The notes beneath the pieces were generated by a model. It was given only the letters and a program-made list of their open reading frames with translations. It searched no databases and was not told the origin of the DNA. This document shows positions 1 through 64,000 of a stretch of 64,000 nt of DNA, piece after piece. The translations under genes were made by a program, and so were the position numbers. The DNA is from a virus. How positions within the stretch are numbered: the stretch's first letter is position 1; each line of letters begins with the position of its first letter. The stretch is from positions 106,861 to 170,860 of the IMG/VR virus record IMGVR_UViG_3300020190_000007. One strand, written 5' to 3'.

Positions 1-14
1 ATTTACCAAAAGCT

Positions 15-698
15 TTGGTTATGTCGATTTTGTCGGCTAAAATATTCTTACCAATTATAGTATTATATAAAATATTTAAAACAGGTTTAACCAATGTGTA
101 TTTAAACAGTAAAGAATTAGCCAAGAAATTTTACAAGGCTATCGGTGCGATAATTAAAGATTTATTTTGGTTATTCATAAGAGAATTTTATAGATTAATA
201 AAAGTAGATTTATTGGCGTTTATCCAAAGTATTGTACAGAGAATTATTAAAAATAAGTACAAAAGGTATCTATTAATTATTACATCGTTAATTGCTTTAT
301 TGAGGAAAGCTTTAGAGACAGAGATAAATAATTGTTATGATTTATTCCAAACAATACTATCAACAATTGAGGCCGCATTATCACAAAAAGCACCTATAAC
401 AATACCTTCAATTCTTTTACTATTTTCAGATTCATTACCGGGTTTCAGTCAAGATAGGGCATTTATGAATATCATGAATAAATTAGAAGCGTCAGGTGTA
501 CCTACCGGACCTTTATTTGGTGAATCAAATGACATAGGTAGTTTGGTAAAATCCGTTGTTGATGGGTATACCGAAGAAGAGGATGCAAATTCATTTGTAA
601 AAATTGTATTGAAAGGTGGAACACTACCCGGTCCACCACTCGCTGGTGGCGCGGTAATACCACCTGGATTTATTACGGGCGTAGGTAAAAAACAATAA
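15..698 (+). CDS. hypothetical protein, C-terminal part (frame open to window edge)
   Basis: ORF track; frame has no stop back to position 3; co-directional with the downstream baseplate-like gene. Confidence 0.6.
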   Translation: MVMSILSAKIFLPIIVLYKIFKTGLTNVYLNSKELAKKFYKAIGAIIKDLFWLFIREFYRLIKVDLLAFIQSIVQRIIKNKYKRYLLIITSLIALLRKALETEINNCYDLFQTILSTIEAALSQKAPITIPSILLLFSDSLPGFSQDRAFMNIMNKLEASGVPTGPLFGESNDIGSLVKSVVDGYTEEEDANSFVKIVLKGGTLPGPPLAGGAVIPPGFITGVGKKQ

Positions 699-699
699 T

Positions 700-900
700 A
701 TGAATATTGAAAAATTACAAAATATTGTAGAAAATGCAAAAGATAAATCAAATAAGGATTTATTTGATGCTGAAGAATTTTTATTTAAACAACACGAAGA
801 ATTAAAACTGTACATTGTTGAATTAACAAAAAAATTAGAGTTCATTGAAAATCTACATGGGACAATAATTACTGAAATTGAAAATAGAAAAATACAATGA
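700..900 (+). CDS. small coiled-coil hypothetical protein
   Basis: 66 aa ORF tightly packed between neighbours (ATGA overlap with next gene). Confidence 0.65.
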   Translation: MNIEKLQNIVENAKDKSNKDLFDAEEFLFKQHEELKLYIVELTKKLEFIENLHGTIITEIENRKIQ

Positions 901-2456
901 AAATAGTTGATATAGGTGTATGTTTAGACAACAATGACCCTAAAGGTTTAGGACGTATTCGTGTTGTTGATTATGATGATTACATTGGGGGTAAATCGAA
1001 TATAAAAGAAGGTATTCAAAATTGGAGTAAAGATGACCCATTTGTAGCATCTCCATTTTTACCCAATAATATAAATTTTATACCTGAAAATAAACAAGCG
1101 GTTAAAATCATTAGATACGATACCGAAAAAACAACAGTAAACCAAGAATACATTGCAGGTCCGTTTTCAACAAGATATGATTTTAACTCACAAGAATTTA
1201 ATACACAAATATCTCAAACATCTTATGGTGTTTCTGTTGAGGATAAGGTAGATATTATAAAAAATGAAGAAGGAACTCTTCCCGAGAATTGTAAAAACGC
1301 CTTATCGAAATATAGAGACTATTCTGTAGGTGGAAAGTATGGTTCTGATGCTTTATTTACACAAGACGGATTAGTTTTAAGAGGTGGTAAGTTAATTCAA
1401 AAGGAGGTTGCTAGTAATCAAAACAGAGAACTTCTAACAAAAGGATTCCCAATAGTTTCTGATAAGGTTGCTAAATTACATTTAAAAAAATTCGGACCTA
1501 AACAATTTATATCAGAAGAAATAAAAACGGAAAATGTAACAGAGAATTCAAATTTAAAGTTCATAATTGAGTATGATGTTGACAACCTGACAAACCCAAC
1601 TTATGTAAATTTTTATTTATATCAAATAAAACCTAATGTAACTGAAAAATATAATTCAAGTAATTTTACGGAGTCGACGCAAATATTAGCGGGAGAATCT
1701 GTTTTTCTATCTGAATCCGGTAACACTTATACGTTTAGGATTGATTTAAATTCAATTTTTTTATATAACGTAGCGTCACTAAACAAAAAAATTAAATTAA
1801 TATATCAAGAAATTAGAAATAAACTAAAAACAATACAAAGTAATGGATTCGAGGATATTGTTCCTTTTAAAATACTCACAGATTTAATAGTAACTCAATC
1901 AGATTCAAACATATATCCTTTTTTCTTTAGACCGACAAATGAGTTTGAAAACAGGTCAACAACAAGTACTGAAAAAAATAACAGATTAACTCTGTTTAAT
2001 AACATAAAAATACCCGGGTCTACTTCAAAATCAAGTTTAGTTTATAATAGAGATAAGGTTACACCAAACACGAAGACAGTTGAAAAAGTCATAAAAGTTT
2101 TAAAAACGGATTCTACGTCTTTTGAACAAACTTTTGGAAACGTGACCGCCGATAAAATTTACTTACTTTCTACGGACACAAATTTTACGGATAAAAAAAT
2201 TGATTTTCCTGTTTTAAACACTTATGAATATGACCAATCTGACTATATTGAAAAGATAGAACCAAATACATATTCTTTAGTGAGAGGTGAAATATTATTA
2301 GATTTTATTGATGCTCTTTACACCGTTTTAACTAGTCACGTACACAATATCAATAAAGAGTATGTTAAGAATGGATACTCCCCTCACGCAAAATTGGAAA
2401 TACTGTATAAAAAATTAAGGGACGAGTTGATAAATAAATCTATTAAAATCAACTAA
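897..2456 (+). CDS. putative baseplate hub/spike protein (gp5/Vgr-like N-terminal OB fold)
   Basis: N-terminal GVCLDNNDPKGLGRIRV motif typical of gp5/Vgr OB folds; C-terminal HVH motif as in spike proteins. Confidence 0.6.
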   Translation: MKIVDIGVCLDNNDPKGLGRIRVVDYDDYIGGKSNIKEGIQNWSKDDPFVASPFLPNNINFIPENKQAVKIIRYDTEKTTVNQEYIAGPFSTRYDFNSQEFNTQISQTSYGVSVEDKVDIIKNEEGTLPENCKNALSKYRDYSVGGKYGSDALFTQDGLVLRGGKLIQKEVASNQNRELLTKGFPIVSDKVAKLHLKKFGPKQFISEEIKTENVTENSNLKFIIEYDVDNLTNPTYVNFYLYQIKPNVTEKYNSSNFTESTQILAGESVFLSESGNTYTFRIDLNSIFLYNVASLNKKIKLIYQEIRNKLKTIQSNGFEDIVPFKILTDLIVTQSDSNIYPFFFRPTNEFENRSTTSTEKNNRLTLFNNIKIPGSTSKSSLVYNRDKVTPNTKTVEKVIKVLKTDSTSFEQTFGNVTADKIYLLSTDTNFTDKKIDFPVLNTYEYDQSDYIEKIEPNTYSLVRGEILLDFIDALYTVLTSHVHNINKEYVKNGYSPHAKLEILYKKLRDELINKSIKIN

Positions 2457-2480
2457 AACGATATTTATACTATAAAGGGA

Positions 2481-3854
2481 ATGTCGTACTATCGCTCATA
2501 TTTTTCTAAAAACAATACTATCATCGAAGACAGTAGAGTTAACACCGCAAAAAATCCAACAACTGAGATTTATTATGGGGACGGATATTCGAGATTCATA
2601 TTTAAAGTTGATTTTACAGATTTACAATCAAAAATTGACAGTGGTGATTTAGTTATAACCACAGGAACAACTCACTACTTGAAAATGACTAATACGGTCA
2701 TTGGTGACGCTAAATTAGTTGGAGACAGTAAGTCCAATGGTAAAGACCGAGCAACATCATTCGATTTAATATTATTTTCAATACCACAATCATGGGATGA
2801 AGGTGTTGGATATGATTATGAATTTACCACTTATGATGACAGTTCAGGTAACAAAATATATGACACACGAGCTTCTAATTGGTACGATAGAACTACAACA
2901 TCGGGATGGACTCATCCAGGTGTGTATACAGGTGCGACCGTAATAAGTACAATACACTTTGACAATGGTAATGAAAATATCAATGTTAACATTACAAATT
3001 ATGTAAATGGTATATTACTATCAGGTAACACTGACCATGGATTAGGGTTGGCTTTCACATCAGCATTTGAATCCATAACTACGGGTGAAACACAACAATC
3101 GGTATCGTTTTTCTCAAAATACACTCAAACATTCTTTGAGCCATTTGTTGAGACGACTTTGTACGATAGAATATATGATAACAGACATAATTTTATTGAA
3201 AAGAGATATAATAATCTTTATCTATATGTAACGAAAGGTTCTAATTTCTATGATTTAGAAAGTAACCCCACTGTTGATATACTTAATTCAAGTAGTGTTG
3301 CTATTTCTGGATTAACAGGTCTTACAACAACAAAAATTAGAAAAGGTGTCTACAAAGTGAGATTCGGTTTAACAGGACAACTATGTGATGGTAAAAGATT
3401 TTTCTATGATAGATGGAAAAATCTAACACTTGATGGTGTGTCTATAGGTAACGCCACTCAAAAGTTTGTACCAAAACCGTATACATCGGGGTATAGTGTT
3501 GGTTCAAACCCAACCGAGACTCAAAACTATAAAATTCAATTTTCAGGAATAAAACAGAATGAAAAAATAATTAGGGGTGAATTAAAAAAGATTGTACTTT
3601 ATTTGAAATCAATTGAACAATCAAGAACAATATTATTTGACGATGTTTATTATAGAATTTTCATAAAAGAAGGAAAAACAAATGTAATTGTTTACGATTG
3701 GACTAATGTAGATGTTACAAATGAGAATTCTTTTTATTTAGATACATCGTTTATGATTCCAAGGGAGTATTTTATGGAATTTAAAGCTAAAACATATACT
3801 GAGGAAATATTTTACAACGACTATGTCAAGTTTGAAATATTATCAGAAATTTAA
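2481..3854 (+). CDS. putative virion structural protein
   Basis: Thr/Gly/Ser-rich beta-type composition, WDEGVGYDY motif; TATTTATA motif at 2462-2469 immediately upstream. Confidence 0.5.
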   Translation: MSYYRSYFSKNNTIIEDSRVNTAKNPTTEIYYGDGYSRFIFKVDFTDLQSKIDSGDLVITTGTTHYLKMTNTVIGDAKLVGDSKSNGKDRATSFDLILFSIPQSWDEGVGYDYEFTTYDDSSGNKIYDTRASNWYDRTTTSGWTHPGVYTGATVISTIHFDNGNENINVNITNYVNGILLSGNTDHGLGLAFTSAFESITTGETQQSVSFFSKYTQTFFEPFVETTLYDRIYDNRHNFIEKRYNNLYLYVTKGSNFYDLESNPTVDILNSSSVAISGLTGLTTTKIRKGVYKVRFGLTGQLCDGKRFFYDRWKNLTLDGVSIGNATQKFVPKPYTSGYSVGSNPTETQNYKIQFSGIKQNEKIIRGELKKIVLYLKSIEQSRTILFDDVYYRIFIKEGKTNVIVYDWTNVDVTNENSFYLDTSFMIPREYFMEFKAKTYTEEIFYNDYVKFEILSEI

Positions 3855-3867
3855 AATATTTATTATT

Positions 3868-4299
3868 ATGGATAACTTAGAAGGAATTATTAAAAATCAA
3901 CTTGACAATTACAAGAATGAAAATATAACTGAAAACTACATGTTTTTCAGTAATCTTAAACAACTTCACAGACAATGTCAAATGTTGTTACAATTAGACC
4001 CATCTATCGTTGAAGACATTTTACAAAATGGTCATGATTGGGCTGATGACCATGTTGCTGTCGCTAAAGAAAATGTTGACCAAGTTTTTGATTTTATGAT
4101 GAATATAACGAAAGAATCATTAAACGAGGCCAAATCAAATAAACTTTGTGCACGAGGAAAATCAGCAGCAAAATCAAAATTTAAAGTCTATCCAAGCGCG
4201 TACGCTAATGGATATGCGATTCAAGTTTGTAAAGGTAAAATAAAAGGTTTAGATGGGGTAAGAAAGTGCTCGGGGTCATATTGCTCGGGTAAAAAATAA
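3868..4299 (+). CDS. hypothetical phage protein (start moved to ATG 3868)
   Basis: TATTTAT motif at 3857-3863 directly precedes ATG 3868; C-terminal KFKVYPSAYANG..C motif. Confidence 0.6.
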   Translation: MDNLEGIIKNQLDNYKNENITENYMFFSNLKQLHRQCQMLLQLDPSIVEDILQNGHDWADDHVAVAKENVDQVFDFMMNITKESLNEAKSNKLCARGKSAAKSKFKVYPSAYANGYAIQVCKGKIKGLDGVRKCSGSYCSGKK

Positions 4300-5327
4300 T
4301 GGATAAAAAAATTGTCTGTCAATGCGGTTGGAATTGGTCTTTATATGATGGTGGAGATGACCCGTATACGTGTCATAAATGTGGTCATGATAATACAGAT
4401 AAGTACACAATGAAGATTTATATTAGTGAAGAAGATTTATCTTATGTAAATGAATCTATTGAATCTGGAGAGGTTTTAAAAGAAGACTTGGCAAGATGGT
4501 TTAAAGAAAAATGGGTTGACGTTTCTCGTAAGATTGACGGTAAACACCCCCCCTGTGGTAGAAAATCGGCTGATGGTGAAGAAGGTAGAAAGGGTTATCC
4601 AAAATGTAGACCATCAAAAAAAGTATCAAAAGACACTCCAAAAACCGCTGGTAGTTATAGTAAAAAAGAAAAAAAATCTATGACTTCTCAAAAAAGAAGA
4701 GCAGAAAAGAAAGAACCGAAGATAGGCAAGGGTAACAAACCTACAATGACAAAATTTAATGAAAATATGGAAAATATAATTAAATTAGATACAACTACAA
4801 TTCAAAATACAATTAAACATCCAAAATTGGTTACTGAAAATATGGAAATTTCTAACGCTCTCCAATATCATATTATTTATAAAAAATCATTATTAGAAAA
4901 TGTATACAAATTAGGTACTGATAATTTTTTTAAATTATTAGAAGAATGTAAAGAACTATATTTGACTGGTCACTTAGATTTATCGGATGAGGATATTACA
5001 TTCATTTATCAAAATGAATACGGCCCAATTGAAGAAACTAATTATGAAATTACAGACCTTTTAAATGAAGCCGAATATCAGGGAAGAAAGGTACAACTTG
5101 GAAAAATTATGCAGGGTGATATTAAGAAATTTAAAGTTTATGTTAAGAATGATAAAGGAAAAGTAGTAAAAGTAAATTTTGGGTTTGGTGGTAAATCTGC
5201 AAAGGGTAAAGTAATGAAAATTAAAAAGAATAATCCCGAAAGAAGAAAATCATTTAGAGCTAGACACAATTGTGATAATCCAGGTCCACGTTGGAAACCA
5301 AGATATTGGGCTTGTAGAACTTGGTAA
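4299..5327 (+). CDS. multi-module basic hypothetical protein (N-terminal Zn ribbon; RWFKEKWVD and RARHNC..RYWAC modules)
   Basis: CxC...CxxC N-terminus; basic modules of a kind recurrent in T4-like aquatic phages. Confidence 0.6.
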   Translation: MDKKIVCQCGWNWSLYDGGDDPYTCHKCGHDNTDKYTMKIYISEEDLSYVNESIESGEVLKEDLARWFKEKWVDVSRKIDGKHPPCGRKSADGEEGRKGYPKCRPSKKVSKDTPKTAGSYSKKEKKSMTSQKRRAEKKEPKIGKGNKPTMTKFNENMENIIKLDTTTIQNTIKHPKLVTENMEISNALQYHIIYKKSLLENVYKLGTDNFFKLLEECKELYLTGHLDLSDEDITFIYQNEYGPIEETNYEITDLLNEAEYQGRKVQLGKIMQGDIKKFKVYVKNDKGKVVKVNFGFGGKSAKGKVMKIKKNNPERRKSFRARHNCDNPGPRWKPRYWACRTW

Positions 5328-5768
5328 TTAATAATAATTAACAACAACCCCACATTCAAGGAGGAGTTGGAGGGATTTCTTTTGAGATTCATCCCACTTC
5401 TCCTTATTTTTTGTGGTACATACCTCTTTACAGTAAACAGTTTTAATTCCACTATTTACTATACCTCTAGCACAGTCCATACATGGTAATCCCGACGTAA
5501 GATATATTGTGGAACCTTTTAATGGTGTTCCTACACGAGCGGCGTTATAAATTGCATTACGTTCCGCATGTTCAAACCAGAAGTATTTTTCAGGTCTTTC
5601 CTGACGTTCTAATTTAGAATCGTCCATTCCCCTTGGGAAAGAATTATAACCCGTAGAAAGTACCTCATTGTCACCCCCAACGATTACCGCACCTATCTGT
5701 GTGAATTGGTCTTTTGATTTAAGTTTTACTTGTTCCGCTAATCCTAAAAAATATTCCGTCCAATTCAT
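5328..5768 (-). CDS. dCMP deaminase
   Basis: HAERNAI and PCMDC zinc-binding motifs, TGYN motif. Confidence 0.92.
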   Translation of the reverse strand: MNWTEYFLGLAEQVKLKSKDQFTQIGAVIVGGDNEVLSTGYNSFPRGMDDSKLERQERPEKYFWFEHAERNAIYNAARVGTPLKGSTIYLTSGLPCMDCARGIVNSGIKTVYCKEVCTTKNKEKWDESQKKSLQLLLECGVVVNYY

Positions 5769-6118
5769 ATTAATTTTTGGTTTGAAATAAAATGTACTCT
5801 ATTATTGTAATATAATCTAAGATTTTCGGCAAGACCTTTTTCCATTAATTTACTCATCTCTCTACAATTGTCCGAATCACTAATATCAATACCGACTATG
5901 AATCTACCATCATATTGTTTTTGATAAGTAATTGGTCGAATATATTTTCCTTGGTCTTCCATCTTAAGATATTTCACCATTTCATCTTTAGTCTGTTTAC
6001 ACTCAATATTCCTACTTTCTATCAAACCTTTTAATACGTCTAATCTTAATTTCTCATAATCAAAGGGTTCGTCGGACATAATTGCTTTTTGTATATTTTT
6101 TTTTGATATTTTACCCAT
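5765..6118 (-). CDS. hypothetical protein
   Basis: 117 aa ORF overlapping the dCMP deaminase start by 4 nt. Confidence 0.6.
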   Translation of the reverse strand: MGKISKKNIQKAIMSDEPFDYEKLRLDVLKGLIESRNIECKQTKDEMVKYLKMEDQGKYIRPITYQKQYDGRFIVGIDISDSDNCREMSKLMEKGLAENLRLYYNNRVHFISNQKLI

Positions 6119-6145
6119 ATTACAAATATACTGAAAAATTGTACA

Positions 6146-6175
6146 ATAAAAAAGGGGGACTAATGTCCCCCTTTC
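6146..6175 (-). terminator. intrinsic terminator of the major capsid gene
   Basis: GGGGGAC-TAAT-GTCCCCC hairpin followed by a U-run on the minus strand, 20 nt after the capsid stop. Confidence 0.85.
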
Positions 6176-6194
6176 TATTATGAGATAGTTATGA

Positions 6195-7958
6195 TTATCT
6201 CAAGGTGTCAAGACTAAATGTAGACAAACCACTTACGTTTACCACACCAAAATAACGGTTGTTAACCATTTTCTTAGCGTATCTGGTCATAATACCTTTG
6301 ATTGGTGTAAAGTTGAATGGATTGTACATTGTAGGTGTTAATTGTAATGGAACGTATGGTGCGTAAATATAACCAGCGTCCAACAATGATTTACCTTTGT
6401 GACCGATAACAACCTTACCAGCTGGTAAGTATGGGTCACGGTACACTTGATAACGACCTGCTAAAGAACCGATTTTCTCGATACCCATGTTATATTGGTC
6501 TTGCTCAGGAGCCGCGTTTGAAACGTGGAAGTATTCCAAGTCGTCAAATACTGCAGATACCTCAGAAGATACAACAATCCAGTTAGCTCCACCTCTTAAG
6601 GTAGTTTTATGGATTTGAGCTGAGATTTGGTTAATTTTGGTAACCAATGTTTGGTTCCAGTCTTTTTGAGTGTAACCAGCGAATGATGAACCATCGTTAC
6701 CGTATCTCCATTCGTTGTAGTCCCACTTAGATGTCCAAGCGGCACCTTTACGAATGTCACGAAGGATTTCACGGTCGATTTCTGCTGCGATTTGCTCAGA
6801 CAATAAAGCTGTCAATTCAGCTTCAGCATCGATGTTGTGGAATGCACTTACGTCTTGTGCTAATTCAGGAGACCAGCTAGCTCTCAATTTTCTTTCAGTT
6901 ACAGAAACTGTTACTGACTCAAGGTCGAAAGATACTTCACCGATTTCTTCTTCGAATTCTAATGAATTGTATTCTCTCCAACTTACCTTAATGTCACTCG
7001 CCGCTAATGATGAACCAGCAACTGTGTAATCTGTAAAACCTGTTGTTACACCGTTGTACTTTTGTAAGTCGATAGATAAGTAAATAACTCCATCAGCGTC
7101 ACAAACGTTTGTGAATTTACCTGTTCTACCACTGTCTTTAGAACCGTACTCTACAATGCCTTTACCGTATTTTTGAGTTACTACGCTGAAAGGAATATTA
7201 GCGGCTGCAGTAGCACCTAAGTGAGTATATAACGAACTATCAAGACCTGATAAAGTGTAAACAGTTAATGATGCTAAGAACTCTTCAGTATCCATGACAT
7301 GACCATTAGGGCCGGAAAGTTTACTAGCACCTTCGTAAGTTGTAAAACCTGAAATTTTAGCAATTACACTTGATACTGTGTTACCTGTAGCAATAGCCGC
7401 TTGAGTTGAAGCTACGCCGTTACTAAATGTAACAAATTCAATTGTTGAGCCAGTAATTGTTGCAAAAGTACCTTTTGAGTAGTCAAACAAACCAGAATCA
7501 ACTGAATCACTCGCTTCGTAGAAACGGTCATACAAGTTGTTACCAGTGTAACCAACGGCTGGGTCGGTATCGGTTGTGTTTGGGAAACCGAATGGTTGAC
7601 GGTGTGCGTTTGCCGATGTTCTATCTTGAATTTTAGGTACAAAGTAGAACAATTTACCGATAGGTAAGTTCATTGCTTGTACGGATACGATGTCGTTCGC
7701 TAACAATTTAGAGAAAACACGACGGATAATAGGGAATACTACAGTTTCAAATGAACCTGAAGCATCGGCTACAGCCGCTTCGTTGATTAGGTATGAAGCT
7801 TGGTTTTCATACAATTGTGCGATGTTGTCTTTTTGGTGACCGTTAAGACCCTCAAGGAATCCTAAGTCATCCCATTTTTTAATGGTATCTTCTTTGATAA
7901 CACGGAGGTGTTTTAATCCAATGTTACCAACCATACCAGATTCTAATAATGCTCCCAT
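6195..7958 (-). CDS. major capsid protein (T4 gp23-like)
   Basis: DIVSVQAMNLPIGKLFY, RKLRASWSPELAQD, AELTALLSEQIAAEIDREI, YAPYVPL and GIMTRYA motifs of the gp23 family. Confidence 0.96.
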   Translation of the reverse strand: MGALLESGMVGNIGLKHLRVIKEDTIKKWDDLGFLEGLNGHQKDNIAQLYENQASYLINEAAVADASGSFETVVFPIIRRVFSKLLANDIVSVQAMNLPIGKLFYFVPKIQDRTSANAHRQPFGFPNTTDTDPAVGYTGNNLYDRFYEASDSVDSGLFDYSKGTFATITGSTIEFVTFSNGVASTQAAIATGNTVSSVIAKISGFTTYEGASKLSGPNGHVMDTEEFLASLTVYTLSGLDSSLYTHLGATAAANIPFSVVTQKYGKGIVEYGSKDSGRTGKFTNVCDADGVIYLSIDLQKYNGVTTGFTDYTVAGSSLAASDIKVSWREYNSLEFEEEIGEVSFDLESVTVSVTERKLRASWSPELAQDVSAFHNIDAEAELTALLSEQIAAEIDREILRDIRKGAAWTSKWDYNEWRYGNDGSSFAGYTQKDWNQTLVTKINQISAQIHKTTLRGGANWIVVSSEVSAVFDDLEYFHVSNAAPEQDQYNMGIEKIGSLAGRYQVYRDPYLPAGKVVIGHKGKSLLDAGYIYAPYVPLQLTPTMYNPFNFTPIKGIMTRYAKKMVNNRYFGVVNVSGLSTFSLDTLR

Positions 7959-7985
7959 TTTAGTATTAATTTTTAATTTTTAAGT

Positions 7986-9341
7986 TTATTTTATTTTTGC
8001 CATTAAATCTTTCATTCTTCTGAATTGTGGATTCTCATATGCTTTTGATTCCGACAATACTTTTGAAGAAGAAGATGTTTGTGACGTTGTTATTTTATCA
8101 ACCACTGATTCAGTTACAGGTTTTTTTGTATCTAATTCAGTTTTTATAGAACTATATAAGTTCTTAGACTCTTTCAAGGTTGAGATTGAATCGAATCTTT
8201 TTAAGATGTTTAACTTCTCTTGTTTGGTGGTCGAGTGTTCAGTAAACAAACGGGTAGCGTAAGCCAAGTTAGCGTTGAATACAGCAACTTCATTTAACTT
8301 TTCTTTGAATAAGACTAAAGCCTTTTTATATTCATCGTTTTGTTTTTTGAGTTTACTAACTTCTTCGTTGATTGAACCCGAACCAGCTTTATATTTTGTT
8401 TTGCCTTTAATACCGGCTCTATTCATACCACCTTTATCTCCGTGAAGATTTGATGTAGTTCTTGATGCTTCATCAACGTCACCCATCTTGGGGTCTTGGT
8501 CTTCGTCATCTTCGCACATCTTTTCGTCCTCGTACATCTTGGGGTCTATTTCATATTCGCACAACTCGTCGTCCTCGGGCATCATCATAGGGTCCATCAT
8601 GTCTTCATCAACATCATCAAGTTCGATTTCGTAAACTGTTTGTTCAGAATCATCCATCATTTCTTTCAATTCATTTGAATATTCCGACTCATAACCCATG
8701 CCCATGTCTTCATCATCCATTTCCATGTCTTCATCATCCATTTCCATGTCTTCATCATCCATTTCCATGTCTTCATCATCCATTTCCATGTCTTCATCAT
8801 CCATTTCCATGTCTTCATCATCCATTTCCATGTCTGCACCTAACTTAATGATATACTCGTCATCACCATCAGACAATTCGATGTGGTCATCATCTTTCTT
8901 AACGATTACTCCATCTTCAGGACTCATTGCTTTAAAAACTTTTAAAATTTCGTCTTCGTCAGCACCAGTCATATCAACCACATCGTCATCATCCATGTCT
9001 CCAAAGTCGTTCATGTTATCCATGTCGCCAAAGTCGTCATCAGATGAATCTTTTGAGTCGATGTCTTTAGATAGTTCATCAGATGAGTTGTCATCATCTT
9101 CGTCTGATTTATCGTCCCCAGTGTTATCGTCAGCACCTGCTGATACATCGTCTGCGGGGTCTTCTTCAGGATTAGGTTGTTCTTTAACAACTTTTTCCTC
9201 ATCTTCCATGGATTCTTTCAACAAATCGCCGATTTCTTGTTTCATAGTTGAAGCAAGTATACCTTTTGCGTTTGCCCTTACCGCCTCCTCAAGGGTCTGT
9301 ACTTGAAGCAATGCTTGTTCTAGAATGGATTTTTCGCTCAT
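7986..9341 (-). CDS. prohead core/scaffolding protein (gp22-like), highly acidic
   Basis: Located between protease and capsid genes; acidic middle; coiled-coil C-terminus. Confidence 0.75.
   Translation of the reverse strand: MSEKSILEQALLQVQTLEEAVRANAKGILASTMKQEIGDLLKESMEDEEKVVKEQPNPEEDPADDVSAGADDNTGDDKSDEDDDNSSDELSKDIDSKDSSDDDFGDMDNMNDFGDMDDDDVVDMTGADEDEILKVFKAMSPEDGVIVKKDDDHIELSDGDDEYIIKLGADMEMDDEDMEMDDEDMEMDDEDMEMDDEDMEMDDEDMEMDDEDMGMGYESEYSNELKEMMDDSEQTVYEIELDDVDEDMMDPMMMPEDDELCEYEIDPKMYEDEKMCEDDEDQDPKMGDVDEASRTTSNLHGDKGGMNRAGIKGKTKYKAGSGSINEEVSKLKKQNDEYKKALVLFKEKLNEVAVFNANLAYATRLFTEHSTTKQEKLNILKRFDSISTLKESKNLYSSIKTELDTKKPVTESVVDKITTSQTSSSSKVLSESKAYENPQFRRMKDLMAKIK
8702..8835. repeat. 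perfect 21-bp tandem repeat, 6 full copies plus a partial, encoding (DMEMDDE)n
   Basis: CCATGTCTTCATCATCCATTT repeated without mismatch. Confidence 0.95.
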
Positions 9342-9421
9342 ATTATTAAATATATTTACCTATAAATATGCTGATAATGTAAAAAAATACCGATTATAGT
9401 TTGATAACCTATAATAAATTA

Positions 9422-10105
9422 TTATTTACCTAAATAACTATCCAACTTTGACATCAAATTTTTCATTCTATTTGAGTCTGATGGATTTTCTTGAATTGAT
9501 TCTTGATATTGGTCCCTGTCTTTTAAGTCTGAGAATACATATGCACCTGGTGTACTTGGGGATGACACTAAATCAAAACACACTAATTCAAAATCTTCTT
9601 GAACAATGTTTTGACCTTTAATATTTTTTAAAGAACCAACACCTCTTGATGATATACCAAGTGTTGCACCATTCATTAATAACATGGCAGCTTGGTCACC
9701 TTTAGTACTAACTATTCCCATTTTTTTCCAAGCGGGAGAAGTAAATAATTTTATTTTACCCATAAGGATTTTACCATCCCACCATGTTTCTAAAATCGAA
9801 TGTGAAACTCTGTCTAAATCTATTAGTGAAGATGTTGGGTGATTTAGTTCGTTTAATGCACCACCTTTATTTATAATAGATTGATATTTTTCATTTTCTC
9901 TCTTAAGAATGTCTTCAGGGTAGATTCTACCATTTTTATTTGGTGTATCATATTTTTGTAAAACAGCGTAAAGGACCACATCATCAGAATAGTCCACATC
10001 TTTCATTTCAGAAATAATTTTCTGATTTTCTTTTGGTGATATATAACCAGCGTCGTATTCTATTAGTATACCTTTACCGGTTTCATTTGGGCCGAGTATT
10101 TTCAT
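9422..10105 (-). CDS. prohead core protease (T4 gp21-like)
   Basis: NKNGRIYP, ELNHP, LDRVSH, GISSRGVGS and DLVSSPSTPGA motifs. Confidence 0.93.
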   Translation of the reverse strand: MKILGPNETGKGILIEYDAGYISPKENQKIISEMKDVDYSDDVVLYAVLQKYDTPNKNGRIYPEDILKRENEKYQSIINKGGALNELNHPTSSLIDLDRVSHSILETWWDGKILMGKIKLFTSPAWKKMGIVSTKGDQAAMLLMNGATLGISSRGVGSLKNIKGQNIVQEDFELVCFDLVSSPSTPGAYVFSDLKDRDQYQESIQENPSDSNRMKNLMSKLDSYLGK

Positions 10106-10135
10106 CCAACTTTTTATAATAAATACCTCAGATAC

Positions 10136-10564
10136 TTAATTAATTTTTTTTTCAAAGAAATTAAATAAAGTTTCGTTCGTCAAAACGGTGTCTATTATAG
10201 TTTCTGATAAGTTGGTAATAATATTTTCAACTTCTTTAGAACGCACATCAAAAAATTTATCGACATACAATGTAATTTCAAGGTCCATGAAAGACCTTTT
10301 ATTTGTTTTTATGGCACTAGTTTTAATATCCAAATCAACAATTGATTCTCTTTTAAATAAATCAGAATTTAAACAATAAACTTTTTCTTTTATTTGTCTT
10401 CTTGTTTTTGAAATTAATTTTTCAAAATCGTGGTCGTTTATTGTTGGTTGAGTCCATGAATTTAATTGTACGTAGATTGTTTTTAAGTTTTTACAATCAA
10501 CCGTTCCGTATCCAATTTTTACATTATTGTGAACACCAATTGAAATAAACTTTCCTTTTTTCAT
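10136..10564 (-). CDS. hypothetical protein
   Basis: 142 aa ORF divergent from bS21. Confidence 0.65.
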   Translation of the reverse strand: MKKGKFISIGVHNNVKIGYGTVDCKNLKTIYVQLNSWTQPTINDHDFEKLISKTRRQIKEKVYCLNSDLFKRESIVDLDIKTSAIKTNKRSFMDLEITLYVDKFFDVRSKEVENIITNLSETIIDTVLTNETLFNFFEKKIN

Positions 10565-10661
10565 TTAATAATATCATACTTATGTACTTTATGGTGTATT
10601 TAAAATATACAAAATAAACTTAATAAATCAAAACTTTTTATTTATATTTCAAAAAAAGATT

Positions 10662-10862
10662 ATGATAATCGTAAACGTCAACAAAGAAAAAAACCTTGAA
10701 TCAGCATTAAAAAAATACAAATACAAGGTTCAAAAAACTAAACAAATCGAAAAACTTAGAAAAAAACAAGAATATGTTAAACCATCGGTTGAAAAAAGAG
10801 ATAAAAAATTAAAGGCGATTTATAAGCAGCAATTGTTTACCGATAAAGAAAAATCAAATTAA
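10662..10862 (+). CDS. rpsU: phage-encoded 30S ribosomal protein bS21
   Basis: 66 aa basic protein with NLESALKKYK, LR...YVKPSV.KR and KAIY motifs of Bacteroidota-type S21. Confidence 0.9.
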   Translation: MIIVNVNKEKNLESALKKYKYKVQKTKQIEKLRKKQEYVKPSVEKRDKKLKAIYKQQLFTDKEKSN

Positions 10863-11594
10863 ACCATTTTTTAATTCAATTAGTTTATAGTAATTGAATT
10901 TTGAAATTTCCGATTTTTCAACTTCTAATTTTACATTAGTAAGTTTACTAACTACAGAATCTTCGGTAGATTCTTTTAATAGTGAATCTAATTTGTTATT
11001 AAGTTCTTTTTTTACAGAGTTCATTTCATTAATCAATTCCTCATCAGTCATTGATACAATCTTATTGAAAGTTTCTTTTTGTTCCTCATTCAAAAAATCA
11101 CTATACTTAATATTAAAATTATTTACCAACACCGCATTCAATAAAGAATGATTTTCTATTTGAACTGAAGGTTTTTCAAAAATTTCTTTTTTCTTTTCTT
11201 GAATCAAATGAAATATTAAGTTTTCTCTAGCGTCAATCTTAGATGCGATATTGTGCATATTGGTTTCCTCCGAAAGAATATCCAAATCGTTATAAAGTAA
11301 ATTTGATTCCGCTACAACGCCTTTGATTGATTTATCAAACTCTTTTATTTCTTTTTTCAAAGATTTAGTTTTTTCTACTAAAATAGGTTCAATAGATTCC
11401 ACATATAATTTGGCTTTATCTTTTGATGAAATGTTCAAGTTTTCAATATTTTCATAAAACATATACATTTCAGATAAAGATTTATTTGATTTTAGTTTAT
11501 TTACTAAATCTTTAATTTCACCTTTATTATTAGAGGCGTAAGATTCGGTAAGTTTTGTTAATAGTTTTATTTTTAATTTACCAAAGTTTGTCAT
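10854..11594 (-). CDS. hypothetical head-assembly-region protein
   Basis: 246 aa helical ORF immediately downstream of the portal gene. Confidence 0.65.
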   Translation of the reverse strand: MTNFGKLKIKLLTKLTESYASNNKGEIKDLVNKLKSNKSLSEMYMFYENIENLNISSKDKAKLYVESIEPILVEKTKSLKKEIKEFDKSIKGVVAESNLLYNDLDILSEETNMHNIASKIDARENLIFHLIQEKKKEIFEKPSVQIENHSLLNAVLVNNFNIKYSDFLNEEQKETFNKIVSMTDEELINEMNSVKKELNNKLDSLLKESTEDSVVSKLTNVKLEVEKSEISKFNYYKLIELKNGLI

Positions 11595-11599
11595 TTTTG

Positions 11600-13414
11600 T
11601 TATTCGTTTAAGAAGTTTTTAAGTTTATTTTCTATTTCATAAATATTATCTTGAGCTTTATTCATATCAAACAAATCTTCTAATTTGTCATTTTCGTTCA
11701 ACATACTCAATATATTGTGTTTTTTTGTTTCGTTCTCACTCAAAGGAGCGTCTCCACCCCCCGCTGGTGGCGGTGGTGGTGGGGTACCTCCGCCCGTACC
11801 CATATTCATACCGCCAGCATCGCCGCCAGCCGCATCTCCACCTTCTTGTCTTTCCTCTTCGGGAACCCCATATTTTGAATCAACATCATCAAATACACCA
11901 CTTCGTTTGATAACGTTTTGTGTGTTAGTTAATTCGAAACCAATTGCTCTTTCAATTCTTTGTTGTTGTAAATCAAGAATCACTTCACTGTCACTCATAC
12001 CAAGAATATTTTTCTTAGCCCAAGTATGTGAAACAGGTAGGATTCCAATTTGAGATTGGTCAGATGTTGCATCTTTATACAATACAATTTTTTCTTTCCA
12101 TTGTTCAATTCTCAACAAATCAGATTGTGCTGACGGGTTTGTTAATGATAATGTGAAATTATCTAATTCATCTTCCAAACCCAATAAGTAAAGATGAATT
12201 AATGCTATTTTATTTAATTCTTGAATTACCGATTTTTGAATTCTGTTGATTGTTCTTGCAAAACGAATATCCATCAACGCGAGAGTTTTACCGTCACCAA
12301 CAACTTCTTCAAAACCTAAGAAAGCTTTTGGAATACGAAGTGCCGCCAACATTTTCTTTTGGATATATTCAATGTCGGCAATTTCACCTAAGTTTTGTGC
12401 CCCTGCTAATGTTTCAATAGGATTTGTTTGAGCTGGGTCACGAACAGGGATGAAATAATCTTGGTCAACCGCCATTTGATTATATCTCATATCAACTTGA
12501 CCGTTTCTTGAATCAACCACTTGGTCTCTTTTAAATTTATTAGCCACACGTTGTACATAAGCCTCGATGTCTTTGTCATCCATGTTACCAACAAATATTT
12601 TAAAAACCCTTCTTTCAGGTGCTCTTGTTGTTCTATAAATCAACATAGCATCCTCTGCTAAAAGTAATTGTTTCCAAATTCTTCTAATTTTATCCAACAT
12701 AGAGGTACCATAAGGAAGTTTTCTATCATCACCCAATAATCTAAAATGGGCTATTTCCCAAGCTTGAAATTCTAAATCTTTATTTTTCCATTGAAATCTT
12801 AACTCTCTTGTTGGAAGTTGCATTGAGTTTTGTTGATTTGGTGTTTTGCTTTCTTTACCTTCATGTCTTTCAATTTCAATATTAGGTAATTGTTGACACC
12901 CAATAATACCTCTTTCAGGGTCTATTTTAAGGTAAACAAAGTTATCGCCGTACTTACAAGTACCCCTTGTCCACATTTGTAAGTTAGTGTTCAAATCTAA
13001 CCTATTCATAAACAAATCATCAAGAATAATTTTGACTCTTGATGATTCTGAAAAAATAGTTAATATTTCACCTTTTTCAGATAATGTTGTTGATTCTTCG
13101 GCGTATATATCTAAAGCGGCAGAAATTTCAGGAGTAAATTCCATCGATTCATAATCGTAATATGCTGACAACCTATTTGGTTCGTAATATACCGATTGAT
13201 TATAAAGAGATTGGTCAAGTTTTGTCCACTTGTCTGCAATGTATTGACTCTGCTGAGCTTGTAGCATCGATTTTTCATACTCCTCCCTACTATTTGTTTT
13301 TAGTATTTGTTCTTTATCAAAATTGAAAGACGGAGCCTCCTCAGGAGTTACCCTACCAGGGAACCCAAACATTTTTGTTAATCTCTGAAATACCGTTAAA
13401 TTACTTTCCGCCAT
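11600..13414 (-). CDS. portal protein (T4 gp20-like)
   Basis: EDAMLIYRTTRAPERRVFKIFVGNM, DYFIPVR, IETLAGAQNLGEIADIEY motifs. Confidence 0.95.
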   Translation of the reverse strand: MAESNLTVFQRLTKMFGFPGRVTPEEAPSFNFDKEQILKTNSREEYEKSMLQAQQSQYIADKWTKLDQSLYNQSVYYEPNRLSAYYDYESMEFTPEISAALDIYAEESTTLSEKGEILTIFSESSRVKIILDDLFMNRLDLNTNLQMWTRGTCKYGDNFVYLKIDPERGIIGCQQLPNIEIERHEGKESKTPNQQNSMQLPTRELRFQWKNKDLEFQAWEIAHFRLLGDDRKLPYGTSMLDKIRRIWKQLLLAEDAMLIYRTTRAPERRVFKIFVGNMDDKDIEAYVQRVANKFKRDQVVDSRNGQVDMRYNQMAVDQDYFIPVRDPAQTNPIETLAGAQNLGEIADIEYIQKKMLAALRIPKAFLGFEEVVGDGKTLALMDIRFARTINRIQKSVIQELNKIALIHLYLLGLEDELDNFTLSLTNPSAQSDLLRIEQWKEKIVLYKDATSDQSQIGILPVSHTWAKKNILGMSDSEVILDLQQQRIERAIGFELTNTQNVIKRSGVFDDVDSKYGVPEEERQEGGDAAGGDAGGMNMGTGGGTPPPPPPAGGGDAPLSENETKKHNILSMLNENDKLEDLFDMNKAQDNIYEIENKLKNFLNE

Positions 13415-13466
13415 GTATATAAATAGTTTAAGAGAATATAATTAATTTTATTATTATAATAAAGGA

Positions 13467-15242
13467 TTATCTTTTTTTATTAAACAACCAAGAGTACCGA
13501 GAGTATTGTTCTTTTGTTGCGTTGTTATTATGTCTTGGAATATTGGGGTCATTATCCACTGACATTGAACCTATTTGGTCAAACGCTGTTCCGTATGAAT
13601 AAAATGATTTATTTGGTTCATATGTTCTTTCGGACAATGTCCAAGATTCTAACATCGCTTTATTAGCATTCTCGTTTTTAGTTAGTTGTGCAAATGAAAT
13701 ATCACCAACATATAATGCCATTGACATACTCATAATCGCATCATCGTGAGCCCCTTTCATGTGGTCAGGTCTACCATTTATATAAACAAATGTGTTTAAT
13801 TCATTCATTAATCTCGCAGACCTAACTTGAAACCCTTTTCTTAATTGTTCTTCAAAAGCAGCAACAATTTGTGTCCTTTTATTGTTAAAGTTAATACCTG
13901 GAATTTTTTCCAACGCTTTAGAGTTGTACTCCCAAATATTTTTGGTATTAATTCCATCTATATAAAGATTTTTATAATTTAACTCTTGTAGTTTTCTTGA
14001 TGTTGCAACACCCATACCACCGGTAATATCAACCACAATAAAAGCTTCATAAAGTATCCCCCATTTATATGCGACCGAAGCCAAATCATCAGGTGGTATT
14101 TTACCAACATATTCCGCCACTTGTTCTCTTTCATCAAAATCTATGATACTAATTGCAGAAAAGTCCTCACTATCACCTCTTGAAACGTCTACACCCATAA
14201 TATATTTATGACCCTGTACGGGTTCTTTCCATTGCCAAAAAGTACCATGCATATACTTTTCTTTTGGGTCCCTCAGCATGTTTTTAACAATATTATCTTG
14301 TACTTCAGTTGGAATTACACCGTCCCCTGAACCAAGAAAATCACATTCTAATTCTTGGGATATTTTTCTTCTATCAAACTTGAATTTTTTACACATTGAT
14401 TCAAACCAAGAAGATAAAGGTTTAAAACCTTCTTCTTCGTATTGTTTGTAATTTTCAATATCAAAATCAGTCATTACAATATCATCATCGTTATATTGTT
14501 CTCTATTCAACATGTAATGAACAATATCATTACATTTAACCCATCTCAAATCTTTTGTGTAACGAGGGTCTTTGAACCATCTAAGGTCGGTAATGTGAAA
14601 ATCATTTACAGCTCTAATTGCTTGGTCATAAACACCATAATAAATCGGGTCAAAACCGTTTGGGGTAGAAATAAGAATAATCTTACCACCCGTAGATAAT
14701 GACGCCATAGACGCTGCCCAAAAGTCTTCACCCGCCTCAATATACGCAGCTTCGTCAAATATAAGAATTGTAGGTGTATAACCACGTAAAGCATCCGCAG
14801 AAGTTGCAACTGCTTTCACTTCGCAACCATTGTTTAACCTAAATCTACTTTCTGAGTTTTTATCGGGTGAAAATCCTACATTAATCCAATCAGGCCACTG
14901 GTCTAAAAAATGTCTAATCTTGTTAGCCATTTCAACCGCGGTGTCTTTTTTGTTTGCGATAATAAGAACTCTTTCAGGGTTCTCGGGTTTTGCTAATTGT
15001 AATTTTTTAGAAATCCAAGCGGCAGTAACCGTGGTCACACCCGCTTGTCTATACTTTCTTGTGATATTTTCATTGTAATCCTCGTAATCTTTTAATAATT
15101 GAATTTGGTCAGGAAAAAGTTTTAATGGAACAAATCTTTTTTGAGTATTATCGTAAGTCTGTAGGTATGTTCTCAAAGCATATGGTGTATCTTTTAAAAT
15201 ACGGGCATACTCTTTTAATTGTTCTATTTTTTGATTACTCAT
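13467..15242 (-). CDS. terminase large subunit (gp17-like)
   Basis: KYRQAGVTT Walker A, LIFDEAA Walker B, ISTPNG, GVDVSRG and HDDAIM nuclease motifs. Confidence 0.95.
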   Translation of the reverse strand: MSNQKIEQLKEYARILKDTPYALRTYLQTYDNTQKRFVPLKLFPDQIQLLKDYEDYNENITRKYRQAGVTTVTAAWISKKLQLAKPENPERVLIIANKKDTAVEMANKIRHFLDQWPDWINVGFSPDKNSESRFRLNNGCEVKAVATSADALRGYTPTILIFDEAAYIEAGEDFWAASMASLSTGGKIILISTPNGFDPIYYGVYDQAIRAVNDFHITDLRWFKDPRYTKDLRWVKCNDIVHYMLNREQYNDDDIVMTDFDIENYKQYEEEGFKPLSSWFESMCKKFKFDRRKISQELECDFLGSGDGVIPTEVQDNIVKNMLRDPKEKYMHGTFWQWKEPVQGHKYIMGVDVSRGDSEDFSAISIIDFDEREQVAEYVGKIPPDDLASVAYKWGILYEAFIVVDITGGMGVATSRKLQELNYKNLYIDGINTKNIWEYNSKALEKIPGINFNNKRTQIVAAFEEQLRKGFQVRSARLMNELNTFVYINGRPDHMKGAHDDAIMSMSMALYVGDISFAQLTKNENANKAMLESWTLSERTYEPNKSFYSYGTAFDQIGSMSVDNDPNIPRHNNNATKEQYSRYSWLFNKKR

Positions 15243-15255
15243 ATATATAAATATG

Positions 15256-15281
15256 AAAAAGGGTGGTTAAAAACCACCCTT
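15256..15281 (-). terminator. intrinsic terminator
   Basis: AGGGTGGTT/AACCACCCT hairpin with a U-run on the minus strand after the 15289 stop. Confidence 0.75.
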
Positions 15282-15288
15282 CGAACTT

Positions 15289-16731
15289 TTATACTATGGG
15301 ACCTTGTGGGTCATCATCGTCATCTGTTAATCGTATACCAAGACCACCCAAGAAGTTTCCCAAATCATCATCATCTGTTTTATCTGTGATTCGTTCCAAT
15401 TCTTGGTTAAATCTATTAATTGCGTCATTGTAATTTTTATCTCTTAACATTTGACCGATACCTTGAAGTAGTACCCCCATCAATCTTTTACCTTCACCAG
15501 AACCTGAAACAACTTCTTTTGTGAATACTAAAAATTCTTTCGCCGGTAATCTAAAGATACTGGTAACTAGGTAATTTTGAAGATAATATGATTCTTCTTC
15601 ATTAAAAATTTCATCAGGGAATTGTTGTCTGATTCTATCATAAATTGCTGGTCCTAATCTTAAATCCCATACCTCTTTTTCTAACGTATCTTCTGATTGT
15701 TCAATTTCAGCGAATCTTGGGTCTTCTTTACCTTCATCATCTTTTGGTCTTCCTTGTATACCAAATAACTCATATGTACCTTTAATTAATTCGTGCACTA
15801 AAATTGGGAAATTTACCGCTTCTACATAAACTGTTGGTGGTGTTGTACTACGTTTTACTTGTTCTTTTCCACCCATACCAGCACCTCCCATCATACCTTT
15901 CATTTGGTTATCACTTAATTGCCAGTATAATGTATCATTTATTGACATTAAAATACCGTAGTTAGCAACCAAATTGTTAGAACCTGTAATTTCAGCAAGT
16001 TTGTCCGCAACATACGAATACATGTAGTGACCCTTTTTAGAGACACCTTGTATCATTGCGTTAATCATTCTTCTTTTAGCTCTTTCAAAATCCATTTTTT
16101 CCAAATCAGTGGCTAAGTCTTTTTCAACATCAACAGGGTCAATATTTTGTTGTTGTTGCATTTCTCGATTGAAACCCTCAGGATTTACTTGACCTTGACC
16201 GACAAGTTTTGCATCATATTGTATTTTGTACTTTTTACTACCATCTGGTAATCTATAAAAAACTTTATAAATTCCATTATCGAATTCAATTCCACCATTA
16301 TCACCCTCACTTAAAGTTGATTTTTCCTTTCTACTTAAAACAGGAATTTCATCAACAGCCAACCTAATACCTAACGCAATCAATTCCGGTCTATGATTTT
16401 CTTCTGCTTGTACAATTTCATTATGTGCAGTCATCATCATTTGTACCAACGGCATTATCCCACTCTCATCATCTGTTAATCTAACGTTTGAACCAGTAAG
16501 TTCCCTCAATCTTGCAACAACTTGTCTGTATCTTTCAGATGCTAATAATTCTTGGAAATTTTTATTTGGTTCATCACCCGTTTTGGGTAGAGGGACTTTT
16601 TTAAGTGGAGTATCACCCGTAGAAAGAGTTCTCTGTATGTCTATGTTCGGTCTATCTTCCGAATCAAAATCCATTGGCATTTCGTTTATATCTTCCAGTA
16701 AAGATACTAAATCTTTTTTCTTGAATTTCAT
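15289..16731 (-). CDS. hypothetical (probable virion) protein
   Basis: 480 aa ORF in the structural operon; N-terminal LLE/INE motifs. Confidence 0.65.
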   Translation of the reverse strand: MKFKKKDLVSLLEDINEMPMDFDSEDRPNIDIQRTLSTGDTPLKKVPLPKTGDEPNKNFQELLASERYRQVVARLRELTGSNVRLTDDESGIMPLVQMMMTAHNEIVQAEENHRPELIALGIRLAVDEIPVLSRKEKSTLSEGDNGGIEFDNGIYKVFYRLPDGSKKYKIQYDAKLVGQGQVNPEGFNREMQQQQNIDPVDVEKDLATDLEKMDFERAKRRMINAMIQGVSKKGHYMYSYVADKLAEITGSNNLVANYGILMSINDTLYWQLSDNQMKGMMGGAGMGGKEQVKRSTTPPTVYVEAVNFPILVHELIKGTYELFGIQGRPKDDEGKEDPRFAEIEQSEDTLEKEVWDLRLGPAIYDRIRQQFPDEIFNEEESYYLQNYLVTSIFRLPAKEFLVFTKEVVSGSGEGKRLMGVLLQGIGQMLRDKNYNDAINRFNQELERITDKTDDDDLGNFLGGLGIRLTDDDDDPQGPIV

Positions 16732-17534
16732 TTTTTAATTTTTTTCTTTTCGGCTAACGCCTTTGGTTTAGTATCAGGACCTGGTTGTGGTTCAAACGGG
16801 TCAAACGGTTCGTCTTCTTGTGGTCTTGTTGGTGTTTTTGGTTTGGTTGGTGTTTCTGTTGGTGTTTCAACAGGTGCTGGTTGGGCTGCAGCCATGATTG
16901 CATCATAAGTCATAAACTCAGGTACACCATTGTGACCTTTTTTCGCTCTTGTTGCCGGCATTGGTTGAAACGTCGCTTCCATTTTTTCACTAATAATATT
17001 CATGATGTCATTTTTAGATGTAAAATTACTGTATTTTGATTCAGTCAAATCTAACACCCATTCTTCAACTTCTGAAACACTTTCGTTCATTTTTTTCTTC
17101 CAACCTTGTTTTGCTCTAATAGCAAATTTTATTTCGGCTTCTTGGTCTATAATTTTTTTAGGTACTTTTTTACCTTCGTCTTGATATTTCTTACTTTTTT
17201 CTTTTAAAGAATTAAGTTCTTTTTTTAGTTCTACAACTGACTTACCAGCGTGTTCACCGGTTTTTTTAACCTTGGTATCACCCTCCCATTTTTCATTTAC
17301 ACCCCCATGTTTTTTGTCCTTACATTTAGGACATACTTTAGATTCGTAAGTTTCAATGGTTTTACCATCGGCTTTAGCTGCTTCGATATCTTTTAAATTA
17401 TTCGCTTTAATCATAACAGCTTCTTTAAGAACTGTTTTAGATAAAGTTATAAGTTCGTTATCACTTAAACGAGAAAGAGTTCTCTCTGAAAACCCTTCCA
17501 TTATTAATTCTTCAATGACTAATCTTCTATTCAT
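16728..17534 (-). CDS. hypothetical protein with Pro/Thr-rich C-terminus
   Basis: ORF track; 4-nt overlaps with both neighbours. Confidence 0.65.
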   Translation of the reverse strand: MNRRLVIEELIMEGFSERTLSRLSDNELITLSKTVLKEAVMIKANNLKDIEAAKADGKTIETYESKVCPKCKDKKHGGVNEKWEGDTKVKKTGEHAGKSVVELKKELNSLKEKSKKYQDEGKKVPKKIIDQEAEIKFAIRAKQGWKKKMNESVSEVEEWVLDLTESKYSNFTSKNDIMNIISEKMEATFQPMPATRAKKGHNGVPEFMTYDAIMAAAQPAPVETPTETPTKPKTPTRPQEDEPFDPFEPQPGPDTKPKALAEKKKIKK

Positions 17535-17932
17535 GATTCTTTGAATTTTATTGATTTTTTTTCAAGGGAGATATTCCTTTCTTTTAATTTTTTTGAAACA
17601 TTTTCATATGACTCACCAAAACGGAAAAATAACCTATCTTCTTCTAAATCAAAATTAGATTTTTCCCACGCCATAGCAATTATACCATCTACAGCATCAA
17701 TAACACCGAAATAGTCTGAATTTTGTATTAATTCAAAAACTATTTCGGTGTCTTTCAGTAGACCAACTTGGTCTATATATTCAATGTTTGGTGATTTTGG
17801 TGTGGATGTTGATGATGCGGGTATGTCAAACCATTCGTCCATGTCTATCTCAGTTGATTCACTAAAAATGAATTCATACTGTTTTTGACCCTTATAATCG
17901 GTTCCAATTTCGTTGACATATATAAGTCGCAT
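17531..17932 (-). CDS. hypothetical protein
   Basis: ORF track; operon packing. Confidence 0.65.
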   Translation of the reverse strand: MRLIYVNEIGTDYKGQKQYEFIFSESTEIDMDEWFDIPASSTSTPKSPNIEYIDQVGLLKDTEIVFELIQNSDYFGVIDAVDGIIAMAWEKSNFDLEEDRLFFRFGESYENVSKKLKERNISLEKKSIKFKES

Positions 17933-17933
17933 T

Positions 17934-18995
17934 TTACTTAAAGTATTTACCTAAAGTATTAGATATTGTTTTGTTAATTTCTTTTTTGATTTCGTCCAAA
18001 TCGATTTCCTTAACATCATCACCACCTAAATCAGCGTATTTTGATAAATCAATTTCTTCTTCCGTTGACATTGGTGTGTTTATAAAACTTTCCAATTTGT
18101 CCATTGCGTGCATTTCACCTAAATCAGCGTCAGCAGTTGGTTCAGCTGGTGTAGTATCGTCATCAGCAGGAACGTCAGACATATCATCAGATGGTTCGTC
18201 AGATAACTCTACATCATCCTCAATATCCCTATCGAATTTTTTACCAATCTCTTCGATATCATCATCCTCCAACTTATCTAAATCTACTGCCGAAATAACC
18301 ATGTTAAGGACATATTTGATATCGTCACTTTCCATTTTATCTTTTTGGTCTCTTAGTTCTTGTCCTAATTTTCCTGCAAATTTTTGGATTTCAGTCATAT
18401 AGTCAGATGGTTTACCTGATTCATCAGATGGTAAATCATCACCCATTTCGTCCCCTTCAGGTGCCATTGGAGTATTACTTTCGGGAGCCATTGGGACATC
18501 ACTTTCGGGAGCCATTGGGACATCACCACCCATTTCAGGTGATGGTGGTACGTCACCCTCAGGAGCTACGGGAGCTGGCGGAACCTCACCCATTTCTGGT
18601 GATGAAACAGGAGCTTCGTTAGCGGGTTCTGAAGTTGGTTTTTGTTTTAAAACGTACTTAGTTGCTTCATTTAATTCACGTCCAGATAATAACTCTAATC
18701 TTTTTAGTGCTTCCGCATATGAATTAAATTTATTTTTATTTTTCATGAATAGACCACCGATGTAGTCTAATGAATTTTCGTTTAAACCTTTTTTAACGTA
18801 GTATCCATCTTTTTCTCTTACAATACCAAATCTGAAACCACTTACGGATTCAGAAAGATATTCAGTTTTAGATACTGGTGATTGGTTAGGGGTAGATGAT
18901 TTTTTATCATTACCGTAATAGGTCAACTCGAGGATACGTCTTAGTTTGTCGTCTCCGTTAAGTTTTTCGCTTCCTAATGGTTTTAAATCTGCCAT
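17934..18995 (-). CDS. acidic hypothetical (probable head-associated) protein with PMAPES repeats
   Basis: ORF track; 24-bp imperfect repeat near 18463-18527; TATTTATA motif at 19033-19040. Confidence 0.65.
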   Translation of the reverse strand: MADLKPLGSEKLNGDDKLRRILELTYYGNDKKSSTPNQSPVSKTEYLSESVSGFRFGIVREKDGYYVKKGLNENSLDYIGGLFMKNKNKFNSYAEALKRLELLSGRELNEATKYVLKQKPTSEPANEAPVSSPEMGEVPPAPVAPEGDVPPSPEMGGDVPMAPESDVPMAPESNTPMAPEGDEMGDDLPSDESGKPSDYMTEIQKFAGKLGQELRDQKDKMESDDIKYVLNMVISAVDLDKLEDDDIEEIGKKFDRDIEDDVELSDEPSDDMSDVPADDDTTPAEPTADADLGEMHAMDKLESFINTPMSTEEEIDLSKYADLGGDDVKEIDLDEIKKEINKTISNTLGKYFK

Positions 18996-19069
18996 TGCTT
19001 TAAATGTTGATAATTATATTATTCTTGTATCCTATAAATACATGCATATAGATAAAAAATTTACTGTTT

Positions 19070-19858
19070 CTATTGCGGTAAGGACAATTTTTTATTTCGT
19101 ATTGAACTTTTGATATTAAAAAGTTTTTCGATAAATCCATTTCTTCTTAATAATTTGAAGGTTAAATTTTCATAGGAATATTCACCTCCTTTTTCTAATC
19201 CTGATTGTCTGAATTTTTTTAGCTTGTCTTTTAGGGTTTTTATTTCTTTTGAAACATCTCGACCTTTATTGTTTAAATCTTCTAAACGTTCTACTTCTTT
19301 TGCGTATTCCTCGGATTTTTCTAAAATTTTCTTCTCATCGATTTCAAAAGCTGATTCAAATTTTTTAGGTTCAATAACCCAATCATTATTCAAAACCGAG
19401 TAAACACCTGTTGCAAAATACTTGTCATCCACGTCTTGAACATACATCTCCACTTCATATCCTTTAATTTTAATATCGGTGGTCTCGTTCCACAATCTTC
19501 GTTTTACATCAAAAAATTCTTGTACGATTTGGTGATAAACAACTAAATCTTTAGACTCTGATTCATCAAATTCGTCATAATCAATTAATATGTGGATATC
19601 AACGTCTGAATATTCAGACCAATTATAGTTTGCTAATGAACCAATAAAAATAATATCATAGATGAAAAAATTAACCCCAACAAAGTCGATAAATTCTTCT
19701 GTTATTTCTAACATTTTTTTTCGAACTTCTGAATTTAAAACAGATTTACCATTATTAATATCAAAGATATCGTTAGGCAATGAATCCTTTGGAACAAAAG
19801 ATTTTACAATCTCTTTGTTCTTTTCCATGTCTTCAATTATTTCGTCAATTACACTCAT
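19070..19858 (-). CDS. Pol-beta superfamily nucleotidyltransferase
   Basis: GSLANYNWSEYSDVDIH (hG[GS]x9-13DhDh) plus third acidic strand EVEMYVQD. Confidence 0.8.
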   Translation of the reverse strand: MSVIDEIIEDMEKNKEIVKSFVPKDSLPNDIFDINNGKSVLNSEVRKKMLEITEEFIDFVGVNFFIYDIIFIGSLANYNWSEYSDVDIHILIDYDEFDESESKDLVVYHQIVQEFFDVKRRLWNETTDIKIKGYEVEMYVQDVDDKYFATGVYSVLNNDWVIEPKKFESAFEIDEKKILEKSEEYAKEVERLEDLNNKGRDVSKEIKTLKDKLKKFRQSGLEKGGEYSYENLTFKLLRRNGFIEKLFNIKSSIRNKKLSLPQ

Positions 19859-20100
19859 TTGATTTTTTTATATTTATACGTTCTCGATATATTCGAATTA
19901 AAAAATTTACCTTGAGATTCTGATTTTTTAAAATTTTCAAAAATCTCTAGTGGCACATTTTCATATTCATAAATAGAACCATTATTAAATTCAATCGATA
20001 AATGGTTTTCAGATGAATTATAAATCGCTCGATTCAGATTTGATGATGAAACCACAACCTCTGTAATGTTACCTTCTGTTTTTTCTAAAATAATTGACAT
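19855..20100 (-). CDS. KTSC domain protein
   Basis: SSNL...YN....L.IEF.NG.IYEY.NVP...F......SQGKFFN.NI pattern. Confidence 0.88.
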   Translation of the reverse strand: MSIILEKTEGNITEVVVSSSNLNRAIYNSSENHLSIEFNNGSIYEYENVPLEIFENFKKSESQGKFFNSNISRTYKYKKIK

Positions 20101-20272
20101 AATTTTTTTTTTAGATATTAGTATACATAATAAATATCAAATAAAAAACCCCTTGTAGGGGTGTCATTTTTTATTTATGTTTGTGGAAACAGGTATTCCT
20201 AAAAACAACTTCTCGGAGTCAACATTTGTTTTTACGGGATTCTTTTTGTATACTTAAAGAAAATTATTTCGT

Positions 20273-22291
20273 ATGTCAGTAGATTTTTTCGAAGAAGGAA
20301 ACACAACCAACCCAAAGAAAACAAGAAAGGGTTCAACCACCCCTATCCTTGATAACTTTTCAAGGGATTTAAACAAAATGGTAGAAGAGGGTAAAATTGA
20401 CCCAATAATTGGGAGAGATGGTGAGGTTAAAAGAATTGCACAGATATTATCTAGAAAAAAGAAAAACAACGTAGTGATAATTGGTGACGCGGGTGTGGGT
20501 AAATCGGCTTTAGTTGAGAAACTCGCTCAGATGATTGTAAAAGGAGATTGTCCATCAAATCTTTTAGACAAACGAGTTGTATCATTAGATTTAACATCTT
20601 TGGTGGCTGGTACAAAATACAGAGGTCAGTTTGAAGAACGTATTAAAGCAGTTCTAAACGAAATACAGAATGAACCTAATGTAATTGTGTTTATTGATGA
20701 AATACACACAATGGTTGGTGCTGGCAACGCTAGCGGGTCAATGGACGCCGCTAATATTATGAAACCCGCATTAGCTCGAGGAGAAATTCAATGTATTGGG
20801 GCGACAACATTTGATGAATTTAAAAAACACATCGAGAAAGATGGTGCATTAGTTAGAAGATTTCAAAAAATAATTTTGAAAGAACCAAGTAAGGAAGAAA
20901 CAGTTCAAATTTTAAAAAATTTAAAAGATTCATATCAAAATTTTCACAAAGTATTTTATGAACCGGAGGTTTTTGAAACTATCGTGAATTTGTCATCAAG
21001 ATTTATCACAGACCGTCAGTTTCCCGATAAAGCAATTGACGTGATGGATGAATTGGGTTCAGAAAAAAAAATAAATACCAAAATTCCTGAGATTATTGAA
21101 AAACTAAAAAAGGAATCTGATGATTTAAAAAATAGGAAGATAGAAGTTGTAAAAAGTCAAAACTATGAACAAGCGGCTAAATTAAGAGATGAAGAAAGAA
21201 AATTACTGAGTAAATTAAATGATGAAAAAAAGAAGTGGTTAGACAAACAAAAAGACAATAAAACACCCGTAACGGTTGCAGATGTATATGAAATGATTTC
21301 ACAAATTACAGGTGTACCTCTCTCTAAGATTGATGATACAGAGACCGCAAATCTTTTGAACTTAGAAGAAAAATTAAAATCTAAAGTAATTGGTCAAGAC
21401 GAGGCTATTTCAATAATTTCCAAATCAATTAGAAGAAATAGGGTTGGTATTAAAGATACAAATAAACCAATAGGTTCTTTTATATTTTTAGGTTCAACTG
21501 GTGTTGGTAAAACATATCTCGCAAAATCGATTGCTGAACTACTTTTCGGAGACTCCGAAAAAGTAATTCGTGTTGATATGAGTGAATACATGGAAAAACA
21601 CAACGTGGCAAAATTAATTGGTTCACCTCCAGGTTATGTTGGTTATGATGAAGGAGGCCAACTTACTGAGAAGATTAAAAATAATCCATTTTCTGTGGTA
21701 TTGTTCGATGAGGTTGAAAAAGCACACAAAGACGTTTTCAATATCTTACTTCAAATTTTGGATGAAGGACATTTAACCGATTCGTTTGGAAGAAAAGTAA
21801 ACTTTACAAACACTATAGTAATCATGACATCCAATATTGGTGCAAAAAAAGTATCTGAATTTGGTAAGGGTGTTGGTTTTAGTTCATCATCTTCAGAATC
21901 ACAAAACTTTGAGGTTAAAAAATCAATCGTTCAAAAATCATTAAAACAACACTTTAACCCTGAGTTTTTGAATCGAGTAGACGACATAATCAGTTTTAAT
22001 TCGTTAGATAAAGATGTAATTAAAAAGATTATTGAAATTGAATTAAATAAGTTGTCTGTTAGATTAAAAGAAAAAAATTATAAAGTTTCTTTTGATAAGA
22101 CAATTGTGGAGAGAATATCGGAACTTAATATTCAAGAAGATTTTGGTGCAAGACCAGTTAAAAGAATCATCCAAAATATGTGTGAAGATTATTTAAGTGA
22201 TTCAATCTTAAAAGGCGAAATTAAGGAGAATGATTCCATTAATTTAAAATTTAAAGACGGTGAAATAAAAATTTTTAAAAAAAGGGTGTAA
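20273..22291 (+). CDS. clpC: ClpC/ClpB-family AAA+ ATPase lacking the N-terminal Clp-repeat domain
   Basis: GDAGVGKS and GSTGVGKT Walker A motifs, GTKYRGQFEER, GSPPGYVGYDEGGQLTE, UVR-like QNYEQAAKLRD, GVGF loop. Confidence 0.88.
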   Translation: MSVDFFEEGNTTNPKKTRKGSTTPILDNFSRDLNKMVEEGKIDPIIGRDGEVKRIAQILSRKKKNNVVIIGDAGVGKSALVEKLAQMIVKGDCPSNLLDKRVVSLDLTSLVAGTKYRGQFEERIKAVLNEIQNEPNVIVFIDEIHTMVGAGNASGSMDAANIMKPALARGEIQCIGATTFDEFKKHIEKDGALVRRFQKIILKEPSKEETVQILKNLKDSYQNFHKVFYEPEVFETIVNLSSRFITDRQFPDKAIDVMDELGSEKKINTKIPEIIEKLKKESDDLKNRKIEVVKSQNYEQAAKLRDEERKLLSKLNDEKKKWLDKQKDNKTPVTVADVYEMISQITGVPLSKIDDTETANLLNLEEKLKSKVIGQDEAISIISKSIRRNRVGIKDTNKPIGSFIFLGSTGVGKTYLAKSIAELLFGDSEKVIRVDMSEYMEKHNVAKLIGSPPGYVGYDEGGQLTEKIKNNPFSVVLFDEVEKAHKDVFNILLQILDEGHLTDSFGRKVNFTNTIVIMTSNIGAKKVSEFGKGVGFSSSSSESQNFEVKKSIVQKSLKQHFNPEFLNRVDDIISFNSLDKDVIKKIIEIELNKLSVRLKEKNYKVSFDKTIVERISELNIQEDFGARPVKRIIQNMCEDYLSDSILKGEIKENDSINLKFKDGEIKIFKKRV

Positions 22292-22329
22292 ATATTCATA
22301 CTTTTTAAAAAAACATATATATTTATATT

Positions 22330-22435
22330 CACACAGGATATCTTTGCCGATTTCCTTTCGTTTTATAGTCTGTGGTGTTGAAACCACAAAATGACCACAA
22401 ACCCCCGACTCTCTGTTGGGGGTTTTTATTTTTTT
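22330..22435 (+). ncRNA. putative small RNA (partner of the 31871-32040 RNA)
   Basis: TATTTATA motif 22320-22327; no ORF; CACAG/CTGTG stem enclosing a pyrimidine-rich loop; strong terminator 22399-22430. Confidence 0.45.
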
Positions 22436-22464
22436 GGTATTCTAAAAATTATTATTTATATTTG
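22433..22464 (+). promoter_or_regulatory. Bacteroidota sigma70-type promoter (-33 TTTG / -7 TAnnTTTG)
   Basis: TTTG 22433-22436, 20-nt spacer, TATATTTG 22457-22464. Confidence 0.7.
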
Positions 22465-22482
22465 CGATAAATCTATTTTACC

Positions 22483-22896
22483 ATGGAATATACAAAAGAT
22501 TTGATATTAGTTAGGGGTTTACCCGGCTCGGGTAAATCCACTTTAGGTGAGGTCATTCTTTATACCCCAAATAATCCAATGAAACCATTGTCGGCGGATG
22601 ATTTCTTTACAGACAAGGAAGGTAACTACAATTTTGACCCAATAAAATTAAGGGAAGCTCATAACGACTGCCAACAAAGGTGTGCAAATTTGATGATGAA
22701 TAGCGTCGTAAGAGTTGTTGTGTCAAATACGTTTACCCAAGAATGGGAAATGGAACCATATTTTGAAATGGCGAAAAGATACGGATATCGAATTCACACT
22801 ATTGTTGTTGAAAACAGACACGGTGGTGAAAATGTCCACGGAGTACCCTCTGACAAATTAGAGATTATGAAAAATCGTTTTGAAGTAAAACTGTGA
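22483..22896 (+). CDS. P-loop kinase (AAA_33 / polynucleotide kinase-like)
   Basis: LILVRGLPGSGKST, SADDFF, VVSNTFTQEWE, NVHGVP motifs. Confidence 0.85.
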   Translation: MEYTKDLILVRGLPGSGKSTLGEVILYTPNNPMKPLSADDFFTDKEGNYNFDPIKLREAHNDCQQRCANLMMNSVVRVVVSNTFTQEWEMEPYFEMAKRYGYRIHTIVVENRHGGENVHGVPSDKLEIMKNRFEVKL

Positions 22897-23231
22897 TAGT
22901 TAGGTTACAAAAATACCATGAGGATGGTTTAGATAATGTTGAGTTGATTTCTTTAGACCACGACTTGGGTGATAGCGCAATGAAAGAATGGTTACACGGT
23001 GTAGTTAAAAACTACGAAATCAACTACGACAATATCACCGAGAAAACAGGTATGGACTGTACCAAATGGTTAGTTAATCAGTGGTTGGATGGAAAACCTG
23101 TTGTTGATGTGGTTGTACATTCAGCCAACGCGGTTGGGAGTGCTAATATGATGGGGTACATCAATAATTATAGACATATCCACAGATTACCCCAAAACTG
23201 TGTGAGAGTTCAGTGGGACCATACGGTTTAA
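22893..23231 (+). pseudogene. N-terminally truncated cyclic-phosphate-processing receiver-like protein, probable deletion fusion
   Basis: ISLDHDLG, KTGMDC.KWL and VHSAN.VG motifs present but the first LxLDD strand is missing. Confidence 0.55.
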
Positions 23232-23314
23232 ACTTTTTTTAAACAATTTATTCATTTATTTGTATAGGTCGATTTTTTTGGTCAAATTTGTGATGAACCA
23301 AAAATTAAATCGAC

Positions 23315-23659
23315 ATGCCACCAAAACTACCTAAAAAACCAAACGATACCGTAATCAAAAAGTTAATACTCCAACAGGACTATAATAGCTTTGGTGATTT
23401 TTACAATGTTAACAAAGAACTAATTTATCTGACGTTAGTCAACCTCTTTAAAAGTCTTAAAAGAAAAGATAAAAACAATGTAATTTTAGTGTTAGGCGCT
23501 AAGATAAATGGTTTACAATGGGAAACTGAGTTAAAATTTAAAAGAAAAGAATCAATTGTTTTAGTAAGGGATATTCTACCATTCTTTGAAGGTAACGAAG
23601 ATTATGAAACTTGTGCTGAAATAACCGATACGTACAATAAAATACTTCAGATTCAATAA
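23315..23659 (+). CDS. hypothetical protein
   Basis: ORF track; C-terminal EDYETCAEI UVR-like motif. Confidence 0.6.
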   Translation: MPPKLPKKPNDTVIKKLILQQDYNSFGDFYNVNKELIYLTLVNLFKSLKRKDKNNVILVLGAKINGLQWETELKFKRKESIVLVRDILPFFEGNEDYETCAEITDTYNKILQIQ

Positions 23660-23713
23660 TAAGATGATGATTGATTGATATCACCTAAACGGGTTATATC
23701 ACTCCGTAATCAC

Positions 23714-23968
23714 TTACTCAGATACTGAGTCGTCTGATTTCTTTTTATGTGAGAACTTGTCTACAGTATCTGCACCCATTCCAATTGCAGTAATAACCAT
23801 AACTGCGTTTACTAATTCTTCAGATGGTTTAATGTCACCATGAGAAAAAGAATTTACAGCCATGGTACCACAAAGGAATAATGCGCCTAATAGAGCAATT
23901 ACCGGTTTGATTGAAGTTGACCCTCTTTCATCTTTGAATAGGTCAATAATCCATTTTTTAAAGTTCAT
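23714..23968 (-). CDS. small two-TM membrane protein (holin-like)
   Basis: Two hydrophobic segments, charged C-terminus; TATTTATA motif at 24006-24013. Confidence 0.55.
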   Translation of the reverse strand: MNFKKWIIDLFKDERGSTSIKPVIALLGALFLCGTMAVNSFSHGDIKPSEELVNAVMVITAIGMGADTVDKFSHKKKSDDSVSE

Positions 23969-24103
23969 AGTTGTAATTTAGTTTAGTTTTATTTATTTGG
24001 TTTACTATAAATACCTCGGCAATGAAGATTGTTATATATATTTTTTTAAACATTTTGAAATATGAAATTTACTTGTTATAATTTATAATAAAAGTTAACA
24101 GAT

Positions 24104-24189
24104 GAATAAGAAGCGAAGTTGGTCGATTACATCTGACTTGAAATTAGGTGTACTACAAAGTATCGTAGGTTCAAATTTTACTCTCTCCG
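24104..24189 (+). pseudogene. degenerate tRNA-Ser(UGA)
   Basis: CTTGAAA anticodon loop, long variable arm, GGTTCAAAT T-loop and 3' TCTCTCCG are present, but the 5' acceptor strand and T-stem no longer pair. Confidence 0.6.
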
Positions 24190-24244
24190 ACACAGATGAA
24201 AGAGTGGTTCGATTTCCTATAGGGATACAACTAAAAAAGACAAT

Positions 24245-24487
24245 ATGTTAGAAAAAATTTTAGAACAATATGCAGATGAGGAAATTTTAATAGCGGATGG
24301 ATTTGATTCCGCGGTATTAGGAATTGATGAAAACTCTATGAGATTGATTTACTCGGTTGAAAAGTGTTTAAAGATTCTCATGGACCAAGGTATGGACATG
24401 ACTGAAGCGGTTGAATATTTTGATTTTAACGTGTCAGGTTCATACATGGGAGAGAAGACACCAATATGGTGTGATGATTTATTTTAA
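24245..24487 (+). CDS. conserved small phage hypothetical protein
   Basis: ADGFDSAVLG...YS..KC...EAVEYFDFNV.GSY.GE.TP pattern. Confidence 0.7.
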   Translation: MLEKILEQYADEEILIADGFDSAVLGIDENSMRLIYSVEKCLKILMDQGMDMTEAVEYFDFNVSGSYMGEKTPIWCDDLF

Positions 24488-24524
24488 AAAAACTTTTTGT
24501 ATATTTGTATATACTTATTAAACA

Positions 24525-24626
24525 ATGATGAACTTGGTACACATACAACAAACGTCAAACAACCCGCTAAGTGGTAATGGGAGAGGTTTGTATTTAAGTA
24601 ACCCAAGTTCGGATTTTAAGTTGTAA
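24525..24626 (+). CDS. putative leader peptide (33 aa, MMNLVHIQQTSNNPLSGNGRGLYLSNPSSDFKL)
   Basis: Follows TATATTTG (24500-24507); overlaps an antiterminator-like segment; ends 30 nt before a terminator. Confidence 0.5.
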   Translation: MMNLVHIQQTSNNPLSGNGRGLYLSNPSSDFKL

Positions 24627-24656
24627 GTTATACTGAGAGTAAACTCTAACTAATTG

Positions 24657-24692
24657 AACCCGAACTTTTATTTTTGAAGTTCGGGTTTTTTA
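24657..24692 (+). terminator. terminator/attenuator hairpin upstream of tRNA cluster
   Basis: AACCCGAACTT/AAGTTCGGGTT 11-bp stem followed by a U-run. Confidence 0.8.
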
Positions 24693-24745
24693 TTTTAAGT
24701 CTTTTTTTTGTATAATTGTACAATAGTTCAGATTGAACTGAATTT

Positions 24746-24757
24746 GTTCTTTGACAT
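24746..24757 (+). promoter_or_regulatory. boxA-like antitermination/processing motif GTTCTTTGACAT
   Basis: Same GTTCTTTGA core recurs at 28908 and 30680, each just upstream of a structured RNA. Confidence 0.55.
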
Positions 24758-24772
24758 GTTGGTGAAATTGAT

Positions 24773-24858
24773 GCCGCTGTGTTGAAACAGGTAGACAAGA
24801 GAGACTTAAAATTTCTTGGACAGTAATGTCCGTGCCGGTTCGATTCCGGCCAGCGGTA
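24773..24858 (+). tRNA. tRNA-Leu(UAA)
   Basis: GCCGCTG/CAGCGGT acceptor, CTTAAAA loop, long variable arm, GGTTCGATTCC. Confidence 0.93.
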
Positions 24859-24922
24859 CAAAAATGGAAAACTCCTCAAATCTACAACTACGGTTATCGT
24901 AGAAGGAAATTTCCATTTTAAT

Positions 24923-24994
24923 GGGCCCATAGGTAAAGGGATATACCCTCTCACTTCTAATGAGATATTCCAAGTTCGAATCTTGGTGGGCCTA
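24923..24994 (+). tRNA. tRNA-Arg(UCU)
   Basis: GGGCCCA/TGGGCCT acceptor, TCTCA-CTTCTAA-TGAGA anticodon arm, CCAAG-TTCGAAT-CTTGG T arm. Confidence 0.9.
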
Positions 24995-25170
24995 CGAATT
25001 TAAATGATGTCTCTTTCTATGACAATTTGAACATAAAAGAACACATTTATTAAGTTCATTTTTGATTGATTCATCAGACTTCAATCTGAGTTTTGACCAA
25101 TCAACATCTTTTTCAGAAGGATTTAAATGGTGAAAATCAAAAATGACATATGAACGATTGAACTTTTGTT
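24992..25170 (-). pseudogene. 3' remnant of an HNH endonuclease
   Basis: FDFHHLNPSEK...ELNKCVLLCSNCHRKRH; the N-terminal CxxC part is absent. Confidence 0.7.
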
Positions 25171-25272
25171 CGTACAGATTGTGGTAATTGGACATGTCAT
25201 ATGAATCCCTCGGGACATAAAAAGGTGGCAAATGCTGTTATCACACAGATGAAATTCAAAGTAAAAAACTAA
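25171..25272 (+). pseudogene. 3' remnant of a probable SGNH/GDSL hydrolase
   Basis: Plus frame reads RTDCGNWTCHMNPSGHKKVANAVITQMKFKVKN*, resembling the block V H.N..GH..hA motif. Confidence 0.45.
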
Positions 25273-25321
25273 TATCGCCGATTTAAACGATAATTCATTT
25301 TATCGGTTATTTCGACGATAC

Positions 25322-25395
25322 GGTCCCTTAGCTCAGTTGGTCAGAGCACCCGACTCATAATCGGTAGGTCCACGGTTCAAGCCCGTGAGGGACCA
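25322..25395 (+). tRNA. tRNA with CAU anticodon (probably Ile2, lysidine type; Met possible)
   Basis: GGTCCCT/AGGGACC acceptor, CTCATAA loop, overall similarity to bacterial tRNA-Ile2. Confidence 0.88.
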
Positions 25396-25421
25396 CGAGA
25401 TATTTATATAATAAAAAAATC

Positions 25422-25874
25422 ATGGGAATTGAATTAAAAAAGAAAAAACAACTTATCGAAAGATTAAACAAAAGACTCCTATCCGAAGCGGAAATGGAAT
25501 GTCCTAAAGCAACTCAAGATTTAGAGTTAAATACCAATAATAGAGACAAGTCAATAAAAGCGGATTATATAAAATATGGTCCACTTAATATTGACGAACC
25601 CGGTGATTATTGGGAAATGGTTGCATCTGATTGGAACACCACTGTTGAAGCTGCTAAAAAATCACTATGTGGTAATTGTGTAGCATTTGATATATCACCA
25701 AGAATGGATGAGTGTATGCCAGGTTCGGTTTCTGATGATAGTGGTAGATTAGGGTACTGTTGGATGCATCACTTTAAATGTCACTCCGCAAGAACATGTA
25801 AAACATGGGCAAAAGGTGGTCCAATTACCGAAGATACGGTGTCCTATGAGTGGCAACAAAAAAATCAAAAATAA
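25422..25874 (+). CDS. Cys-rich hypothetical phage protein
   Basis: CGNCVAF, GYCWMHHFKCHSARTC..W; TATTTATA at 25401-25408. Confidence 0.7.
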   Translation: MGIELKKKKQLIERLNKRLLSEAEMECPKATQDLELNTNNRDKSIKADYIKYGPLNIDEPGDYWEMVASDWNTTVEAAKKSLCGNCVAFDISPRMDECMPGSVSDDSGRLGYCWMHHFKCHSARTCKTWAKGGPITEDTVSYEWQQKNQK

Positions 25875-25943
25875 TATCAACATGTGGTCGTACCCTTAAC
25901 TCCAAAACCTATTAAGGAAATCGTTATGGGAAGACCACTCCAA

Positions 25944-26018
25944 GCGGGAGTAGCTCAGTGGTAGAGCATCGCCTTGCCAAGGCGAGGGCCGTGGGTTCAA
26001 ATCCCATTTCCCGCTCCA
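25944..26018 (+). tRNA. tRNA-Gly(GCC) with encoded CCA
   Basis: GCGGGAG/TTCCCGC acceptor, TTGCCAA loop, TCCA end. Confidence 0.95.
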
Positions 26019-26019
26019 A

Positions 26020-26080
26020 GTAGACCTTAAAAAGGGCCCTTCCGTTGCGTACGAAAACGGCTTGTTGGGCCCGGGTCTAC
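26020..26080 (+). ncRNA. GC-rich extended hairpin, unknown
   Basis: GTAGACC/GGTCTAC, GGGCCC/GGGCCC and CCGTT/AACGG nested stems. Confidence 0.35.
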
Positions 26081-26087
26081 CTTTTAA

Positions 26088-26236
26088 GCGAATATCGTAT
26101 AACCGACATTATCGGTTATATTAAAGACTACTTGGTAGTTATGTGTAATAATTTTCACCAACCCACATCAACCCCACAAAATTACTACACATAACAAGGT
26201 GTTACAGTCGCAAGGGTTCGAGCCCCTCACCTTCCG
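26088..26236 (+). pseudogene. mosaic relic: tRNA 5' end, diverged gene fragment, hairpin, tRNA 3' end
   Basis: GCGAATATCGTATAA tRNA-like start; 40-nt copy of 26297-26336; inverted repeat; AGGGTTCGAGCCCCTCACCTTCCG T arm and acceptor half. Confidence 0.5.
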
Positions 26237-26263
26237 CGGAGTACTTATATATTATAAAATGGT

Positions 26264-26725
26264 ATGAAAAAATTTAGAACATTGCACGGAACACTCATAA
26301 CCGACGTTATAGGTTACATCAAAGATTATTTGGTGGATAAAAACGATATTGAAATATTGATTGGTTCGGATTCACAATCATTTAGTAATTCTAAAACAGT
26401 TTACGGGGTGGTTATTGCTCTTTACACAAAAGGTAAGGGTGCTCACGTATTGTGTACTAAAGACACAATACCATTTGAAAAAGATACGTCAAGTAGACTA
26501 ATGACTGAAGTGTGGAAGGCGGTTGAAGTTGCTGAACACTTGAGAAACAATGGTTTACCAAAAGTCACTTGGATTGATATTGACCTTAATCCTGACCCAA
26601 AATACAAATCAAATAAGGTTTTAAGACAAGCCGTTGGTTTGGTTGAGGGTATGGGGTATAAAGTGAGATACAAACACGCGGGGGCTATGATGACCTACAG
26701 CGCGAATCATTTGGTGAGGATTTAA
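26264..26725 (+). CDS. RNase H-like YkuK (DUF458) family protein
   Basis: IGSDSQ, RLMTEV.KAVEVA, IDIDLN..P.YKSN motifs. Confidence 0.8.
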   Translation: MKKFRTLHGTLITDVIGYIKDYLVDKNDIEILIGSDSQSFSNSKTVYGVVIALYTKGKGAHVLCTKDTIPFEKDTSSRLMTEVWKAVEVAEHLRNNGLPKVTWIDIDLNPDPKYKSNKVLRQAVGLVEGMGYKVRYKHAGAMMTYSANHLVRI

Positions 26726-26755
26726 AAATTTTTTTTAATTTTTTTTAAAAAAAAC

Positions 26756-26786
26756 TTTGTTTTTACAAAAAGTTTATATATCTTTG
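26756..26786 (+). promoter_or_regulatory. Bacteroidota sigma70-type promoter
   Basis: TTTG 26756-26759, 19-nt spacer, TATCTTTG 26779-26786. Confidence 0.7.
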
Positions 26787-26822
26787 TACCATTACAATAA
26801 ATTACAACATTAATACGACATT

Positions 26823-28895
26823 ATGACAACAAGGAATTTAGTTGCGTTTCAAAAAGGTTTGGTCTGTTCACCAAACGACGGTCAAGATAATAGAATCGCG
26901 GTAGCAACCGTTCAATCCCACTTAATGCAATGGGGTTACATGTTAGACGAAGATGCTTTCTTCGCGTTGTCCAAATCAGAATTATCGTTTATTCAAAACT
27001 TCAATCATGAAGTATTGAATCATTTGAAAAATGTAATGGGTGGTAATCGTAATTACCAACCCCTATATAAGAATTTCCCACAAGAAGTGATGGTTATGTC
27101 CGACTTCGAATTATACATGAACGCAATCTTGCATTATTGGAGTAATGGTCAATGGGAACCATCAACCCACACTTACGAAAAAGAAATCAAGTTTGAAAAA
27201 ATTAAATACAACTTGATTAAGTATGGTACCTCTGATAGATTCTCAAAAATTTTCACTGACTTAGTGTCAATCAACACATCATTAACCCCCCAAGACCTTG
27301 AGATTGTTAAGTGGTTTGTATCAAGTGGTGAAACATTGATTTTCCCTGACACAATTCCTTTCAAAGAGAATTTGTGTACACTTGCGGGAATGGGAATCGA
27401 GGGACTTCCAGTAAAGACTTCAACCGACGTGTTAAGAATAGCCGTTCATCTTTCAGGTGGAGACATTAGTTTACCTAAAGTTCCTGAAAAGGAAATTAGA
27501 CTAAACAGATGGTCTACCGATAAAGGAGTAAATCCCGAAAGAGAAAAGTTTAAATTCAAGAAATTCACTCGTAAAGAGAGGAAGTACATCTTGAATTTAC
27601 TTGAGAACACAAACTGTGACCCAAGAGAAATGGTTTTAAGAGACCAACGATGGGTTCGTTTAGGTGAAATCTTACACCCGGGTGAGTATAAAAACCAATT
27701 CCCTAAATCTTTTGATGCGTTCAACAAGATTAGAAACGAGAAAGTAAAATCTTGGTTCTCCCTTGTAGATGAGGGATTCAAAAAAAGTTTGGAGAATGGT
27801 TTGAGAGTATTGTCTCAAAGACCCGGTGAATTCTCTCGTCGATTAGATTGGTTGGTTCGTACATATCCACAAGATATTGAAACAATTATGAAATTATTCG
27901 GAGAAGCGGTAAAAGGTACATCAAACAAAGTATTGTTTGAGGTTTACACTCACTTTGAAGGTCGTACTGAACCTAAAACAAATAGGTCAGTTATGATTAA
28001 AGGAGCGAGAAAACGTACCGAATTACCATCACTACAAGCAATCCCTAAAGAGATTGTGGAAACCATCCACTCTAAATTATTCGAAACTCTTAGAGATAAG
28101 TTTTCGGTAATGGATTCTTTAGGTAACTGTTGGATTGATGAGGAATTAAAAAAGATTCCTTTACCAACCAACATGAGAAGTATGAACTTCTCAACTAAAC
28201 CTACCATCAGAGGTCAACGAGTTCCGCTCGATAACCCCGATGCAAAAGTTATCAGACCATTTATTCATTGGATGGATAAACGTGGTTCTGAAGACTTGGA
28301 TTTAAGTGTTACGTTTGTTGGTGAAAAAGTGTCAGAAGTACTATCTTTCAGTAACTTGAGAGTTGGTAACTCTGTTCACTCGGGGGACGTGAGACATAGA
28401 CAGGGTCCTTGTGCGGAGTACATCGACATCGATATTCAAGATGGATTAAATCGTGGATTCAAGTACGCGGTTATTGACGTAAGAAACTTCAATGGCGGTA
28501 GTTTAAGTTCACTTGAAACATCCTTTGGTATCATGGAGAGAGAACATCCTGAATCAAACACGACATGGTTACCTGAGACAATTTCAAATTGTCAATCATT
28601 AGAATCTGAGTCGTCAAACACTTTGATTGCAATTATTGACTTAGAAACCAAAGAGTACATCATGTTGGACATTGATTCAAGTGGTTTTGTAACCGCGAGG
28701 AGCGACTTCAATAACACCTTTAAAGTAATTCAACAATACGCTGAATTACCAAAAGTAAGTGTTTATGACCTTATTCTTCTACACGTAGAAGGTCGAGGAA
28801 AACAAGTTACCCTTGACGAGAATGTGGATACACATTTCAAGTACGAGGACTTCTGTTACTCTTATGAAGAGACAGGTAAATTGATGGGTGTCTAA
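26823..28895 (+). CDS. 690-aa protein: large helical N-terminal region plus C-terminal TerD-like domain
   Basis: DLDLSV, HSGDVR..G..AEYIDID and VRNFNG TerD-like motifs; conserved-looking TDVLR.A..LSGGD.SL, W.RLGE.LHPGEY and RPGEF.RRLD.L.R blocks. Confidence 0.7.
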   Translation: MTTRNLVAFQKGLVCSPNDGQDNRIAVATVQSHLMQWGYMLDEDAFFALSKSELSFIQNFNHEVLNHLKNVMGGNRNYQPLYKNFPQEVMVMSDFELYMNAILHYWSNGQWEPSTHTYEKEIKFEKIKYNLIKYGTSDRFSKIFTDLVSINTSLTPQDLEIVKWFVSSGETLIFPDTIPFKENLCTLAGMGIEGLPVKTSTDVLRIAVHLSGGDISLPKVPEKEIRLNRWSTDKGVNPEREKFKFKKFTRKERKYILNLLENTNCDPREMVLRDQRWVRLGEILHPGEYKNQFPKSFDAFNKIRNEKVKSWFSLVDEGFKKSLENGLRVLSQRPGEFSRRLDWLVRTYPQDIETIMKLFGEAVKGTSNKVLFEVYTHFEGRTEPKTNRSVMIKGARKRTELPSLQAIPKEIVETIHSKLFETLRDKFSVMDSLGNCWIDEELKKIPLPTNMRSMNFSTKPTIRGQRVPLDNPDAKVIRPFIHWMDKRGSEDLDLSVTFVGEKVSEVLSFSNLRVGNSVHSGDVRHRQGPCAEYIDIDIQDGLNRGFKYAVIDVRNFNGGSLSSLETSFGIMEREHPESNTTWLPETISNCQSLESESSNTLIAIIDLETKEYIMLDIDSSGFVTARSDFNNTFKVIQQYAELPKVSVYDLILLHVEGRGKQVTLDENVDTHFKYEDFCYSYEETGKLMGV

Positions 28896-28923
28896 ACTCA
28901 CCCATTAGTTCTTTGAAATATTA

Positions 28924-29342
28924 TATGTGGCTATGTGAGCCATTGAGAGGATAGTCAACTGACCATCACATCAAACCACGGAGTGGTTCTGTTTTGGTCC
29001 TTAGCGGTGACAAAAGTATCAATGCAAACGTCTTACTTCTAACAAACAACTATCAGATACGAAAACCAGACACACAATTTCCACATAACTTCTTAGACGG
29101 CTATGTATTGGGTTACTTCTGCTAGGGGACTAATGTCCCCCCTTCTATAACAATTATATGTTACATTACCCGTACTTTTTCCGTCAATCATATTGAGTGG
29201 CTATCTATCAACTTACTTCTAAATTTTAAGCAAAAAATCAAAAATTAGTTGTAGTCTTTCCACTTTTAAAACACACATGGATATGTGTTCAGTTATTTCT
29301 ACTTTGACCGATAATCAAAACAATTATTGACACAGTTTCCAT
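28924..29342 (+). ncRNA. array of four covarying structured RNA units (28924-29087, 29096-29185, 29196-29264, 29277-29342)
   Basis: Shared GG-CTAT...TACTTCT...TTTCC frame with compensatory changes in three helices; preceded by boxA-like GTTCTTTGAAA. Confidence 0.75.
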
Positions 29343-29383
29343 TTTTTAAAAACAACAAAATAAATAACATAAAAACAACAATT

Positions 29384-29830
29384 ATGGCAACAAAAACAAC
29401 TGACCAGAAAGTAAAAGAACTATTCGATTTAGTTCAAAGTAAAAAATTAGCAATTGAAAAAGCTGAAAGACCTTGTTGGAAAACCAGCGGTAACTTTGGT
29501 TATTCAGCGAATTCCGCACATGACAGGACATCAATTCCAACTATCACAGATGTACGTAAAATCGTAGAGATGTACGCATTTCTGATGGAAAGAAAAGATA
29601 AATCCGAAACCGCAGCCAAAGAACTTGGCGTAAACTACAAATTCACATGGTTAGGATTTACTGTCGATGAATGGAAAGATGATTTTCAAACAAGAGTAAA
29701 TCAAATTTTAATTCAAGAAAAACGTAAAGAACTTTCTGAAATTGAATCTCGTTTGAATTCATTAATTTCACCCGAGATAAGAGTACAAATGGAATTGGAA
29801 GCAATCACGGAGTTACTTAACGAAAAGTAA
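29384..29830 (+). CDS. hypothetical coiled-coil protein (start at ATG 29384)
   Basis: A-rich Bacteroidota-like translation initiation region before ATG 29384; the upstream TTG start falls inside RNA unit 4. Confidence 0.7.
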   Translation: MATKTTDQKVKELFDLVQSKKLAIEKAERPCWKTSGNFGYSANSAHDRTSIPTITDVRKIVEMYAFLMERKDKSETAAKELGVNYKFTWLGFTVDEWKDDFQTRVNQILIQEKRKELSEIESRLNSLISPEIRVQMELEAITELLNEK

Positions 29831-29886
29831 TTTCTTGGTTTTTTAAACCAAGTGGTGGAGTCGAACCGAGAAACCGGTCGTCCTAA

Positions 29887-29918
29887 AAAGGGGTTGGGTG
29901 ACTAACCCCTTCTTTTTT
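29887..29918 (+). terminator. intrinsic terminator
   Basis: AAGGGGTT(G)G/CTAACCCCTT hairpin followed by a U-run. Confidence 0.75.
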
Positions 29919-29946
29919 AAACATATTTTTTGATATATTTACAAAT

Positions 29947-30666
29947 ATGAGAATAGTATGTATTTCTGACACCCACTCTTTACACAATGGTATGTTGTAT
30001 AACATACCACAGGGAGATATTTTGATACACTCAGGAGATTGCACAAATGTCGGACGACAAAATGATGTTCGTGATTTTATTAATTGGTTTCAAAATATAC
30101 AAGGATTTACCCATAAAATTTTCATTGCAGGTAACCACGATTTTGCGTTTCAAAGAAAACCAACATGGTTAAATCTTTACATAGACCCATCAATTCTCAC
30201 AGAAAATAATGTTACTTATTTGGAAGATGGTGAGTTGGAAATTATTAGTTCAGAATTCTCAAGACCAATAAAAATTTATGGTTCTCCATGGCAACCTGAA
30301 TTTTTTGATTGGGCATTTAATTTACCAAGAAACGGTGAGGTGTTAAAAGAAAAATGGGACTCAATCCCAAATAATACCGATATCTTAATAACACATGGTC
30401 CACCACATGGAATTAGAGATTTTACACCCAATAATTTACAGGTCGGATGTGAACTTTTAAGAGAGCGTGTTGAAGTTTTAAAACCACTTTTACATGTTTT
30501 TGGTCACATACATGGTGCATATGGTGTTGCAATGATTGGCGATACAGTATTTGCTAACGCATCAACTTGTACAGAAAGGTATCGACCAATAAATAAACCA
30601 TTAGTTTTTGATTTAATCGAAAATGATGGTATATTTACAATAAATTATATAGACGAAGAAAATTAA
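29947..30666 (+). CDS. calcineurin-like metallophosphoesterase
   Basis: SDTH, HSGD, AGNHD, THGPP, GHIH motifs. Confidence 0.92.
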   Translation: MRIVCISDTHSLHNGMLYNIPQGDILIHSGDCTNVGRQNDVRDFINWFQNIQGFTHKIFIAGNHDFAFQRKPTWLNLYIDPSILTENNVTYLEDGELEIISSEFSRPIKIYGSPWQPEFFDWAFNLPRNGEVLKEKWDSIPNNTDILITHGPPHGIRDFTPNNLQVGCELLRERVEVLKPLLHVFGHIHGAYGVAMIGDTVFANASTCTERYRPINKPLVFDLIENDGIFTINYIDEEN

Positions 30667-30693
30667 CTATCTTTGTCTTGTTCTTTGACTTAT

Positions 30694-31269
30694 GGGGGTG
30701 TATGGAATTGATTGGCGTTGATATGGTAAATGGGCACGTAGTCGGATGTCATCTACGACTTTAATCCACGGTGGTAAATTTTAAACGGCAACGTTTATAA
30801 CCAAATGGAAGTAGCAGGTCTTCTTGCGACTTCTAAAGTTGCAGCCTAATTGGTTGTAACTAACGGGTCGACGGACAGATAACCTTGGAACAGAAGTCCT
30901 TGTAGGGTGTGGTTTCTATCCTAAAAGAAACAAAGTGGAAGATTAGTTCTCAGTAAACCGAACCACTTTAAAATAAGGGAATTGTGAATTTCGGAGTATT
31001 AGAAAATACTGTCCTAAACGTGTAGTCCATTTATTGTATTGCGAGCAAGACGCGGGTTTTTAATCGAGCCCCTTCATATCGTGAGATATGTCGAAAATCG
31101 GATGAACTCAGGGGAAGTCTTTTAGATAATCCTGAGCCAAGCCTGATAGGAACAGGAAGGTGCAGAGACTAGTGGGTGATAGACGCTTCTATCGTAATAC
31201 CACATTAGCGTCCGACATCTCGTTGAGATGATGATATAGTCCAATAATTGTCGAAACCCGCCACCTCCA
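30694..31269 (+). ncRNA. ssrA: tmRNA, intron-containing; tag peptide (A)GNVYNQMEVAGLLATSKVAA at 30787-30849
   Basis: GGGGGTG/CACCTCC-A acceptor with G3.U70; GAC-GCGGG-TTCGAAA-CCCGC T arm after splicing; tag ORF ends in AA; promoter TATCTTTG 30668-30675. Confidence 0.9.
31058..31250 (+). mobile_element. ORF-less group I intron in tmRNA T-loop
   Basis: 5' exon ends in U with P1 GGGT/GCCC; core motifs AATCCTGAGCCAAG, GGTGCAGAGACTAG, GATATAGTCC; terminal G; removal restores the T-loop. Confidence 0.88.
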
Positions 31270-31272
31270 CAT

Positions 31273-31302
31273 TAAAGGGAACCTCAAAAGGGTTCCCTTT
31301 TA
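31273..31302. terminator. bidirectional terminator between tmRNA and nuclease gene
   Basis: AAAGGGAACC/GGTTCCCTTT hairpin. Confidence 0.75.
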
Positions 31303-31805
31303 TTTTTAATTAAAATACTAATTAATTCATGAATATACGCATCATCCATTTCATTTTTCATCCAATTAATTGCCCTTGAAACCCATCTAACATTTCCTTT
31401 AACATAACCTAATTTATTATCTATCCTATCTAAAGACGCAGAATATATTGGATTCTTTTTTATTTTGGTATATGATGACAACTCTAATTTTATACCACTG
31501 AATGGACAAATTCCATTTTGTAAAACCCATTGATTAGACAAATCTTCAATAGTTAAATCAATAATTTGATTTCTTTTTTTAATATTTCTAAAATGATATT
31601 TGAATTTTGAATATTCCCCACCTCTATTATTTGAGTGTCTTTGTATATCGTATCGATTTTTAACGTTTAATAAATTTTTAGTATTGTTAATACCAACACA
31701 ATTTCTTGAACAAAAATTAGGTCTATTTAATTTTTTATTACGATTTAATTCAGAATTTGATTTTTCAAATTCAATCCCACAGCTTGAACAAATACATTTT
31801 CCCAT
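31284..31805 (-). CDS. free-standing HNH/His-Me finger endonuclease with N-terminal Zn finger
   Basis: CSSCG...FCSRNC; CPFSG..L; SLDRID...GYVKGNVRWV...IN.MK. Confidence 0.78.
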   Translation of the reverse strand: MGKCICSSCGIEFEKSNSELNRNKKLNRPNFCSRNCVGINNTKNLLNVKNRYDIQRHSNNRGGEYSKFKYHFRNIKKRNQIIDLTIEDLSNQWVLQNGICPFSGIKLELSSYTKIKKNPIYSASLDRIDNKLGYVKGNVRWVSRAINWMKNEMDDAYIHELISILIKNKREPF

Positions 31806-31870
31806 TTTATTACTTTATTATAAATATGGAGATAATGGGAAAAGTATGGAGGTGTTACTAATTAAATAAT

Positions 31871-32040
31871 AAACCCACCAATTGGTGGGTTTTTTGTTTT
31901 AAGGACACTTTGTCCTCGATATTGTCTTTGAGAGGTATATAACGAACAAAGAGGTCAATTCAGACCCCTTTGCCGAGATGTGGAATACCTCCTTTCGTTT
32001 TTAGTCTAATTATCATCTCATGGCGACCAAACCATTTGAT
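31871..32040 (-). ncRNA. putative structured small RNA displaying an extended SD-like sequence
   Basis: TATTTATA motif (32047-32054, minus); several stems (G.U wobble favours minus strand); hairpin 31871-31895; contains GAAAGGAGGUAUUCCA. Confidence 0.55.
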
Positions 32041-32069
32041 TCTAATTATAAATATCTTGTAATCTTAAT

Positions 32070-33032
32070 TTAGACGTATTTTTTTGCTAAAGTTTTTAAT
32101 AAACCTATACCTAAAATTCCAGCTAAGGGGTTCACAGATTCCCCTCCTTGATTTGTGTTTGAATCACCTTCAATTTGACTTAAATCATCGGGAGTCGTGT
32201 TTTGTGCAATGTATTGACTAACTGTTGGGTCATTAGCTAAAGCATTTTTAAATCTATCATCAAGCATCGCTCTATCGAGTTGGTTCATACTTAAATTGGG
32301 TAAGCCAAACATTTTTGCAACTTGACTTGATATGACAATTGACCTAAACATGTCTTTTCTTGATTGTCTTCCTGCTCTTGTTATATTCCACCATTTACTC
32401 AACCAATTGCTAGGTTCCATACCTTTTTTCGCAATATACTGAGCTAATTTTTCTTCTCTAAAGAATGCTTTCATACCTGTTGCCACAGGTCCTCTACCTG
32501 ACATCATTTTAAGATAACCAGCCGAAGGTTGTGTTGCAATCTCTTTACCAATTCTTTGAGTCATTTGTACAGGTCTTAATTTAGATGCTGTGGTTTTTAG
32601 AGAACTAAGACCATCAGTCATTTTTTGACCCCAACCCTTGTTTATATTTGATACTGAATTTATTGTTTGTTTTACACCAGCATCGTCAAAGTGTTTTGAC
32701 ATCTTTAAGAATTGTTCTTTCGCACTTGGATTTTGCATCAAGTATTTAGCTAAATCATCACTACTCCTAAGAGCTGTTTTACCAGCAATACCTGCGCTCT
32801 TTAATACTCGAATAAATGGTTTAACTATAAAGTCACCCACTGTAGGTATAAGCGCGACTAACATCAATGCTGCGTATAGATATTCTTTTTTATAGATATA
32901 TCTAATAATCAATATAATGTCAGCGATTTCACCAATTACAGGTACAAATCCCGCTACCATTAGAATATTTTCTAATGTATCTTCTTTTAATACTTTTTTA
33001 TTTTCTATTATTTGTTTTTTAGTGAATTCCAT
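32070..33032 (-). CDS. hypothetical protein with pre-toxin TG-like N-terminal motif
   Basis: AGFVPVIGEIAD...Y..AAL.LVALIPTVGD pattern. Confidence 0.55.
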   Translation of the reverse strand: MEFTKKQIIENKKVLKEDTLENILMVAGFVPVIGEIADIILIIRYIYKKEYLYAALMLVALIPTVGDFIVKPFIRVLKSAGIAGKTALRSSDDLAKYLMQNPSAKEQFLKMSKHFDDAGVKQTINSVSNINKGWGQKMTDGLSSLKTTASKLRPVQMTQRIGKEIATQPSAGYLKMMSGRGPVATGMKAFFREEKLAQYIAKKGMEPSNWLSKWWNITRAGRQSRKDMFRSIVISSQVAKMFGLPNLSMNQLDRAMLDDRFKNALANDPTVSQYIAQNTTPDDLSQIEGDSNTNQGGESVNPLAGILGIGLLKTLAKKYV

Positions 33033-33634
33033 TAGTGAATAAATTTACATATTTTGTCTGATATGGTTTCACCTATATTAGAATCTTTTATTACTTCACC
33101 AAATATATTTCCAGCAAAACCTGAAGATAAACCTCCTAAATTTAATCCGTAATTATTCCTATCTACACCAACAGCAGAACCTGCCACATATCTTGATAAA
33201 GCTTCTAATACCCCATCAACCATTTTTGGCATATGAGACATACAATTCGGTTCATCTTTAAAAGGTTTAAGTATGTCTCTAACATCATAATCAGCAAAAA
33301 CCACTGAGATGGTTGTAATCATTCCTTGATTCTTACCACCAAAAATAAATGTTAATAATAGATTGATTGCGTACTCTTTCAATTGCGAACCACCCGCACT
33401 TAATAAATCATCACCAGTTAAGTCAAGACCCGATAATGGATTTTCAACTTCATTAAGTACAGACTCAACTTCTTCAAAGGAATATCCTTCATTTAAAAGA
33501 CCAGAGGTTATAACAAAGTATCTTTCAAGAAAATACTCCTTATCTCTGATGTCATTTAATTCATCATAAGATTCGTACAACTTTCTTTCTCTTTCTTCGA
33601 GTAGAGTTTCTTTAATGTATTTCCTTAATTCCAT
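33032..33634 (-). CDS. hypothetical protein
   Basis: ORF track; operon packing. Confidence 0.65.
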   Translation of the reverse strand: MELRKYIKETLLEERERKLYESYDELNDIRDKEYFLERYFVITSGLLNEGYSFEEVESVLNEVENPLSGLDLTGDDLLSAGGSQLKEYAINLLLTFIFGGKNQGMITTISVVFADYDVRDILKPFKDEPNCMSHMPKMVDGVLEALSRYVAGSAVGVDRNNYGLNLGGLSSGFAGNIFGEVIKDSNIGETISDKICKFIH

Positions 33635-33645
33635 TGTCTATATTT

Positions 33646-35739
33646 TTATCTTATTCCTCTGTCTCCACCTGAAGATGTTAGTCCATATCTTCTCTTCATT
33701 CTAGTTACACCACTTCCAACACCAAAGTTGTACTGTTGCATACAGAATTTAAGTTGTTGTTTTTCTTTATCCGTAGCAGTTGCTTTACCCGCGGATTGGT
33801 CTCTATCGTTAATTGTGTCAAACAAATTTTTACAAGTTCTTCTATTTAAAGAGGCTTCAGGTTTAACAGTTGTGTCTCCACCTGATGTTGGTTTTGGTGA
33901 AACAGTTCCACCACCCTGTACAGGTGGTGTTACGGTTGTTCCAGTACTAGCAATTGTAGTTCCTGTATTAACCGTGGTACCTGTTTGTGATACTTTTTTA
34001 CATTTACTGATAATTCCATTATATGTGATTTCATCAATAACATCCATACCAAATTTATTTCTCATTTGAGATAAAGTTAATGGCCCAAAATTACCCGTTT
34101 GGTATTTCGATTCCATCCCTAAACATCTTTGTACTTCTCTAATTTTTTCATTCTTACAACCAAATCTGAATGGGAACGCATCACATTGATAATATTTTAT
34201 TGGTTGAGGCACTGGTATTGGTTTATCACCGTCACCGCCTCCACCTTCTTCTTTTTTCTTTTCACCATCCCATGTAATTTCAATACCAGATAAATCTGCG
34301 GTTTGATTACCTCCTTGATTTTCACCACCACCTGTTTTACCAGATTCGATTTGTTTAATAAGTTCATACATTTTATTTTTAGATAAAACTGAACTTGCTT
34401 GGAATGTTGCGATGTAATCTAATGATTTTTTTAACGAACCACTTCCTAATCCTGAGTCTTTATATAATTGTAAGAAATCTTTTCCTTTTGGACTTTTTGC
34501 ATATTTTGCCAATAATGTTCTTGCCTGTACCAAGTCACCACCCGAAACCGGAAAGTCTAACAAATCAATCATTGTCTCAACGTCGTTTGTCATTTCGGTT
34601 TCGGATTGTTCATTAATTACAAATGATTCAGGAATTGTTTGAATTTTACCTTGTTTACATTTCCAATTACCTCTTTTAGATGCATCATCACTAATAACTC
34701 TACCATTCATGTAGAAATTTAACCCACCTAAACTATCGTATTCTGAGTTACCTGTGTTTTTAACATAAACTATTGGGGAACCGTCAGATGATTCTTCAAT
34801 TTGTGCAGAACCATTATCAATAAGGTTTCTTAAACATTCTGCCATTCCATCGATTAAATTTGGGTCAACTTTTTTACCCTCCTCATCAACAACAACAACG
34901 TCACTTCCGTCTGAATCGGTTAATAAAGAGTAAATGAAGTATGCACCACCGGCCAATAATGCCCATTGTAATAATTTTTTAGTAACGGTAACTTTTTTAA
35001 TACCATCTTCGATAACAGTTTTTTTCTTACCGAATTTTTCCCACATTTTTTTCAACCACTCGTGGTATTTTTTACCACCACCAGCAATCATAACTTCTTT
35101 ACCTTTTGAGATTTTAGAAGCTTCCTCAGCCGTCTTAGCAGCATCTTTACCCGCTCCTGTGGCTTTTTTGGTGGTATCACCAGCCCTTTTTGCGACTGCC
35201 TTGTCTACAGCTTTCGCGGTAACTTTAGTAGAACCACCCGCATCTTGTGCTGCTTTTTTCAACATAGCCTCAGCTTCTTTACCCTCAATACCAAATTTAG
35301 CCATTGTTTCTTGTGCTAACTTTAGTTTAGACGCATCTGCAGCCATTTGTGTTCCTTTTGGAAATACTTGTTTTGCAATTTCCTTAAATTCAGGTTGAGT
35401 TCTTAAAAGTCCTTTCATTTTAATTGCAACTTCAGGAACATTCTTGATTGCATATTTTACAATTTCTGCAGACTCAACAGAGGTAATTTTACCAGCCTCA
35501 GCGGCTGCTTTAAATTCTGCGGCACTTTTAAATTTATTTCCAATTGCTGGAATTTCAGTTTTAAGTGTTTGCCATAACGCTTTTTCCACTTCAACTGTTC
35601 TTGCTAAGGTTTTTACCAAATCTTGGAACATTCTTAACTGTTCATTAAGAGGTTCTTCTGTTTTTGATTTAACTTTATTATCAATTGACTCCATTAGAGT
35701 CAGATACTTTCTTATTAGGATTGCGTCTTTGTTTTCCAT
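33646..35739 (-). CDS. large Ala/Lys-rich protein with one TM segment and a PG-binding-like domain
   Basis: LLQWALLAGGAYFIYSLL TM segment; FGCKNEKIREVQRCLG...GNFGPLT resembles PG_binding_1. Confidence 0.6.
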   Translation of the reverse strand: MENKDAILIRKYLTLMESIDNKVKSKTEEPLNEQLRMFQDLVKTLARTVEVEKALWQTLKTEIPAIGNKFKSAAEFKAAAEAGKITSVESAEIVKYAIKNVPEVAIKMKGLLRTQPEFKEIAKQVFPKGTQMAADASKLKLAQETMAKFGIEGKEAEAMLKKAAQDAGGSTKVTAKAVDKAVAKRAGDTTKKATGAGKDAAKTAEEASKISKGKEVMIAGGGKKYHEWLKKMWEKFGKKKTVIEDGIKKVTVTKKLLQWALLAGGAYFIYSLLTDSDGSDVVVVDEEGKKVDPNLIDGMAECLRNLIDNGSAQIEESSDGSPIVYVKNTGNSEYDSLGGLNFYMNGRVISDDASKRGNWKCKQGKIQTIPESFVINEQSETEMTNDVETMIDLLDFPVSGGDLVQARTLLAKYAKSPKGKDFLQLYKDSGLGSGSLKKSLDYIATFQASSVLSKNKMYELIKQIESGKTGGGENQGGNQTADLSGIEITWDGEKKKEEGGGGDGDKPIPVPQPIKYYQCDAFPFRFGCKNEKIREVQRCLGMESKYQTGNFGPLTLSQMRNKFGMDVIDEITYNGIISKCKKVSQTGTTVNTGTTIASTGTTVTPPVQGGGTVSPKPTSGGDTTVKPEASLNRRTCKNLFDTINDRDQSAGKATATDKEKQQLKFCMQQYNFGVGSGVTRMKRRYGLTSSGGDRGIR

Positions 35740-35754
35740 TTTTTTATTTTTAAT

Positions 35755-37056
35755 TTATTGATTATCCATTTGTTTAAATTTATTGATTAAAGCCTGCATA
35801 TCGGTTTGTGCCGCCTGTTTTAAGGTTTCGTCATTACTTGCGTATTGGGCAATTGCTTGGTCAGCTTTTGCTTTCTCTTGTTTTAATTTATTTTCATCTT
35901 CTTTAGCCTTACTTTCCGCATATTTCTCCACACCTTTCATACCAAGAGCAAATGCGGTACCTGTTTTAGCACCTTTAAATGCTGCCCTCTCTAATTCCGC
36001 TGCGGTTTTAGTTTTTAGTGCGGTTTTTAATGGATTAACAACATCAGTTTTAACACCTTGAACTATTGTTTTACCAAGACCTGGCCCCTCTGCAGCTTTA
36101 CTAAAGGCATTTTGTAGTTTTTTAACAACCTCACCAATTTTATTCTTAGCGATGTTTATCATTTCTGTTACCTTAGAACCACCCAAAGTTTTTGCCAACC
36201 ATTCAATTGGTTTTAAAATCATATTACTAATGAAACTAACACCCTTTCCTAAAAGTTGTAATAATTGTTTGATACCAGGTAATTTTGCTAATTTAGCAAT
36301 ACTTCTACCTGTTGCTTTTATTGCACCACCTAAGGCCTTTGCAGCGCCACCTGTTAAAAGTAAACCAAGAAGACAAACACCAATATCAAGATAAGACCAT
36401 ATGCTATTTTCAATTTTACCTGTGAACAGTTGATATATTTTCCATATTCCAAGAGCGCCCCATAAGATTGCTCCCGCGATTTTACCCACACCTATTGCCA
36501 TTAATGCAACTTCAATACCAATGGTTACGGGATTCAATAAAAATGCTTCGAGTTTTTCAAAAAACCAAGGAAGTCCTTTATTTAAAATCCAAGAACCAGC
36601 TTGTTTGACTTTATCCCAAACATATGAAGCCCCTTGTTTGACTTTTCCCCACGTATCATCCAACCATCCTTCCAACAATTCTGAAGGTGTGACAGGGAAT
36701 ACTTCTAACATTTTTGTTTTGACAAAATCCCAAGATTCCTCAATTGTTCTATATGTAGTCAGACTAAATTCTTCGGTTGATTCATAAATGAGATGCATAC
36801 CAAATCTTATTTCATATTCCGAAACAATACCTCTATCGTGTGTGATTAGTGGGTATATTAATTGTTTCATCTTTGAAAACAAATCAGTAGATTCCATTAA
36901 TTTATATTTGTAACTGTGTGTAAACTGATTTTTGAACATTTCACAAACAACGGATGGGTGGGCGTGATTTAAATCAAATTTTATTCCCGTTTCTAAATCT
37001 ACAACCATAGTTTCTAGTTGTACATATCTTCTATCTTTACTAACAGTAAAATCCAT
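35755..37056 (-). CDS. hypothetical protein with Gly-rich hydrophobic helices
   Basis: ORF track; TATTTAT motifs at 37076-37093. Confidence 0.6.
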   Translation of the reverse strand: MDFTVSKDRRYVQLETMVVDLETGIKFDLNHAHPSVVCEMFKNQFTHSYKYKLMESTDLFSKMKQLIYPLITHDRGIVSEYEIRFGMHLIYESTEEFSLTTYRTIEESWDFVKTKMLEVFPVTPSELLEGWLDDTWGKVKQGASYVWDKVKQAGSWILNKGLPWFFEKLEAFLLNPVTIGIEVALMAIGVGKIAGAILWGALGIWKIYQLFTGKIENSIWSYLDIGVCLLGLLLTGGAAKALGGAIKATGRSIAKLAKLPGIKQLLQLLGKGVSFISNMILKPIEWLAKTLGGSKVTEMINIAKNKIGEVVKKLQNAFSKAAEGPGLGKTIVQGVKTDVVNPLKTALKTKTAAELERAAFKGAKTGTAFALGMKGVEKYAESKAKEDENKLKQEKAKADQAIAQYASNDETLKQAAQTDMQALINKFKQMDNQ

Positions 37057-37097
37057 TTTTTTGTGTTTCTATATAATAAATATCATATAAATATCAT

Positions 37098-37352
37098 TTA
37101 TTTGAGTGGATTTCCATGACCTCTTTTTAAAACTGAACCAACCACGTCCGACCATTTGGTCACACCAATTTGATTGCCAGGCCCTCTAGTTACACCGCTT
37201 TCCCATTTTCCAACCTCAGGATAACCTTGTTTGCTACCTGAACTACCAACACCACTGGACGGTTGTGCCGCGGATGGGTCATTACCTTGCTCATCTAATT
37301 GAGCACTATCTACAATTTTTTTATATTGTTTTTCTGAGATTATAATCTTCAT
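37098..37352 (-). CDS. small protein with MKIIISEKQYK N-terminal motif
   Basis: ORF track; TATTTATA 37358-37365; internal KWESGVTRG / KWSDVV..LKRG duplication. Confidence 0.65.
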   Translation of the reverse strand: MKIIISEKQYKKIVDSAQLDEQGNDPSAAQPSSGVGSSGSKQGYPEVGKWESGVTRGPGNQIGVTKWSDVVGSVLKRGHGNPLK

Positions 37353-37436
37353 ATCCTTATAAATAGTAAAAAAAATCTTTAAAAATTTATTGTATAGTAT
37401 AAAAATATACCTATTTTAGCTGAAATTTTAAATATC

Positions 37437-38027
37437 ATGAAAAATTTATTTTATGTTTTTATTTTACTATTACTTACAAGTTGTCAGAAATATGAAGAAG
37501 TAAGTGAACCAATTTTGTACATGGGTGGTGGTAAATGGACTTTTGTTGATTATGATGTTGTTGTAATAAGTTCCCAAAGTCAAGTTGAGCTTATAAAAAA
37601 CGACACCATTTGTATCAATTCGTTTAATCAACAAAGTTTTATTAGTGGAGGGACTTTAATGTCACAAAATTATAAAAACACCGCGTTGTCACGTAGGTTT
37701 ATTAAGAATAAAACGATGTGGGAGTTTGATGGATATAATTTGTATTGTGATTGGTCGTTTCAACCAGGAGGTCAAAAACCCTCTCATGAACCATTTTGGG
37801 TTACTTACCCATCAAATGGTTTGTACACAAACTACACAAGGATGTCAATTTTAGACCATACTCTTGGTTTAAAAACCGATTACACTTTTAAAACGAATAA
37901 TGTTGGGGTTGCACCACCAAATGAATTAATTTTAATGAGCCCTGAAATAATTACGGATTTATATCTTTCAGATGGGACAAGAGAAAGGGCGGTTACTGTG
38001 AAAGTAATTTTAACCTTTTTAAGATAA
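37437..38027 (+). CDS. lipoprotein
   Basis: Signal peptide with LLTSC lipobox followed by QKYEE (Bacteroidota export-signal-like). Confidence 0.75.
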   Translation: MKNLFYVFILLLLTSCQKYEEVSEPILYMGGGKWTFVDYDVVVISSQSQVELIKNDTICINSFNQQSFISGGTLMSQNYKNTALSRRFIKNKTMWEFDGYNLYCDWSFQPGGQKPSHEPFWVTYPSNGLYTNYTRMSILDHTLGLKTDYTFKTNNVGVAPPNELILMSPEIITDLYLSDGTRERAVTVKVILTFLR

Positions 38028-38028
38028 T

Positions 38029-38397
38029 TTACTCATCATATATTGTATTATCTTTCTTGGAAAACATCTTTATGTATTGTCCAGCTTTAGAATTGGCTTC
38101 ATCTTCAATTTCACCCCCTATGTCAGGTGGTTGTACTTTTAGTCTACCTTGTTCATATTGTTTATGGTGAATCATTTCGTGAGCGATACTTCTTAACACG
38201 TCAACCAAAGCTCTATTTTTAACATTAACTCGAATTATTTTTGGGTCCTTTAAATAATTGTAACTCGCTGTGGTTTTTAGTTCACCTCTACCATTTTGTA
38301 AAATAACAACAGGGCACTTCTCTAAGTTTAGTTCGATTTTAACAAACTTAACAAACTCACTAATTTTATCTTTTTTTTTGTCACTTAAAAAATCCAT
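38029..38397 (-). CDS. HExxH metallopeptidase-like protein
   Basis: LRSIAHEMIHHKQ...EDEAN. Confidence 0.7.
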   Translation of the reverse strand: MDFLSDKKKDKISEFVKFVKIELNLEKCPVVILQNGRGELKTTASYNYLKDPKIIRVNVKNRALVDVLRSIAHEMIHHKQYEQGRLKVQPPDIGGEIEDEANSKAGQYIKMFSKKDNTIYDE

Positions 38398-38477
38398 ATT
38401 AATAAATATTGTTGGTATGGTAATTTATCATTGAAAAAAAAAATTGAATTAATATCTTATTTCAAATAATTACTGAT

Positions 38478-38813
38478 ATGATGGATTGGTATACCATTAA
38501 ATATTTATATCCGAGAGCGTTAAACATCTTTTCTAAAATGATGTTTCCTAACGTTGGTTTACCATGCTTATCGGTTCTTCGATATTACGACATTAAGAAA
38601 TTGTACAAATTTTTTGATAAAAACGGTATCTATCTTACTGTAGAAATGATGACAAGGAATAATTGGGTTTATAGTTTGTCATTAAATGATGGCAAGATAT
38701 TTTTTCCTTGTCAAGACTCTCAATCAAATAGAGAATTGATTGAAGTAGAGGGTTTTTATGAATGTTTTAGATTATTAGAATCAAAACTGAAAGATGTCAA
38801 TTATCCTTTTTAG
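38478..38813 (+). CDS. hypothetical protein
   Basis: ORF track. Confidence 0.55.
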   Translation: MMDWYTIKYLYPRALNIFSKMMFPNVGLPCLSVLRYYDIKKLYKFFDKNGIYLTVEMMTRNNWVYSLSLNDGKIFFPCQDSQSNRELIEVEGFYECFRLLESKLKDVNYPF

Positions 38814-39027
38814 AAGATAATGTTCGAGTAAAAAATATATACGATAACCAAAAACATCCTGAAATAAAGTAAAAAATTATATCTGCAACCCAATACGAGC
38901 CAGTGACCTCCATCAACAACTTGAATGAAGCGTCGTACCCAAATGGGAGAAAGAACATCGCTAACATTAGAGATGTATCTCGATAAAGGGTCAATCTTGT
39001 CTCCTTGTGTTTCAGTTTGTGTATCAC
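38797..39027 (-). CDS. small two-TM membrane protein
   Basis: LMLAMFFLPFGYD and WVADIIFYFISGCFW hydrophobic segments. Confidence 0.6.
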   Translation of the reverse strand: MIHKLKHKETRLTLYRDTSLMLAMFFLPFGYDASFKLLMEVTGSYWVADIIFYFISGCFWLSYIFFTRTLSSKKDN

Positions 39028-39083
39028 TATCGGGGTCCATATAGGTGTATTAAAATACTTATGACTATTAGTCGGGGTTTATA

Positions 39084-40016
39084 TTAAATATTCGGATAAT
39101 CTAACATTTTTTTAATACCATCTTTTAATTGTATAAAATTATTATAATTTGTACAATTTTTTAATTCATCTAAATCAGGTTTTCTCCATTTAGTATCGTT
39201 CTTCCAACCTTCTTTATAGATAACGTTGAACTCAATACCCATGATTTCGTGAATTACTTTTGATAATTCATTTATTGTCACCTCTTCGTCAAAACCAATA
39301 TTTAAAATTTTATCATTAACATTTTCAATCAATTGATTCATTATGTCGGTATGGTTTGTAACATAACAAAAAGAACGAGTTTGTTTACCATCACCAAACA
39401 AGTAAAATTGTTCGCTCGATTTAATTCTTTCTATAAATTCAGGTATAACTTGTCCGTAACCGTTTGTTGCCATTCTTGGTCCATAGGTATTGAATGGTCT
39501 AACGATTAGATAATTTTTTTGATTTTCCCTAGCCCATAATCTAACCAAATACTCACCTATTGCTTTTGATGACGCATAAGAATCTCTATCGGATAATGAA
39601 TCTAAAATTATATATTCAGTTTCTTTTGTTGGGACTTTAGGTTCGGGACCATATACTTCAGAAGACGACGCATAAACAACTTTTCTAACTGACTTTCCAC
39701 AGGATTCTAAAATGTTTTGTGTTAAAAGAATATTATCATTACAAACTTTGTACGGTATGTCATAAAAATACTTTGTTCCGTTGATTGCTGCATAGTGTAC
39801 AACAATTTCAGGATACTCGGTATTCATCATAATCTTTGTTTGACTTAAATTCCTTAAATCAATTTCGTAAAACCTAAAATTATCATGAATCGGTAAATTT
39901 GATTTTTTACCTCTGAAAAAATTATCAACACCAATAACTTGATGTCCATTACTTAAAAGAGAATCACATAAATGTGAACCTAAAAATCCAGCGGCTCCTG
40001 TGACTAAAATTCTCAC
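39084..40016 (-). CDS. NAD-dependent epimerase/dehydratase (UDP-glucuronate decarboxylase-like)
   Basis: VTGAAGFLGSHL, ASSSEVYG, YASSK, RPFNTYGP, TRSFCYV. Confidence 0.88.
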   Translation of the reverse strand: MRILVTGAAGFLGSHLCDSLLSNGHQVIGVDNFFRGKKSNLPIHDNFRFYEIDLRNLSQTKIMMNTEYPEIVVHYAAINGTKYFYDIPYKVCNDNILLTQNILESCGKSVRKVVYASSSEVYGPEPKVPTKETEYIILDSLSDRDSYASSKAIGEYLVRLWARENQKNYLIVRPFNTYGPRMATNGYGQVIPEFIERIKSSEQFYLFGDGKQTRSFCYVTNHTDIMNQLIENVNDKILNIGFDEEVTINELSKVIHEIMGIEFNVIYKEGWKNDTKWRKPDLDELKNCTNYNNFIQLKDGIKKMLDYPNI

Positions 40017-40814
40017 TTATTTTCTCATCCCTTTTGGGACCTTTTTTATAAATTTATCATTTTCCTCATCAATAAATTTGAAAATGTCAACATCGATATT
40101 ATATTTTTTACAAAGAACTTTCATAGCTTTGGTGTCCTTAGGTAAACAAGGGCCCGCGTATCCACCAAACTCTTCATTTACGTTCAAATAATGACTTTCA
40201 CCCACTCCGTGAAATAAAAACGCATCTTTAATCGCGCCATAATTAGCTCCAAAATGTTGACAAACTTTGTGGAATGAATTCGCAAATGTAATTTTTGTTG
40301 CTTTATAAGTGTTTGAAAAATACTTCATTAATTCAGCTTCAACAATTTTCATTTTTACCCTATGAATAGGTAAATTACCATGACTTTCAACAATTAAGTT
40401 ATAATCGATATCATTTTCAGTCCCAACTACAAGTATGTTATTATTAAATACAAAATCATTATATGCGCATCTTTCTTTTAAAAATTCCGGTACAAAAACA
40501 AATCTACAATTTGGATAAACTAATTTTAATTTATTAGTTGTTCCAGGTTCTACCGTGCTTTTTATTGCAATTAAACCGTTATAGTTTAATTCATCTAATT
40601 GACTCACCACACTGCTTACCGCGGATAAATCACATTCTTCATTTAAACCAATTATCGTACTAACCGTTAAGTATACGATTTCACAACCTAAAACATCCTC
40701 TATTTTTGTCTCAGGCATTTTTATATCGTAAATAGATACTTCGTGTCCAATATATTCAAACCCATCTTTAATTGCTTGACCCACAACACCAATACCAATG
40801 ACTCCAATTTTCAT
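40017..40814 (-). CDS. UDP-glucose/GDP-mannose dehydrogenase family protein
   Basis: GIGVVG, IKSTVEPG, PEFLKE, GYAGPCLPKD. Confidence 0.9.
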   Translation of the reverse strand: MKIGVIGIGVVGQAIKDGFEYIGHEVSIYDIKMPETKIEDVLGCEIVYLTVSTIIGLNEECDLSAVSSVVSQLDELNYNGLIAIKSTVEPGTTNKLKLVYPNCRFVFVPEFLKERCAYNDFVFNNNILVVGTENDIDYNLIVESHGNLPIHRVKMKIVEAELMKYFSNTYKATKITFANSFHKVCQHFGANYGAIKDAFLFHGVGESHYLNVNEEFGGYAGPCLPKDTKAMKVLCKKYNIDVDIFKFIDEENDKFIKKVPKGMRK

Positions 40815-40819
40815 AAAAT

Positions 40820-42529
40820 TTAATTTTCTCTTCTTTCGTCGGGTTGATAGTGTTTAATTCTATCATGCCAAATCGGTGACGCTAATAATACCGCAGGTCT
40901 TAGTTTATTTTCTTTTGTTAATTGATACATATATGACATCCACGTTTGTTCAAATGGATGTGCCCATTTTGTTTCTATGAACATTTTATAATTACCTTCT
41001 TTACTAACAATCATTGGCCAATTTGCATAATAAATTTCACCGTCGATATAAGATAATCCATCCATACTTTTAATATTCTTAAAATTAGTTAATGGTACAT
41101 TTGGGTCTAAACCTGTCACAGGTAATTTATCATAGTTGGGCCAATCTCTTGTTCTAATTGTTTGTGGCACATTGTACCAAGAACATTGTTTGTCGTTATC
41201 AAAATATACTTCAGTAAATGACAATTTAAGAAAATCAAATTGTTCTTTTAACATTATTCTGTGAACCAAATTGTAAAGATTGGGGATGTATTTTCTAAAT
41301 CCGTTTCTACAAAATTGACCTTCAATTTCAGGAGGATTAACGGTCATATCGTCTTCAAAAAAGAACATAAAATCAGCATCAGAATTATGAAAATGTTCTG
41401 ACGCCGCTTGTCTACCTCCACAAATACCGGTGTTACCCCCTAAACTAACATATTCAAATTTAAAACTTTCAGCGATTTCCCTATTTTTATCTCGAGATTC
41501 TTGGGTTGTTGAATTATCGAGTAAAACTAAATGCGGTCTATTTAACCAATCGGGCGTTTTTTCCATTGATGTAATGGTGTGTAAAACCTGCTCAGCGAAA
41601 TTAAATGTTAAGACGTATAAATTTGTTTTAACCTTTTCAACATCCCTATCTGTGTACTTAATAAATTTTTGGGATTGGGTTATTTTAGGTGCAACGATAT
41701 CTACTTTTTTATCAATAATCGCTTGGGTAAATTTCACAATCAAACCATTACCATCTAATTCAAATCTTTTGTACAAGTGAGGTTCATTGTATGACATCAA
41801 AGTAAAGACACTTTCCTCTGTTCCCATGTAACCCGTATTCAATGTGTTAGTCAAGATTGAATAATATGTTGCATTTGCTTCGTGTATTTGTTGTTTGTGT
41901 CCACCGAACAAACCACCTCGACAAACATATTCTACCTTCGTTCGTGCAATCTTATTCATTTCAGTAAAAGTGAAACCATGAATTTCATTTTCGGCTTGAT
42001 ATGGATAACTTAAAAATAAAAATGGATTACCATATTCAGGTAATTTATTTAAGATGTTATTTTCAGTTATATGTGTGTGAGGCACAGTATTTGTAATTCC
42101 CGCATCTAACCAAAAGAAATACTCAGTGTCAAATGGATTCCAAATTGACGCGTCATTTAACATAAACATTTTAGATTGAACTATTGGGTTATAGTATTCC
42201 AAAACTGCTTGTGGTGAACCCGATAACCAACCAGCTTGATTTAACCAATCAGGACATGTCCTTATTTCTTGAGTTTTATTCCAAAAAGGGTCGTATAATC
42301 TTTTTATATCTTCCAATTCGGTTATTCGTACATATGTATTCTCTCTACTTCGTTTTTCCCAAACCAAATATTCATATTCCGCTGGTATATAAATGAATAA
42401 ATTTTGTGGAATATCTAAGAACATTTTGAAGTGTTCAATATAATGTGTAAAATCCCTCCCCGGTCTACCAATATTCCATAAACCAGTAACAATAGTTAAA
42501 TTTTTATTAATCTCTTGATTCATCACCAA
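40820..42529 (-). CDS. two-domain glycosyltransferase (HtrL/YibB-like plus GT-A)
   Basis: TIVTGLWNIGR, FFWLDAG, GGLFGG in the N-half; FFEDD in the C-half. Confidence 0.65.
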   Translation of the reverse strand: MVMNQEINKNLTIVTGLWNIGRPGRDFTHYIEHFKMFLDIPQNLFIYIPAEYEYLVWEKRSRENTYVRITELEDIKRLYDPFWNKTQEIRTCPDWLNQAGWLSGSPQAVLEYYNPIVQSKMFMLNDASIWNPFDTEYFFWLDAGITNTVPHTHITENNILNKLPEYGNPFLFLSYPYQAENEIHGFTFTEMNKIARTKVEYVCRGGLFGGHKQQIHEANATYYSILTNTLNTGYMGTEESVFTLMSYNEPHLYKRFELDGNGLIVKFTQAIIDKKVDIVAPKITQSQKFIKYTDRDVEKVKTNLYVLTFNFAEQVLHTITSMEKTPDWLNRPHLVLLDNSTTQESRDKNREIAESFKFEYVSLGGNTGICGGRQAASEHFHNSDADFMFFFEDDMTVNPPEIEGQFCRNGFRKYIPNLYNLVHRIMLKEQFDFLKLSFTEVYFDNDKQCSWYNVPQTIRTRDWPNYDKLPVTGLDPNVPLTNFKNIKSMDGLSYIDGEIYYANWPMIVSKEGNYKMFIETKWAHPFEQTWMSYMYQLTKENKLRPAVLLASPIWHDRIKHYQPDERREN

Positions 42530-42542
42530 CTCTTTATTTATT

Positions 42543-43319
42543 TCATTTGTTTCGTAATCTGTTATACGTGTTTTTTATTCCTTGTTCTAATCCAACATAC
42601 TCAATTCCTAAATCAATAAAATTTCCGCAATATTTTTTACCTATTATAGAGTCGTTAAGGGTTGGTGATTTGAACTCACCTAAATTATTTATCATCTGTA
42701 GAATTTCTATAGTTTTAAAGGTTTTATTGTAAGTACATTCATGAATTTTTGGTAGAATATCTTTATCACTAAAGATAAAATATTTTACCAACCTTGTAAA
42801 GTCTTCCATATAAAAAAAATCCATTTCTTTATTTTCATATAAAACAAATGGCTCCTCCTTGATGTATCTTACTATATTCGACTTTATAAATCTTGTGTCA
42901 ATCTCGTTTTCATCAAAAACTGCAAACAATCTTATATTAAAAAAATTATCTTTTTCTAAAATGGAATTATGGATAACTTTTTTACTTAAACCATATGGTG
43001 ACTCACTATTGAAAATTTCTGCACCCGAACCCAAATTAATAAATCTATCAAACCGATTTTTACAACCTAAAAGATTAAAATACATCTTCAAATTCTCATC
43101 CATTATTTGAAAATCATCTTTTTTTAGTCTACTTCCTCCAATTACTGCGCAATGTAAAACAACATCGAAATATTTGTCTGAAAAAAATTTCAAAGTTTCA
43201 AAAGAGTCGGTTAAATCAAAATCTTTTCTCGATATCCCAACAACATTAAATTGATTTTTTAAACTTTCAAACAATGATTTACCTATGTATCCATTTGCTC
43301 CTGTAATTAGTATTCTCAT
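42543..43319 (-). CDS. NAD-dependent epimerase/reductase
   Basis: ITGANGYIG, YGLSK. Confidence 0.85.
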   Translation of the reverse strand: MRILITGANGYIGKSLFESLKNQFNVVGISRKDFDLTDSFETLKFFSDKYFDVVLHCAVIGGSRLKKDDFQIMDENLKMYFNLLGCKNRFDRFINLGSGAEIFNSESPYGLSKKVIHNSILEKDNFFNIRLFAVFDENEIDTRFIKSNIVRYIKEEPFVLYENKEMDFFYMEDFTRLVKYFIFSDKDILPKIHECTYNKTFKTIEILQMINNLGEFKSPTLNDSIIGKKYCGNFIDLGIEYVGLEQGIKNTYNRLRNK

Positions 43320-43792
43320 TTTTTTAAATTAATATAAACAGGAGAATTATTATTAACAGCAAAATTAAAATCATTTTCTAATTCATCCTGAGTATGTGGT
43401 TTAAATAATTTAAGATTTTCAAATATGCTTAGAGCAGCTAAATCTTCACTAGCCCAATGTGAGAATCCTAAATAACCATAATCTTCATTTCTACCACCAC
43501 CTAATATCTTTACAGGAATATTTTCATGATTAACGTAATTTCTAATCATTTCAAATGGTCTATAAATAGCAAACGGTGTAATTGAATATACAAATGGTAT
43601 TTTATTTTCCATCGCTAGTCCAATAGCTATGCCCATCATAGCCATTTCAGATGACCCCACATTAAAAAATCTATCAGGAAATATATTCATAATGTCATCC
43701 CATAAACCATAACCTAAATCACCTGTAATAAGATAAATATCAGGATTAGATTTCATTTCATTAAGCAATAATTTAGCAAATTCTCGTCTCAT
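43316..43792 (-). CDS. transketolase, pyrimidine-binding domain subunit
   Basis: TGDLGYG, RFFNVGSSE, GLAMEN, RPFEMIR, LGFSH. Confidence 0.88.
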   Translation of the reverse strand: MRREFAKLLLNEMKSNPDIYLITGDLGYGLWDDIMNIFPDRFFNVGSSEMAMMGIAIGLAMENKIPFVYSITPFAIYRPFEMIRNYVNHENIPVKILGGGRNEDYGYLGFSHWASEDLAALSIFENLKLFKPHTQDELENDFNFAVNNNSPVYINLKK

Positions 43793-44412
43793 AATAATTG
43801 TTCTAATGCTGTTTGGTAATCATTTTCTTTCATTATATGGTAGTGAGCATTTAATCCTTTAAGAAATGAAAAATGTTCTACTGTAGTGTAATGGATATTA
43901 ATATTAGATAGAAATGATTTTAATCTATTTGTCAAATATTCAACGTCTACTTCTCTATAAGCTGCATATCCATTTACGTTAACATGTACCTCAATGTTTG
44001 TAATGTTTTGTTCAACTATGGTTTTAAGAGATTCCCAAACACTACCTTCAGCACACTCACCATCACTTAATAACACATATACTTTTCTATTTAGATTAGC
44101 AATTGCTCTTCCTAGGGCAATAGTAATACCTAAACCCAAACTACCTGTTGAGCAACATATACCCGCTTCTTCATCCCAATGTGGGTGTCCACCATGTTTT
44201 AAAAATAATGCTTCAGCATCTTGTCCTCTATATTTTTCCAAGCAAACGTATAATGCTAATGCGGCATGGCCTGATGATAAGATGAATATATCATCTTTAT
44301 TCATTTTTTGATAGATACTATCAATTATTTCTAGTGCTGAGAAATAACTACCAAGATGACCTAATTTATGTTTATAGGCGATTTCAACTATTCGTTTCTT
44401 TAGCTCTACCAT
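43789..44412 (-). CDS. transketolase, N-terminal TPP-binding subunit
   Basis: GHLGS, LSSGH, STGSLGLG, SDGECAEGSVWE. Confidence 0.9.
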   Translation of the reverse strand: MVELKKRIVEIAYKHKLGHLGSYFSALEIIDSIYQKMNKDDIFILSSGHAALALYVCLEKYRGQDAEALFLKHGGHPHWDEEAGICCSTGSLGLGITIALGRAIANLNRKVYVLLSDGECAEGSVWESLKTIVEQNITNIEVHVNVNGYAAYREVDVEYLTNRLKSFLSNINIHYTTVEHFSFLKGLNAHYHIMKENDYQTALEQLL

Positions 44413-45353
44413 ATAAATTTATTTTTATAATATTCTACTATTTTTATTATTTCATCATCAAAATTTTTCAATGGTGTCCAACCTAATGACCTCATTTTAG
44501 AATCGTTTAATGAATATCTCATATCCATACCGGGTCTGGAATATGTTAAATCAATAAAATCATTTGGGTCGTCTTTACCATGGTAAATTTTCACTATTTT
44601 ACTCACGGTTTCGTAATTTGTCTGTTCGTAATTTGATGAGATATTAAAAATCTCATTTACTCTATTTGAATTTATTATTGTTATTACGGCCCTTGCAGTA
44701 TCTTCAGCGTGTAACCAATTTCTAATTGGGAAACCATTGTTATGTAAAGGTATTTTTCTACCTAATATTAGATATTTGCAAGTTTTTGGTATAAGTTTTT
44801 CAACGTATTGACCAACACCATAATTGTTTGTTGGTCGAATAATTACATATGGTAAGTTATACGTCCTACCCCACGCAACTATTAATTGGTCTGCGGCTGA
44901 TTTGGTTGCAGAATAAGGATTACTTGGTTTTAAGATATCATCTTCATTGTGTTCACCATTAAGTATATCACCATATACCTCATCGGTACTAAAATGTAAT
45001 AAAACAGGTGTCTTTGACGTTTCTAAACGATATGTTCTAATTAATTCCAATAAATTATGGACACCATTAATATTACTTGAGACAAATTCATTACTATTTG
45101 ATATTGAATTACCAACGTGGGTTTCTGCTGCGGTATTAATCACATAGTCACAATCATATAAAAATTTTAAATCATTAATATCACTTTTAACAAATGTGAA
45201 ATTTTTATATTCATTAAATTCTTTTAATAATTCTTTATTTGATGCATATGTCATTTTATCAACACCCATAACATACCACCCTAAATTCAGACATTCTCTT
45301 GTAATATGAGAACCAATAAAACCTAAACAACCTGTTATGTAAACTACCTTCAT
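44406..45353 (-). CDS. rfbB: dTDP-glucose 4,6-dehydratase-like
   Basis: DKMTYAS, AAETHV, STDEVYG, PSNPYSATK, NNYG..QY.EKLIP. Confidence 0.85.
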   Translation of the reverse strand: MKVVYITGCLGFIGSHITRECLNLGWYVMGVDKMTYASNKELLKEFNEYKNFTFVKSDINDLKFLYDCDYVINTAAETHVGNSISNSNEFVSSNINGVHNLLELIRTYRLETSKTPVLLHFSTDEVYGDILNGEHNEDDILKPSNPYSATKSAADQLIVAWGRTYNLPYVIIRPTNNYGVGQYVEKLIPKTCKYLILGRKIPLHNNGFPIRNWLHAEDTARAVITIINSNRVNEIFNISSNYEQTNYETVSKIVKIYHGKDDPNDFIDLTYSRPGMDMRYSLNDSKMRSLGWTPLKNFDDEIIKIVEYYKNKFIW

Positions 45354-46492
45354 TAATTAAAAAATTTTATAATTTTATCTGTCACGTAATCAACATCATC
45401 AATATTCATCCCATGGTGTGCACCAAGTAAAAACCCATTTCTCATAATCATGTCTGAGTTTTTAAATGACTTTAAATAATTTCTATACGCTGGATGTCTT
45501 GTAACATTACCAGCAAAAGTTACTCTTGTTTGTATATTATTTTCCTCTAAGAAATGAAGTAAATCGTACCTGTACTCACTTTGTAGTGGGATAGCCAACC
45601 AATTGGGTTTTATTGAATCATCGGGTAAAATAATGTCACCAACACCTCTTAAATTATTAATGTATCTTTCTATATTATTTCGTCTTATTTGTTCAAAATT
45701 TTTAAATCTATCTAATTGTACTAAACCAAATGCCGCATTCATTTCCGAACTTTTAAAATTATAACCCAACACCGAATACAAGAATTTGTGGTCGTAAGGA
45801 ATTCCGTCAACAGAATGGTTAAATCTGTCAGACATTATTTCAGAATTATCTCCTAACCTTCCCCAATCTCTGTATTGTAAGCATACGTCTCTTAATTTGG
45901 TGTCATTGAACATAACCATACCCCCCGAACCACCAGCTGTAATCACATGACTAGCGTAAAAACTTGTTGTTGAGATGTCCGATTCTAATGTGTGAGTTAT
46001 AGTGTCAGCAGAATCCTCAATTAAAATAATATCCCCTCTACCAATTTCGATTAAACATTCTTTTAATAATTTCCAATTGGGTTTGTTACCAATAAGATTT
46101 GGTAGCATAATGACTTTAACTTCATTATCAACCAAAGAAATTATTTCACTTACAGTTGGTACATAAGAGTTTATACCAACATCACAAAATACAGGTATTA
46201 AACCTAATTGAATTATAGGTGCTAAAGTTGTTGAAAATGTACAAGAGGGTGTAATCACCTTAGTTCCCTTGTTTAATTGTAAACAAGCTAATGATAATAA
46301 ACAGGCGGACGAACCGCTGTTCACAAAAACACCGAATTTTTTACCAAAAAAACGACTAATTCTTTCTTCAAATTCAATCGTTTTAGGTCCAAATCCGGCA
46401 ATCCAACCATCTCTTAAACAATTAACAACCGCTTGTATTTCCTCCTCACCATATGACTCAAACTTATTAGGTGCGTACCATATTTTTTTCAT
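45353..46492 (-). CDS. DegT/DnrJ-family PLP enzyme, RfbH/ColD-like 3-dehydratase
   Basis: NSGSSA; SFYASHVIT has His in place of the Schiff-base Lys; YDHKF; GNVTRHPAY. Confidence 0.8.
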   Translation of the reverse strand: MKKIWYAPNKFESYGEEEIQAVVNCLRDGWIAGFGPKTIEFEERISRFFGKKFGVFVNSGSSACLLSLACLQLNKGTKVITPSCTFSTTLAPIIQLGLIPVFCDVGINSYVPTVSEIISLVDNEVKVIMLPNLIGNKPNWKLLKECLIEIGRGDIILIEDSADTITHTLESDISTTSFYASHVITAGGSGGMVMFNDTKLRDVCLQYRDWGRLGDNSEIMSDRFNHSVDGIPYDHKFLYSVLGYNFKSSEMNAAFGLVQLDRFKNFEQIRRNNIERYINNLRGVGDIILPDDSIKPNWLAIPLQSEYRYDLLHFLEENNIQTRVTFAGNVTRHPAYRNYLKSFKNSDMIMRNGFLLGAHHGMNIDDVDYVTDKIIKFFN

Positions 46493-46501
46493 AATGTTTT
46501 T

Positions 46502-47347
46502 TTACATCCAACCTAATTGAATAAATCTCATGTGGTTGTCGTCAATATTTTGATTCCTGTGTATGTTACAACCCTCGATACCTTCGTGTGTTGTATGTCT
46601 GATTACTGGAAATGTGGTGACACCACCTTTTTCTCTCCATTGTTCAATGGTGATAAGTGGTTCTTCGTCACTGTAAAATCTAACCAATTTCTTAAATCCA
46701 TGTTTACCCATGTATGCAGAAAATGATACGTCATCATTCCATGATACGTCCATAAACTCCTTATATAAATCATCTTGGAAAAAATATCTTTGATAAGAAA
46801 TTGTTTTATAGTGTTGTAAAAATTTTACATACACGTCTTTATAAACGGAAACAACAAAAGTGTTTCTAACATCATCAAAATCACTCGGGTTCTCACATCT
46901 ACTTCCATCATATCCACAAGCGGTGTCAGTATAGGTTTCTTGATTTTTAACTTGTTCTTCAACCATCTTGGGGTGATAAACTAAATCATCATCACATACA
47001 ATCAAAATAGCGTCTCTTTCGGTAACTCTTTTTAAGGTGGGAACTAACTTTGTCATAGTACCTAAATCATCTAAACCTTCAAAAATTTTAAATTTAGGAT
47101 GTTGTTGTGACAACTCTTTCATCCATTCTGGTATAACGTAAGGTTCACCGGTTAATTTACTTACAGACGGTACGTTTAAATGTATTTCATATTCACCATT
47201 ATATTCTTGTTCTATTAATGATTTAATATTACTTTTTATCCCTGTATCATATTCCGCCGAAAGTCTTGATGGGATTGTTGTTAATGTTACGATAACTCTT
47301 CTCTTATGTTTCATAATTAAATTTTTAATTGTATTCAGAATTGACAT
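46502..47347 (-). CDS. GT-A glycosyltransferase
   Basis: VTLTTIPSR, DLGTMTKL, VCDDDLVY. Confidence 0.75.
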   Translation of the reverse strand: MSILNTIKNLIMKHKRRVIVTLTTIPSRLSAEYDTGIKSNIKSLIEQEYNGEYEIHLNVPSVSKLTGEPYVIPEWMKELSQQHPKFKIFEGLDDLGTMTKLVPTLKRVTERDAILIVCDDDLVYHPKMVEEQVKNQETYTDTACGYDGSRCENPSDFDDVRNTFVVSVYKDVYVKFLQHYKTISYQRYFFQDDLYKEFMDVSWNDDVSFSAYMGKHGFKKLVRFYSDEEPLITIEQWREKGGVTTFPVIRHTTHEGIEGCNIHRNQNIDDNHMRFIQLGWM

Positions 47348-47350
47348 AAT

Positions 47351-48202
47351 TTATTTTTGAGTGTAAATTTTATTGTTATTTTGGGTAAATTCATCAAAAA
47401 TTCTATCATGCATATAACCCATATGGTGACCGCATTGAGCTCTAAACTCATTAAATCCCGAATCAGGAAATAATATCTGTCTTACGATTGGGAAAGAATG
47501 TGAACCTCTTCCATTATTGTTTACAGACCTCCAGTCCGTCTCATTTTCCCAAGTTGCAACAATATATGGTCTTTCCCTTAATCTAAAATAATAACCTGTT
47601 AATACATCATCATTTGTTGCCATGGATAAAAATGATTCATCCATAAAATCATCACTAAAGTAATTTCTTAGATAAGATACCGAATGCCAATGACCGGGTT
47701 GAATAACTTGACCATCGTATTTTATTGGGAAATAAAAATGTGTAGGACTTAAGGTATATTTAACAATACCATCACTGTCTAACCACTCTCTTTTTTCAAT
47801 ACAATTATCACCCCTGAAACAAATCATAGCTTCAGGGTATTGAGACATCTTTTTTAAATGGTATTCTAACATGTCTTCGTGGTAAACATGGTCATCATCA
47901 CAAACAATCATTATGTCGTCGGGATTTGTGATATAGAGTAACGCTCCTGTAATTTTAACCACGGGACCATAATCTTTCTCAACGCGATTAATTATTAATT
48001 TAGAATTTTTATTTACAAAATCAATTAAGTCATTTGAGATGATGTATTCTTCATCGTTATTATTTTTATACTTGTATGGTATATTTAACAATACTTTGTA
48101 ATCTTTATCTGTCTTCTGATTCAAAAGAGAGGTCAGATTTTCTTTAAATGAATCCCAAAGATTTATTCTTTTAGGTACTGTTGTAAGTGAAATGTAAATC
48201 AT
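47351..48202 (-). CDS. GT-A glycosyltransferase (paralog of 46502-47347)
   Basis: ISLTTVPKR, DYGPVVK, VCDDDHVY. Confidence 0.75.
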   Translation of the reverse strand: MIYISLTTVPKRINLWDSFKENLTSLLNQKTDKDYKVLLNIPYKYKNNNDEEYIISNDLIDFVNKNSKLIINRVEKDYGPVVKITGALLYITNPDDIMIVCDDDHVYHEDMLEYHLKKMSQYPEAMICFRGDNCIEKREWLDSDGIVKYTLSPTHFYFPIKYDGQVIQPGHWHSVSYLRNYFSDDFMDESFLSMATNDDVLTGYYFRLRERPYIVATWENETDWRSVNNNGRGSHSFPIVRQILFPDSGFNEFRAQCGHHMGYMHDRIFDEFTQNNNKIYTQK

Positions 48203-48203
48203 G

Positions 48204-48989
48204 TTATAGTTTGTTTATTAATTTTATAAAATCTAAAGAATGTTCGGGTCTATTTAAATCGTTTTTTCTATCATATTCGGGATTTGGGTAATTGTTCATA
48301 TCTAAATCAACTTTTTTACCACTTTTAAAAGTGTCTAAAAATCTACTTAGAGTCGACTTATTATTCGCGACCAGTGTTTTATTTATGAACGTCATTTCCA
48401 ATATGTGTGGTAAAGTAATATCAAGTCCATATTCTGAGTATGGAGATGAACCCGCATAATTGTTACAATGAATATGACAATGATAAAAATATTCGTTAAT
48501 TTTTTTAAGTACGTCAAAATACTCTTGTAGTAATCTTGGGTTGTCAATTGGGTGAAACTCCACAACAATTCCCGTTACGATTTCTGATAATCTTTTTATA
48601 TCAGAATTTAAAAAGAAGGGGAATTCTGCACCCTCAATATCCATTTTTAAAAAAACTTGTTCTTTAATGCCACTCTGTTCATAGTGAGCAAAGAATGTAT
48701 CTAAATCGGTTTCTTTTTGGTAAGACAAACCCTCTTTTTTAAACACCATTAGGTGTTGTAAATCATGAGGAATACCCGCACCTTCCACTGTGTGGTCATA
48801 TGAGAATGAAGGTTTATTAGTTTTTCTTACGTAATCAATTTCAAATGAAATATCAGAACCAACTCCATAAGAGAATAATGCTGCACTTGAATCTAATATT
48901 ATTTGGGGAGCAACATAACCACCATCCCATTCATTTCCCAATCTAACTTTGGGTGACTTAACGTCGTATAATTTTAATTGCTCAATCAT
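48204..48989 (-). CDS. FkbM-like methyltransferase
   Basis: RLGNEWDGGY, SYGVG.DISFE, LKMDIEGAE, VEFH. Confidence 0.8.
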   Translation of the reverse strand: MIEQLKLYDVKSPKVRLGNEWDGGYVAPQIILDSSAALFSYGVGSDISFEIDYVRKTNKPSFSYDHTVEGAGIPHDLQHLMVFKKEGLSYQKETDLDTFFAHYEQSGIKEQVFLKMDIEGAEFPFFLNSDIKRLSEIVTGIVVEFHPIDNPRLLQEYFDVLKKINEYFYHCHIHCNNYAGSSPYSEYGLDITLPHILEMTFINKTLVANNKSTLSRFLDTFKSGKKVDLDMNNYPNPEYDRKNDLNRPEHSLDFIKLINKL

Positions 48990-49006
48990 TTTTTCTTTAT
49001 CTTTAA

Positions 49007-49636
49007 TTATAGTAATCCCATTTTTTCAAAAAAATCAAATAGTCTATCTCTATCAGTTATATGTACTTCACCATCTGACCATTCTTTTACCATGTAACCT
49101 TCGTTATCACAGTATAATGAATGTACATCAATGTATGGGTAGTTATTTTCTTTACATTTTTCTTTTAATAAATCATTTATTTTTTGAACGTAACGTAATC
49201 TATCACTGTCTAATCCAATTACAGGGTATTGTTCTTGGAATCGACTATGGTCATAATTACCTGTGAGATACCTTATTGTGGGAACGACACTCATTATTGC
49301 AATTTCATGATAATTTGCGTTTTTAATTGATTCAAAATAGTTTGAAACTAATGTGTTTATTACTTCATCTTCATTTCTACCGTTCACATTAATCTGATTC
49401 CATAAATGACATCGACAATCTATTTCACCAAACGCCAACACCCACAAACCTTCTCTTGAAACTTCACCTCTCGGAATGTAATAGTTATCAAAGTTTTCTT
49501 CTAAACCATCTCTACCAACTCTATGCATGGTTATTGGTCCAACGTTTAGTGTCCCTATTTTTGGGTGACCAATATGAAAAGTGTTTGAATGCGAATCACC
49601 GATTACCCATATTTTTTCATATTTTTTATAATTCAC
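49007..49636 (-). CDS. SGNH/GDSL-type hydrolase or acyltransferase
   Basis: IGDSH, FGEIDCR, DGEVH. Confidence 0.7.
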   Translation of the reverse strand: MNYKKYEKIWVIGDSHSNTFHIGHPKIGTLNVGPITMHRVGRDGLEENFDNYYIPRGEVSREGLWVLAFGEIDCRCHLWNQINVNGRNEDEVINTLVSNYFESIKNANYHEIAIMSVVPTIRYLTGNYDHSRFQEQYPVIGLDSDRLRYVQKINDLLKEKCKENNYPYIDVHSLYCDNEGYMVKEWSDGEVHITDRDRLFDFFEKMGLL

Positions 49637-50670
49637 TATAAAAGTTTATCTAAGTTTATTAATTCATCAACAAATAGTTTTGAATAAGAATCTAATCTTG
49701 AATTTTCCTCATACCATTTTCTACCATTTTGACCAATAAATTCTACCAATTTCGGTTTGTTTTTTAATTCTTCAAATTTTTCAATATAAGCGTTCGCTAA
49801 TCTGGGAAAATCAGACAAATCATCACAATCAACTTTAGCATAATGATAATTAGGAATCAATTTATTATGATATTGAATAGCTAATTCAGGTCTTATAACC
49901 GCACAACCCAAACCCATACCGTCAATTAAACGACCTGATATTTCTACCACTGAGTTTACGTCCATAATGATAGAATATTGTGAAAGTTCTATCATAAATT
50001 CATCACCCGTTAACCTATCGGGATAAAAAATGTTAAACCTATCATCAAAATGTCTCAAGTATTCCCTAAACGGGGCATTACCACCTCTTAAAAACAATTT
50101 TTCGGGTATTTTCCTATCGACCCTATTGTATAACTTTTCAATTTCAATCATACCACTTTTAAAATATGTTGACATGGTACACGGTGTGTAGACATATTCC
50201 AAACAATTTTTTTTATACCCCTCTTCATCGGTACAATCAAATGGTATCATTGGTTTATAATGTACGACATCAAAATTAATGCCCACAGGTTGAAACACAT
50301 CAACACAATTATCTAAATCCCAACCCCAAGGCGATTCGCCCTTTGTTATATAATACCCCCTATCGCAATACGATATTATCATAAACTTTCCCGTTTTTGG
50401 ATTTTTTATGACAGGTGTGGCAATACCATATGCGGGGCAACAACAATCTTTGTTTATTAATCTTGTATTAATTGGTATGAATTCAATTTCTGGATATTTT
50501 TTAATTAAACTTCTAAGAATTTCTATGGGACATATTTGATGCATATATTCTACACCATCGTATGTAATGTCGGGATTTTTAATATCGTCTGCGTCGAATT
50601 CACTAAACCCGTCAACCCCCGTAACTTGAGGAAAATCTAAATAAAATTCTATTTTTTTGATTGACGACAT
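49636..50670 (-). CDS. putative GT-B glycosyltransferase
   Basis: C-terminal LIPNYHY...IGQNGRKWY segment typical of CgeB/CAP10-like domains; cluster context. Confidence 0.55.
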   Translation of the reverse strand: MSSIKKIEFYLDFPQVTGVDGFSEFDADDIKNPDITYDGVEYMHQICPIEILRSLIKKYPEIEFIPINTRLINKDCCCPAYGIATPVIKNPKTGKFMIISYCDRGYYITKGESPWGWDLDNCVDVFQPVGINFDVVHYKPMIPFDCTDEEGYKKNCLEYVYTPCTMSTYFKSGMIEIEKLYNRVDRKIPEKLFLRGGNAPFREYLRHFDDRFNIFYPDRLTGDEFMIELSQYSIIMDVNSVVEISGRLIDGMGLGCAVIRPELAIQYHNKLIPNYHYAKVDCDDLSDFPRLANAYIEKFEELKNKPKLVEFIGQNGRKWYEENSRLDSYSKLFVDELINLDKLL

Positions 50671-51413
50671 TAATTACCAAATAATTTAGAAAAAAGACCC
50701 GTTTTATTATTTTCTAAATCAGAATTTTTTACAAAAACAGTTTGTCTACCCCATAGAACTTTGATATATCCGTTTTCTAATAGATATGGTGTAAGGTATT
50801 TGTCTTTTCCACCTAAATCCGTATCAAAATCGGTGTCATCAATTGAAATCAGATGATTGTCAGCCAATTTATCTTTCGCGGCCATAAACGCCTCTAAATG
50901 TTTCTCAGCAAAATTATCAGTACCCACATCCCAACCATCTAAAAATAATAAATCAATTTTCTTATTGAAATTTTTCAAAAACTCAATACCATCATGTGGA
51001 ATGTGCATATGTAAATTACTTGGTATTGGTTCTTTAATGTGATGTTCATAAGAACTCTCAATTTCTTGTTTACACATTTGGTCGATATCAACCGTATGTA
51101 CTTCAAAACCTTCTCTAACCCAAAAATAAGTTGAATGACCATCTTGACAACATGGGGGAGCGTCTTTACTTTCCAATTTCATTGAGTTATTATGATAAGA
51201 AATACAACTCTGAGTCAATTCTCTTCTTGTTGAACCAATTTCAACGATAACATTACCTTCAATTATTTTCAATAACTCTACGGTTTTTGTAATCCAAGGT
51301 GCGGGGTAATTTCTAATACTATTTTCCTCGTGCGTTAAAATATTGTGGTCCCAATAGTATGTTGTTTTTTTAAAATTACTACATGCTTTTAATACTTCTG
51401 TAAATTTGCTCAT
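50670..51413 (-). CDS. class I SAM-dependent methyltransferase
   Basis: IVEIGS, TVDID, IDLLFLDG, IDDTD. Confidence 0.75.
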   Translation of the reverse strand: MSKFTEVLKACSNFKKTTYYWDHNILTHEENSIRNYPAPWITKTVELLKIIEGNVIVEIGSTRRELTQSCISYHNNSMKLESKDAPPCCQDGHSTYFWVREGFEVHTVDIDQMCKQEIESSYEHHIKEPIPSNLHMHIPHDGIEFLKNFNKKIDLLFLDGWDVGTDNFAEKHLEAFMAAKDKLADNHLISIDDTDFDTDLGGKDKYLTPYLLENGYIKVLWGRQTVFVKNSDLENNKTGLFSKLFGN

Positions 51414-51417
51414 TTTT

Positions 51418-52686
51418 TTAATTATTTAAATTTATTTCTTTTCTTTCTACCCATCCTCTTTCAGGTGAGTGAGCCCAATAAACGACTCTTTTTGGTTCTT
51501 TTTCAATCAAAAACATTTCTTCGTAGTGAATTGGTCCATCACCATTTAAAAATTTTTGTAAATTATGACCATCAATGTACTTGTTAAATATTGATAACCC
51601 ATTTTCATCATCATACGCTACCAATATAAAATCATAATCATTTTCAGGTAGGTCATTTCTATCAATATTAACTAAATAGTAAAATGATTTCATAAATGAT
51701 TCCTCCCACTCTTCCTCTGTATCAAATTGTGGATTAGGTGGGAATTTATCGTCAATTGTCCACTTTTGAAACGCTCTTTTCTTGAAATGAATACCCGCAT
51801 ATTTTTCATAGTCACGAATAGTCCTATCAGTTCCCAACCCATATGGTCCTAAATCGTGACCATTATCCTCAGTGCACAATAGTTGTCTAATTCTTGAACG
51901 AGCAACGTCATTACCTTTCCACCACATACTTTCACCCCGTTTATGTTGGTCATCCCATACCAATTTACCAGCGCGTTCTTCTCTCATGGTTGCGTGCCAT
52001 ATAACAACTTGATGTGGGTGAAACAAATCGTATCCATGTGTAAAACTCCGAACCGAAAGATTGATTTCTTCACCAGCAAAAAAGATATTTGGGTCGTGCC
52101 TAACTTCTTTAGCCCATTTATTAGGACCAAAACAAAAATGACCACTTAAGAATCTGGCGGGATATGGTTTTGTCAAGTCTTGCCAACCACCACGAACACC
52201 GGCAGGTCTTATGAATATTGTACCATGTGGGTAAAAACATTCAGCTCTTGAGAACCAAGGTTCGTGAACTCTTTTTTCAGGGTCATTAAACGGGTCATAG
52301 TAAGGTAAATAACCACAAATAAGTGGATTATGTCCATCCTCCTTTAATTCGTGATACCAACCAATCAATTTAGAATCCCAATTCTCAGAAAATCTATGAT
52401 GAGAGTCTAATTGACAAACAAAATCTTCATCGGTTAACAATTCTTCATTAATGACAGAACGTGCATACGCTAAACCTTTTGCTTCGGTATAATGAATGTC
52501 TTTTATTTTAAATCGTGGGTCATCTCTATACTCATCAACATTATCAAAACCATCCTCGGGGTTAAATTGTCGACAAATACCAAAGTGAATTCTTTCGGGA
52601 AACTGGGCGTTTTCTAACGCACTTTTTATTGTAGGTAATAACTCAGGTTCCCTATATGCTGGTAAATGAACTAATATTTTTTCCAT
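51418..52686 (-). CDS. GT60-like (Skp1-type) GlcNAc transferase
   Basis: AYREPEL, AKGLAYAR, QLDSHHRF..NWD, FFAGEEI.LSVR.FTHGYDLF. Confidence 0.8.
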   Translation of the reverse strand: MEKILVHLPAYREPELLPTIKSALENAQFPERIHFGICRQFNPEDGFDNVDEYRDDPRFKIKDIHYTEAKGLAYARSVINEELLTDEDFVCQLDSHHRFSENWDSKLIGWYHELKEDGHNPLICGYLPYYDPFNDPEKRVHEPWFSRAECFYPHGTIFIRPAGVRGGWQDLTKPYPARFLSGHFCFGPNKWAKEVRHDPNIFFAGEEINLSVRSFTHGYDLFHPHQVVIWHATMREERAGKLVWDDQHKRGESMWWKGNDVARSRIRQLLCTEDNGHDLGPYGLGTDRTIRDYEKYAGIHFKKRAFQKWTIDDKFPPNPQFDTEEEWEESFMKSFYYLVNIDRNDLPENDYDFILVAYDDENGLSIFNKYIDGHNLQKFLNGDGPIHYEEMFLIEKEPKRVVYWAHSPERGWVERKEINLNN

Positions 52687-52694
52687 ATATTTTA

Positions 52695-53951
52695 TTAAAT
52701 TACACCCTCTAGTCTATTACCCCAACCATGTTTTTCTGAATGTGGCCAAACATACCATTTAGCGGGTTTACTTACCGTTTCAAAACTTCTCCATAGTTTA
52801 CAGTAACCGTCCACATCTCTTTTCATCATTCGAATTTCTTCAGGTGAGGCGTCTTGTCTGTAAATTTCATTACCATTTTCATCATTAAAAGACACCGCCC
52901 AAAACGTGTAGTCGTCATGAGGTACATCATGGTAACCAATATCTATACAATGTTTAAAATGTGAAGTAAATGAATTATCATATTCGATTTGGTCTTCAAT
53001 ATATGGATTTGGTGGGTGGTTGTAATCTAATGTATATCTTTGTGTCGCTCTTTTTTTAAAAGAGATACCCGAATATCTTTCGTATTGTTCAAGAGTTCTA
53101 TTTGGACCAAAACCAAAATCACCAAAATCAATTTCTTTACCGTCATTCTCCATACCAAATAGTTTCCTATTTTTATAATGACTGTACTCATTTCTTTTGT
53201 GCCATATCGGGTCGTCATCCCACTGTTTAGTGGAACCCCTACGAGTGTAATAGTGCCATATTAAAACTCGATGTAAATGGAATAAATCATATCCATGGGT
53301 ATAGGCTCTAACAGATATCGAAATTTCCTCACCATGAAAATAATAATCGGGGTCATGTTGTACTTCTAACGCAAATTGACCAAGAGTGAAACAAAAGTGA
53401 GCGGAATAAAATCTAGCTTTGACAGGCTCGTCTCTTTCTTTAAAATCATCAATTGATGCCGGAAGAAAATGTATATTACCATCAGGACTAAATCTATCAA
53501 AGTTCATTTTCCATGGTACGTCTAAACGACCTTTTGGGTCGTTCTCAGGTTCGTATGAGGGTATGTATCCCGTTAACATGGGTTTTTTATGACCCTTTTC
53601 CTGTAATTTTTTTAATTCTATAATTAATTCTTCATCCCAATTTTTTGTAAATCTGTGATGTGAGTCCAATTGTAAAGTGTACTCTTCACCATCATATTGT
53701 TGTTGTAAGATATGTCTCGCCCAACACGGACCTTTAGCTTTTGTATGATTGATGTCGATTATTTTAAATCGTGGGTCACATTTCCATTCATCTAAATTAT
53801 CCCACTCATCATCTTTTGAGTGTTGCCAGGCAATGGAAAATACGAGTTTATCAGGGTTTTTGGCTTTCTTTATACAATCTTTGAGTGTTGGTAACAGTTC
53901 TTTATCCCTGTAGGCCGCTATCTGTATAAAAATTTTTCTATTATCAGGCAT
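52695..53951 (-). CDS. GT60-like (Skp1-type) GlcNAc transferase (paralog)
   Basis: IFIQIAAYRD.EL, KGPCWAR, QLDSHHRF..NWD, YFHGEEI...RAYTHGYDLF. Confidence 0.82.
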   Translation of the reverse strand: MPDNRKIFIQIAAYRDKELLPTLKDCIKKAKNPDKLVFSIAWQHSKDDEWDNLDEWKCDPRFKIIDINHTKAKGPCWARHILQQQYDGEEYTLQLDSHHRFTKNWDEELIIELKKLQEKGHKKPMLTGYIPSYEPENDPKGRLDVPWKMNFDRFSPDGNIHFLPASIDDFKERDEPVKARFYSAHFCFTLGQFALEVQHDPDYYFHGEEISISVRAYTHGYDLFHLHRVLIWHYYTRRGSTKQWDDDPIWHKRNEYSHYKNRKLFGMENDGKEIDFGDFGFGPNRTLEQYERYSGISFKKRATQRYTLDYNHPPNPYIEDQIEYDNSFTSHFKHCIDIGYHDVPHDDYTFWAVSFNDENGNEIYRQDASPEEIRMMKRDVDGYCKLWRSFETVSKPAKWYVWPHSEKHGWGNRLEGVI

Positions 53952-54053
53952 ACCGTAAACTTTTTTTTAAAAAATAACCATTTATTGTATCAATGTCAAG
54001 AGGTCTTTGTTTTTTCATCTTTATTTCTTATACTTTACTAAGACACTTAAAAC

Positions 54054-54425
54054 ATGAAAAACATATACCAACCAATCGTCATGGAAAAGGCGAGTGAAAT
54101 TGTTCTCTTACTTAGGGAATCTGATTTTTTTAATGAGTATGAGATTGAAGACGAATCTTACGCGTTGGAGTTCTTCTGTGATAAACTCACAACAAAATTT
54201 ATTAATGGCGACTTAGATGAAGACTCATTAGAAAATATCTTCAATCAAGACGACATGGAAGAATTTCTAAAAGAAATAGTCACCGGTAGTCTTTTATATG
54301 AACTACAAAAAAAAGGAATCATAGACTCCATTGAAGATGAAAATAATGAAGAAAGGTTTTTTTTGACCGATAAAGGAAGGGAAATAGTTAAGAATATTGG
54401 AAGTGGGTTAGATAATGAGGAATAA
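54054..54425 (+). CDS. hypothetical protein (possible winged helix)
   Basis: ORF track; L.ELQKKGII...FFLTDKGRE. Confidence 0.55.
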   Translation: MKNIYQPIVMEKASEIVLLLRESDFFNEYEIEDESYALEFFCDKLTTKFINGDLDEDSLENIFNQDDMEEFLKEIVTGSLLYELQKKGIIDSIEDENNEERFFLTDKGREIVKNIGSGLDNEE

Positions 54426-54758
54426 TTATTTTACTCTCTTTTCTTCAGCTTGACTTTGATTAGAATATTTTTTATGGGTTTTAACTTTGTTTTTTAAAAC
54501 TTTCAACGTAGAATGTGCATTAGATAAATTATCTGATATCGTCTTGAATCTACCGTTTGTTAAAGTTTTTAATCCATCTGGTGTTAAATCTTGTAATTTT
54601 CTTAACTCCTTAATGGTTTCACTAAGTTGGAATTCCAACTCATCGATTTTGAACTGAACCCTGTTGTAATCGTTCCTGTTAACTTTAGAAACTTCCTCAT
54701 ACAAAACGCTCCTAAGTATATTCAACACGTCATTTTCATTGATTTTGTTTAATTCCAT
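54426..54758 (-). CDS. coiled-coil hypothetical protein
   Basis: ORF track; TATTTATA 54763-54770. Confidence 0.65.
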   Translation of the reverse strand: MELNKINENDVLNILRSVLYEEVSKVNRNDYNRVQFKIDELEFQLSETIKELRKLQDLTPDGLKTLTNGRFKTISDNLSNAHSTLKVLKNKVKTHKKYSNQSQAEEKRVK

Positions 54759-54841
54759 ATCCTATAAATATCTTGGTTTAGGTGTTTGGTAAATTAAATT
54801 ATTTTACTTACCTTTTTGATAAATAACTAAAAAGAGAAAAA

Positions 54842-55906
54842 ATGCAATTGTTTGATTTTGACGACATACTAATTGAACCAGCAATAACTTCTGATGTCCG
54901 CTCTCGTAGTGAGATTAATTGTCGTTTGAGTAATGGATTATTACCATTAATGACAGCCCCAATGGATACGGTTGTAAGTCAAACCAATTTTGATTTATTT
55001 AAAGAGCAAGGTATTTTACCCGTATTGCCAAGAATTAAAAATCCTGATTCATCGTGGGTGGATTGTAGTATTTTTCTTTCTTACAGTATGTCTGACTTTG
55101 AAAAATTATTTTTAGAGTCAACAAGGACCGAATATTCCGAGGAACAACCAATGTTAGTACTAATTGATGTGGCTAATGGGCACATGAAAGACTTGTTGAT
55201 AATGACCGAACAAGCAAAGAAAAAATACGGAACAAATATTAAATTAATGGTTGGTAATGTTGCAAATCCCGAAACATTTTATGAATATTCCAAAGTAGGT
55301 GCTGATTACGTAAGAATTGGTATTGGTAATGGCAATGGTTGTTTGACAACTGTTCAAACAGGCGTTGGTTACCCTATGGCATCATTAATATCTGAGTGTA
55401 GAAAAATTAAAAACGAAAGATGGTTGAGTACTAACACAAAAATAGTAGCCGATGGTGGATTCAAAAAATACTCGGATGTAATTAAAGCCCTTGCTTTAGG
55501 TGCGGATATTGTAATGTTAGGTTCAATTTTGAATAAGTGTTTAGAGAGTGCTGGTGAAACAAGTAAAAAAACCGGAACTTCAACGATTAGTGTTTATGAT
55601 AAAGTTGACCAATATTCAAAAGAAACAAAAGAAATGTTTGACGCAGATATTAATTTATATAAAACTTTTAGGGGTATGTCAACCAAAGAAGTTCAAACGA
55701 GTTGGGGAAAAGAAAATCTAACTACTTCAGAAGGTGTGGTTCGAACTCAAGTGGTTGAATATACAATTGAGGGTTGGGTAAATAATTTTGAATCATATCT
55801 AAAGTCTGCGATGAGTTATGCGGGAAAAAAAGAACTCCACCATTTCATCGGCGGAGTCAAATATAATCACATTTCAATGAATGGATTTAAAAGATTTGAT
55901 AAATAA
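54842..55906 (+). CDS. GMP reductase / IMP dehydrogenase family (no CBS domains)
   Basis: APMDTV, IDVANGH, GNVA, GIGNGNGCLTT, ADGG, KALALGAD.VMLG, FRGMS, SEG. Confidence 0.88.
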   Translation: MQLFDFDDILIEPAITSDVRSRSEINCRLSNGLLPLMTAPMDTVVSQTNFDLFKEQGILPVLPRIKNPDSSWVDCSIFLSYSMSDFEKLFLESTRTEYSEEQPMLVLIDVANGHMKDLLIMTEQAKKKYGTNIKLMVGNVANPETFYEYSKVGADYVRIGIGNGNGCLTTVQTGVGYPMASLISECRKIKNERWLSTNTKIVADGGFKKYSDVIKALALGADIVMLGSILNKCLESAGETSKKTGTSTISVYDKVDQYSKETKEMFDADINLYKTFRGMSTKEVQTSWGKENLTTSEGVVRTQVVEYTIEGWVNNFESYLKSAMSYAGKKELHHFIGGVKYNHISMNGFKRFDK

Positions 55907-56140
55907 TTATTCAACTCTAAATTCTTTGTCTTCCGCACTACTGATTGCATTGTCACTTTTCATACCCTCTTTAATGTAGGTACGAATCAATTTAGATACA
56001 CTCATTTTTTTCTTATTTGCAACTTTTTCTATCTCTCTAAAATACGCGGGAACAACTCTAAATGATAACATTTGAACTAATTGTTTAGATTTTGTTGTTT
56101 CGGGAAATTTGGTTTCTTTATTAAATTCTGTATTTTCCAT
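55907..56140 (-). CDS. ribbon-helix-helix-like DNA-binding protein
   Basis: MLSFRV....REIEKVA.KKKMSVSKLIR. Confidence 0.6.
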   Translation of the reverse strand: MENTEFNKETKFPETTKSKQLVQMLSFRVVPAYFREIEKVANKKKMSVSKLIRTYIKEGMKSDNAISSAEDKEFRVE

Positions 56141-56215
56141 GTCTGGGATTTTTATATAAATATTTGGTTTTTCAGATTTTTTTGTTTATTATTTAAATAA
56201 TAAATTAAATGTAAT

Positions 56216-56575
56216 ATGACAACAGGAAAAATAGAACCATCTTCATCAATTAAAGCGTGTGAGGAACGATATCCCGAAACTACCGCAGAATTTAAAAAAA
56301 TCCTAAAAGAACAGTACGAACTGTTTTGTAAAAAACAAATGAACTACGGACCCGATAATATTTCGGTTGGTACTAGATTAGAAACTCCTGAGGAAATAAA
56401 ATTATCTCAAACGGGTTTGTGGTTTAGAATGAATGATAAAATACAAAGGCTCAAACAGTTAGTATTATTGGGCAAAGAAGATACTGTAGGTGAGTGTGTT
56501 CAAGACACATATTCTGACCTATCCGTATATGGTATAATCGCACAAATAGTAAGTCGAGGTAAGTGGGCAAAATAA
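56216..56575 (+). CDS. nucleotide-modification-associated domain (DUF1599-like) protein
   Basis: LF.KKQ.NYG, RMNDKIQRL, DTYSDLSVYGII. Confidence 0.7.
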   Translation: MTTGKIEPSSSIKACEERYPETTAEFKKILKEQYELFCKKQMNYGPDNISVGTRLETPEEIKLSQTGLWFRMNDKIQRLKQLVLLGKEDTVGECVQDTYSDLSVYGIIAQIVSRGKWAK

Positions 56576-56695
56576 TTTTTTAAAATCAACTACTTATCAA
56601 ATAAAAAGTATTTAATATATTGATTATCAATATTATAATTAAATTTAAGGTAATGACGCCCTTTAAATTCAAAATAAAATAATAAAATATTTATA

Positions 56696-57070
56696 TTGAA
56701 ACGAAAGGTCAAAATGAAAGCAAAACAATCGGTGGCGGTAATCAAATTTTTAGATTCAATAAGTAAAAGTGTACTTCTAAATGTGTCAGTTGAAAGTTAT
56801 TTTACATTCTCAAAGGAGAAAAAAATCACCACCCAATTTTTAATACTCAAAATGGTAATCAAATCGATGAATGTTAAATTAAACACAAACGAGGCTATTT
56901 TACCAAATTTATTAAAATCATTAAAAAATAGAAATGAAAACTTGGAGAATTATGAATTTGCTGAAGTCTTAAAAAATATAGAATCTAACTTGGATAAATT
57001 GTTAGATATGACTAAAACAAATATAAGAACAAAAAGAACTATTAAGACAAACAAACCAAACGATGTCTAA
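56696..57070 (+). CDS. hypothetical protein
   Basis: ORF track (true start probably ATG 56714). Confidence 0.55.
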   Translation: MKRKVKMKAKQSVAVIKFLDSISKSVLLNVSVESYFTFSKEKKITTQFLILKMVIKSMNVKLNTNEAILPNLLKSLKNRNENLENYEFAEVLKNIESNLDKLLDMTKTNIRTKRTIKTNKPNDV

Positions 57071-57461
57071 AAGAAATATTGACGAAGAGTTGAAGATTTC
57101 TTACACCAAGATGGCTCTTGAGTGGTGTGTTGAGAATTTTGGGGTTAACAGTAGAAAGAGAAAAAAGTTAATTCTTGAAATTAATGATAAATCTCGAATC
57201 GAAGGCAAGATGTGGTACTATGGACAATACTGTTTTAATAAAAACAAAATTGTCATTTATATTTCTAACTGCGAAACCATAGATGATATAATCTCAACAA
57301 TAATTCATGAGTATACCCATTACCTACAATCAAGTTATTTATATCGACTTTATGAAAAATGTTATTACTATTCACAAAATCCATGTGAAAGACAAGCGAA
57401 AAGAAATGAAATAAAATACACTAAAGAGTGTATAAAAGAATTAAAGAAATTAATCAGGTAA
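57063..57461 (+). CDS. HExxH metallopeptidase-like protein
   Basis: TIIHEYTHYLQ...NPCERQA. Confidence 0.7.
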   Translation: MSKRNIDEELKISYTKMALEWCVENFGVNSRKRKKLILEINDKSRIEGKMWYYGQYCFNKNKIVIYISNCETIDDIISTIIHEYTHYLQSSYLYRLYEKCYYYSQNPCERQAKRNEIKYTKECIKELKKLIR

Positions 57462-57659
57462 GATTTCCGCTTCGGGTATTTCCTTCAAAAATAATAGATA
57501 ATTTTCATTTGTTTGTCTATTCATTTGACGAACAACATTATCACACCCCCAATATTTTTTTAAGTCCTCGATAAATTCAGGTTTAACCCTTGTTTCTTTT
57601 ATTCTTCGTTCAATAAAATATAATTTATTTTGAAAATTAAATAATTCTTTACAGAGCAT
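57450..57659 (-). CDS. hypothetical protein
   Basis: ORF track; operon packing. Confidence 0.55.
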   Translation of the reverse strand: MLCKELFNFQNKLYFIERRIKETRVKPEFIEDLKKYWGCDNVVRQMNRQTNENYLLFLKEIPEAEILPD

Positions 57660-57660
57660 A

Positions 57661-58263
57661 TTAGTGTTTACAGGTTATTTGATGTTCTGTCCACCTTTTT
57701 GTTGGTTTTTTGTTCTCAAACTTGAAACAAGACCATTTTTCACTTTTATCAAAATGAATATGTTTAACAAAAAAAGATGGGACTGTTGCACCTGTCTCTA
57801 ATTTCTGAGAATTTTTGTCAAAAATCAAGTCTATTTTAATAGTTAATGGTTCTTTATCGTCCCAAAGTCTTTCTTGTTCCTCAAGTAACCTCCATTCACC
57901 CCTATTTAAGTCTTGGTGTTGTAATGCACAATTTAAATAACTAAAAGTTTGTTTTAAATTTTCCATATTGTCGGAAAAAGTGGCAGCAGGTGCTAAATGA
58001 CCTTTATCCCACACATTGTTTTTATAATCGCCACCGTCAGATGTGTGTACACCTTGTTCCGTATAAAAATCCATTGACCCTCTATTAACATTTGTTCGTC
58101 TATTTGTTGATTTATAAATTAACCATATTGGCTCCTCTAATATTTGTGAGTACTTTACTTCAAATACGTTATTTTTTACACGGATTAAATCTTTCTGTGT
58201 TGTTAATGATGTTGTTATTAACAACAAAAACGATAAAACAACAAGAATAGATAGTTTTTTCAT
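57661..58263 (-). CDS. secreted DNA/RNA non-specific endonuclease (NucA type)
   Basis: Signal peptide; WDKGHLAPAA, TFSYLN..LQ...LNRGEW..LE. Confidence 0.88.
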   Translation of the reverse strand: MKKLSILVVLSFLLLITTSLTTQKDLIRVKNNVFEVKYSQILEEPIWLIYKSTNRRTNVNRGSMDFYTEQGVHTSDGGDYKNNVWDKGHLAPAATFSDNMENLKQTFSYLNCALQHQDLNRGEWRLLEEQERLWDDKEPLTIKIDLIFDKNSQKLETGATVPSFFVKHIHFDKSEKWSCFKFENKKPTKRWTEHQITCKH

Positions 58264-58814
58264 AGTTGGTTTTTTAATATATAACTAAATATATCTCCAG
58301 CAGTATTTTTTCCAACCGAAAACTCAACAAAAGGAATTGAATGGTCTATCAATCTACGTTTTATTACATCATCTATCTCTTTAGATTGAATTAAATTTTG
58401 AAACCTACCATTTTCATTAAATGTGGTGTCATCCCTGTTTAATAAAACGTTGAAATTGTTGTACTTTTTAAATAATTTGAAAATAAAGTAATCAAATGAA
58501 TTATCATAGAAGGTTGCGGGATATTCGGGTGTATCATTATATAAATCTTTGTAAACCGTTCCTAATATTATTGGTGAATCTACAATGATATATTTTACCT
58601 TACCATAAAGCCTACTGATATTTCTATGTTGATTAGCTGTAACAAAAAATTGGTCTTTTATTGTTGAGTAATTTTCTTCCCAAGCAACAATTTTTGGGTA
58701 TTCGAATGTTAATTCAACATCCATGTGATTTTTTTTCATCAAAGTAAACAATTCAGAGCTTTGTGTTGATTTACCAATACCTGGCCCCCCAAAGAAATTG
58801 ACAATTACGCTCAC
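58260..58814 (-). CDS. P-loop ATPase/kinase (AAA_28/NadR-like)
   Basis: NFFGGPGIGKST, IVDSP, GRFQ. Confidence 0.8.
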   Translation of the reverse strand: MSVIVNFFGGPGIGKSTQSSELFTLMKKNHMDVELTFEYPKIVAWEENYSTIKDQFFVTANQHRNISRLYGKVKYIIVDSPIILGTVYKDLYNDTPEYPATFYDNSFDYFIFKLFKKYNNFNVLLNRDDTTFNENGRFQNLIQSKEIDDVIKRRLIDHSIPFVEFSVGKNTAGDIFSYILKNQL

Positions 58815-58896
58815 ATCAATAATATATTAAAATTAACTTAAATAAAAAAGTGAACAATATGTAATTTTGGTATATTTATTAAATAAAAATTAGCTA

Positions 58897-59244
58897 ATGG
58901 ACATGGATTCTTTTTACACGGTACTAATTACAATAATCACGGTTTTAGGTTCCGCTAGCGCGTGGAGATATTACGAAAAAAGAGCTATGAGAAAAGAAAA
59001 ATCAGAGGATTACATGAAAGATGAGTGTAGAGAACGCATAACAAAACTTGAAATTTTGTTAGAAAAGTCGTCTTCCGAAAAAGACGACCTAAGGTCCAAA
59101 ATATTAGATTTAACTCGAGAAGTTGCTGAACTTAGAATAAAGGTTGAGTTTTTAGAAAGCAAAAACAAAGAGTTAAAAAAGAAAACGGAGGTGTCTGTAT
59201 TAGATACACCAATAAAAAGAGGCAGAAAACCAAAATCAATCTAA
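58897..59244 (+). CDS. N-terminal TM plus coiled-coil protein (holin/spanin-like)
   Basis: VLITIITVLGSASAW then heptad repeats; TATTTAT 58873-58879. Confidence 0.55.
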   Translation: MDMDSFYTVLITIITVLGSASAWRYYEKRAMRKEKSEDYMKDECRERITKLEILLEKSSSEKDDLRSKILDLTREVAELRIKVEFLESKNKELKKKTEVSVLDTPIKRGRKPKSI

Positions 59245-59807
59245 CAATTTTTTGTTAGTGAATCAAATATAGTTATAATTTCATTTAGGGAATCGTAAGA
59301 AAAACATTCTGAATAACCGGAAAAATTTTCCAAAATGGGTTTAAATTTTTTTACACCCCTTTTTTTATTTAGTTTTTCTTTTATTGTTTCTTCTAGTTTT
59401 TCAGCGTCTTTAGTGTCAATTCTTCTTAAAATCGTTTCTAAAGTATACCCCTTATATCCGTAACCCTTACTAAATCTACGTAAAATAAATCTTTTTGATG
59501 TAATACCTACTTTTACAAAAATTTTTTGCGTTTTCTCTTCTTTCATTAAAATCAAGTATAGTGATTTTGGTAACTTTTCTATTTTTTTCTTCTTACTCAA
59601 CGCGTGTTTTTTGATTTCACCTTGAACATATTTTTTAGCGTTATCCAAATCACTAAATTCCTTTACATCCCTGTTTGAATTAGGAAAATACTTTTTAAAT
59701 CTATTTGAATAGATAATTTTACCGTTATCAACGGTATAAATTTTACGATTATTAATAACCTTTTCATATATCGAGTAAAACCCCACCTTTAAGATTAGTC
59801 TATCCAT
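59241..59807 (-). CDS. GIY-YIG-like (T5orf172-type) nuclease
   Basis: LYLI...FVKVGIT....RR...AEKLE...GYSECF. Confidence 0.6.
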   Translation of the reverse strand: MDRLILKVGFYSIYEKVINNRKIYTVDNGKIIYSNRFKKYFPNSNRDVKEFSDLDNAKKYVQGEIKKHALSKKKKIEKLPKSLYLILMKEEKTQKIFVKVGITSKRFILRRFSKGYGYKGYTLETILRRIDTKDAEKLEETIKEKLNKKRGVKKFKPILENFSGYSECFSYDSLNEIITIFDSLTKNC

Positions 59808-59903
59808 ATAAATTTATTTAAATTATACATATTTCATATTTTATTTGAAATATACAAAATATATCAAAAAAAGTACTATCTTTGTATAAATTAACAATCA
59901 TCA

Positions 59904-60248
59904 ATGGAAAAACACAAGAAGTGCACAGGATGTAAAGGGGTATTCCCTTTGTCTAATTTCTACAAAAACAAGCTGATTCATGACGGCCACAGTAACTATT
60001 GCATTGACTGTACAAAAGTAAATTCAAAAAAGTACTTTCAAAAGAAGAAAGAACGCACCTACAAGTTGGAAAATGAAAATCTTTTAAAAATGGTTATCTT
60101 AAACAACTATCAACAAGAGAACAACTTTCCGCAAGCGGATAATCTCATGAAAATTCTCATGATTGAAAAAATGTGTAAATCGTTATTGGAGGAAGTTGAG
60201 AATTTAAAGCGTAGTTTTGTAAAAACAGAAAGTGAAGTTGTGGAATAA
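59904..60248 (+). CDS. Zn-finger protein (endonuclease VII-like N-terminus)
   Basis: CTGC...FY.NK...DG..NYCIDC; TATCTTTG promoter 59877-59884. Confidence 0.6.
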   Translation: MEKHKKCTGCKGVFPLSNFYKNKLIHDGHSNYCIDCTKVNSKKYFQKKKERTYKLENENLLKMVILNNYQQENNFPQADNLMKILMIEKMCKSLLEEVENLKRSFVKTESEVVE

Positions 60249-60302
60249 TTATGTACAAACCTAAATTATTGGGTATTTATGTGTATATAATTATTTTTAA
60301 CA

Positions 60303-61871
60303 ATGAGATTCACAGAAATACTGTTTGACACATTATTAGAGGAGGTAAAAAACAAGAAGCTCTTCAACACCCTAATGGATATTTGGAAAACAGAAAGACC
60401 AAATATTACAGACGAAGAAGGTGAAGGGCTTTTTTATGACTTTGCTAAAATAAAAGAAGGTTTAAGGCCTGACCGACCACAAGTATTTACATTTTTAAGT
60501 AGATACGACGGTGAACACGGATATCCAAAATTTGACCCAAATAATTTAAGACAGATTGAAAAATATTCTTATTCTCAATTATCGTTTTTATTAAACGAAT
60601 TTAGACCTGAAGAAAGAGCAGTTGAGAGAGATGTTTTTGCCGGTAGTGATACAAAAGCGTCACCAGAGAGAATAGAAGCGTCAAGAAGATTATGGTTTGG
60701 TAACGATAATTTAGTATTCGAAAGAGATGGTCTTAGGGTTTATGCGATAAGAGACCAACAAATGTCCATACGATATGGATACTGGTATCACACAATGTAC
60801 AAAAAAGCATTAGGTAGACCTGAACAATCTGACAGAGATATTTCTCCATGGTGTGTAACTTGGAGACCTGATATGGGTAAATCAAATATGTGGGGTAATT
60901 ACCGAGGAGAAAGAACATTTTATTTTGTTATTGATGAAAATAAAAGTGAAAATGACCCATATTTTATAAGTACAATCCAAAAAGACACAGGAGTTAATAC
61001 CGGTTTCAGAATTACAAACATGATGAATGGTGGTGACCTTGTTAAAACATGGGAAGAGATAGAAGAAATATATCCACAACTTAGAGGCGAAAGAAATATA
61101 ATAACAACCAAACCATTTTCACAAGAGGAATTATCTCTAAGAGATGTTGTTGGTCAAATAAACGAAAGAGTTGGTGGACAATACGAATTTAAAAGAATGG
61201 AAAAGGGATATAAAAGAGCTTATATCCAAAACGGTGGAACATTAGCAAAACCGGAATCATGGAGGTCAATGGATGACGAACTACGTAATTTGTATATTGT
61301 GTACCCCGAAATAAATCAGTACAACGTTAAAGAAAGATACGGTAACTTTGATTTCCTCAGTGAAATTAAAAAAGTTGGTAATCAATTTAATTTATTGGAC
61401 AGAACTTTAAGAGAAAAAGGTATTGGTGACGGAGTTGGGACTATCGTTGATTTCTTGATGGCTAACGAATTTAAAATTGCGAGAGTTAGTGGTGATAATA
61501 AAAAAATCAGACTATACGAAAGTAAAATTAACGGTAAATCAGGATTGTATAACGTGTCGACAAATTCATGGGTAGAAAAAGATGGTAAGGTTTATGAACC
61601 AAAATATGTACACATCGATACCGATGTTTATGTGGATACGGAAGGAAACACATATGTTGTAGATGTTTACAGTACAAGTACTCAAGCAAACGACGACTCT
61701 TTCTATTCAGTTTACAGTGTTGGTGATGAAAATCCGGAATACAACGCACACTTTATGTCATCTAAACAATTTAAGATATTAATGAAAGAATTGTCTCCTG
61801 ATGATGGTAGTGAACCCGAAACAGACAAACCGGGTGATTACACAGATATAAAAGAAAAAAGGGGTTATTAA
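60303..61871 (+). CDS. hypothetical (probable late/virion) protein
   Basis: 522 aa; WCVTW...W.NY...TFYFVID motif; TATTTAT 60274-60280. Confidence 0.65.
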   Translation: MRFTEILFDTLLEEVKNKKLFNTLMDIWKTERPNITDEEGEGLFYDFAKIKEGLRPDRPQVFTFLSRYDGEHGYPKFDPNNLRQIEKYSYSQLSFLLNEFRPEERAVERDVFAGSDTKASPERIEASRRLWFGNDNLVFERDGLRVYAIRDQQMSIRYGYWYHTMYKKALGRPEQSDRDISPWCVTWRPDMGKSNMWGNYRGERTFYFVIDENKSENDPYFISTIQKDTGVNTGFRITNMMNGGDLVKTWEEIEEIYPQLRGERNIITTKPFSQEELSLRDVVGQINERVGGQYEFKRMEKGYKRAYIQNGGTLAKPESWRSMDDELRNLYIVYPEINQYNVKERYGNFDFLSEIKKVGNQFNLLDRTLREKGIGDGVGTIVDFLMANEFKIARVSGDNKKIRLYESKINGKSGLYNVSTNSWVEKDGKVYEPKYVHIDTDVYVDTEGNTYVVDVYSTSTQANDDSFYSVYSVGDENPEYNAHFMSSKQFKILMKELSPDDGSEPETDKPGDYTDIKEKRGY

Positions 61872-61883
61872 ACCCCTTTTTTT
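61855..61883. terminator. bidirectional terminator
   Basis: AAAAAAGGGGTT-ATT-AAACCCCTTTTTT between convergent genes. Confidence 0.75.
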
Positions 61884-62709
61884 ATGATAACAAAGAATAG
61901 TATTCTTTAAAATGTTTTATACGGTCAGCTAACCCTATTGTACCACCATTTACTCTTTTTGTAATTTTTGTAACCACCGCGTCGGTAGCACCTTCGTCCG
62001 CCATTTTGTGTAATCCGTTTTTACTAAAAAACCAAGCCGCAGATAATAAGGCATATTTTGAAGAAACCAAATCAGGATTTGAAATAACATCCTCATTAAT
62101 TGCTTTACCGAATGCTGTATAGTTATCCTTTCCGGTTAATTGAATGTACCCTCTGCCACGAAATTTATACCCTTCTTTTGTTGGTTCAGCACCATTACCC
62201 ATTCTACCTCCATAAACACGAGATGCAATCGCTTCGGGTTTTCTTTGATATTGTTCTGCTAATGCGTCAGTCGGGAAATATTTTCCAAAAATACCTCTTA
62301 GACCTTTTGCCGAATAATTTAAATTTTCTTGTGTCGCCTTAAACCCACCTGATTCGTGACCACATTGTGCTAAAAAATGTGCCAATCTCAATGGTGTGTT
62401 TATTTGAAACTTTTGCGCGGTGTCAGGAATCAAAGCAATTACCGCATCGGGTATGTGACCTTTTAATTTTTCTAATTTTAAACCACCAACGTTAGGCGCT
62501 GGCGACGGTTCGGTGATTACTGTTTGTGTTGCAAACATTTTAGACCAAGTACCAACACCCACAATTCCGTCCGCTGTTAGTCCATTGGTGGACTGCCATC
62601 CTTTAACTGCCAACTCGGTACCACTACCAAATACACCGTCAGCGGTTAATCCTAATTTTTCTTGTAATTTTTTTACATCTTCACCTGTAGAACCTTTTTT
62701 AAGTAACAT
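61882..62709 (-). CDS. endolysin: PG-binding domain plus GH19 catalytic domain
   Basis: LKKGSTGEDVKKLQ..ADGVFG; AHFLAQCGHESGGF, ENLNYS, FRGRGYIQLTG, RVNGG..GLADR. Confidence 0.92.
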   Translation of the reverse strand: MLLKKGSTGEDVKKLQEKLGLTADGVFGSGTELAVKGWQSTNGLTADGIVGVGTWSKMFATQTVITEPSPAPNVGGLKLEKLKGHIPDAVIALIPDTAQKFQINTPLRLAHFLAQCGHESGGFKATQENLNYSAKGLRGIFGKYFPTDALAEQYQRKPEAIASRVYGGRMGNGAEPTKEGYKFRGRGYIQLTGKDNYTAFGKAINEDVISNPDLVSSKYALLSAAWFFSKNGLHKMADEGATDAVVTKITKRVNGGTIGLADRIKHFKEYYSLLS

Positions 62710-62801
62710 AGTTTTTTTGTTTAAATTTGGTTATTTCTAAATAAATATTTTGTAATTATATTCTCTTACCTCATCAAGGTATTTATATATAAAAGAAAAA
62801 A

Positions 62802-63374
62802 ATGAAAAAAATTATAGTAACTGAATCACAACTAAAACGTTTATTAGATAGAGTAATTACCGAATCATCTATGGATGTTGAGGAAAAATTAGATTACGAA
62901 GGGTTTAGTCAAGGTAACGACCTACAACAATTAAGAGATGCGATTGATAATAACATTCTTGTTAGTGTCGCATTTGTGAAAAAGGATGGTACTGTTCGTC
63001 ATATGTCAATTAAAAAATCTCTAAGTTCATATGTTGGTAGTGATAGAGAAAAAAGCGAAAAACAAATGAACGTCGAGATGAATAACAACATTAAAAAAGT
63101 TGTTGACATGAACTCTTATATCAAAAAGTTAAAAGAATTAAGAGGAATGGGTGTTGAAGATGAACAAGCTAAAATGGAGGCGGCTAAAGGTGCTTGGAGA
63201 AGTATTAATTTAGAAAATGTTTTAGGTTTTATGGCCAGAGGTAATTTTATTGACTTAAGAAACGATAATGAAATAATGGATAGATTTGGTGAACAAGTAT
63301 ACAATTCTCTAACTAAATCAATGAAAAATGTTTTAGCTCAAGACCAAATGGTTAATGAACCAAATGAAGGATAA
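62802..63374 (+). CDS. hypothetical protein with MKKIIVTESQLK N-terminus and SH3/WYL-like domain
   Basis: VAFVKKDGTVRHM...GAWRSIN; TATTTATA 62780-62787. Confidence 0.6.
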   Translation: MKKIIVTESQLKRLLDRVITESSMDVEEKLDYEGFSQGNDLQQLRDAIDNNILVSVAFVKKDGTVRHMSIKKSLSSYVGSDREKSEKQMNVEMNNNIKKVVDMNSYIKKLKELRGMGVEDEQAKMEAAKGAWRSINLENVLGFMARGNFIDLRNDNEIMDRFGEQVYNSLTKSMKNVLAQDQMVNEPNEG

Positions 63375-63437
63375 CCCACACATTTCAATTTAAAAAGTTT
63401 ATATTTTATTATTCACCACTATCGGTGTATAAAATAT

Positions 63438-63620
63438 ATGATAGAATTAAGAAACATTAAATTTTCCAATAAAAAAGTGGTTATGAAACCACAAAATAAA
63501 ATTGGTATTACAGAAAAATGGACGCCTAACTACTCAACGGTTACAGTGTTTCCAGTCCAATACATTATTCACGATGGCATTCCTTACTTTTTACAAACGG
63601 TAACAGAAAAAACATCTTAA
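63438..63620 (+). CDS. small hypothetical protein
   Basis: ORF track only. Confidence 0.4.
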   Translation: MIELRNIKFSNKKVVMKPQNKIGITEKWTPNYSTVTVFPVQYIIHDGIPYFLQTVTEKTS

Positions 63621-63796
63621 TTTAAATTTATATTAAGATTCTTATAAACGAAGCACAATCAAGGAATATAAATGATAAATTAATTAATTAGACAATTCAA
63701 AAACCGAATATGTTATAATTAAAATCACCCAACCAACTGTACGTGTTGATATGAAATACTATTATTTTGATGGATATTTATGATTAAAAATATATT

Positions 63797-64000
63797 ATGA
63801 AAATATTAATTACCGAAAACCAATACAAATCAGTTATTAAGGAATATTTTGAACCCGATAAACTCTATCATAGAGAAAGTTTGGTTAAGAGACTTTTAGT
63901 AAAAAATCAAAAAGGTTATTATGTTGTACCTAAAGAAATTAGAGACATAATAGAAAAACTACCATACATTGATTGTTATGACCAAGGAGGTATTAAACAA
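63797..64000 (+). CDS. hypothetical protein, 5' part (MKILITENQYKSV...), runs off window
   Basis: ATG 63797 after TATTTAT 63775-63781; frame open to window end. Confidence 0.65.
   Translation, partial: MKILITENQYKSVIKEYFEPDKLYHRESLVKRLLVKNQKGYYVVPKEIRDIIEKLPYIDCYDQGGIKQ

Follow-up and report, generated by a model that had tools for sequence, protein, structure and literature searches.

The stretch of DNA analysed here (64 kb, hereafter the window) is the terminal part of a 170,860-base IMG/VR virus record which is about 55% complete. Its G+C content is 33%, it contains four tRNA genes and one group I intron, and BLAST against a phage collection found no close named-phage record. Locus A (22331-22436, + strand) is a conserved small-RNA gene that combines three covarying stem-loops with a promoter-like box and a terminator, and would give rise to an RNA of roughly 100 nt (RNA A). 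Locus B (32047-31866, - strand) is a second conserved RNA (RNA B). The features of these loci and two protein genes of the window are listed below.

10662-10860, + strand: phage bS21 gene (Pfam PF01165, E 1.3e-11)
20273-22291, + strand: ClpB-like double-AAA+ gene, immediately upstream of RNA A (Pfam AAA_2, AAA_lid_9, ClpB_D2-small)
22319-22329, + strand: promoter-like box ATATTTATATT of RNA A, at a fixed distance which is kept in all A loci
22336-22355, + strand: SL1, a GGAUAUC/GAUUUCC stem whose loop, UUUGCC, is the core of block 1; conserved closing pairs
22342-22350, + strand: block 1, CUUUGCCGA, which can pair with UCGGCAAAG of RNA B; relatives have GCCGA or GUCGA
22353-22371, + strand: block 2, U-run and linker complement, UCCUUUCGUUUU-A-UAGUCU, used by the minimum free energy (MFE) heterodimer
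22372-22387, + strand: SL2, GUGGU-GUUGAA-ACCAC; changes on both sides in 4 of 5 pairs, 97% of cells paired
22388-22398, + strand: single-stranded AAAAUGACC, conserved, replaced by AGACC in the other clade; all 23 sequences have GACC
22399-22436, + strand: intrinsic terminator of RNA A, also the first one after the ClpB-like gene; 6 of 11 pairs covary
32045-32055, - strand: promoter-like box ATATTTATAAT of RNA B, of the same kind as that of A
31923-32047, - strand: core of RNA B, with 49 distinct homologues; model R2 scores 117.7 bits
32020-32035, - strand: H1 hairpin of RNA B, loop UUUGGUC
31998-32009, - strand: linker of RNA B, UUAGACUAAAAA
31987-31992, - strand: Shine-Dalgarno (SD) core within the extended SD of RNA B, AACGAAAGGAGGUAUU
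31968-31976, - strand: partner of block 1 in RNA B, AUCUCGGCAAAG
31947-31972, - strand: P3 hairpin of RNA B
31866-31892, - strand: bidirectional terminator, where RNA B probably ends

Over 21 distinct sequences, 91.7% of the cells in the folds of RNA A pair, compared with 83.4% in shuffles, and 11 pairs have changed on both sides. In SL1, the pair 16:34 has switched from A-U to U-A in 7 of these sequences, and one pair of the terminator is a G.U in 9 of them, which is compatible with the + strand only. The stretch that carries block 2 is mostly single-stranded (22356-22371 is single-stranded). A small peptide encoded by RNA A was considered and rejected: the AUG of AAAAUGACC is missing in the AGACC clade, and there is no conserved start, frame or ORF. 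A possible pairing of A's GACC with the invariant GGUC(R) loop of B is a match of 4-5 bp only, without covariation.

The elements of RNA B follow each other in the order box, H1, GAUAA, a variable A-rich linker, AACGAAA(A)GGAGGU(A/G)UU, AUCUCGRC and P3. Many G.U pairs and a cUUCGg tetraloop can form on the minus strand only, which defines the strand of this RNA. The H1 loop UGGUUUGGUC (32020-32035, - strand) is invariant in all 49 distinct B sequences, and its stem covaries. The 3' tail (31925-31945, - strand) reads UAUACCUCUC, and the MFE fold pairs it with B's own GGAGGUAU; in this predicted fold the tail would act as an internal anti-SD. Such an anti-SD-like tail is kept in the clade of the window only (TACCTCT, TACCTCC, TACCCCT), and the other clades have ACACC-like tails. 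We found in RNA B no start codon at the proper distance after the SD, and no conserved frame or ORF; a small peptide was rejected for lack of a conserved start or frame. An apparent third B-like RNA at 61832-61948 (26.8 bits) proved to be a mere terminator hairpin.

The 170-kb record has 12 copies of ATATTTATWWT, the box that precedes both RNAs, and most of them are 2-25 nt ahead of an ATG on the same strand that has no SD. The box is a candidate phage promoter, which would yield nearly leaderless mRNAs. Other genes of the record bear the TAnnTTTG box that is typical of Bacteroidota. At 56687-56716, the box ATATTTATATT is followed by gaAACGAAAGGtcaaaATG, ahead of an uncharacterised ORF of 118 aa (56714-57070). 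The sequence AACGAAAGG at this site is the same element as in RNA B, with a perfect 10-nt match to A's CCUUUCGUUU; the site may be a further target of RNA A, or simply belong to a phage gene that uses an SD. In the window, AACGARAGG is observed 4 times versus 0.8 expected.

The initial annotation had started from a repeat, which is indeed present: CTTTGCCGA (22342-22350) recurs at 31968-31976, TCCTTTCGTTTT (22353-22364) at 31990-32001 and TAGTCT (22366-22371) at 32002-32007, and the 13-nt segment by which the two places were said to differ is an insert at the second locus. No further match to this two-block pattern exists among the 170,860 bases of the record. Transcription from opposite strands had been proposed as well, and it is what the promoter-like boxes (+ for A, - for B), the strand-specific G.U pairs and cUUCGg tetraloop, and the terminators all predict. 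The two RNAs were then expected to pair over about 27 nt and to cover half of the SD-like site. The complementarity is real, and longer than that: it is collinear over about 45-55 nt, takes in both blocks, the U/A run that goes with block 2, UAGUCU/AGACUA and the hairpin positions too, and spans the 5' half of the SD-like site. The secondary structure has to be corrected, on the other hand. The CACAG/CTGTG stem is not conserved among relatives, its GTGG being part of the covarying hairpin SL2 (22372-22387), and CTTTGCC, which had been placed in the loop of that stem, sits instead in the loop of SL1 (22336-22355).

The predicted duplex (RNAduplex) between RNA A and the minus-strand B RNA has an energy of -53.8 kcal/mol. 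By comparison, 1000 dinucleotide shuffles of A give -27.5 +/- 4.1, none of them (0/1000) as low (z = -6.4), and shuffling B gives z = -6.6. If A's own antisense strand is excepted, RNA B is the top non-self target of A among 11,384 genome windows; the next-best window is at -43.0 and the mean of all windows is -23.7 +/- 5.4. The complementarity is thus beyond chance and specific within the genome. When the RNAs are allowed their own folds, the heterodimer is still favoured, by a ddG of -13.5 to -15.3 kcal/mol. The MFE heterodimer forms through regions that are single-stranded in both RNAs (block 2, the run and the linker); the partner of block 1 lies inside the covarying P3 stem of B, and the MFE dimer leaves it there. 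A role of the direct repeats at the DNA level, in recombination or deletion, was rejected considering that the identical stretches span 6-12 nt and that both loci have strand-specific RNA folds.

Three pattern scans of viral contigs retrieved homologues of both RNAs, 23 distinct sequences of the A type and 49 of the B type, and every one of them comes from a large freshwater phage contig. The covariance model of A has strong matches in 19 of the 21 records searched, and in ten large records (G404-G409, G411-G414), which had first been found only through B, it reveals divergent A genes (60-108 bits); a model of B served for the converse search. In a scan of the whole window with Rfam 15, no family reaches its gathering threshold at A or B; the best matches below threshold are driven by terminators (27 bits versus a cut-off of 55, for example). 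Two pattern matches to RNA A among 401 Bacteroidota genomes were dismissed, both being coding-like chance matches without hairpins.

A and B are both present in the 22 related phage records (22/22) that span both sites. They are on opposite strands and 3-33 kb apart in the 14 records in which both strands were read, the distance being 9.6 kb here. The apparent cases of A without B (G416, G417, G419, G420) were rejected, for these contigs stop 0.9-6 kb before the syntenic place of B; the records with only B are two, 27% and 54% complete. Each locus has its own promoter-like box and its own terminator, which predicts two separate transcription units. What is observed is a pair of conserved and structured RNA genes, on opposite strands, which co-occur, are complementary beyond chance, and change in a matched manner, as described below.

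Compensatory changes between the loci, which had been suggested as a check of the pairing, are found over 22 records, with some C.A exceptions. In block 1, A has GCCGA where B has UCGGC (12 records), or GUCGA where B has UCGAC (6 records); U.G intermediates occur in 2 records, and a C.A mismatch in 2. CCUUUUCG in A goes with CGAAAAGG in B, which makes a 4:4 U:A run in six records, while the run is 3:3 in the others, including G406, although its A is of the sequence type that otherwise has the 4:4 run. Block 2 shows one G.U case (G405). The linker has entirely different sequences in different lineages, and yet A and B remain complementary there: one clade has AGUCU/AGACU, a second one has AUAAGUA/UACUUAU, and G407 has UUUAAAAUU/AAUUUUAAA.

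The duplex energy of the linker alone is -4.1 for cognate versus -2.3 for non-cognate partners, with a permutation p of 4e-5 that ignores shared ancestry; for whole fragments the values are -44.8 and -40.4. Over 21 distinct cognate pairs, the mean cofold ddG is -11.2, compared with -8.8 for non-cognate pairs and -5.4 for shuffled 5' parts; no permutation matched the cognate mean, and here too the permutations ignore shared ancestry. Within clades, the cognate partner is often not the best one. In one clade, block 1 of A has not changed at all, even in records whose B did, and several records depart from complementarity. G418 and c2307 have two C.A mismatches in block 1, B being re-paired internally instead, and c0198 has one G.A mismatch in block 1. 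The A variants UCCUCUCG (G424, c2914, c7507, c2453, c1963) have a C.A mismatch with their own B, and the variant UCCUCACG (G411) also mismatches its own B. Pairing is thus kept by compensatory change with exceptions. Because the deep nodes of the ClpB-like tree are unresolved, the independent double changes cannot be counted, and they may be few events.

The fact that the match is collinear, hairpin positions included, makes locus A look like an old, same-orientation partial copy of B which is now transcribed from the other strand. This raises the question whether the complementarity has any function: A could have inherited it and then gained a promoter on the opposite strand; since then the RNAs would have acted independently, with short-patch recombination maintaining their likeness. 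On the + strand of the DNA the loci are collinear over about 55 nt, each RNA has covarying folds of its own, and block 1 of A has stayed unchanged where B changed, all of which would fit such a history. On the contrary, independent drift would not have preserved the complementarity of three versions of the linker, or the match in run length. About half of the differences in the blocks are compatible with G.U pairs, as expected of a selection on RNA pairing and not of a selection on DNA identity, and the stretches that are identical are just 6-12 nt in loci that are 3-33 kb apart. We consider it quite unlikely that the complementarity is only inherited.

RNA A is directly 3' of the ClpB-like gene in 22 of 22 records, and no terminator was found between the stop codon of this gene (22291) and RNA A. 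RNA A could therefore also arise as the 3' UTR, or 3' end, of the ClpB-like mRNA, yet the promoter-like box also sits between the two. A stricter proposal would be that A is merely the 3' UTR and terminator of this mRNA, kept for mRNA stability and devoid of any action in trans. It would account for the missing terminator and for the synteny (22/22 records), but not for the conservation of a promoter-like box between stop codon and A, and an element that stabilises an mRNA does not need a matched complementarity of 20-30 nt to a distant RNA. We regard this last proposal as very improbable.

Right after RNA A (22483-23231), an AAA_33 kinase-like gene (PHROG polynucleotide kinase / ATPase) is followed by a cREC_REC gene, that is, a gene for a cyclic-phosphate-processing receiver domain. 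Near the tRNA cluster (24773-26018), these two genes look like an RNA-repair pair. Three close relatives (G417, G419, G420) have about 8-9 kb of additional DNA between the equivalents of positions 23671 and 23691 of the window, and this site, between RNA A and the tRNA cluster, is an insertion/deletion hot spot. At 31048-31260 and 31284-31805, the group I intron, on the + strand (Rfam, 68.8 bits), adjoins an endonuclease VII / HNH-like gene of the - strand, which has its own promoter-like box.

RNA B resembles a bacterial leader. It carries the AACGA[A/G]AGGAGGUAUU of bacterial rpsU leaders; in the Bacteroidota that were sampled, these leaders read AACGA[A/G]AGG[A/G]GGU(A/G)U and are located 8-14 nt ahead of the ATG. 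Sixteen consecutive bases of RNA B are identical to one bacterial rpsU-type leader (L274, whose downstream ORF is not bS21-like). Judged from its sequence, RNA B is a non-coding copy of the extended SD leader of the rpsU gene of Bacteroidota, which codes for bS21, and as such it should bind the 3' tail of 16S rRNA. The extended SD of rpsU and the autoregulation of bS21 have been described in Flavobacteriales (PMC7797042, PMC9976891, PMC13000457). In Flavobacterium johnsoniae, the extended SD of rpsU and the 16S tail form a 13-bp helix; bS21 is displaced, and this helix is incompatible with bound bS21 (PMC13000457, PMC9976891).

Taken together, the data support the proposal that A and B form an RNA/anti-RNA pair. 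The single-stranded stretch of A (UCCUUUCG, the U-run and the variable tail) would nucleate on the single-stranded linker of B, and the helix would extend into the 5' extension of B's SD (AAACGAAAGGA), the part that sets an rpsU-type SD apart from an ordinary one. The loop of SL1 (CUUUGCCGA) could pair with UCGGCAAAG just 3' of the SD, and with both blocks paired the SD core would be left in an internal loop of 11-13 nt. RNA A would then compete with the 16S tail for B and limit the access of B to 16S; alternatively, it may be B that buffers A. The most likely role of A, as its predicted pairing suggests, is to mask the 5' extension of B's super-SD. We infer that both RNAs are expressed, that they form a duplex in vivo, and that this has an effect on ribosomes; that A is a trans-acting antisense RNA of the phage's own RNA B, and sets the level of free decoy, is in our opinion rather probable. 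Nothing supports the toxin-antitoxin or timer role that the initial annotation had in mind. The loci are not adjacent as toxin-antitoxin genes are (the distance is 9.6 kb here, and 3-33 kb in relatives), and A and B share one type of promoter-like box, with no hint of different timing.

The CCUUUCG of A is identical to the final bases of the 3' tail of 16S rRNA, with which it would compete for the 5' extension of the SD. In a rival reading, the real target of A is the host rpsU mRNA, whose extended SD would be masked; no more host bS21 would be made, at a time when the phage provides a bS21 of its own, and the complementarity between A and B would be a by-product of B copying the rpsU leader. 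This is in line with the presence of AACGA[A/G]AGG[A/G]GGU 8-14 nt before the ATG in the rpsU leaders of Bacteroidota. Moreover, the common host form AACGAGAGGA finds a perfect complement in the A variants UCCUCUCGUU, which nevertheless have a C.A with their own B, and the U variant of A pairs with both forms. However, the duplexes with 12 sampled leaders, which may not be those of the true host, have energies of -17 to -27 kcal/mol versus -29 to -40 with A's own B, and the shuffle p is 0.02-0.35 for the single leader tested (L272). The sampled leaders offer no partner to block 1 or to the variable linker, both of which have one in B, and the linker covaries with B. Since the energies with the sampled leaders are modest compared to those with its own B, we rank the pairing with host leaders as either a rival or an added role of A: a host mRNA as the real target seems unlikely to us, while A, acting on RNA B, may additionally mask the same element in the host rpsU leader.

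Freshwater jumbo phages of Bacteroidota that encode bS21 are abundant, and how their bS21 enters host ribosomes is an open question (PMC9723584, PMC9976891). One may speculate that A, B and the phage bS21 are parts of one ribosome-takeover module, in which the exchange of a ribosomal protein is driven purely by RNA. The extended SD of B, free of wobble pairs, would pull the 16S tail out of its pocket and evict the host bS21, an eviction that is modelled on what the rpsU leader does in F. johnsoniae. RNA A would strip or titrate B and mask the host rpsU leader, so that no new host bS21 would be made, and the phage bS21 would then occupy the ribosomes. We hold this module to be a tentative idea, and rather unlikely as a whole. 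The conserved, co-evolving pair of phage non-coding RNAs described here centres on the sole sequence known to open the pocket of the 16S tail and displace bS21, and the question of how phage bS21 enters ribosomes is now testable with two short RNAs, 30S subunits and rpsU reporters.

All-RNA pairs have been described in other contexts. SdsR/RyeA is an all-RNA (type VIII) toxin-antitoxin whose partners overlap in cis, are fully complementary, and have a demonstrated toxicity. It resembles what is predicted for A and B in being made of two RNAs, one of which pairs with the other and neutralises it; unlike SdsR/RyeA, the loci of A and B are distant, their pairing is interrupted and toxicity is not known.

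The circuit formed by rpsU and bS21 in Flavobacteriales relies on the same AACGA[A/G]AGGAGGU element as B. The known circuit involves only the mRNA, the 16S tail and bS21, whereas A would add to it an RNA that is predicted to mask the extended SD. Such RNAs are not mentioned in the papers that deal with these phages and with the autoregulation of bS21, and no RNA is known to have been described that masks the extended SD.

In phages, the c4 RNA of P1 and P7 is a trans-acting antisense RNA that acts on the icd-ant mRNA; it is cut from the transcript of its own target and blocks the translation of a downstream ORF. Like c4, RNA A has two short and separate blocks that would pair around a ribosome-binding site, and matched changes in the RNA and its target would define the specificity. 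The mRNA whose ribosome-binding site c4 targets is translated and belongs to the operon of c4 itself. B, by contrast, is a separate gene with neither a start codon nor a conserved ORF, located 3-33 kb from A on the opposite strand.

RNAs directed against other small RNAs are also encoded by prophages: in EHEC, AgvB acts as a sponge of GcvB and AsxR as a sponge of FnrS. The sponge SroC, which acts against GcvB, is another example of a small RNA opposed by an anti-small RNA (PMC4474525). In these pairs, as predicted for ours, the RNAs are separately encoded, and one pairs with the functional single-stranded region of the other and sets its free level; phage-encoded examples are known. The difference is that A and B are both phage genes, and that B is a copy of a ribosome-binding leader and not a regulator of mRNAs. 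Bacteroidota are not known to have Hfq; if our proposal is true, A and B would be among the few cases of RNA-on-RNA control by phages beyond enterobacteria, and this in a phylum without Hfq. The closest kinds of known systems are the pairs of small RNA and anti-small RNA and the c4 RNA of P1 and P7; the novelty lies in the phylum, in the link with a phage-encoded bS21, and in the class of target, which is a putative decoy of the rpsU leader.

Follow-up and report, generated by a model that had tools for sequence, protein, structure and literature searches.

The DNA directly upstream of the tRNA genes of a giant lake phage probably encodes a ribosome-mediated transcription attenuator of the trp/his type, which would gate the read-through of RNA polymerase into a block of phage tRNA genes. 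The element is located in the window, i.e., the whole stretch of 64,000 nucleotides that was analyzed, and comprises a predicted promoter, a short leader ORF, segments that can form alternative RNA helices, and an intrinsic terminator, followed by a boxA-like element and the tRNA genes (Table 1). The attenuator reading was well supported by comparative evidence from uncultured relatives of the phage. We also lean towards a wider picture, in which giant Bacteroidota phages possess a hitherto unpublished regulon of tRNA blocks, each gated by a leader written in the codons of its own block, with feedback from decoding speed. The window would then contain leader 2 of a pair of leaders that together account for almost the entire genetic code, within a translation-maintenance island that possibly responds to the loss of host tRNAs. 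An incomplete literature search retrieved no paper on leader-peptide control of phage tRNA genes. The observation reported in an initial annotation of the same sequence was confirmed, whereas its interpretation was only partly supported.

Table 1. Features of leader 2 and the adjoining tRNA genes in the window (positions are those of the window)
Feature	Position	Strand	Remarks
P1 -7 box TATATTTG, promoter of the Bacteroidota sigma-A type (predicted)	24500..24507	+	predicted start near 24512
Short A/U-rich 5' UTR with conserved ATACTTATTA	24511..24524	+	near-invariant in 29 versions
Leader ORF 2, ATG start, 33 codons (33 aa), motif N-P-L-S-G-N-G-R-G ... S-S-D	24525..24626	+	coding signature across versions
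Segment 1 (GAACTTGG), anti-antiterminator, within the ORF start (codons 2-5)	24530..24537	+	pairs with 24603-24610
Codons 6-24, proposed stall window	24540..24596	+	geometry inferred from the size of the ribosome footprint
Segment 2	24603..24616	+	24603-24610 pairs with segment 1; 24605-24616 (AAGTTCGGATTT) can pair with the entire terminator 5' arm
Segment 3, terminator 5' arm	24656..24667	+	
Segment 4, terminator 3' arm and T tract	24677..24696	+	
P2-like copy of P1; -7 box TATAATTG (24711-24718) with one mismatch to TAnnTTTG, without -33 TTTG	24705..24720	+	15/16 positions (94%) identical to 24494-24509
Small hairpin between P2 and the box	24725..24744	+	only in the closest group of the window phage; L138 has a different hairpin at the same place
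boxA-like element TGTTCTTTGACATGTTGG	24745..24763	+	core invariant in relatives; TGTTCTTTGACAT at 24745-24757
tRNA-Leu(UAA)	24773..24859	+	first gene of block 2
tRNA-Arg(UCU)	24923..24995	+	
tRNA with CAU anticodon, Ile2 (lysidine) type	25322..25396	+	
tRNA-Gly(GCC)	25944..26018	+	last tRNA remaining in the window phage

Relatives of the phage and organization of the tRNA array

The source of the window is a 170-kb virus record with an estimated completeness of 55% and a G+C content of about 32%. To collect relatives, the 80-aa gene located just upstream of the leader was used as a query, which yielded 12 viral contigs with the same neighborhood, and further relatives were obtained by pattern scans of viral and metagenome collections. 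In total, 29 distinct versions of the leader were available, all of them from uncultured giant phages. In the GenBank phage collection relatives were not found, and the matches obtained there were confined to tRNA and HNH sequences. Contigs assembled from public metatranscriptomes matched the tRNAs and mostly stemmed from other organisms; none of them spans 24520-24775.

In the relatives, the element is not situated at the head of the tRNA array but in its middle, within about 25 tRNA genes. The order is block 1, the 80-aa gene, leader 2, and block 2. Block 1 contains, in this order, the tRNAs for Ala, Phe, Lys, Val, Trp, Arg (ACG), Cys, His, Ile (GAU), Met, Thr, Asp, Ser (UGA), and Glu. Block 2 consists of the tRNAs for Leu (UAA), Arg (UCU), Pro, Asn, Leu (UAG), Tyr, and Ile (UAU), a tRNA with a CAU anticodon, and the tRNAs for Gly (GCC), Gly (UCC), Gln, and Ser (GCU). 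In a more distant group, family B, block 2 also holds the tRNA for Val and sometimes that for Thr. Leader 2 was always found directly 5' of tRNA-Leu(UAA), even when extra DNA was present between the leader and the 80-aa gene.

In the window phage, leader 1 (see below) and block 1 have been deleted, such that about 2.6 kb of L001 are represented by 156 nt. In addition, 8 of the 12 block-2 tRNAs have been lost, and four tRNAs are left in the 170 kb record. A remnant of an HNH endonuclease is located within the array. The best matches of the CAU tRNA in all 5426 E. coli genomes were genes annotated as tRNA-Ile (81-84% identity over the full length), in agreement with its initial annotation as tRNA-Ile2.

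The leader ORF and its predicted promoter

The promoter box described in the initial annotation was found exactly at the position given there. In Flavobacterium, the -7 box of sigma-A promoters has the form TAnnTTTG and spans positions -12 to -5 (PMC9723704). P1 of the window phage lacks the TTTG at -33, whereas the relatives have TTTG-N19-TATCTTTG. Throughout the genome, TAnnTTTG was slightly enriched in non-coding DNA (25 of the 255 copies in 7% of the sequence, based on crude gene calls); however, the prediction of a promoter is founded on the position of the box and on the literature, and not on this count. The motif ATACTTAT was rejected as a general phage promoter, with 10 copies compared to about 27 expected and no positioning before genes. 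A scan for sigma-70 promoters was also set aside; it yielded fewer matches than shuffled sequences and is inapplicable to a host of the Bacteroidota type. The 5' UTR is devoid of a Shine-Dalgarno sequence, the absence of which is usual in Bacteroidota.

Judging from its variation, leader ORF 2 is under coding selection and very probably translated. The frame was open in all 20 distinct peptides, and the frames +1 and +2 were closed in all 20. The length of the ORF varied between 33 and 36 codons, and all indels were multiples of three nucleotides. The third positions of Pro, Leu, Asn, and Gly codons varied synonymously, and the peptide motif GNG(R/Y)G was conserved. The 33-codon ORF had been placed correctly at the outset, and the open frame, the in-frame indels, and the synonymous variation now back its reading as a translated gene.

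Predicted alternative RNA helices in the leader region

The terminator stem (24656-24688) consists of 13 pairs, 5 of which are G-C pairs, encloses a loop of 7 nt, and is followed by TTTTTTATTTT. The hairpin alone has a predicted free energy of -17.8 kcal/mol in the window and of -13 to -18 kcal/mol across the versions, and its 13-pair stem and T tract are conserved in the relatives, which confirms the terminator first annotated at 24657-24692. Within the end of the ORF, AAGTTCGGATT (24605-24615) shows 91% complementarity with the 5' arm (24657-24667). This copy, which had been proposed as an antiterminator, is conserved. A repeat search further revealed that GAACTTGG at 24530-24537 is a perfect 8-nt complement of CCAAGTTC at 24603-24610. 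This anti-antiterminator had been missed in the initial annotation; it covaries with its partner and completes the set of alternative helices 1:2, 2:3, and 3:4. The fold z-score of the region was -3.84. The whole layout of ORF, antiterminator, and terminator ahead of the tRNAs, the conservation of which had been suggested as a check, is conserved in the 29 distinct versions. The layout is not a product of chance.

Unguided prediction with RNAalifold recovered exactly two helices, namely 1:2 and 3:4. Helix 1:2 covaries, with three pairs changed on both sides (60-138 UA18/AU10, 62-136 GC16/AU12, and 63-135 GC13/AU11). Its covariation score was 0.241 compared to 0.136 in shuffles (0 of 500 reached the observed value), and it was at most 0.12 when the partner was slid. 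The paired changes arose inside both sequence groups. In the terminator, the core CCCGAAC/GTTCGGG is invariant, and the outer stem pairs covary. Segment 3 shows a single type of core substitution, from A to G, which keeps G-U pairing with both possible partners. Because all 16 loci that were retrieved by a pattern scan based only on the ORF contained this terminator core, the core is not an artefact of the search pattern.

The six core pairs of helix 2:3, including the GTTCGG of segment 2, are invariant; therefore, this helix cannot show covariation. The Ser within segment 2 is encoded by TCG in all 29 versions, a codon that accounts for 7.8% of the Ser codons of the genome, and other Ser positions of leader 2 vary. 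The residue preceding this Ser alternates between Ser and Cys, while the bases GT stay the same. The invariant TCG, the retained GT, and the A-to-G change in segment 3 point to a constraint that acts at the RNA level. Folding of the stretch that extends from segment 2 to the end of segment 3, with segment 1 and the loop masked, gave a minimum-energy structure that contained helix 2:3 in 29 of 29 versions, with energies between -7.8 and -16.9 kcal/mol. In the window phage the value was -15.5 kcal/mol, and the predicted helix extended across the entire 5' arm of the terminator. The variable pair 138-205 of helix 2:3 agrees in 23 of 28 versions; because this agreement largely follows the clades, the pair was set aside as a proof of the helix. 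Helix 2:3 is thus proposed on the grounds of invariance and not of covariation, and the pairing is possible in every version.

Codon content of leader 2 and the downstream tRNA block

The tRNAs of block 2 read 40.6% of all codons of the phage, compared to 62-81% of those in the leaders and 74-100% of those in the range of codons 6-24. To evaluate the significance of this match, the 24 non-Met tRNA species were divided at random 100,000 times, with the set sizes retained. The observed match was reached by no more than 6 in 100,000 of these partitions for most leaders; L138 was an exception with about 2 in 1,000. Every leader 2 uses each of the 11-13 downstream tRNA species at least once. When windows of 33 codons were taken from real genes, 0 of 1299 reached the fraction of the leader, and 4 of 1299 used all 11 species. 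The synonymous choices ATA, AGT, and AGA also fit the downstream block, and in family B, which has a tRNA-Val in block 2, a GTG is conserved in the stall window of the leader. Non-fitting codons were confined to the ends of the leader, i.e., to codons 2 and 5 and to the part from TCG onward. A ribosome that stalled at these end codons would cover segment 1 or mask segment 2.

For the window phage, 16 of the 19 codons from 6 to 24 are read by the ancestral downstream block, compared to 17-19 of 19 in the relatives. The match to its own four tRNAs amounts to 8 of 31 leader codons and is not significant (p=0.08). The codon match had initially been called weak, which holds true for this genome alone, but the match is strong against the ancestral block.

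A second leader in the relatives

The relatives carry a second leader, leader 1, before block 1, the sequence of which is unrelated to that of leader 2. It has a TATCTTTG promoter and an ORF of 29-34 codons, and its peptide contains a conserved MSFTICSKWAEV. Of the 26-31 codons, 23-27 are from block 1, all 13 of the 13 block-1 species are used, and 0 of 100,000 random partitions reached this match. Segment 2 of leader 1, CCCGAGGT, lies at the 3' end and is perfectly complementary to the 5' arm of the leader's own terminator. The tRNA-Ala gene starts directly after the T tract of this terminator, leaving no room for an intervening promoter; therefore, no way into block 1 other than read-through is visible. 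Leader 1 provides the strongest argument for a design that would gate the transcription of tRNA genes.

Promoter-like and boxA-like elements downstream of the terminator

For leader 1 of the relatives, no promoter was found between the terminator and the tRNAs. This was different for leader 2. An element of the form TTTG-N19-TAnnTTTG is conserved between the terminator and boxA in the relatives. A perfect -7 box was present in 18 of 28 spacers of the relatives, compared to 15% of shuffles, and a -7 box together with the -33 TTTG in 14 of 28, compared to 7%. In several relatives, the predicted P2 start is the first G of GTTCTTTGA, which belongs to boxA. The same module of promoter and box precedes the tmRNA of the window phage (30668-30691), again with the predicted start on the first G. 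In L140 and L143, the terminator, P2, the box, and tRNA-Leu are present, and the leader ORF is absent. Block 2 very probably has its own (predicted) promoter. Because the promoter-like element is located downstream of the terminator, the tRNAs need not depend on read-through, and the attenuator would add a modulated read-through to transcription from what is likely a basal promoter. In the window phage P2 may be weakened, since its -7 box has a mismatch, the -33 TTTG is missing, and an insert of 26 nt with a small hairpin is present ahead of the box. This hairpin occupies what we take to be the position of boxB in rrn leaders.

According to the initial annotation, the attenuator controls the tRNA cluster, and the phage switches on its tRNAs only when host tRNAs are depleted, for example by anticodon nucleases. 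The comparative evidence speaks for the attenuator, whereas the P2-like promoter speaks against exclusive control. Switching that is restricted to depletion is not supported as written, given the likely basal promoter after the terminator, and in this form the reading goes too far; an anticodon-nuclease trigger is speculation. The annotation itself had named a tRNA promoter downstream of the terminator as an observation that would contradict it, and the conserved P2-like element is probably, in part, such a promoter.

The element that had been annotated as boxA-like was compared with 96 Bacteroidota rrn leaders and with shuffled leaders, allowing up to three mismatches. A match was found in 54 of the 96 rrn leaders, at a median distance of 138 nt before the 16S gene, and in 5 of 96 shuffles. 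The common form in rrn leaders is AGTTC(T/A)TTGA(C/A)AnATTG. On account of this difference, the phage box can be equated with the rrn boxA of the host phylum. It is also present 5' of the tmRNA of the window phage and, in the relatives, between tRNA-Ala and tRNA-Phe. The box suggests that the phages borrow the host rRNA antitermination system for their stable-RNA operons. A weaker copy of the box precedes an array of structured RNAs at 28907.

Proposed mechanism

Transcripts that start at P1, together with any that arrive from upstream, would carry the 33-codon leader ORF. On a leader without a ribosome, segment 1 would pair with segment 2, and the terminator 3:4 would form. A ribosome that reaches the last codons or the stop codon (24624) would cover segment 2, and, again, the terminator would form. 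In contrast, when a ribosome lingers in codons 6-24, segment 2 would pair with the entire 5' arm of the terminator, which would result in read-through. The polymerase would then pass the P2-like element and the host-type boxA and continue into tRNA-Leu and beyond. Because boxA follows the terminator, resistance to termination of the Nus type would be gained only after the decision, as would be expected from what is established for rrn operons. Codons 6-24 are almost wholly block-2 codons; thus, slow decoding of these codons would raise the transcription of exactly the tRNAs that read them, i.e., the rate of decoding would feed back on the tRNA genes. We infer the translation-dependent switching, the direction of the response, the activities of P1 and P2, and the recruitment of Nus factors from the sequences and their conservation. 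Leader-peptide attenuation has been reported to be likely in amino-acid operons of Flavobacterium (PMC9723704).

Alternative explanations

The conservation of P2, with its predicted start at boxA, would also be compatible with a micro-gene that works autonomously or with a small RNA of dual function. In that case, P1, the ORF, and the terminator would be a complete unit with a small peptide or RNA as its trans-acting product, the tRNAs would be transcribed from P2 alone, and helix 1:2 would tune the translation or the stability of the small transcript. The versions L140 and L143, which are without the ORF yet retain the terminator, P2, and the box, fit such an arrangement, as does a peptide motif that is conserved beyond the needs of a mere codon sampler. 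In addition, action in trans has been reported for both attenuator RNAs and leader peptides of Sinorhizobium (PMC6614838, PMC7298713). However, the match of the central codons to the downstream block would be left unexplained, as would the joint freezing of TCG and the terminator core and the existence of an unrelated leader 1 that matches the other block and adjoins tRNA-Ala without a promoter. We regard this explanation as rather unlikely. A nascent-peptide arrest leader, in which a small molecule or a factor, and not tRNA supply, would prompt the peptide to stall the ribosome, would operate the same RNA switch and seems more doubtful still. In its favor, the peptides of both leaders show good conservation, that of leader 2 in GNG(R/Y)G and that of leader 1 of the relatives in MSFTICSKWAEV. 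Against it, we recognize no known arrest motif in them. The two leaders have no motif in common, yet each fits its own tRNA block, and the synonymous choices ATA, AGT, and AGA fit the block as well.

The losses in the window phage raise the question of whether the switch, although intact in sequence, is an evolutionary relic that has become irrelevant with the loss of 21 of the 25 ancestral tRNAs. The deletion of leader 1 and block 1, the mere four tRNAs in 170 kb, and the HNH endonuclease remnant in the array would agree with such a decay. On the other hand, the leader, the helices, the terminator, and the box are intact and 93% identical to those of L111, which retains block 1, so that a relic is quite improbable. 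The least credible explanation, to which we give hardly any weight, is a gene for a non-coding small RNA with a fortuitous ORF. A promoter and a terminator that flank about 180 nt of structured sequence would suit such a gene, and no Rfam family matches the leader; but the explanation is at odds with the reading frame, which alone of the three stays open throughout the versions, with the in-frame indels, and with the synonymous pattern. A ribosome-mediated attenuator thus is the explanation that we prefer.

Comparison with known systems

The mechanism proposed for the attenuator is that of classical leader-peptide attenuation, from which it differs by the tRNA target, the phage setting, the sampling of many species, and the boxA after the terminator. 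With the attenuators of the amino-acid operons of enterobacteria (trpL, hisL, leuL, pheL, and the multivalent thrL and ilvL) it shares a short translated leader, four segments with the mutually exclusive pairings 1:2, 2:3 (proposed for the phage), and 3:4, an intrinsic terminator, and regulatory codons that are cognate to the product of the operon, and in neither case is a protein factor needed. However, the genes that would be controlled encode tRNAs in the phage and enzymes in the amino-acid operons. Instead of a run of a single codon, the phage leader contains codons for about 11-13 tRNA species, each of which is sampled once or a few times. Furthermore, codons 2-5 hold segment 1, segment 2 precedes the stop codon within the ORF, and a promoter-like element and boxA follow the terminator. 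The pheM leader of pheST is similar in that the speed at which cognate leader codons are read controls a gene for part of the decoding machinery; pheM, however, senses one amino acid or tRNA and controls a protein gene, whereas the phage element would sense many species and control tRNA genes.

T-box riboswitches also use the status of tRNA as a signal and a terminator/antiterminator as an output. Yet they bind uncharged tRNA directly and without translation, whereas the phage leader contains an ORF under coding selection. An Rfam search of 23900-26300 (E up to 1) found neither a T-box nor another family; only the tRNAs matched. With the rrn antitermination leader (boxA, boxB; NusB/NusE) the phage element shares a match to boxA at the head of stable-RNA units, i.e., tRNAs, tmRNA, and an array of structured RNAs. 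In contrast to rrn leaders, the phage box lies downstream of an attenuator and, in the relatives, also between two tRNAs, and the binding of Nus factors is putative.

Discussions of phage tRNA genes usually treat them as a fixed supplement to codon usage or as spares against the cleavage of host tRNAs. To our knowledge, few reports address the control of their expression. If the attenuator reading is true, there would be direct feedback from the speed of decoding to the transcription of tRNA genes, and classical attenuation would be extended from the supply of amino acids to the tRNA pool itself. The leader would represent a compact and testable sensor of tRNA shortage, and its existence would explain why the arrays are split into fixed blocks. 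The neighbors of leader 2 include the phage tmRNA and genes that resemble RNA-repair genes.

Deletion scar and array erosion

In relatives of the window phage, a second, unrelated leader (leader 1) precedes the first block of tRNA genes (block 1), which ends with tRNA-Glu. In the window phage itself, both leader 1 and block 1 have been deleted, and the region from 24050 to 24251 is the scar left behind. Within the scar, the promoter region of leader 1 is kept as a degenerate copy, followed by a 49-codon ORF, and the final ~25 nt of tRNA-Glu (GGTTCGATTTCC...) have survived. Block 1 is still present in L111, the contig of the closest relative. Between tRNA-Arg and tRNA-Ile2 of the remaining array, a remnant of an HNH endonuclease was found, and homing endonucleases may have contributed to array erosion.

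Features of the tRNA region and its surroundings (window positions)
Feature	Position	Strand	Remarks
ClpB/ClpC-like two-AAA ATPase	20273-22291		just upstream of tRNA region
P-loop kinase, polynucleotide-kinase type	22483-22896		AAA_33
cREC_REC "cyclic-phosphate processing" domain protein	22893-23231		
49-codon ORF	24102-24251		in scar
tRNA-Glu remnant	24206-24230		in scar
ATACTTATT	24511-24520		kept also in leader 1 of relatives
HNH endonuclease remnant, 79 aa	24992-25231	minus	hits to HNH families of PHROG, best E=2e-17
Weaker boxA-like AGTTCTTTGAAAT	28907-28919		after 690-aa gene
tmRNA gene unit	30668-31290		Rfam match, box upstream, terminator downstream
tmRNA, Rfam match	30694-31079		
Group I intron	31048-31260		68.8 bits
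Terminator	~31270-31295		downstream of tmRNA gene

Leader variants in related arrays

The motif ATACTTATT is common to both leaders, and it is located 3' of the -7 box in leader 2, the leader retained in the window, and 5' of the -7 box in leader 1. It is not a general motif across the genome of the window phage. In the arrays of two related contigs, L140 and L143, tRNA-Glu is directly followed by the terminator, P2, the box, and tRNA-Leu, and both leader 2 and the 80-aa gene are missing. These two arrays represent natural "leader-less" comparators. Two further viral contigs, L119 and L141, contain a different 34-codon ORF (MRTTGTTYQPKQY...) about 230 nt upstream of the pattern match; downstream of this ORF come a similar terminator, a box, and tRNA-Pro. 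This ORF may represent a further variant of the leader, with the array laid out differently.

The tmRNA unit and the gene neighbourhood

The boxA-like element seems to serve as a marker at several stable-RNA units in the window phage. Upstream of the tmRNA gene lie TATCTTTG, then 3 nt, and then the boxA-like TGTTCTTTGACTT. Its Rfam match (35 bits, E=2e-12) scored under the family cut-off, and a group I intron splits the gene close to its 3' end. The genes for the ATPase, the kinase, and the cREC_REC protein all lie just upstream of the tRNA region, and with the tRNAs and the tmRNA they resemble an island serving RNA repair and translation rescue.

Matches in RNA libraries

River metatranscriptome contigs differed by at most one letter from the window over 25153-25421 and 25935-26100. 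These near-identical stretches include the spacer 5' of tRNA-Ile2, so the window phage or a near twin occurs in RNA libraries. The matches may stem from DNA carry-over.

Follow-up and report, generated by a model that had tools for sequence, protein, structure and literature searches.

The window analysed here, the final 64 kb of a 170,860-bp IMG/VR phage record whose completeness is estimated at about 55%, comes from a giant freshwater phage whose genome includes both a bS21 gene and a small RNA gene which encodes no protein; the group to which the phage belongs is predicted to have freshwater Bacteroidetes as hosts (PMC9723584). The small RNA, referred to below as RNA B, lies in a 264-nt gene-free stretch bounded on one side by the stop of a gene for 320 aa (32070) and on the other by the start of an HNH-type nuclease gene of 173 aa (31805). 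The features of this locus, of the partner RNA described below (RNA A) and of a candidate target are collected in Table 1. A first-pass annotation made from the sequence had drawn attention to the stretch, and the elements it listed are all present: the minus-strand motif, the terminator hairpin, GAGAUG (32014-32019), CAUCUC (31975-31980), AUACCUC (31932-31938) and an 18-codon ORF (32016-31960). Its description of the stretch as free of genes also holds, in that no conserved ORF is found there, as does its assignment of a bS21 gene to the phage. The partner RNA was missing from that reading.

Table 1. Positions of the features discussed in the text (window coordinates; strand as + or -)
Feature	Position	Strand	Remarks
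bS21 gene, phage-encoded	10662-10862		21 kb from RNA B; no SD
Putative promoter motif ATATTTAT of RNA A	22319-22326	+	
RNA A	22328-22427	+	model R2, 113.6 bits; in 24 of 25 related contigs
RNA A pairing segments CUUUGCCGA and CCUUUCGUUUUAUAGUCU	22342-22350 and 22354-22371	+	complement the sequences on either side of the SD hairpin of RNA B
RNA A hairpin with GUUGAA loop	22372-22387	+	covarying
RNA A UGACC	22392-22396	+	complement of the H1 loop
RNA A terminator	22399-22425	+	
RNA B	31865-32043	-	about 178 nt here; conserved core 31937-32043; covariance model R1, 116.6 bits
Bidirectional intrinsic terminator	31871-31892	both	terminator scan; preceded by a small hairpin, 31902-31916
Cis anti-SD AUACCUCU	31931-31938	-	subclade-specific; close relatives only
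Hairpin H3, arms GGCAAAGGGGUC / GACCUCUUUGUU	31945-31974	-	arms invariant; loop varies by 3-6 nt
AUCUC, 3' strand of weak helix P2	31975-31979	-	invariant; pairs with GAGGU (31987-31991)
AUUCCA extension of the 16-nt complement	31981-31986	-	in the variable P2 loop; not conserved as a block
SD-like core GAAAGGAGGU	31987-31996	-	perfect complement of the 16S 3' tail ACCUCCUUUC
GAUAA, single-stranded	32010-32014	-	conserved; nearly invariant in alignments A2 and A4
Hairpin H1, 8-nt loop UUUGGUCG (32024-32031)	32020-32035	-	loop conserved; covariation
Putative promoter motif ATATTTAT of RNA B	32048-32055	-	upstream of every RNA B homologue; as TATTTATA, 32047-32054
AAACGAAAGG (gene X, 5' leader)	56699-56708	+	identical to the RNA B motif; complements RNA A

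The gene on the 3' side of RNA B (31284-31805, minus strand) gives a match of the HNH / endonuclease VII type (phrog_3322, 6.5e-22), has its own ATATTTAT motif, adjoins an intron-containing tmRNA and is found in the same position in at least nine related contigs. The tmRNA-like gene itself (30694-31277, plus strand) scores 35.4 bits with the Rfam tmRNA model, which is under the cut-off of 47, and a group I intron (RF00028, 68.8 bits; 31048-31260) interrupts its T-loop; 3' of this intron come AAACCCGCCACCTCCACA and then a terminator. In the related contigs L063 and L067, RNA B is convergent with, and directly beside, the 3' end of an opposite-strand tRNA-like gene, with no nuclease gene between the two; this neighbour, which in L067 ends in …CCGGCTCCACCA, is probably a tmRNA, and if it is one, the HNH gene would have been inserted in the present lineage. 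The interval between RNA A and RNA B contains a gene for a polynucleotide-kinase-like (Pnkp-like) ATPase (22483-22896, plus strand; phrog_2071, 1e-39) and four tRNA genes (24773-26018, plus strand; Leu-UAA, Arg-UCU, Met-CAU and Gly-GCC), which together with the tmRNA make up an RNA-centred block of ~10 kb, as well as, in the region 26823-29830 (plus strand), a gene for a 690-aa protein for which a Pfam search returned no match. Immediately 5' of RNA A is the gene for a Lon-like ATP-dependent protease (20273-22291, plus strand; phrog_4871, 817 bits). It has been speculated by McNutt et al. that bS21 phages might carry a protease targeting host bS21 (PMC9976891).

RNA A and RNA B each have their own conserved ATATTTAT motif and their own terminator hairpin, and are predicted to form two separate transcription units. 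The motif occurs on the correct strand 1-45 nt 5' of many phage genes, including those for terminase, portal, head protease and bS21, and is a putative promoter; because it stands 5' of these genes as well, it is reasonable to suppose that RNA B, if transcribed from it, is expressed late. Motifs of the ATATTTAT type end 1-5 nt before the ATG at 13414, 15242, 38397, 54758 and 56696 (portal and terminase included), and the late mRNAs concerned may have no leader or almost none. The probable 5' end of RNA B is set by a conserved AGAG/AGAA 4-7 nt past the motif, and the probable 3' end by the terminator. An element with weak similarity (27-35 bits when scored with the model of RNA B) is found at 61847-61949 on the minus strand, and also in L155 and L156; it consists of a hairpin, AUAAAACA, an A/U-rich stretch and a AAAGGGGUU/AACCCCUUU terminator, it has no SD-like core, and it may be another small RNA or just a terminator. 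Weak R1 matches of this kind (25-35 bits) were rejected as members of the family because what they share with it is solely a terminator-like hairpin.

Conservation, structure and coding capacity of RNA B

Homologues of RNA B were sought with two kinds of anchor, a conserved flanking block for viral contigs and the H1 loop plus the H3 arm for metagenome contigs, and 51 distinct homologues were obtained from phage and metagenome contigs, which bears out the conservation across related phages that the first-pass annotation had named as a check on its proposal. When the viral contigs were instead searched for the exact 16-mer complementary to 16S rRNA, 23 of the 25 matches were unrelated SD sites or coding sequence, and the only homologues recovered were those of L021 and L025. 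Of 25 related phage contigs, 21 contain a single copy each that scores strongly with the covariance model; the closest relative, the 288-kb contig G001, ends within the neighbouring gene, and its RNA B falls outside the comparison. Rfam 15 contains no family for RNA A or RNA B, and the Rfam matches that touch the RNA B stretch do so at its terminator end only (Phe_leader, 33.8 bits with a cut-off of 55; BSnc120, 20.8 bits with a cut-off of 114). No description of either RNA was found in a full-text literature search.

The layout shared by the homologues begins with ATATTTAT, about 5 nt, AGAG/AGAA, hairpin H1 with the 8-nt loop UUUGGUCR, and GAUAA, and it continues in the 3' part with an A-rich linker, (C)GAAAGGAGGU, a variable segment of 5-12 nt, AUCUCGGCAAAGGGGUC, a loop of 3-6 nt and GACCUCUUUGUUCGUU. 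Structural support is concentrated in H1, where six of the eight pairs show compensatory changes and two-sided changes are counted in 69 cells compared to 19.3 in shuffles, a value reached by none of the 500 shuffles, with slid controls near zero. In H3, a change of GG to AA in two contigs converts G.U to A-U pairs, and the hairpin is otherwise without covariation; its 5' arm is the second RNA A pairing site (31968-31976). The P2 helix is predicted by RNAalifold and by the MFE fold and has one G.U to A-U change, again without covariation. Two further structural assignments were rejected: a helix P1 (AACGAA/UUCGUU), which appears in no fold but the MFE one and is not backed by compensatory changes, and a terminator function for H3, which is not called by the consensus scan and is followed by a separate canonical terminator in most clades. 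The G.U pairs of H1 and H3 and the compensatory changes fit the minus strand alone, the strand to which the RNA is assigned. Taken together, the comparisons of related sequences support RNA B as an independent, conserved, non-coding RNA gene.

If the stretch instead encoded a small protein, this would be either the product of the 18-codon ORF, which had been put forward as an alternative explanation when the locus was first annotated and which is indeed present in the window, or that of a non-AUG ORF starting at a conserved AUC, which every member has 6-12 nt past the core. Relatives do not keep the reading frame: several, L021 and L025 among them, lack the AUG of the 18-codon ORF, the close relative L089 is frame-shifted by a 1-nt deletion, and 10 of the 51 homologues have no AUG ORF whatever. 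Conservation is moreover at the nucleotide level, third positions included, and since the indels in the H3 loop are not multiples of three, a coding role is excluded, which leaves a small protein gene hardly credible.

A cis-acting leader or attenuator of the downstream nuclease-like gene (31284-31805) would account for the presence of that gene downstream in three close relatives, and in one of these, L021, a deletion has removed the terminators that separate element and gene. In the wider family, however, both the downstream neighbour and its strand depend on the clade (a zinc-ribbon gene, a convergent gene or a convergent tRNA-like 3' end), and a canonical terminator usually lies in between. 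Because the neighbour is not constant and is preceded by a ATATTTAT motif of its own, RNA B is not regarded as a leader, and this explanation is considered very unlikely.

The Shine-Dalgarno-like core and the 16S rRNA 3' end

In Bacteroidia the anti-SD sequence is hidden under bS21, bS18 and bS6 and an extended SD is found on rpsU only, and in F. johnsoniae ribosomes free of bS21 show a gain of activity on mRNA with an extended SD (PMC7797042, PMC9976891). The first-pass annotation had stated both this occlusion and the rarity of SD sequences outside rpsU, in agreement with these studies, and it had also given the 3' end of Bacteroidota 16S rRNA. That end, ...GCGGCUGGAACACCUCCUUUCU / GTGCGGCTGGAACACCTCCTTTCT, has exact matches in over 120 genome contigs, which are almost all from Bacteroidota and include Flavobacterium, Polaribacter, Winogradskyella, Algoriphagus and Segatella. 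With the 16S end confirmed in this way, the 16-mer at plus-strand positions 31981-31996 (TGGAATACCTCCTTTC, which reads GAAAGGAGGUAUUCCA in the minus-strand RNA) is complementary to it at 15 of 16 positions, with one A.C mismatch, exactly as had been claimed. The full 16-nt complement is nevertheless not the unit that is conserved: the core of 9-10 nt is retained across the family, but the 3' part, AUUCCA, lies in a variable hairpin loop, where the position-wise match to the 16S tail ranges from 8 to 96%.

Among the approximately 342,000 positions on both strands of the 170,860-bp genome, the core ranks first for pairing with ACCUCCUUUCU, at -17.1 kcal/mol for a 10-bp perfect match against the 11-nt 16S tail, and it alone among the top genome sites is built of Watson-Crick pairs, the others being G-runs. 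Duplex energies computed against a 17-nt tail lie between -14.2 and -25.4 kcal/mol for the 51 homologues, and between -20.4 and -21.6 kcal/mol for the real rpsU sites of four Flavobacteriia genomes evaluated by the same method. The core thus has the two pairing properties by which an rpsU-type site is recognised, at least 9 contiguous bp with the 16S tail and an exceptionally strong energy (the published threshold of < -13 kcal/mol was derived with a different energy model). A further property of such sites, a start codon about 5-9 nt downstream which opens a bS21 frame, is absent, and in none of the 51 homologues is there an AUG, GUG or UUG 3-12 nt past the core, in line with the earlier observation that no start codon follows at SD distance. 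The sequence GAAAGGAGGU matches the published 'perfect' F. johnsoniae SD oligo AGAAAGGAGGU at 10 of 11 positions (PMC7797042). SD-like sequences precede 2 of 78 crude phage ORFs, both of which are dubious calls in the tRNA region. A search for RNA B homologues in which the SD matches the alternative anti-SD AUCUCAUU, using patterns that required the conserved H3 arm, found none.

The core belongs to the same class, GAAAGGAGGU(G/A)U, as the extended SD of rpsU in Flavobacteriales and other Bacteroidia (Jha et al. 2021, PMC7797042; McNutt et al. 2023, PMC9976891). Like those sites, RNA B has 9-13 nt of complementarity to the 16S tail, with a predicted energy equal to that of the real ones, and like rpsU in a host genome it stands out as the sole strong SD in a genome otherwise without them. 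Unlike an rpsU site, it is phage-encoded, has neither start codon nor ORF, and comes with its own conserved fold and with an antisense RNA as dedicated partner; the phage bS21 gene itself, again unlike rpsU, has no extended SD.

The manner in which the site is presented differs from what had first been proposed, namely a 16-nt complement freely displayed in a loop closed by GAGAUG/CAUCUC, with the downstream AUACCUC as a possible pseudoknot partner. The closing stem is available in a few close relatives only and does not appear in the predicted folds, and the core is predicted to be paired with AUCUC and, in the present phage, also with AUACCUCU. AUACCUC does pair with the core in the predicted fold, but it does so in a subclade-specific manner and not as a pseudoknot: in the full-length fold, AUACCUCU and GGAGGUAU form a nested helix that encloses H3. 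The predicted cost of opening the SD is 7.4 kcal/mol with AUACCUCU and 3.2 kcal/mol for the conserved core alone, with a family mean of 4.7 kcal/mol. The SD-like site is predicted to be partly masked rather than displayed in a loop, and could still be invaded by a duplex worth 17-24 kcal/mol.

Of the ribosomal proteins encoded by phages, bS21 is the one carried most often. In the related contigs it is present in 19 of 25, both nearly complete ones included, and in seven of them it lies about 11.4 kb from RNA A. The co-occurrence of bS21 and RNA B, a further check named in the first-pass annotation, is real but confounded, because common descent and conserved synteny would produce it as well.

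Predicted contacts of RNA A: RNA B and the gene X leader

RNA A contains the sequence CUUUGCCGA-UUU-CCUUUCGUUUUAUAGUCU, which complements AGACUAAAAACGAAAGG and UCGGCAAAG in RNA B, the flanks of P2; the pairing with the upstream flank is denoted I1 and that with the 5' arm of H3 is denoted I2. The complementarity is kept in all 16 distinct cognate (genome-matched) pairs of the two RNAs, in which the energy of I1 is between -15 and -29 kcal/mol, with z from -2.3 to -6.5 compared to shuffles. Cognate pairs have a mean of -20.6 kcal/mol as against -18.0 kcal/mol for permuted pairs (p about 1.5e-4), a comparison which ignores phylogeny and in which the difference comes down to one or two clade-level events. 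One clade is remodelled in both partners, with CUCGUUAAUCAAU in RNA A and AUUGAUAAACGAG in RNA B, and in one clade GAUAA (32010-32014) falls inside the RNA A pairing. In two contigs, changes in I2 on the RNA B side (the H3 5' arm) are unmatched in RNA A, and the energy is -4.6 kcal/mol. A contact between the H1 loop and RNA A (GGUC/GACC) was considered and rejected, as it comprises 4-6 bp at most and the flanking position is without covariation. Two of the properties expected of a sponge pair are therefore present, namely separate units, as judged from sequence, and complementarity with matched changes in relatives, as judged by a comparison that is not phylogeny-aware.

The footprint of RNA A includes 6 of the 10 SD nucleotides, and in some clades, in which RNA A has CCUC, GGAGG could be covered too. 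Since six of the ten core nucleotides are in this way also explained by complementarity to RNA A, the conservation of the core need not imply an interaction with the ribosome.

A possible mRNA target of RNA A is gene X (56714-57070), which encodes a 118-aa protein of no known family and whose leader starts with AAACGAAAGG right after a ATATTTAT motif. A leader motif of the AAACGA type is found in 16 of the 19 gene X homologues, and in close relatives the leader reads AAACGGGAGG together with CCUCUCG in RNA A, which constitutes one compensatory switch. The comparison of cognate with permuted RNA A-gene X pairs does not reach significance (p = 0.058), and the pairing is weak in four clades; gene X as a target that shares the mimicked motif is put forward as a lead only. 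Its leader is SD-like (AAACGAAAGG here, AAACGGGAGGU in close relatives), which is unusual for an SD-less phage, and the gene (region 56687-57461, plus strand) overlaps a 132-aa metalloprotease-like gene (phrog_87, 7.8e-6; weak Peptidase_M78 match).

These pairings could constitute a purely RNA-RNA circuit in which RNA B is either a sponge (a target mimic) or a target of antisense RNA A and in which the ribosome is not a ligand, the SD-like sequence imitating, or deriving from, the purine-rich leader of an RNA A-controlled mRNA such as that of gene X. Such a circuit would explain the presence in every cognate pair of two or three stretches of complementarity (18 nt interrupted by one bulge, 9 nt, and 5 nt in a loop contact), the matched remodelling of one clade, and the occurrence of the same motif in the gene X leader with its joint switch, and RNA A is CU-rich, as known anti-SD small RNAs are. 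It does not explain why GGAGGU is nearly invariant even though in most clades the footprint of RNA A does not reach it, and the circuit is weakened by the unmatched I2 changes and by the weak and non-significant pairing with gene X. On balance a circuit of RNAs alone is judged rather unlikely, while still deserving serious consideration.

Several known systems offer partial parallels. CU-rich anti-SD small RNAs are exemplified by the RsaE/RoxS type, the phage antisense immunity RNAs P1 c4 and P4 CI act via two short complementary segments, and AgvB and AsxR of EHEC prophages are sRNA sponges, or anti-sRNAs. A bacterial example of the last class is CrfA (PMC12559287). The present pair resembles AgvB, AsxR and CrfA in consisting of two independently promoted RNAs with extended conserved complementarity, one of which shares a motif with a candidate mRNA target; it differs from them in that the mimic, RNA B, contains a full-strength ribosome-binding signal and in that both RNAs have the same type of promoter motif. 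RNA A, with its unpaired CCUUUCG or CCUCUCG, resembles the RsaE/RoxS-type maskers of purine-rich ribosome-binding sites and, like P1 c4 and P4 CI, has two short segments of complementarity, but there is no sequence or structural homology with RsaE/RoxS, P1 c4 or P4 CI, and RNA B, unlike the partners in those systems, is not an mRNA leader.

Possible roles of the RNA pair

The long invariant stretches without covariation in P2 and H3 might be taken to indicate a structured RNA that binds a protein, such as the phage bS21, the Lon-like protease encoded beside RNA A or another phage protein, in which case the invariant UUUGGUCR, GAUAA and AUCUCGGCAAAGGGGUC would be protein contacts. The region is rich in RNA-handling genes (tRNAs, tmRNA, the Pnkp-like ATPase and the Lon-like protease), which would suit such a role, but no particular protein is tied to RNA B. 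Because the invariant stretches coincide with the complements of RNA A and of 16S rRNA, which already explain them, protein contacts are not needed, and a protein-binding role is considered improbable.

The complementarities point instead to two ligands for RNA B: the 3' tail of 16S rRNA on 30S subunits without bS21, and RNA A. The reading preferred here, which combines the two, is that RNA B is a decoy in which the ribosome has a part and to which RNA A controls access, and it is regarded as a real possibility that stops somewhat short of being probable. According to this proposal RNA B would be transcribed from the minus strand by the promoter type common to the structural genes and the bS21 gene, and its centre is a start-less copy of the extended SD that Bacteroidota use solely on rpsU. 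It would act as a mimic of an initiation site: the 16S 3' tail, exposed in such hosts solely on bS21-less 30S subunits, would find in it a pairing site that is of high affinity but a dead end, and the binding of RNA B would compete with host rpsU mRNA during the production of phage bS21. Access to the site would be controlled at two gates, the first being the weak internal pairing (with AUCUC and, in the present subclade, with AUACCUCU) that would mask the site, and the second being RNA A, which would pair with both flanks, cover 6 of the 10 SD nucleotides and open H3. The use of one promoter type by both RNAs tells against a gated decoy, as it is unusual for a regulator and its target. A more specific version, in which the mimic captures bS21-less host 30S subunits and thereby shuts off host bS21 autoregulation, phage bS21 takes over the pool, and RNA A times or buffers the capture, is more doubtful, and would at present have to be called somewhat unlikely.

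Both sRNA sponges and SD mimicry are known, and what is new in this phage is their combination: a full-strength, start-less site of the rpsU type in a phage that encodes bS21, together with a dedicated partner RNA. Suitable reagents already exist in the form of wild-type and bS21-deficient 30S subunits of F. johnsoniae and rpsU'-gfp reporters, and a conserved start-less rpsU-type signal in the genomes of bS21 phages provides a concrete and testable handle on ribosome takeover. If the more specific version of the decoy proposal is true, RNA B would be the first RNA decoy directed against the anti-Shine-Dalgarno sequence of a specialised ribosome subpopulation. Regardless of any link to the ribosome, RNA A and RNA B are two new and conserved phage RNA families with mutual complementarity, and would represent a rare RNA-RNA circuit in the jumbo phages of Bacteroidota.
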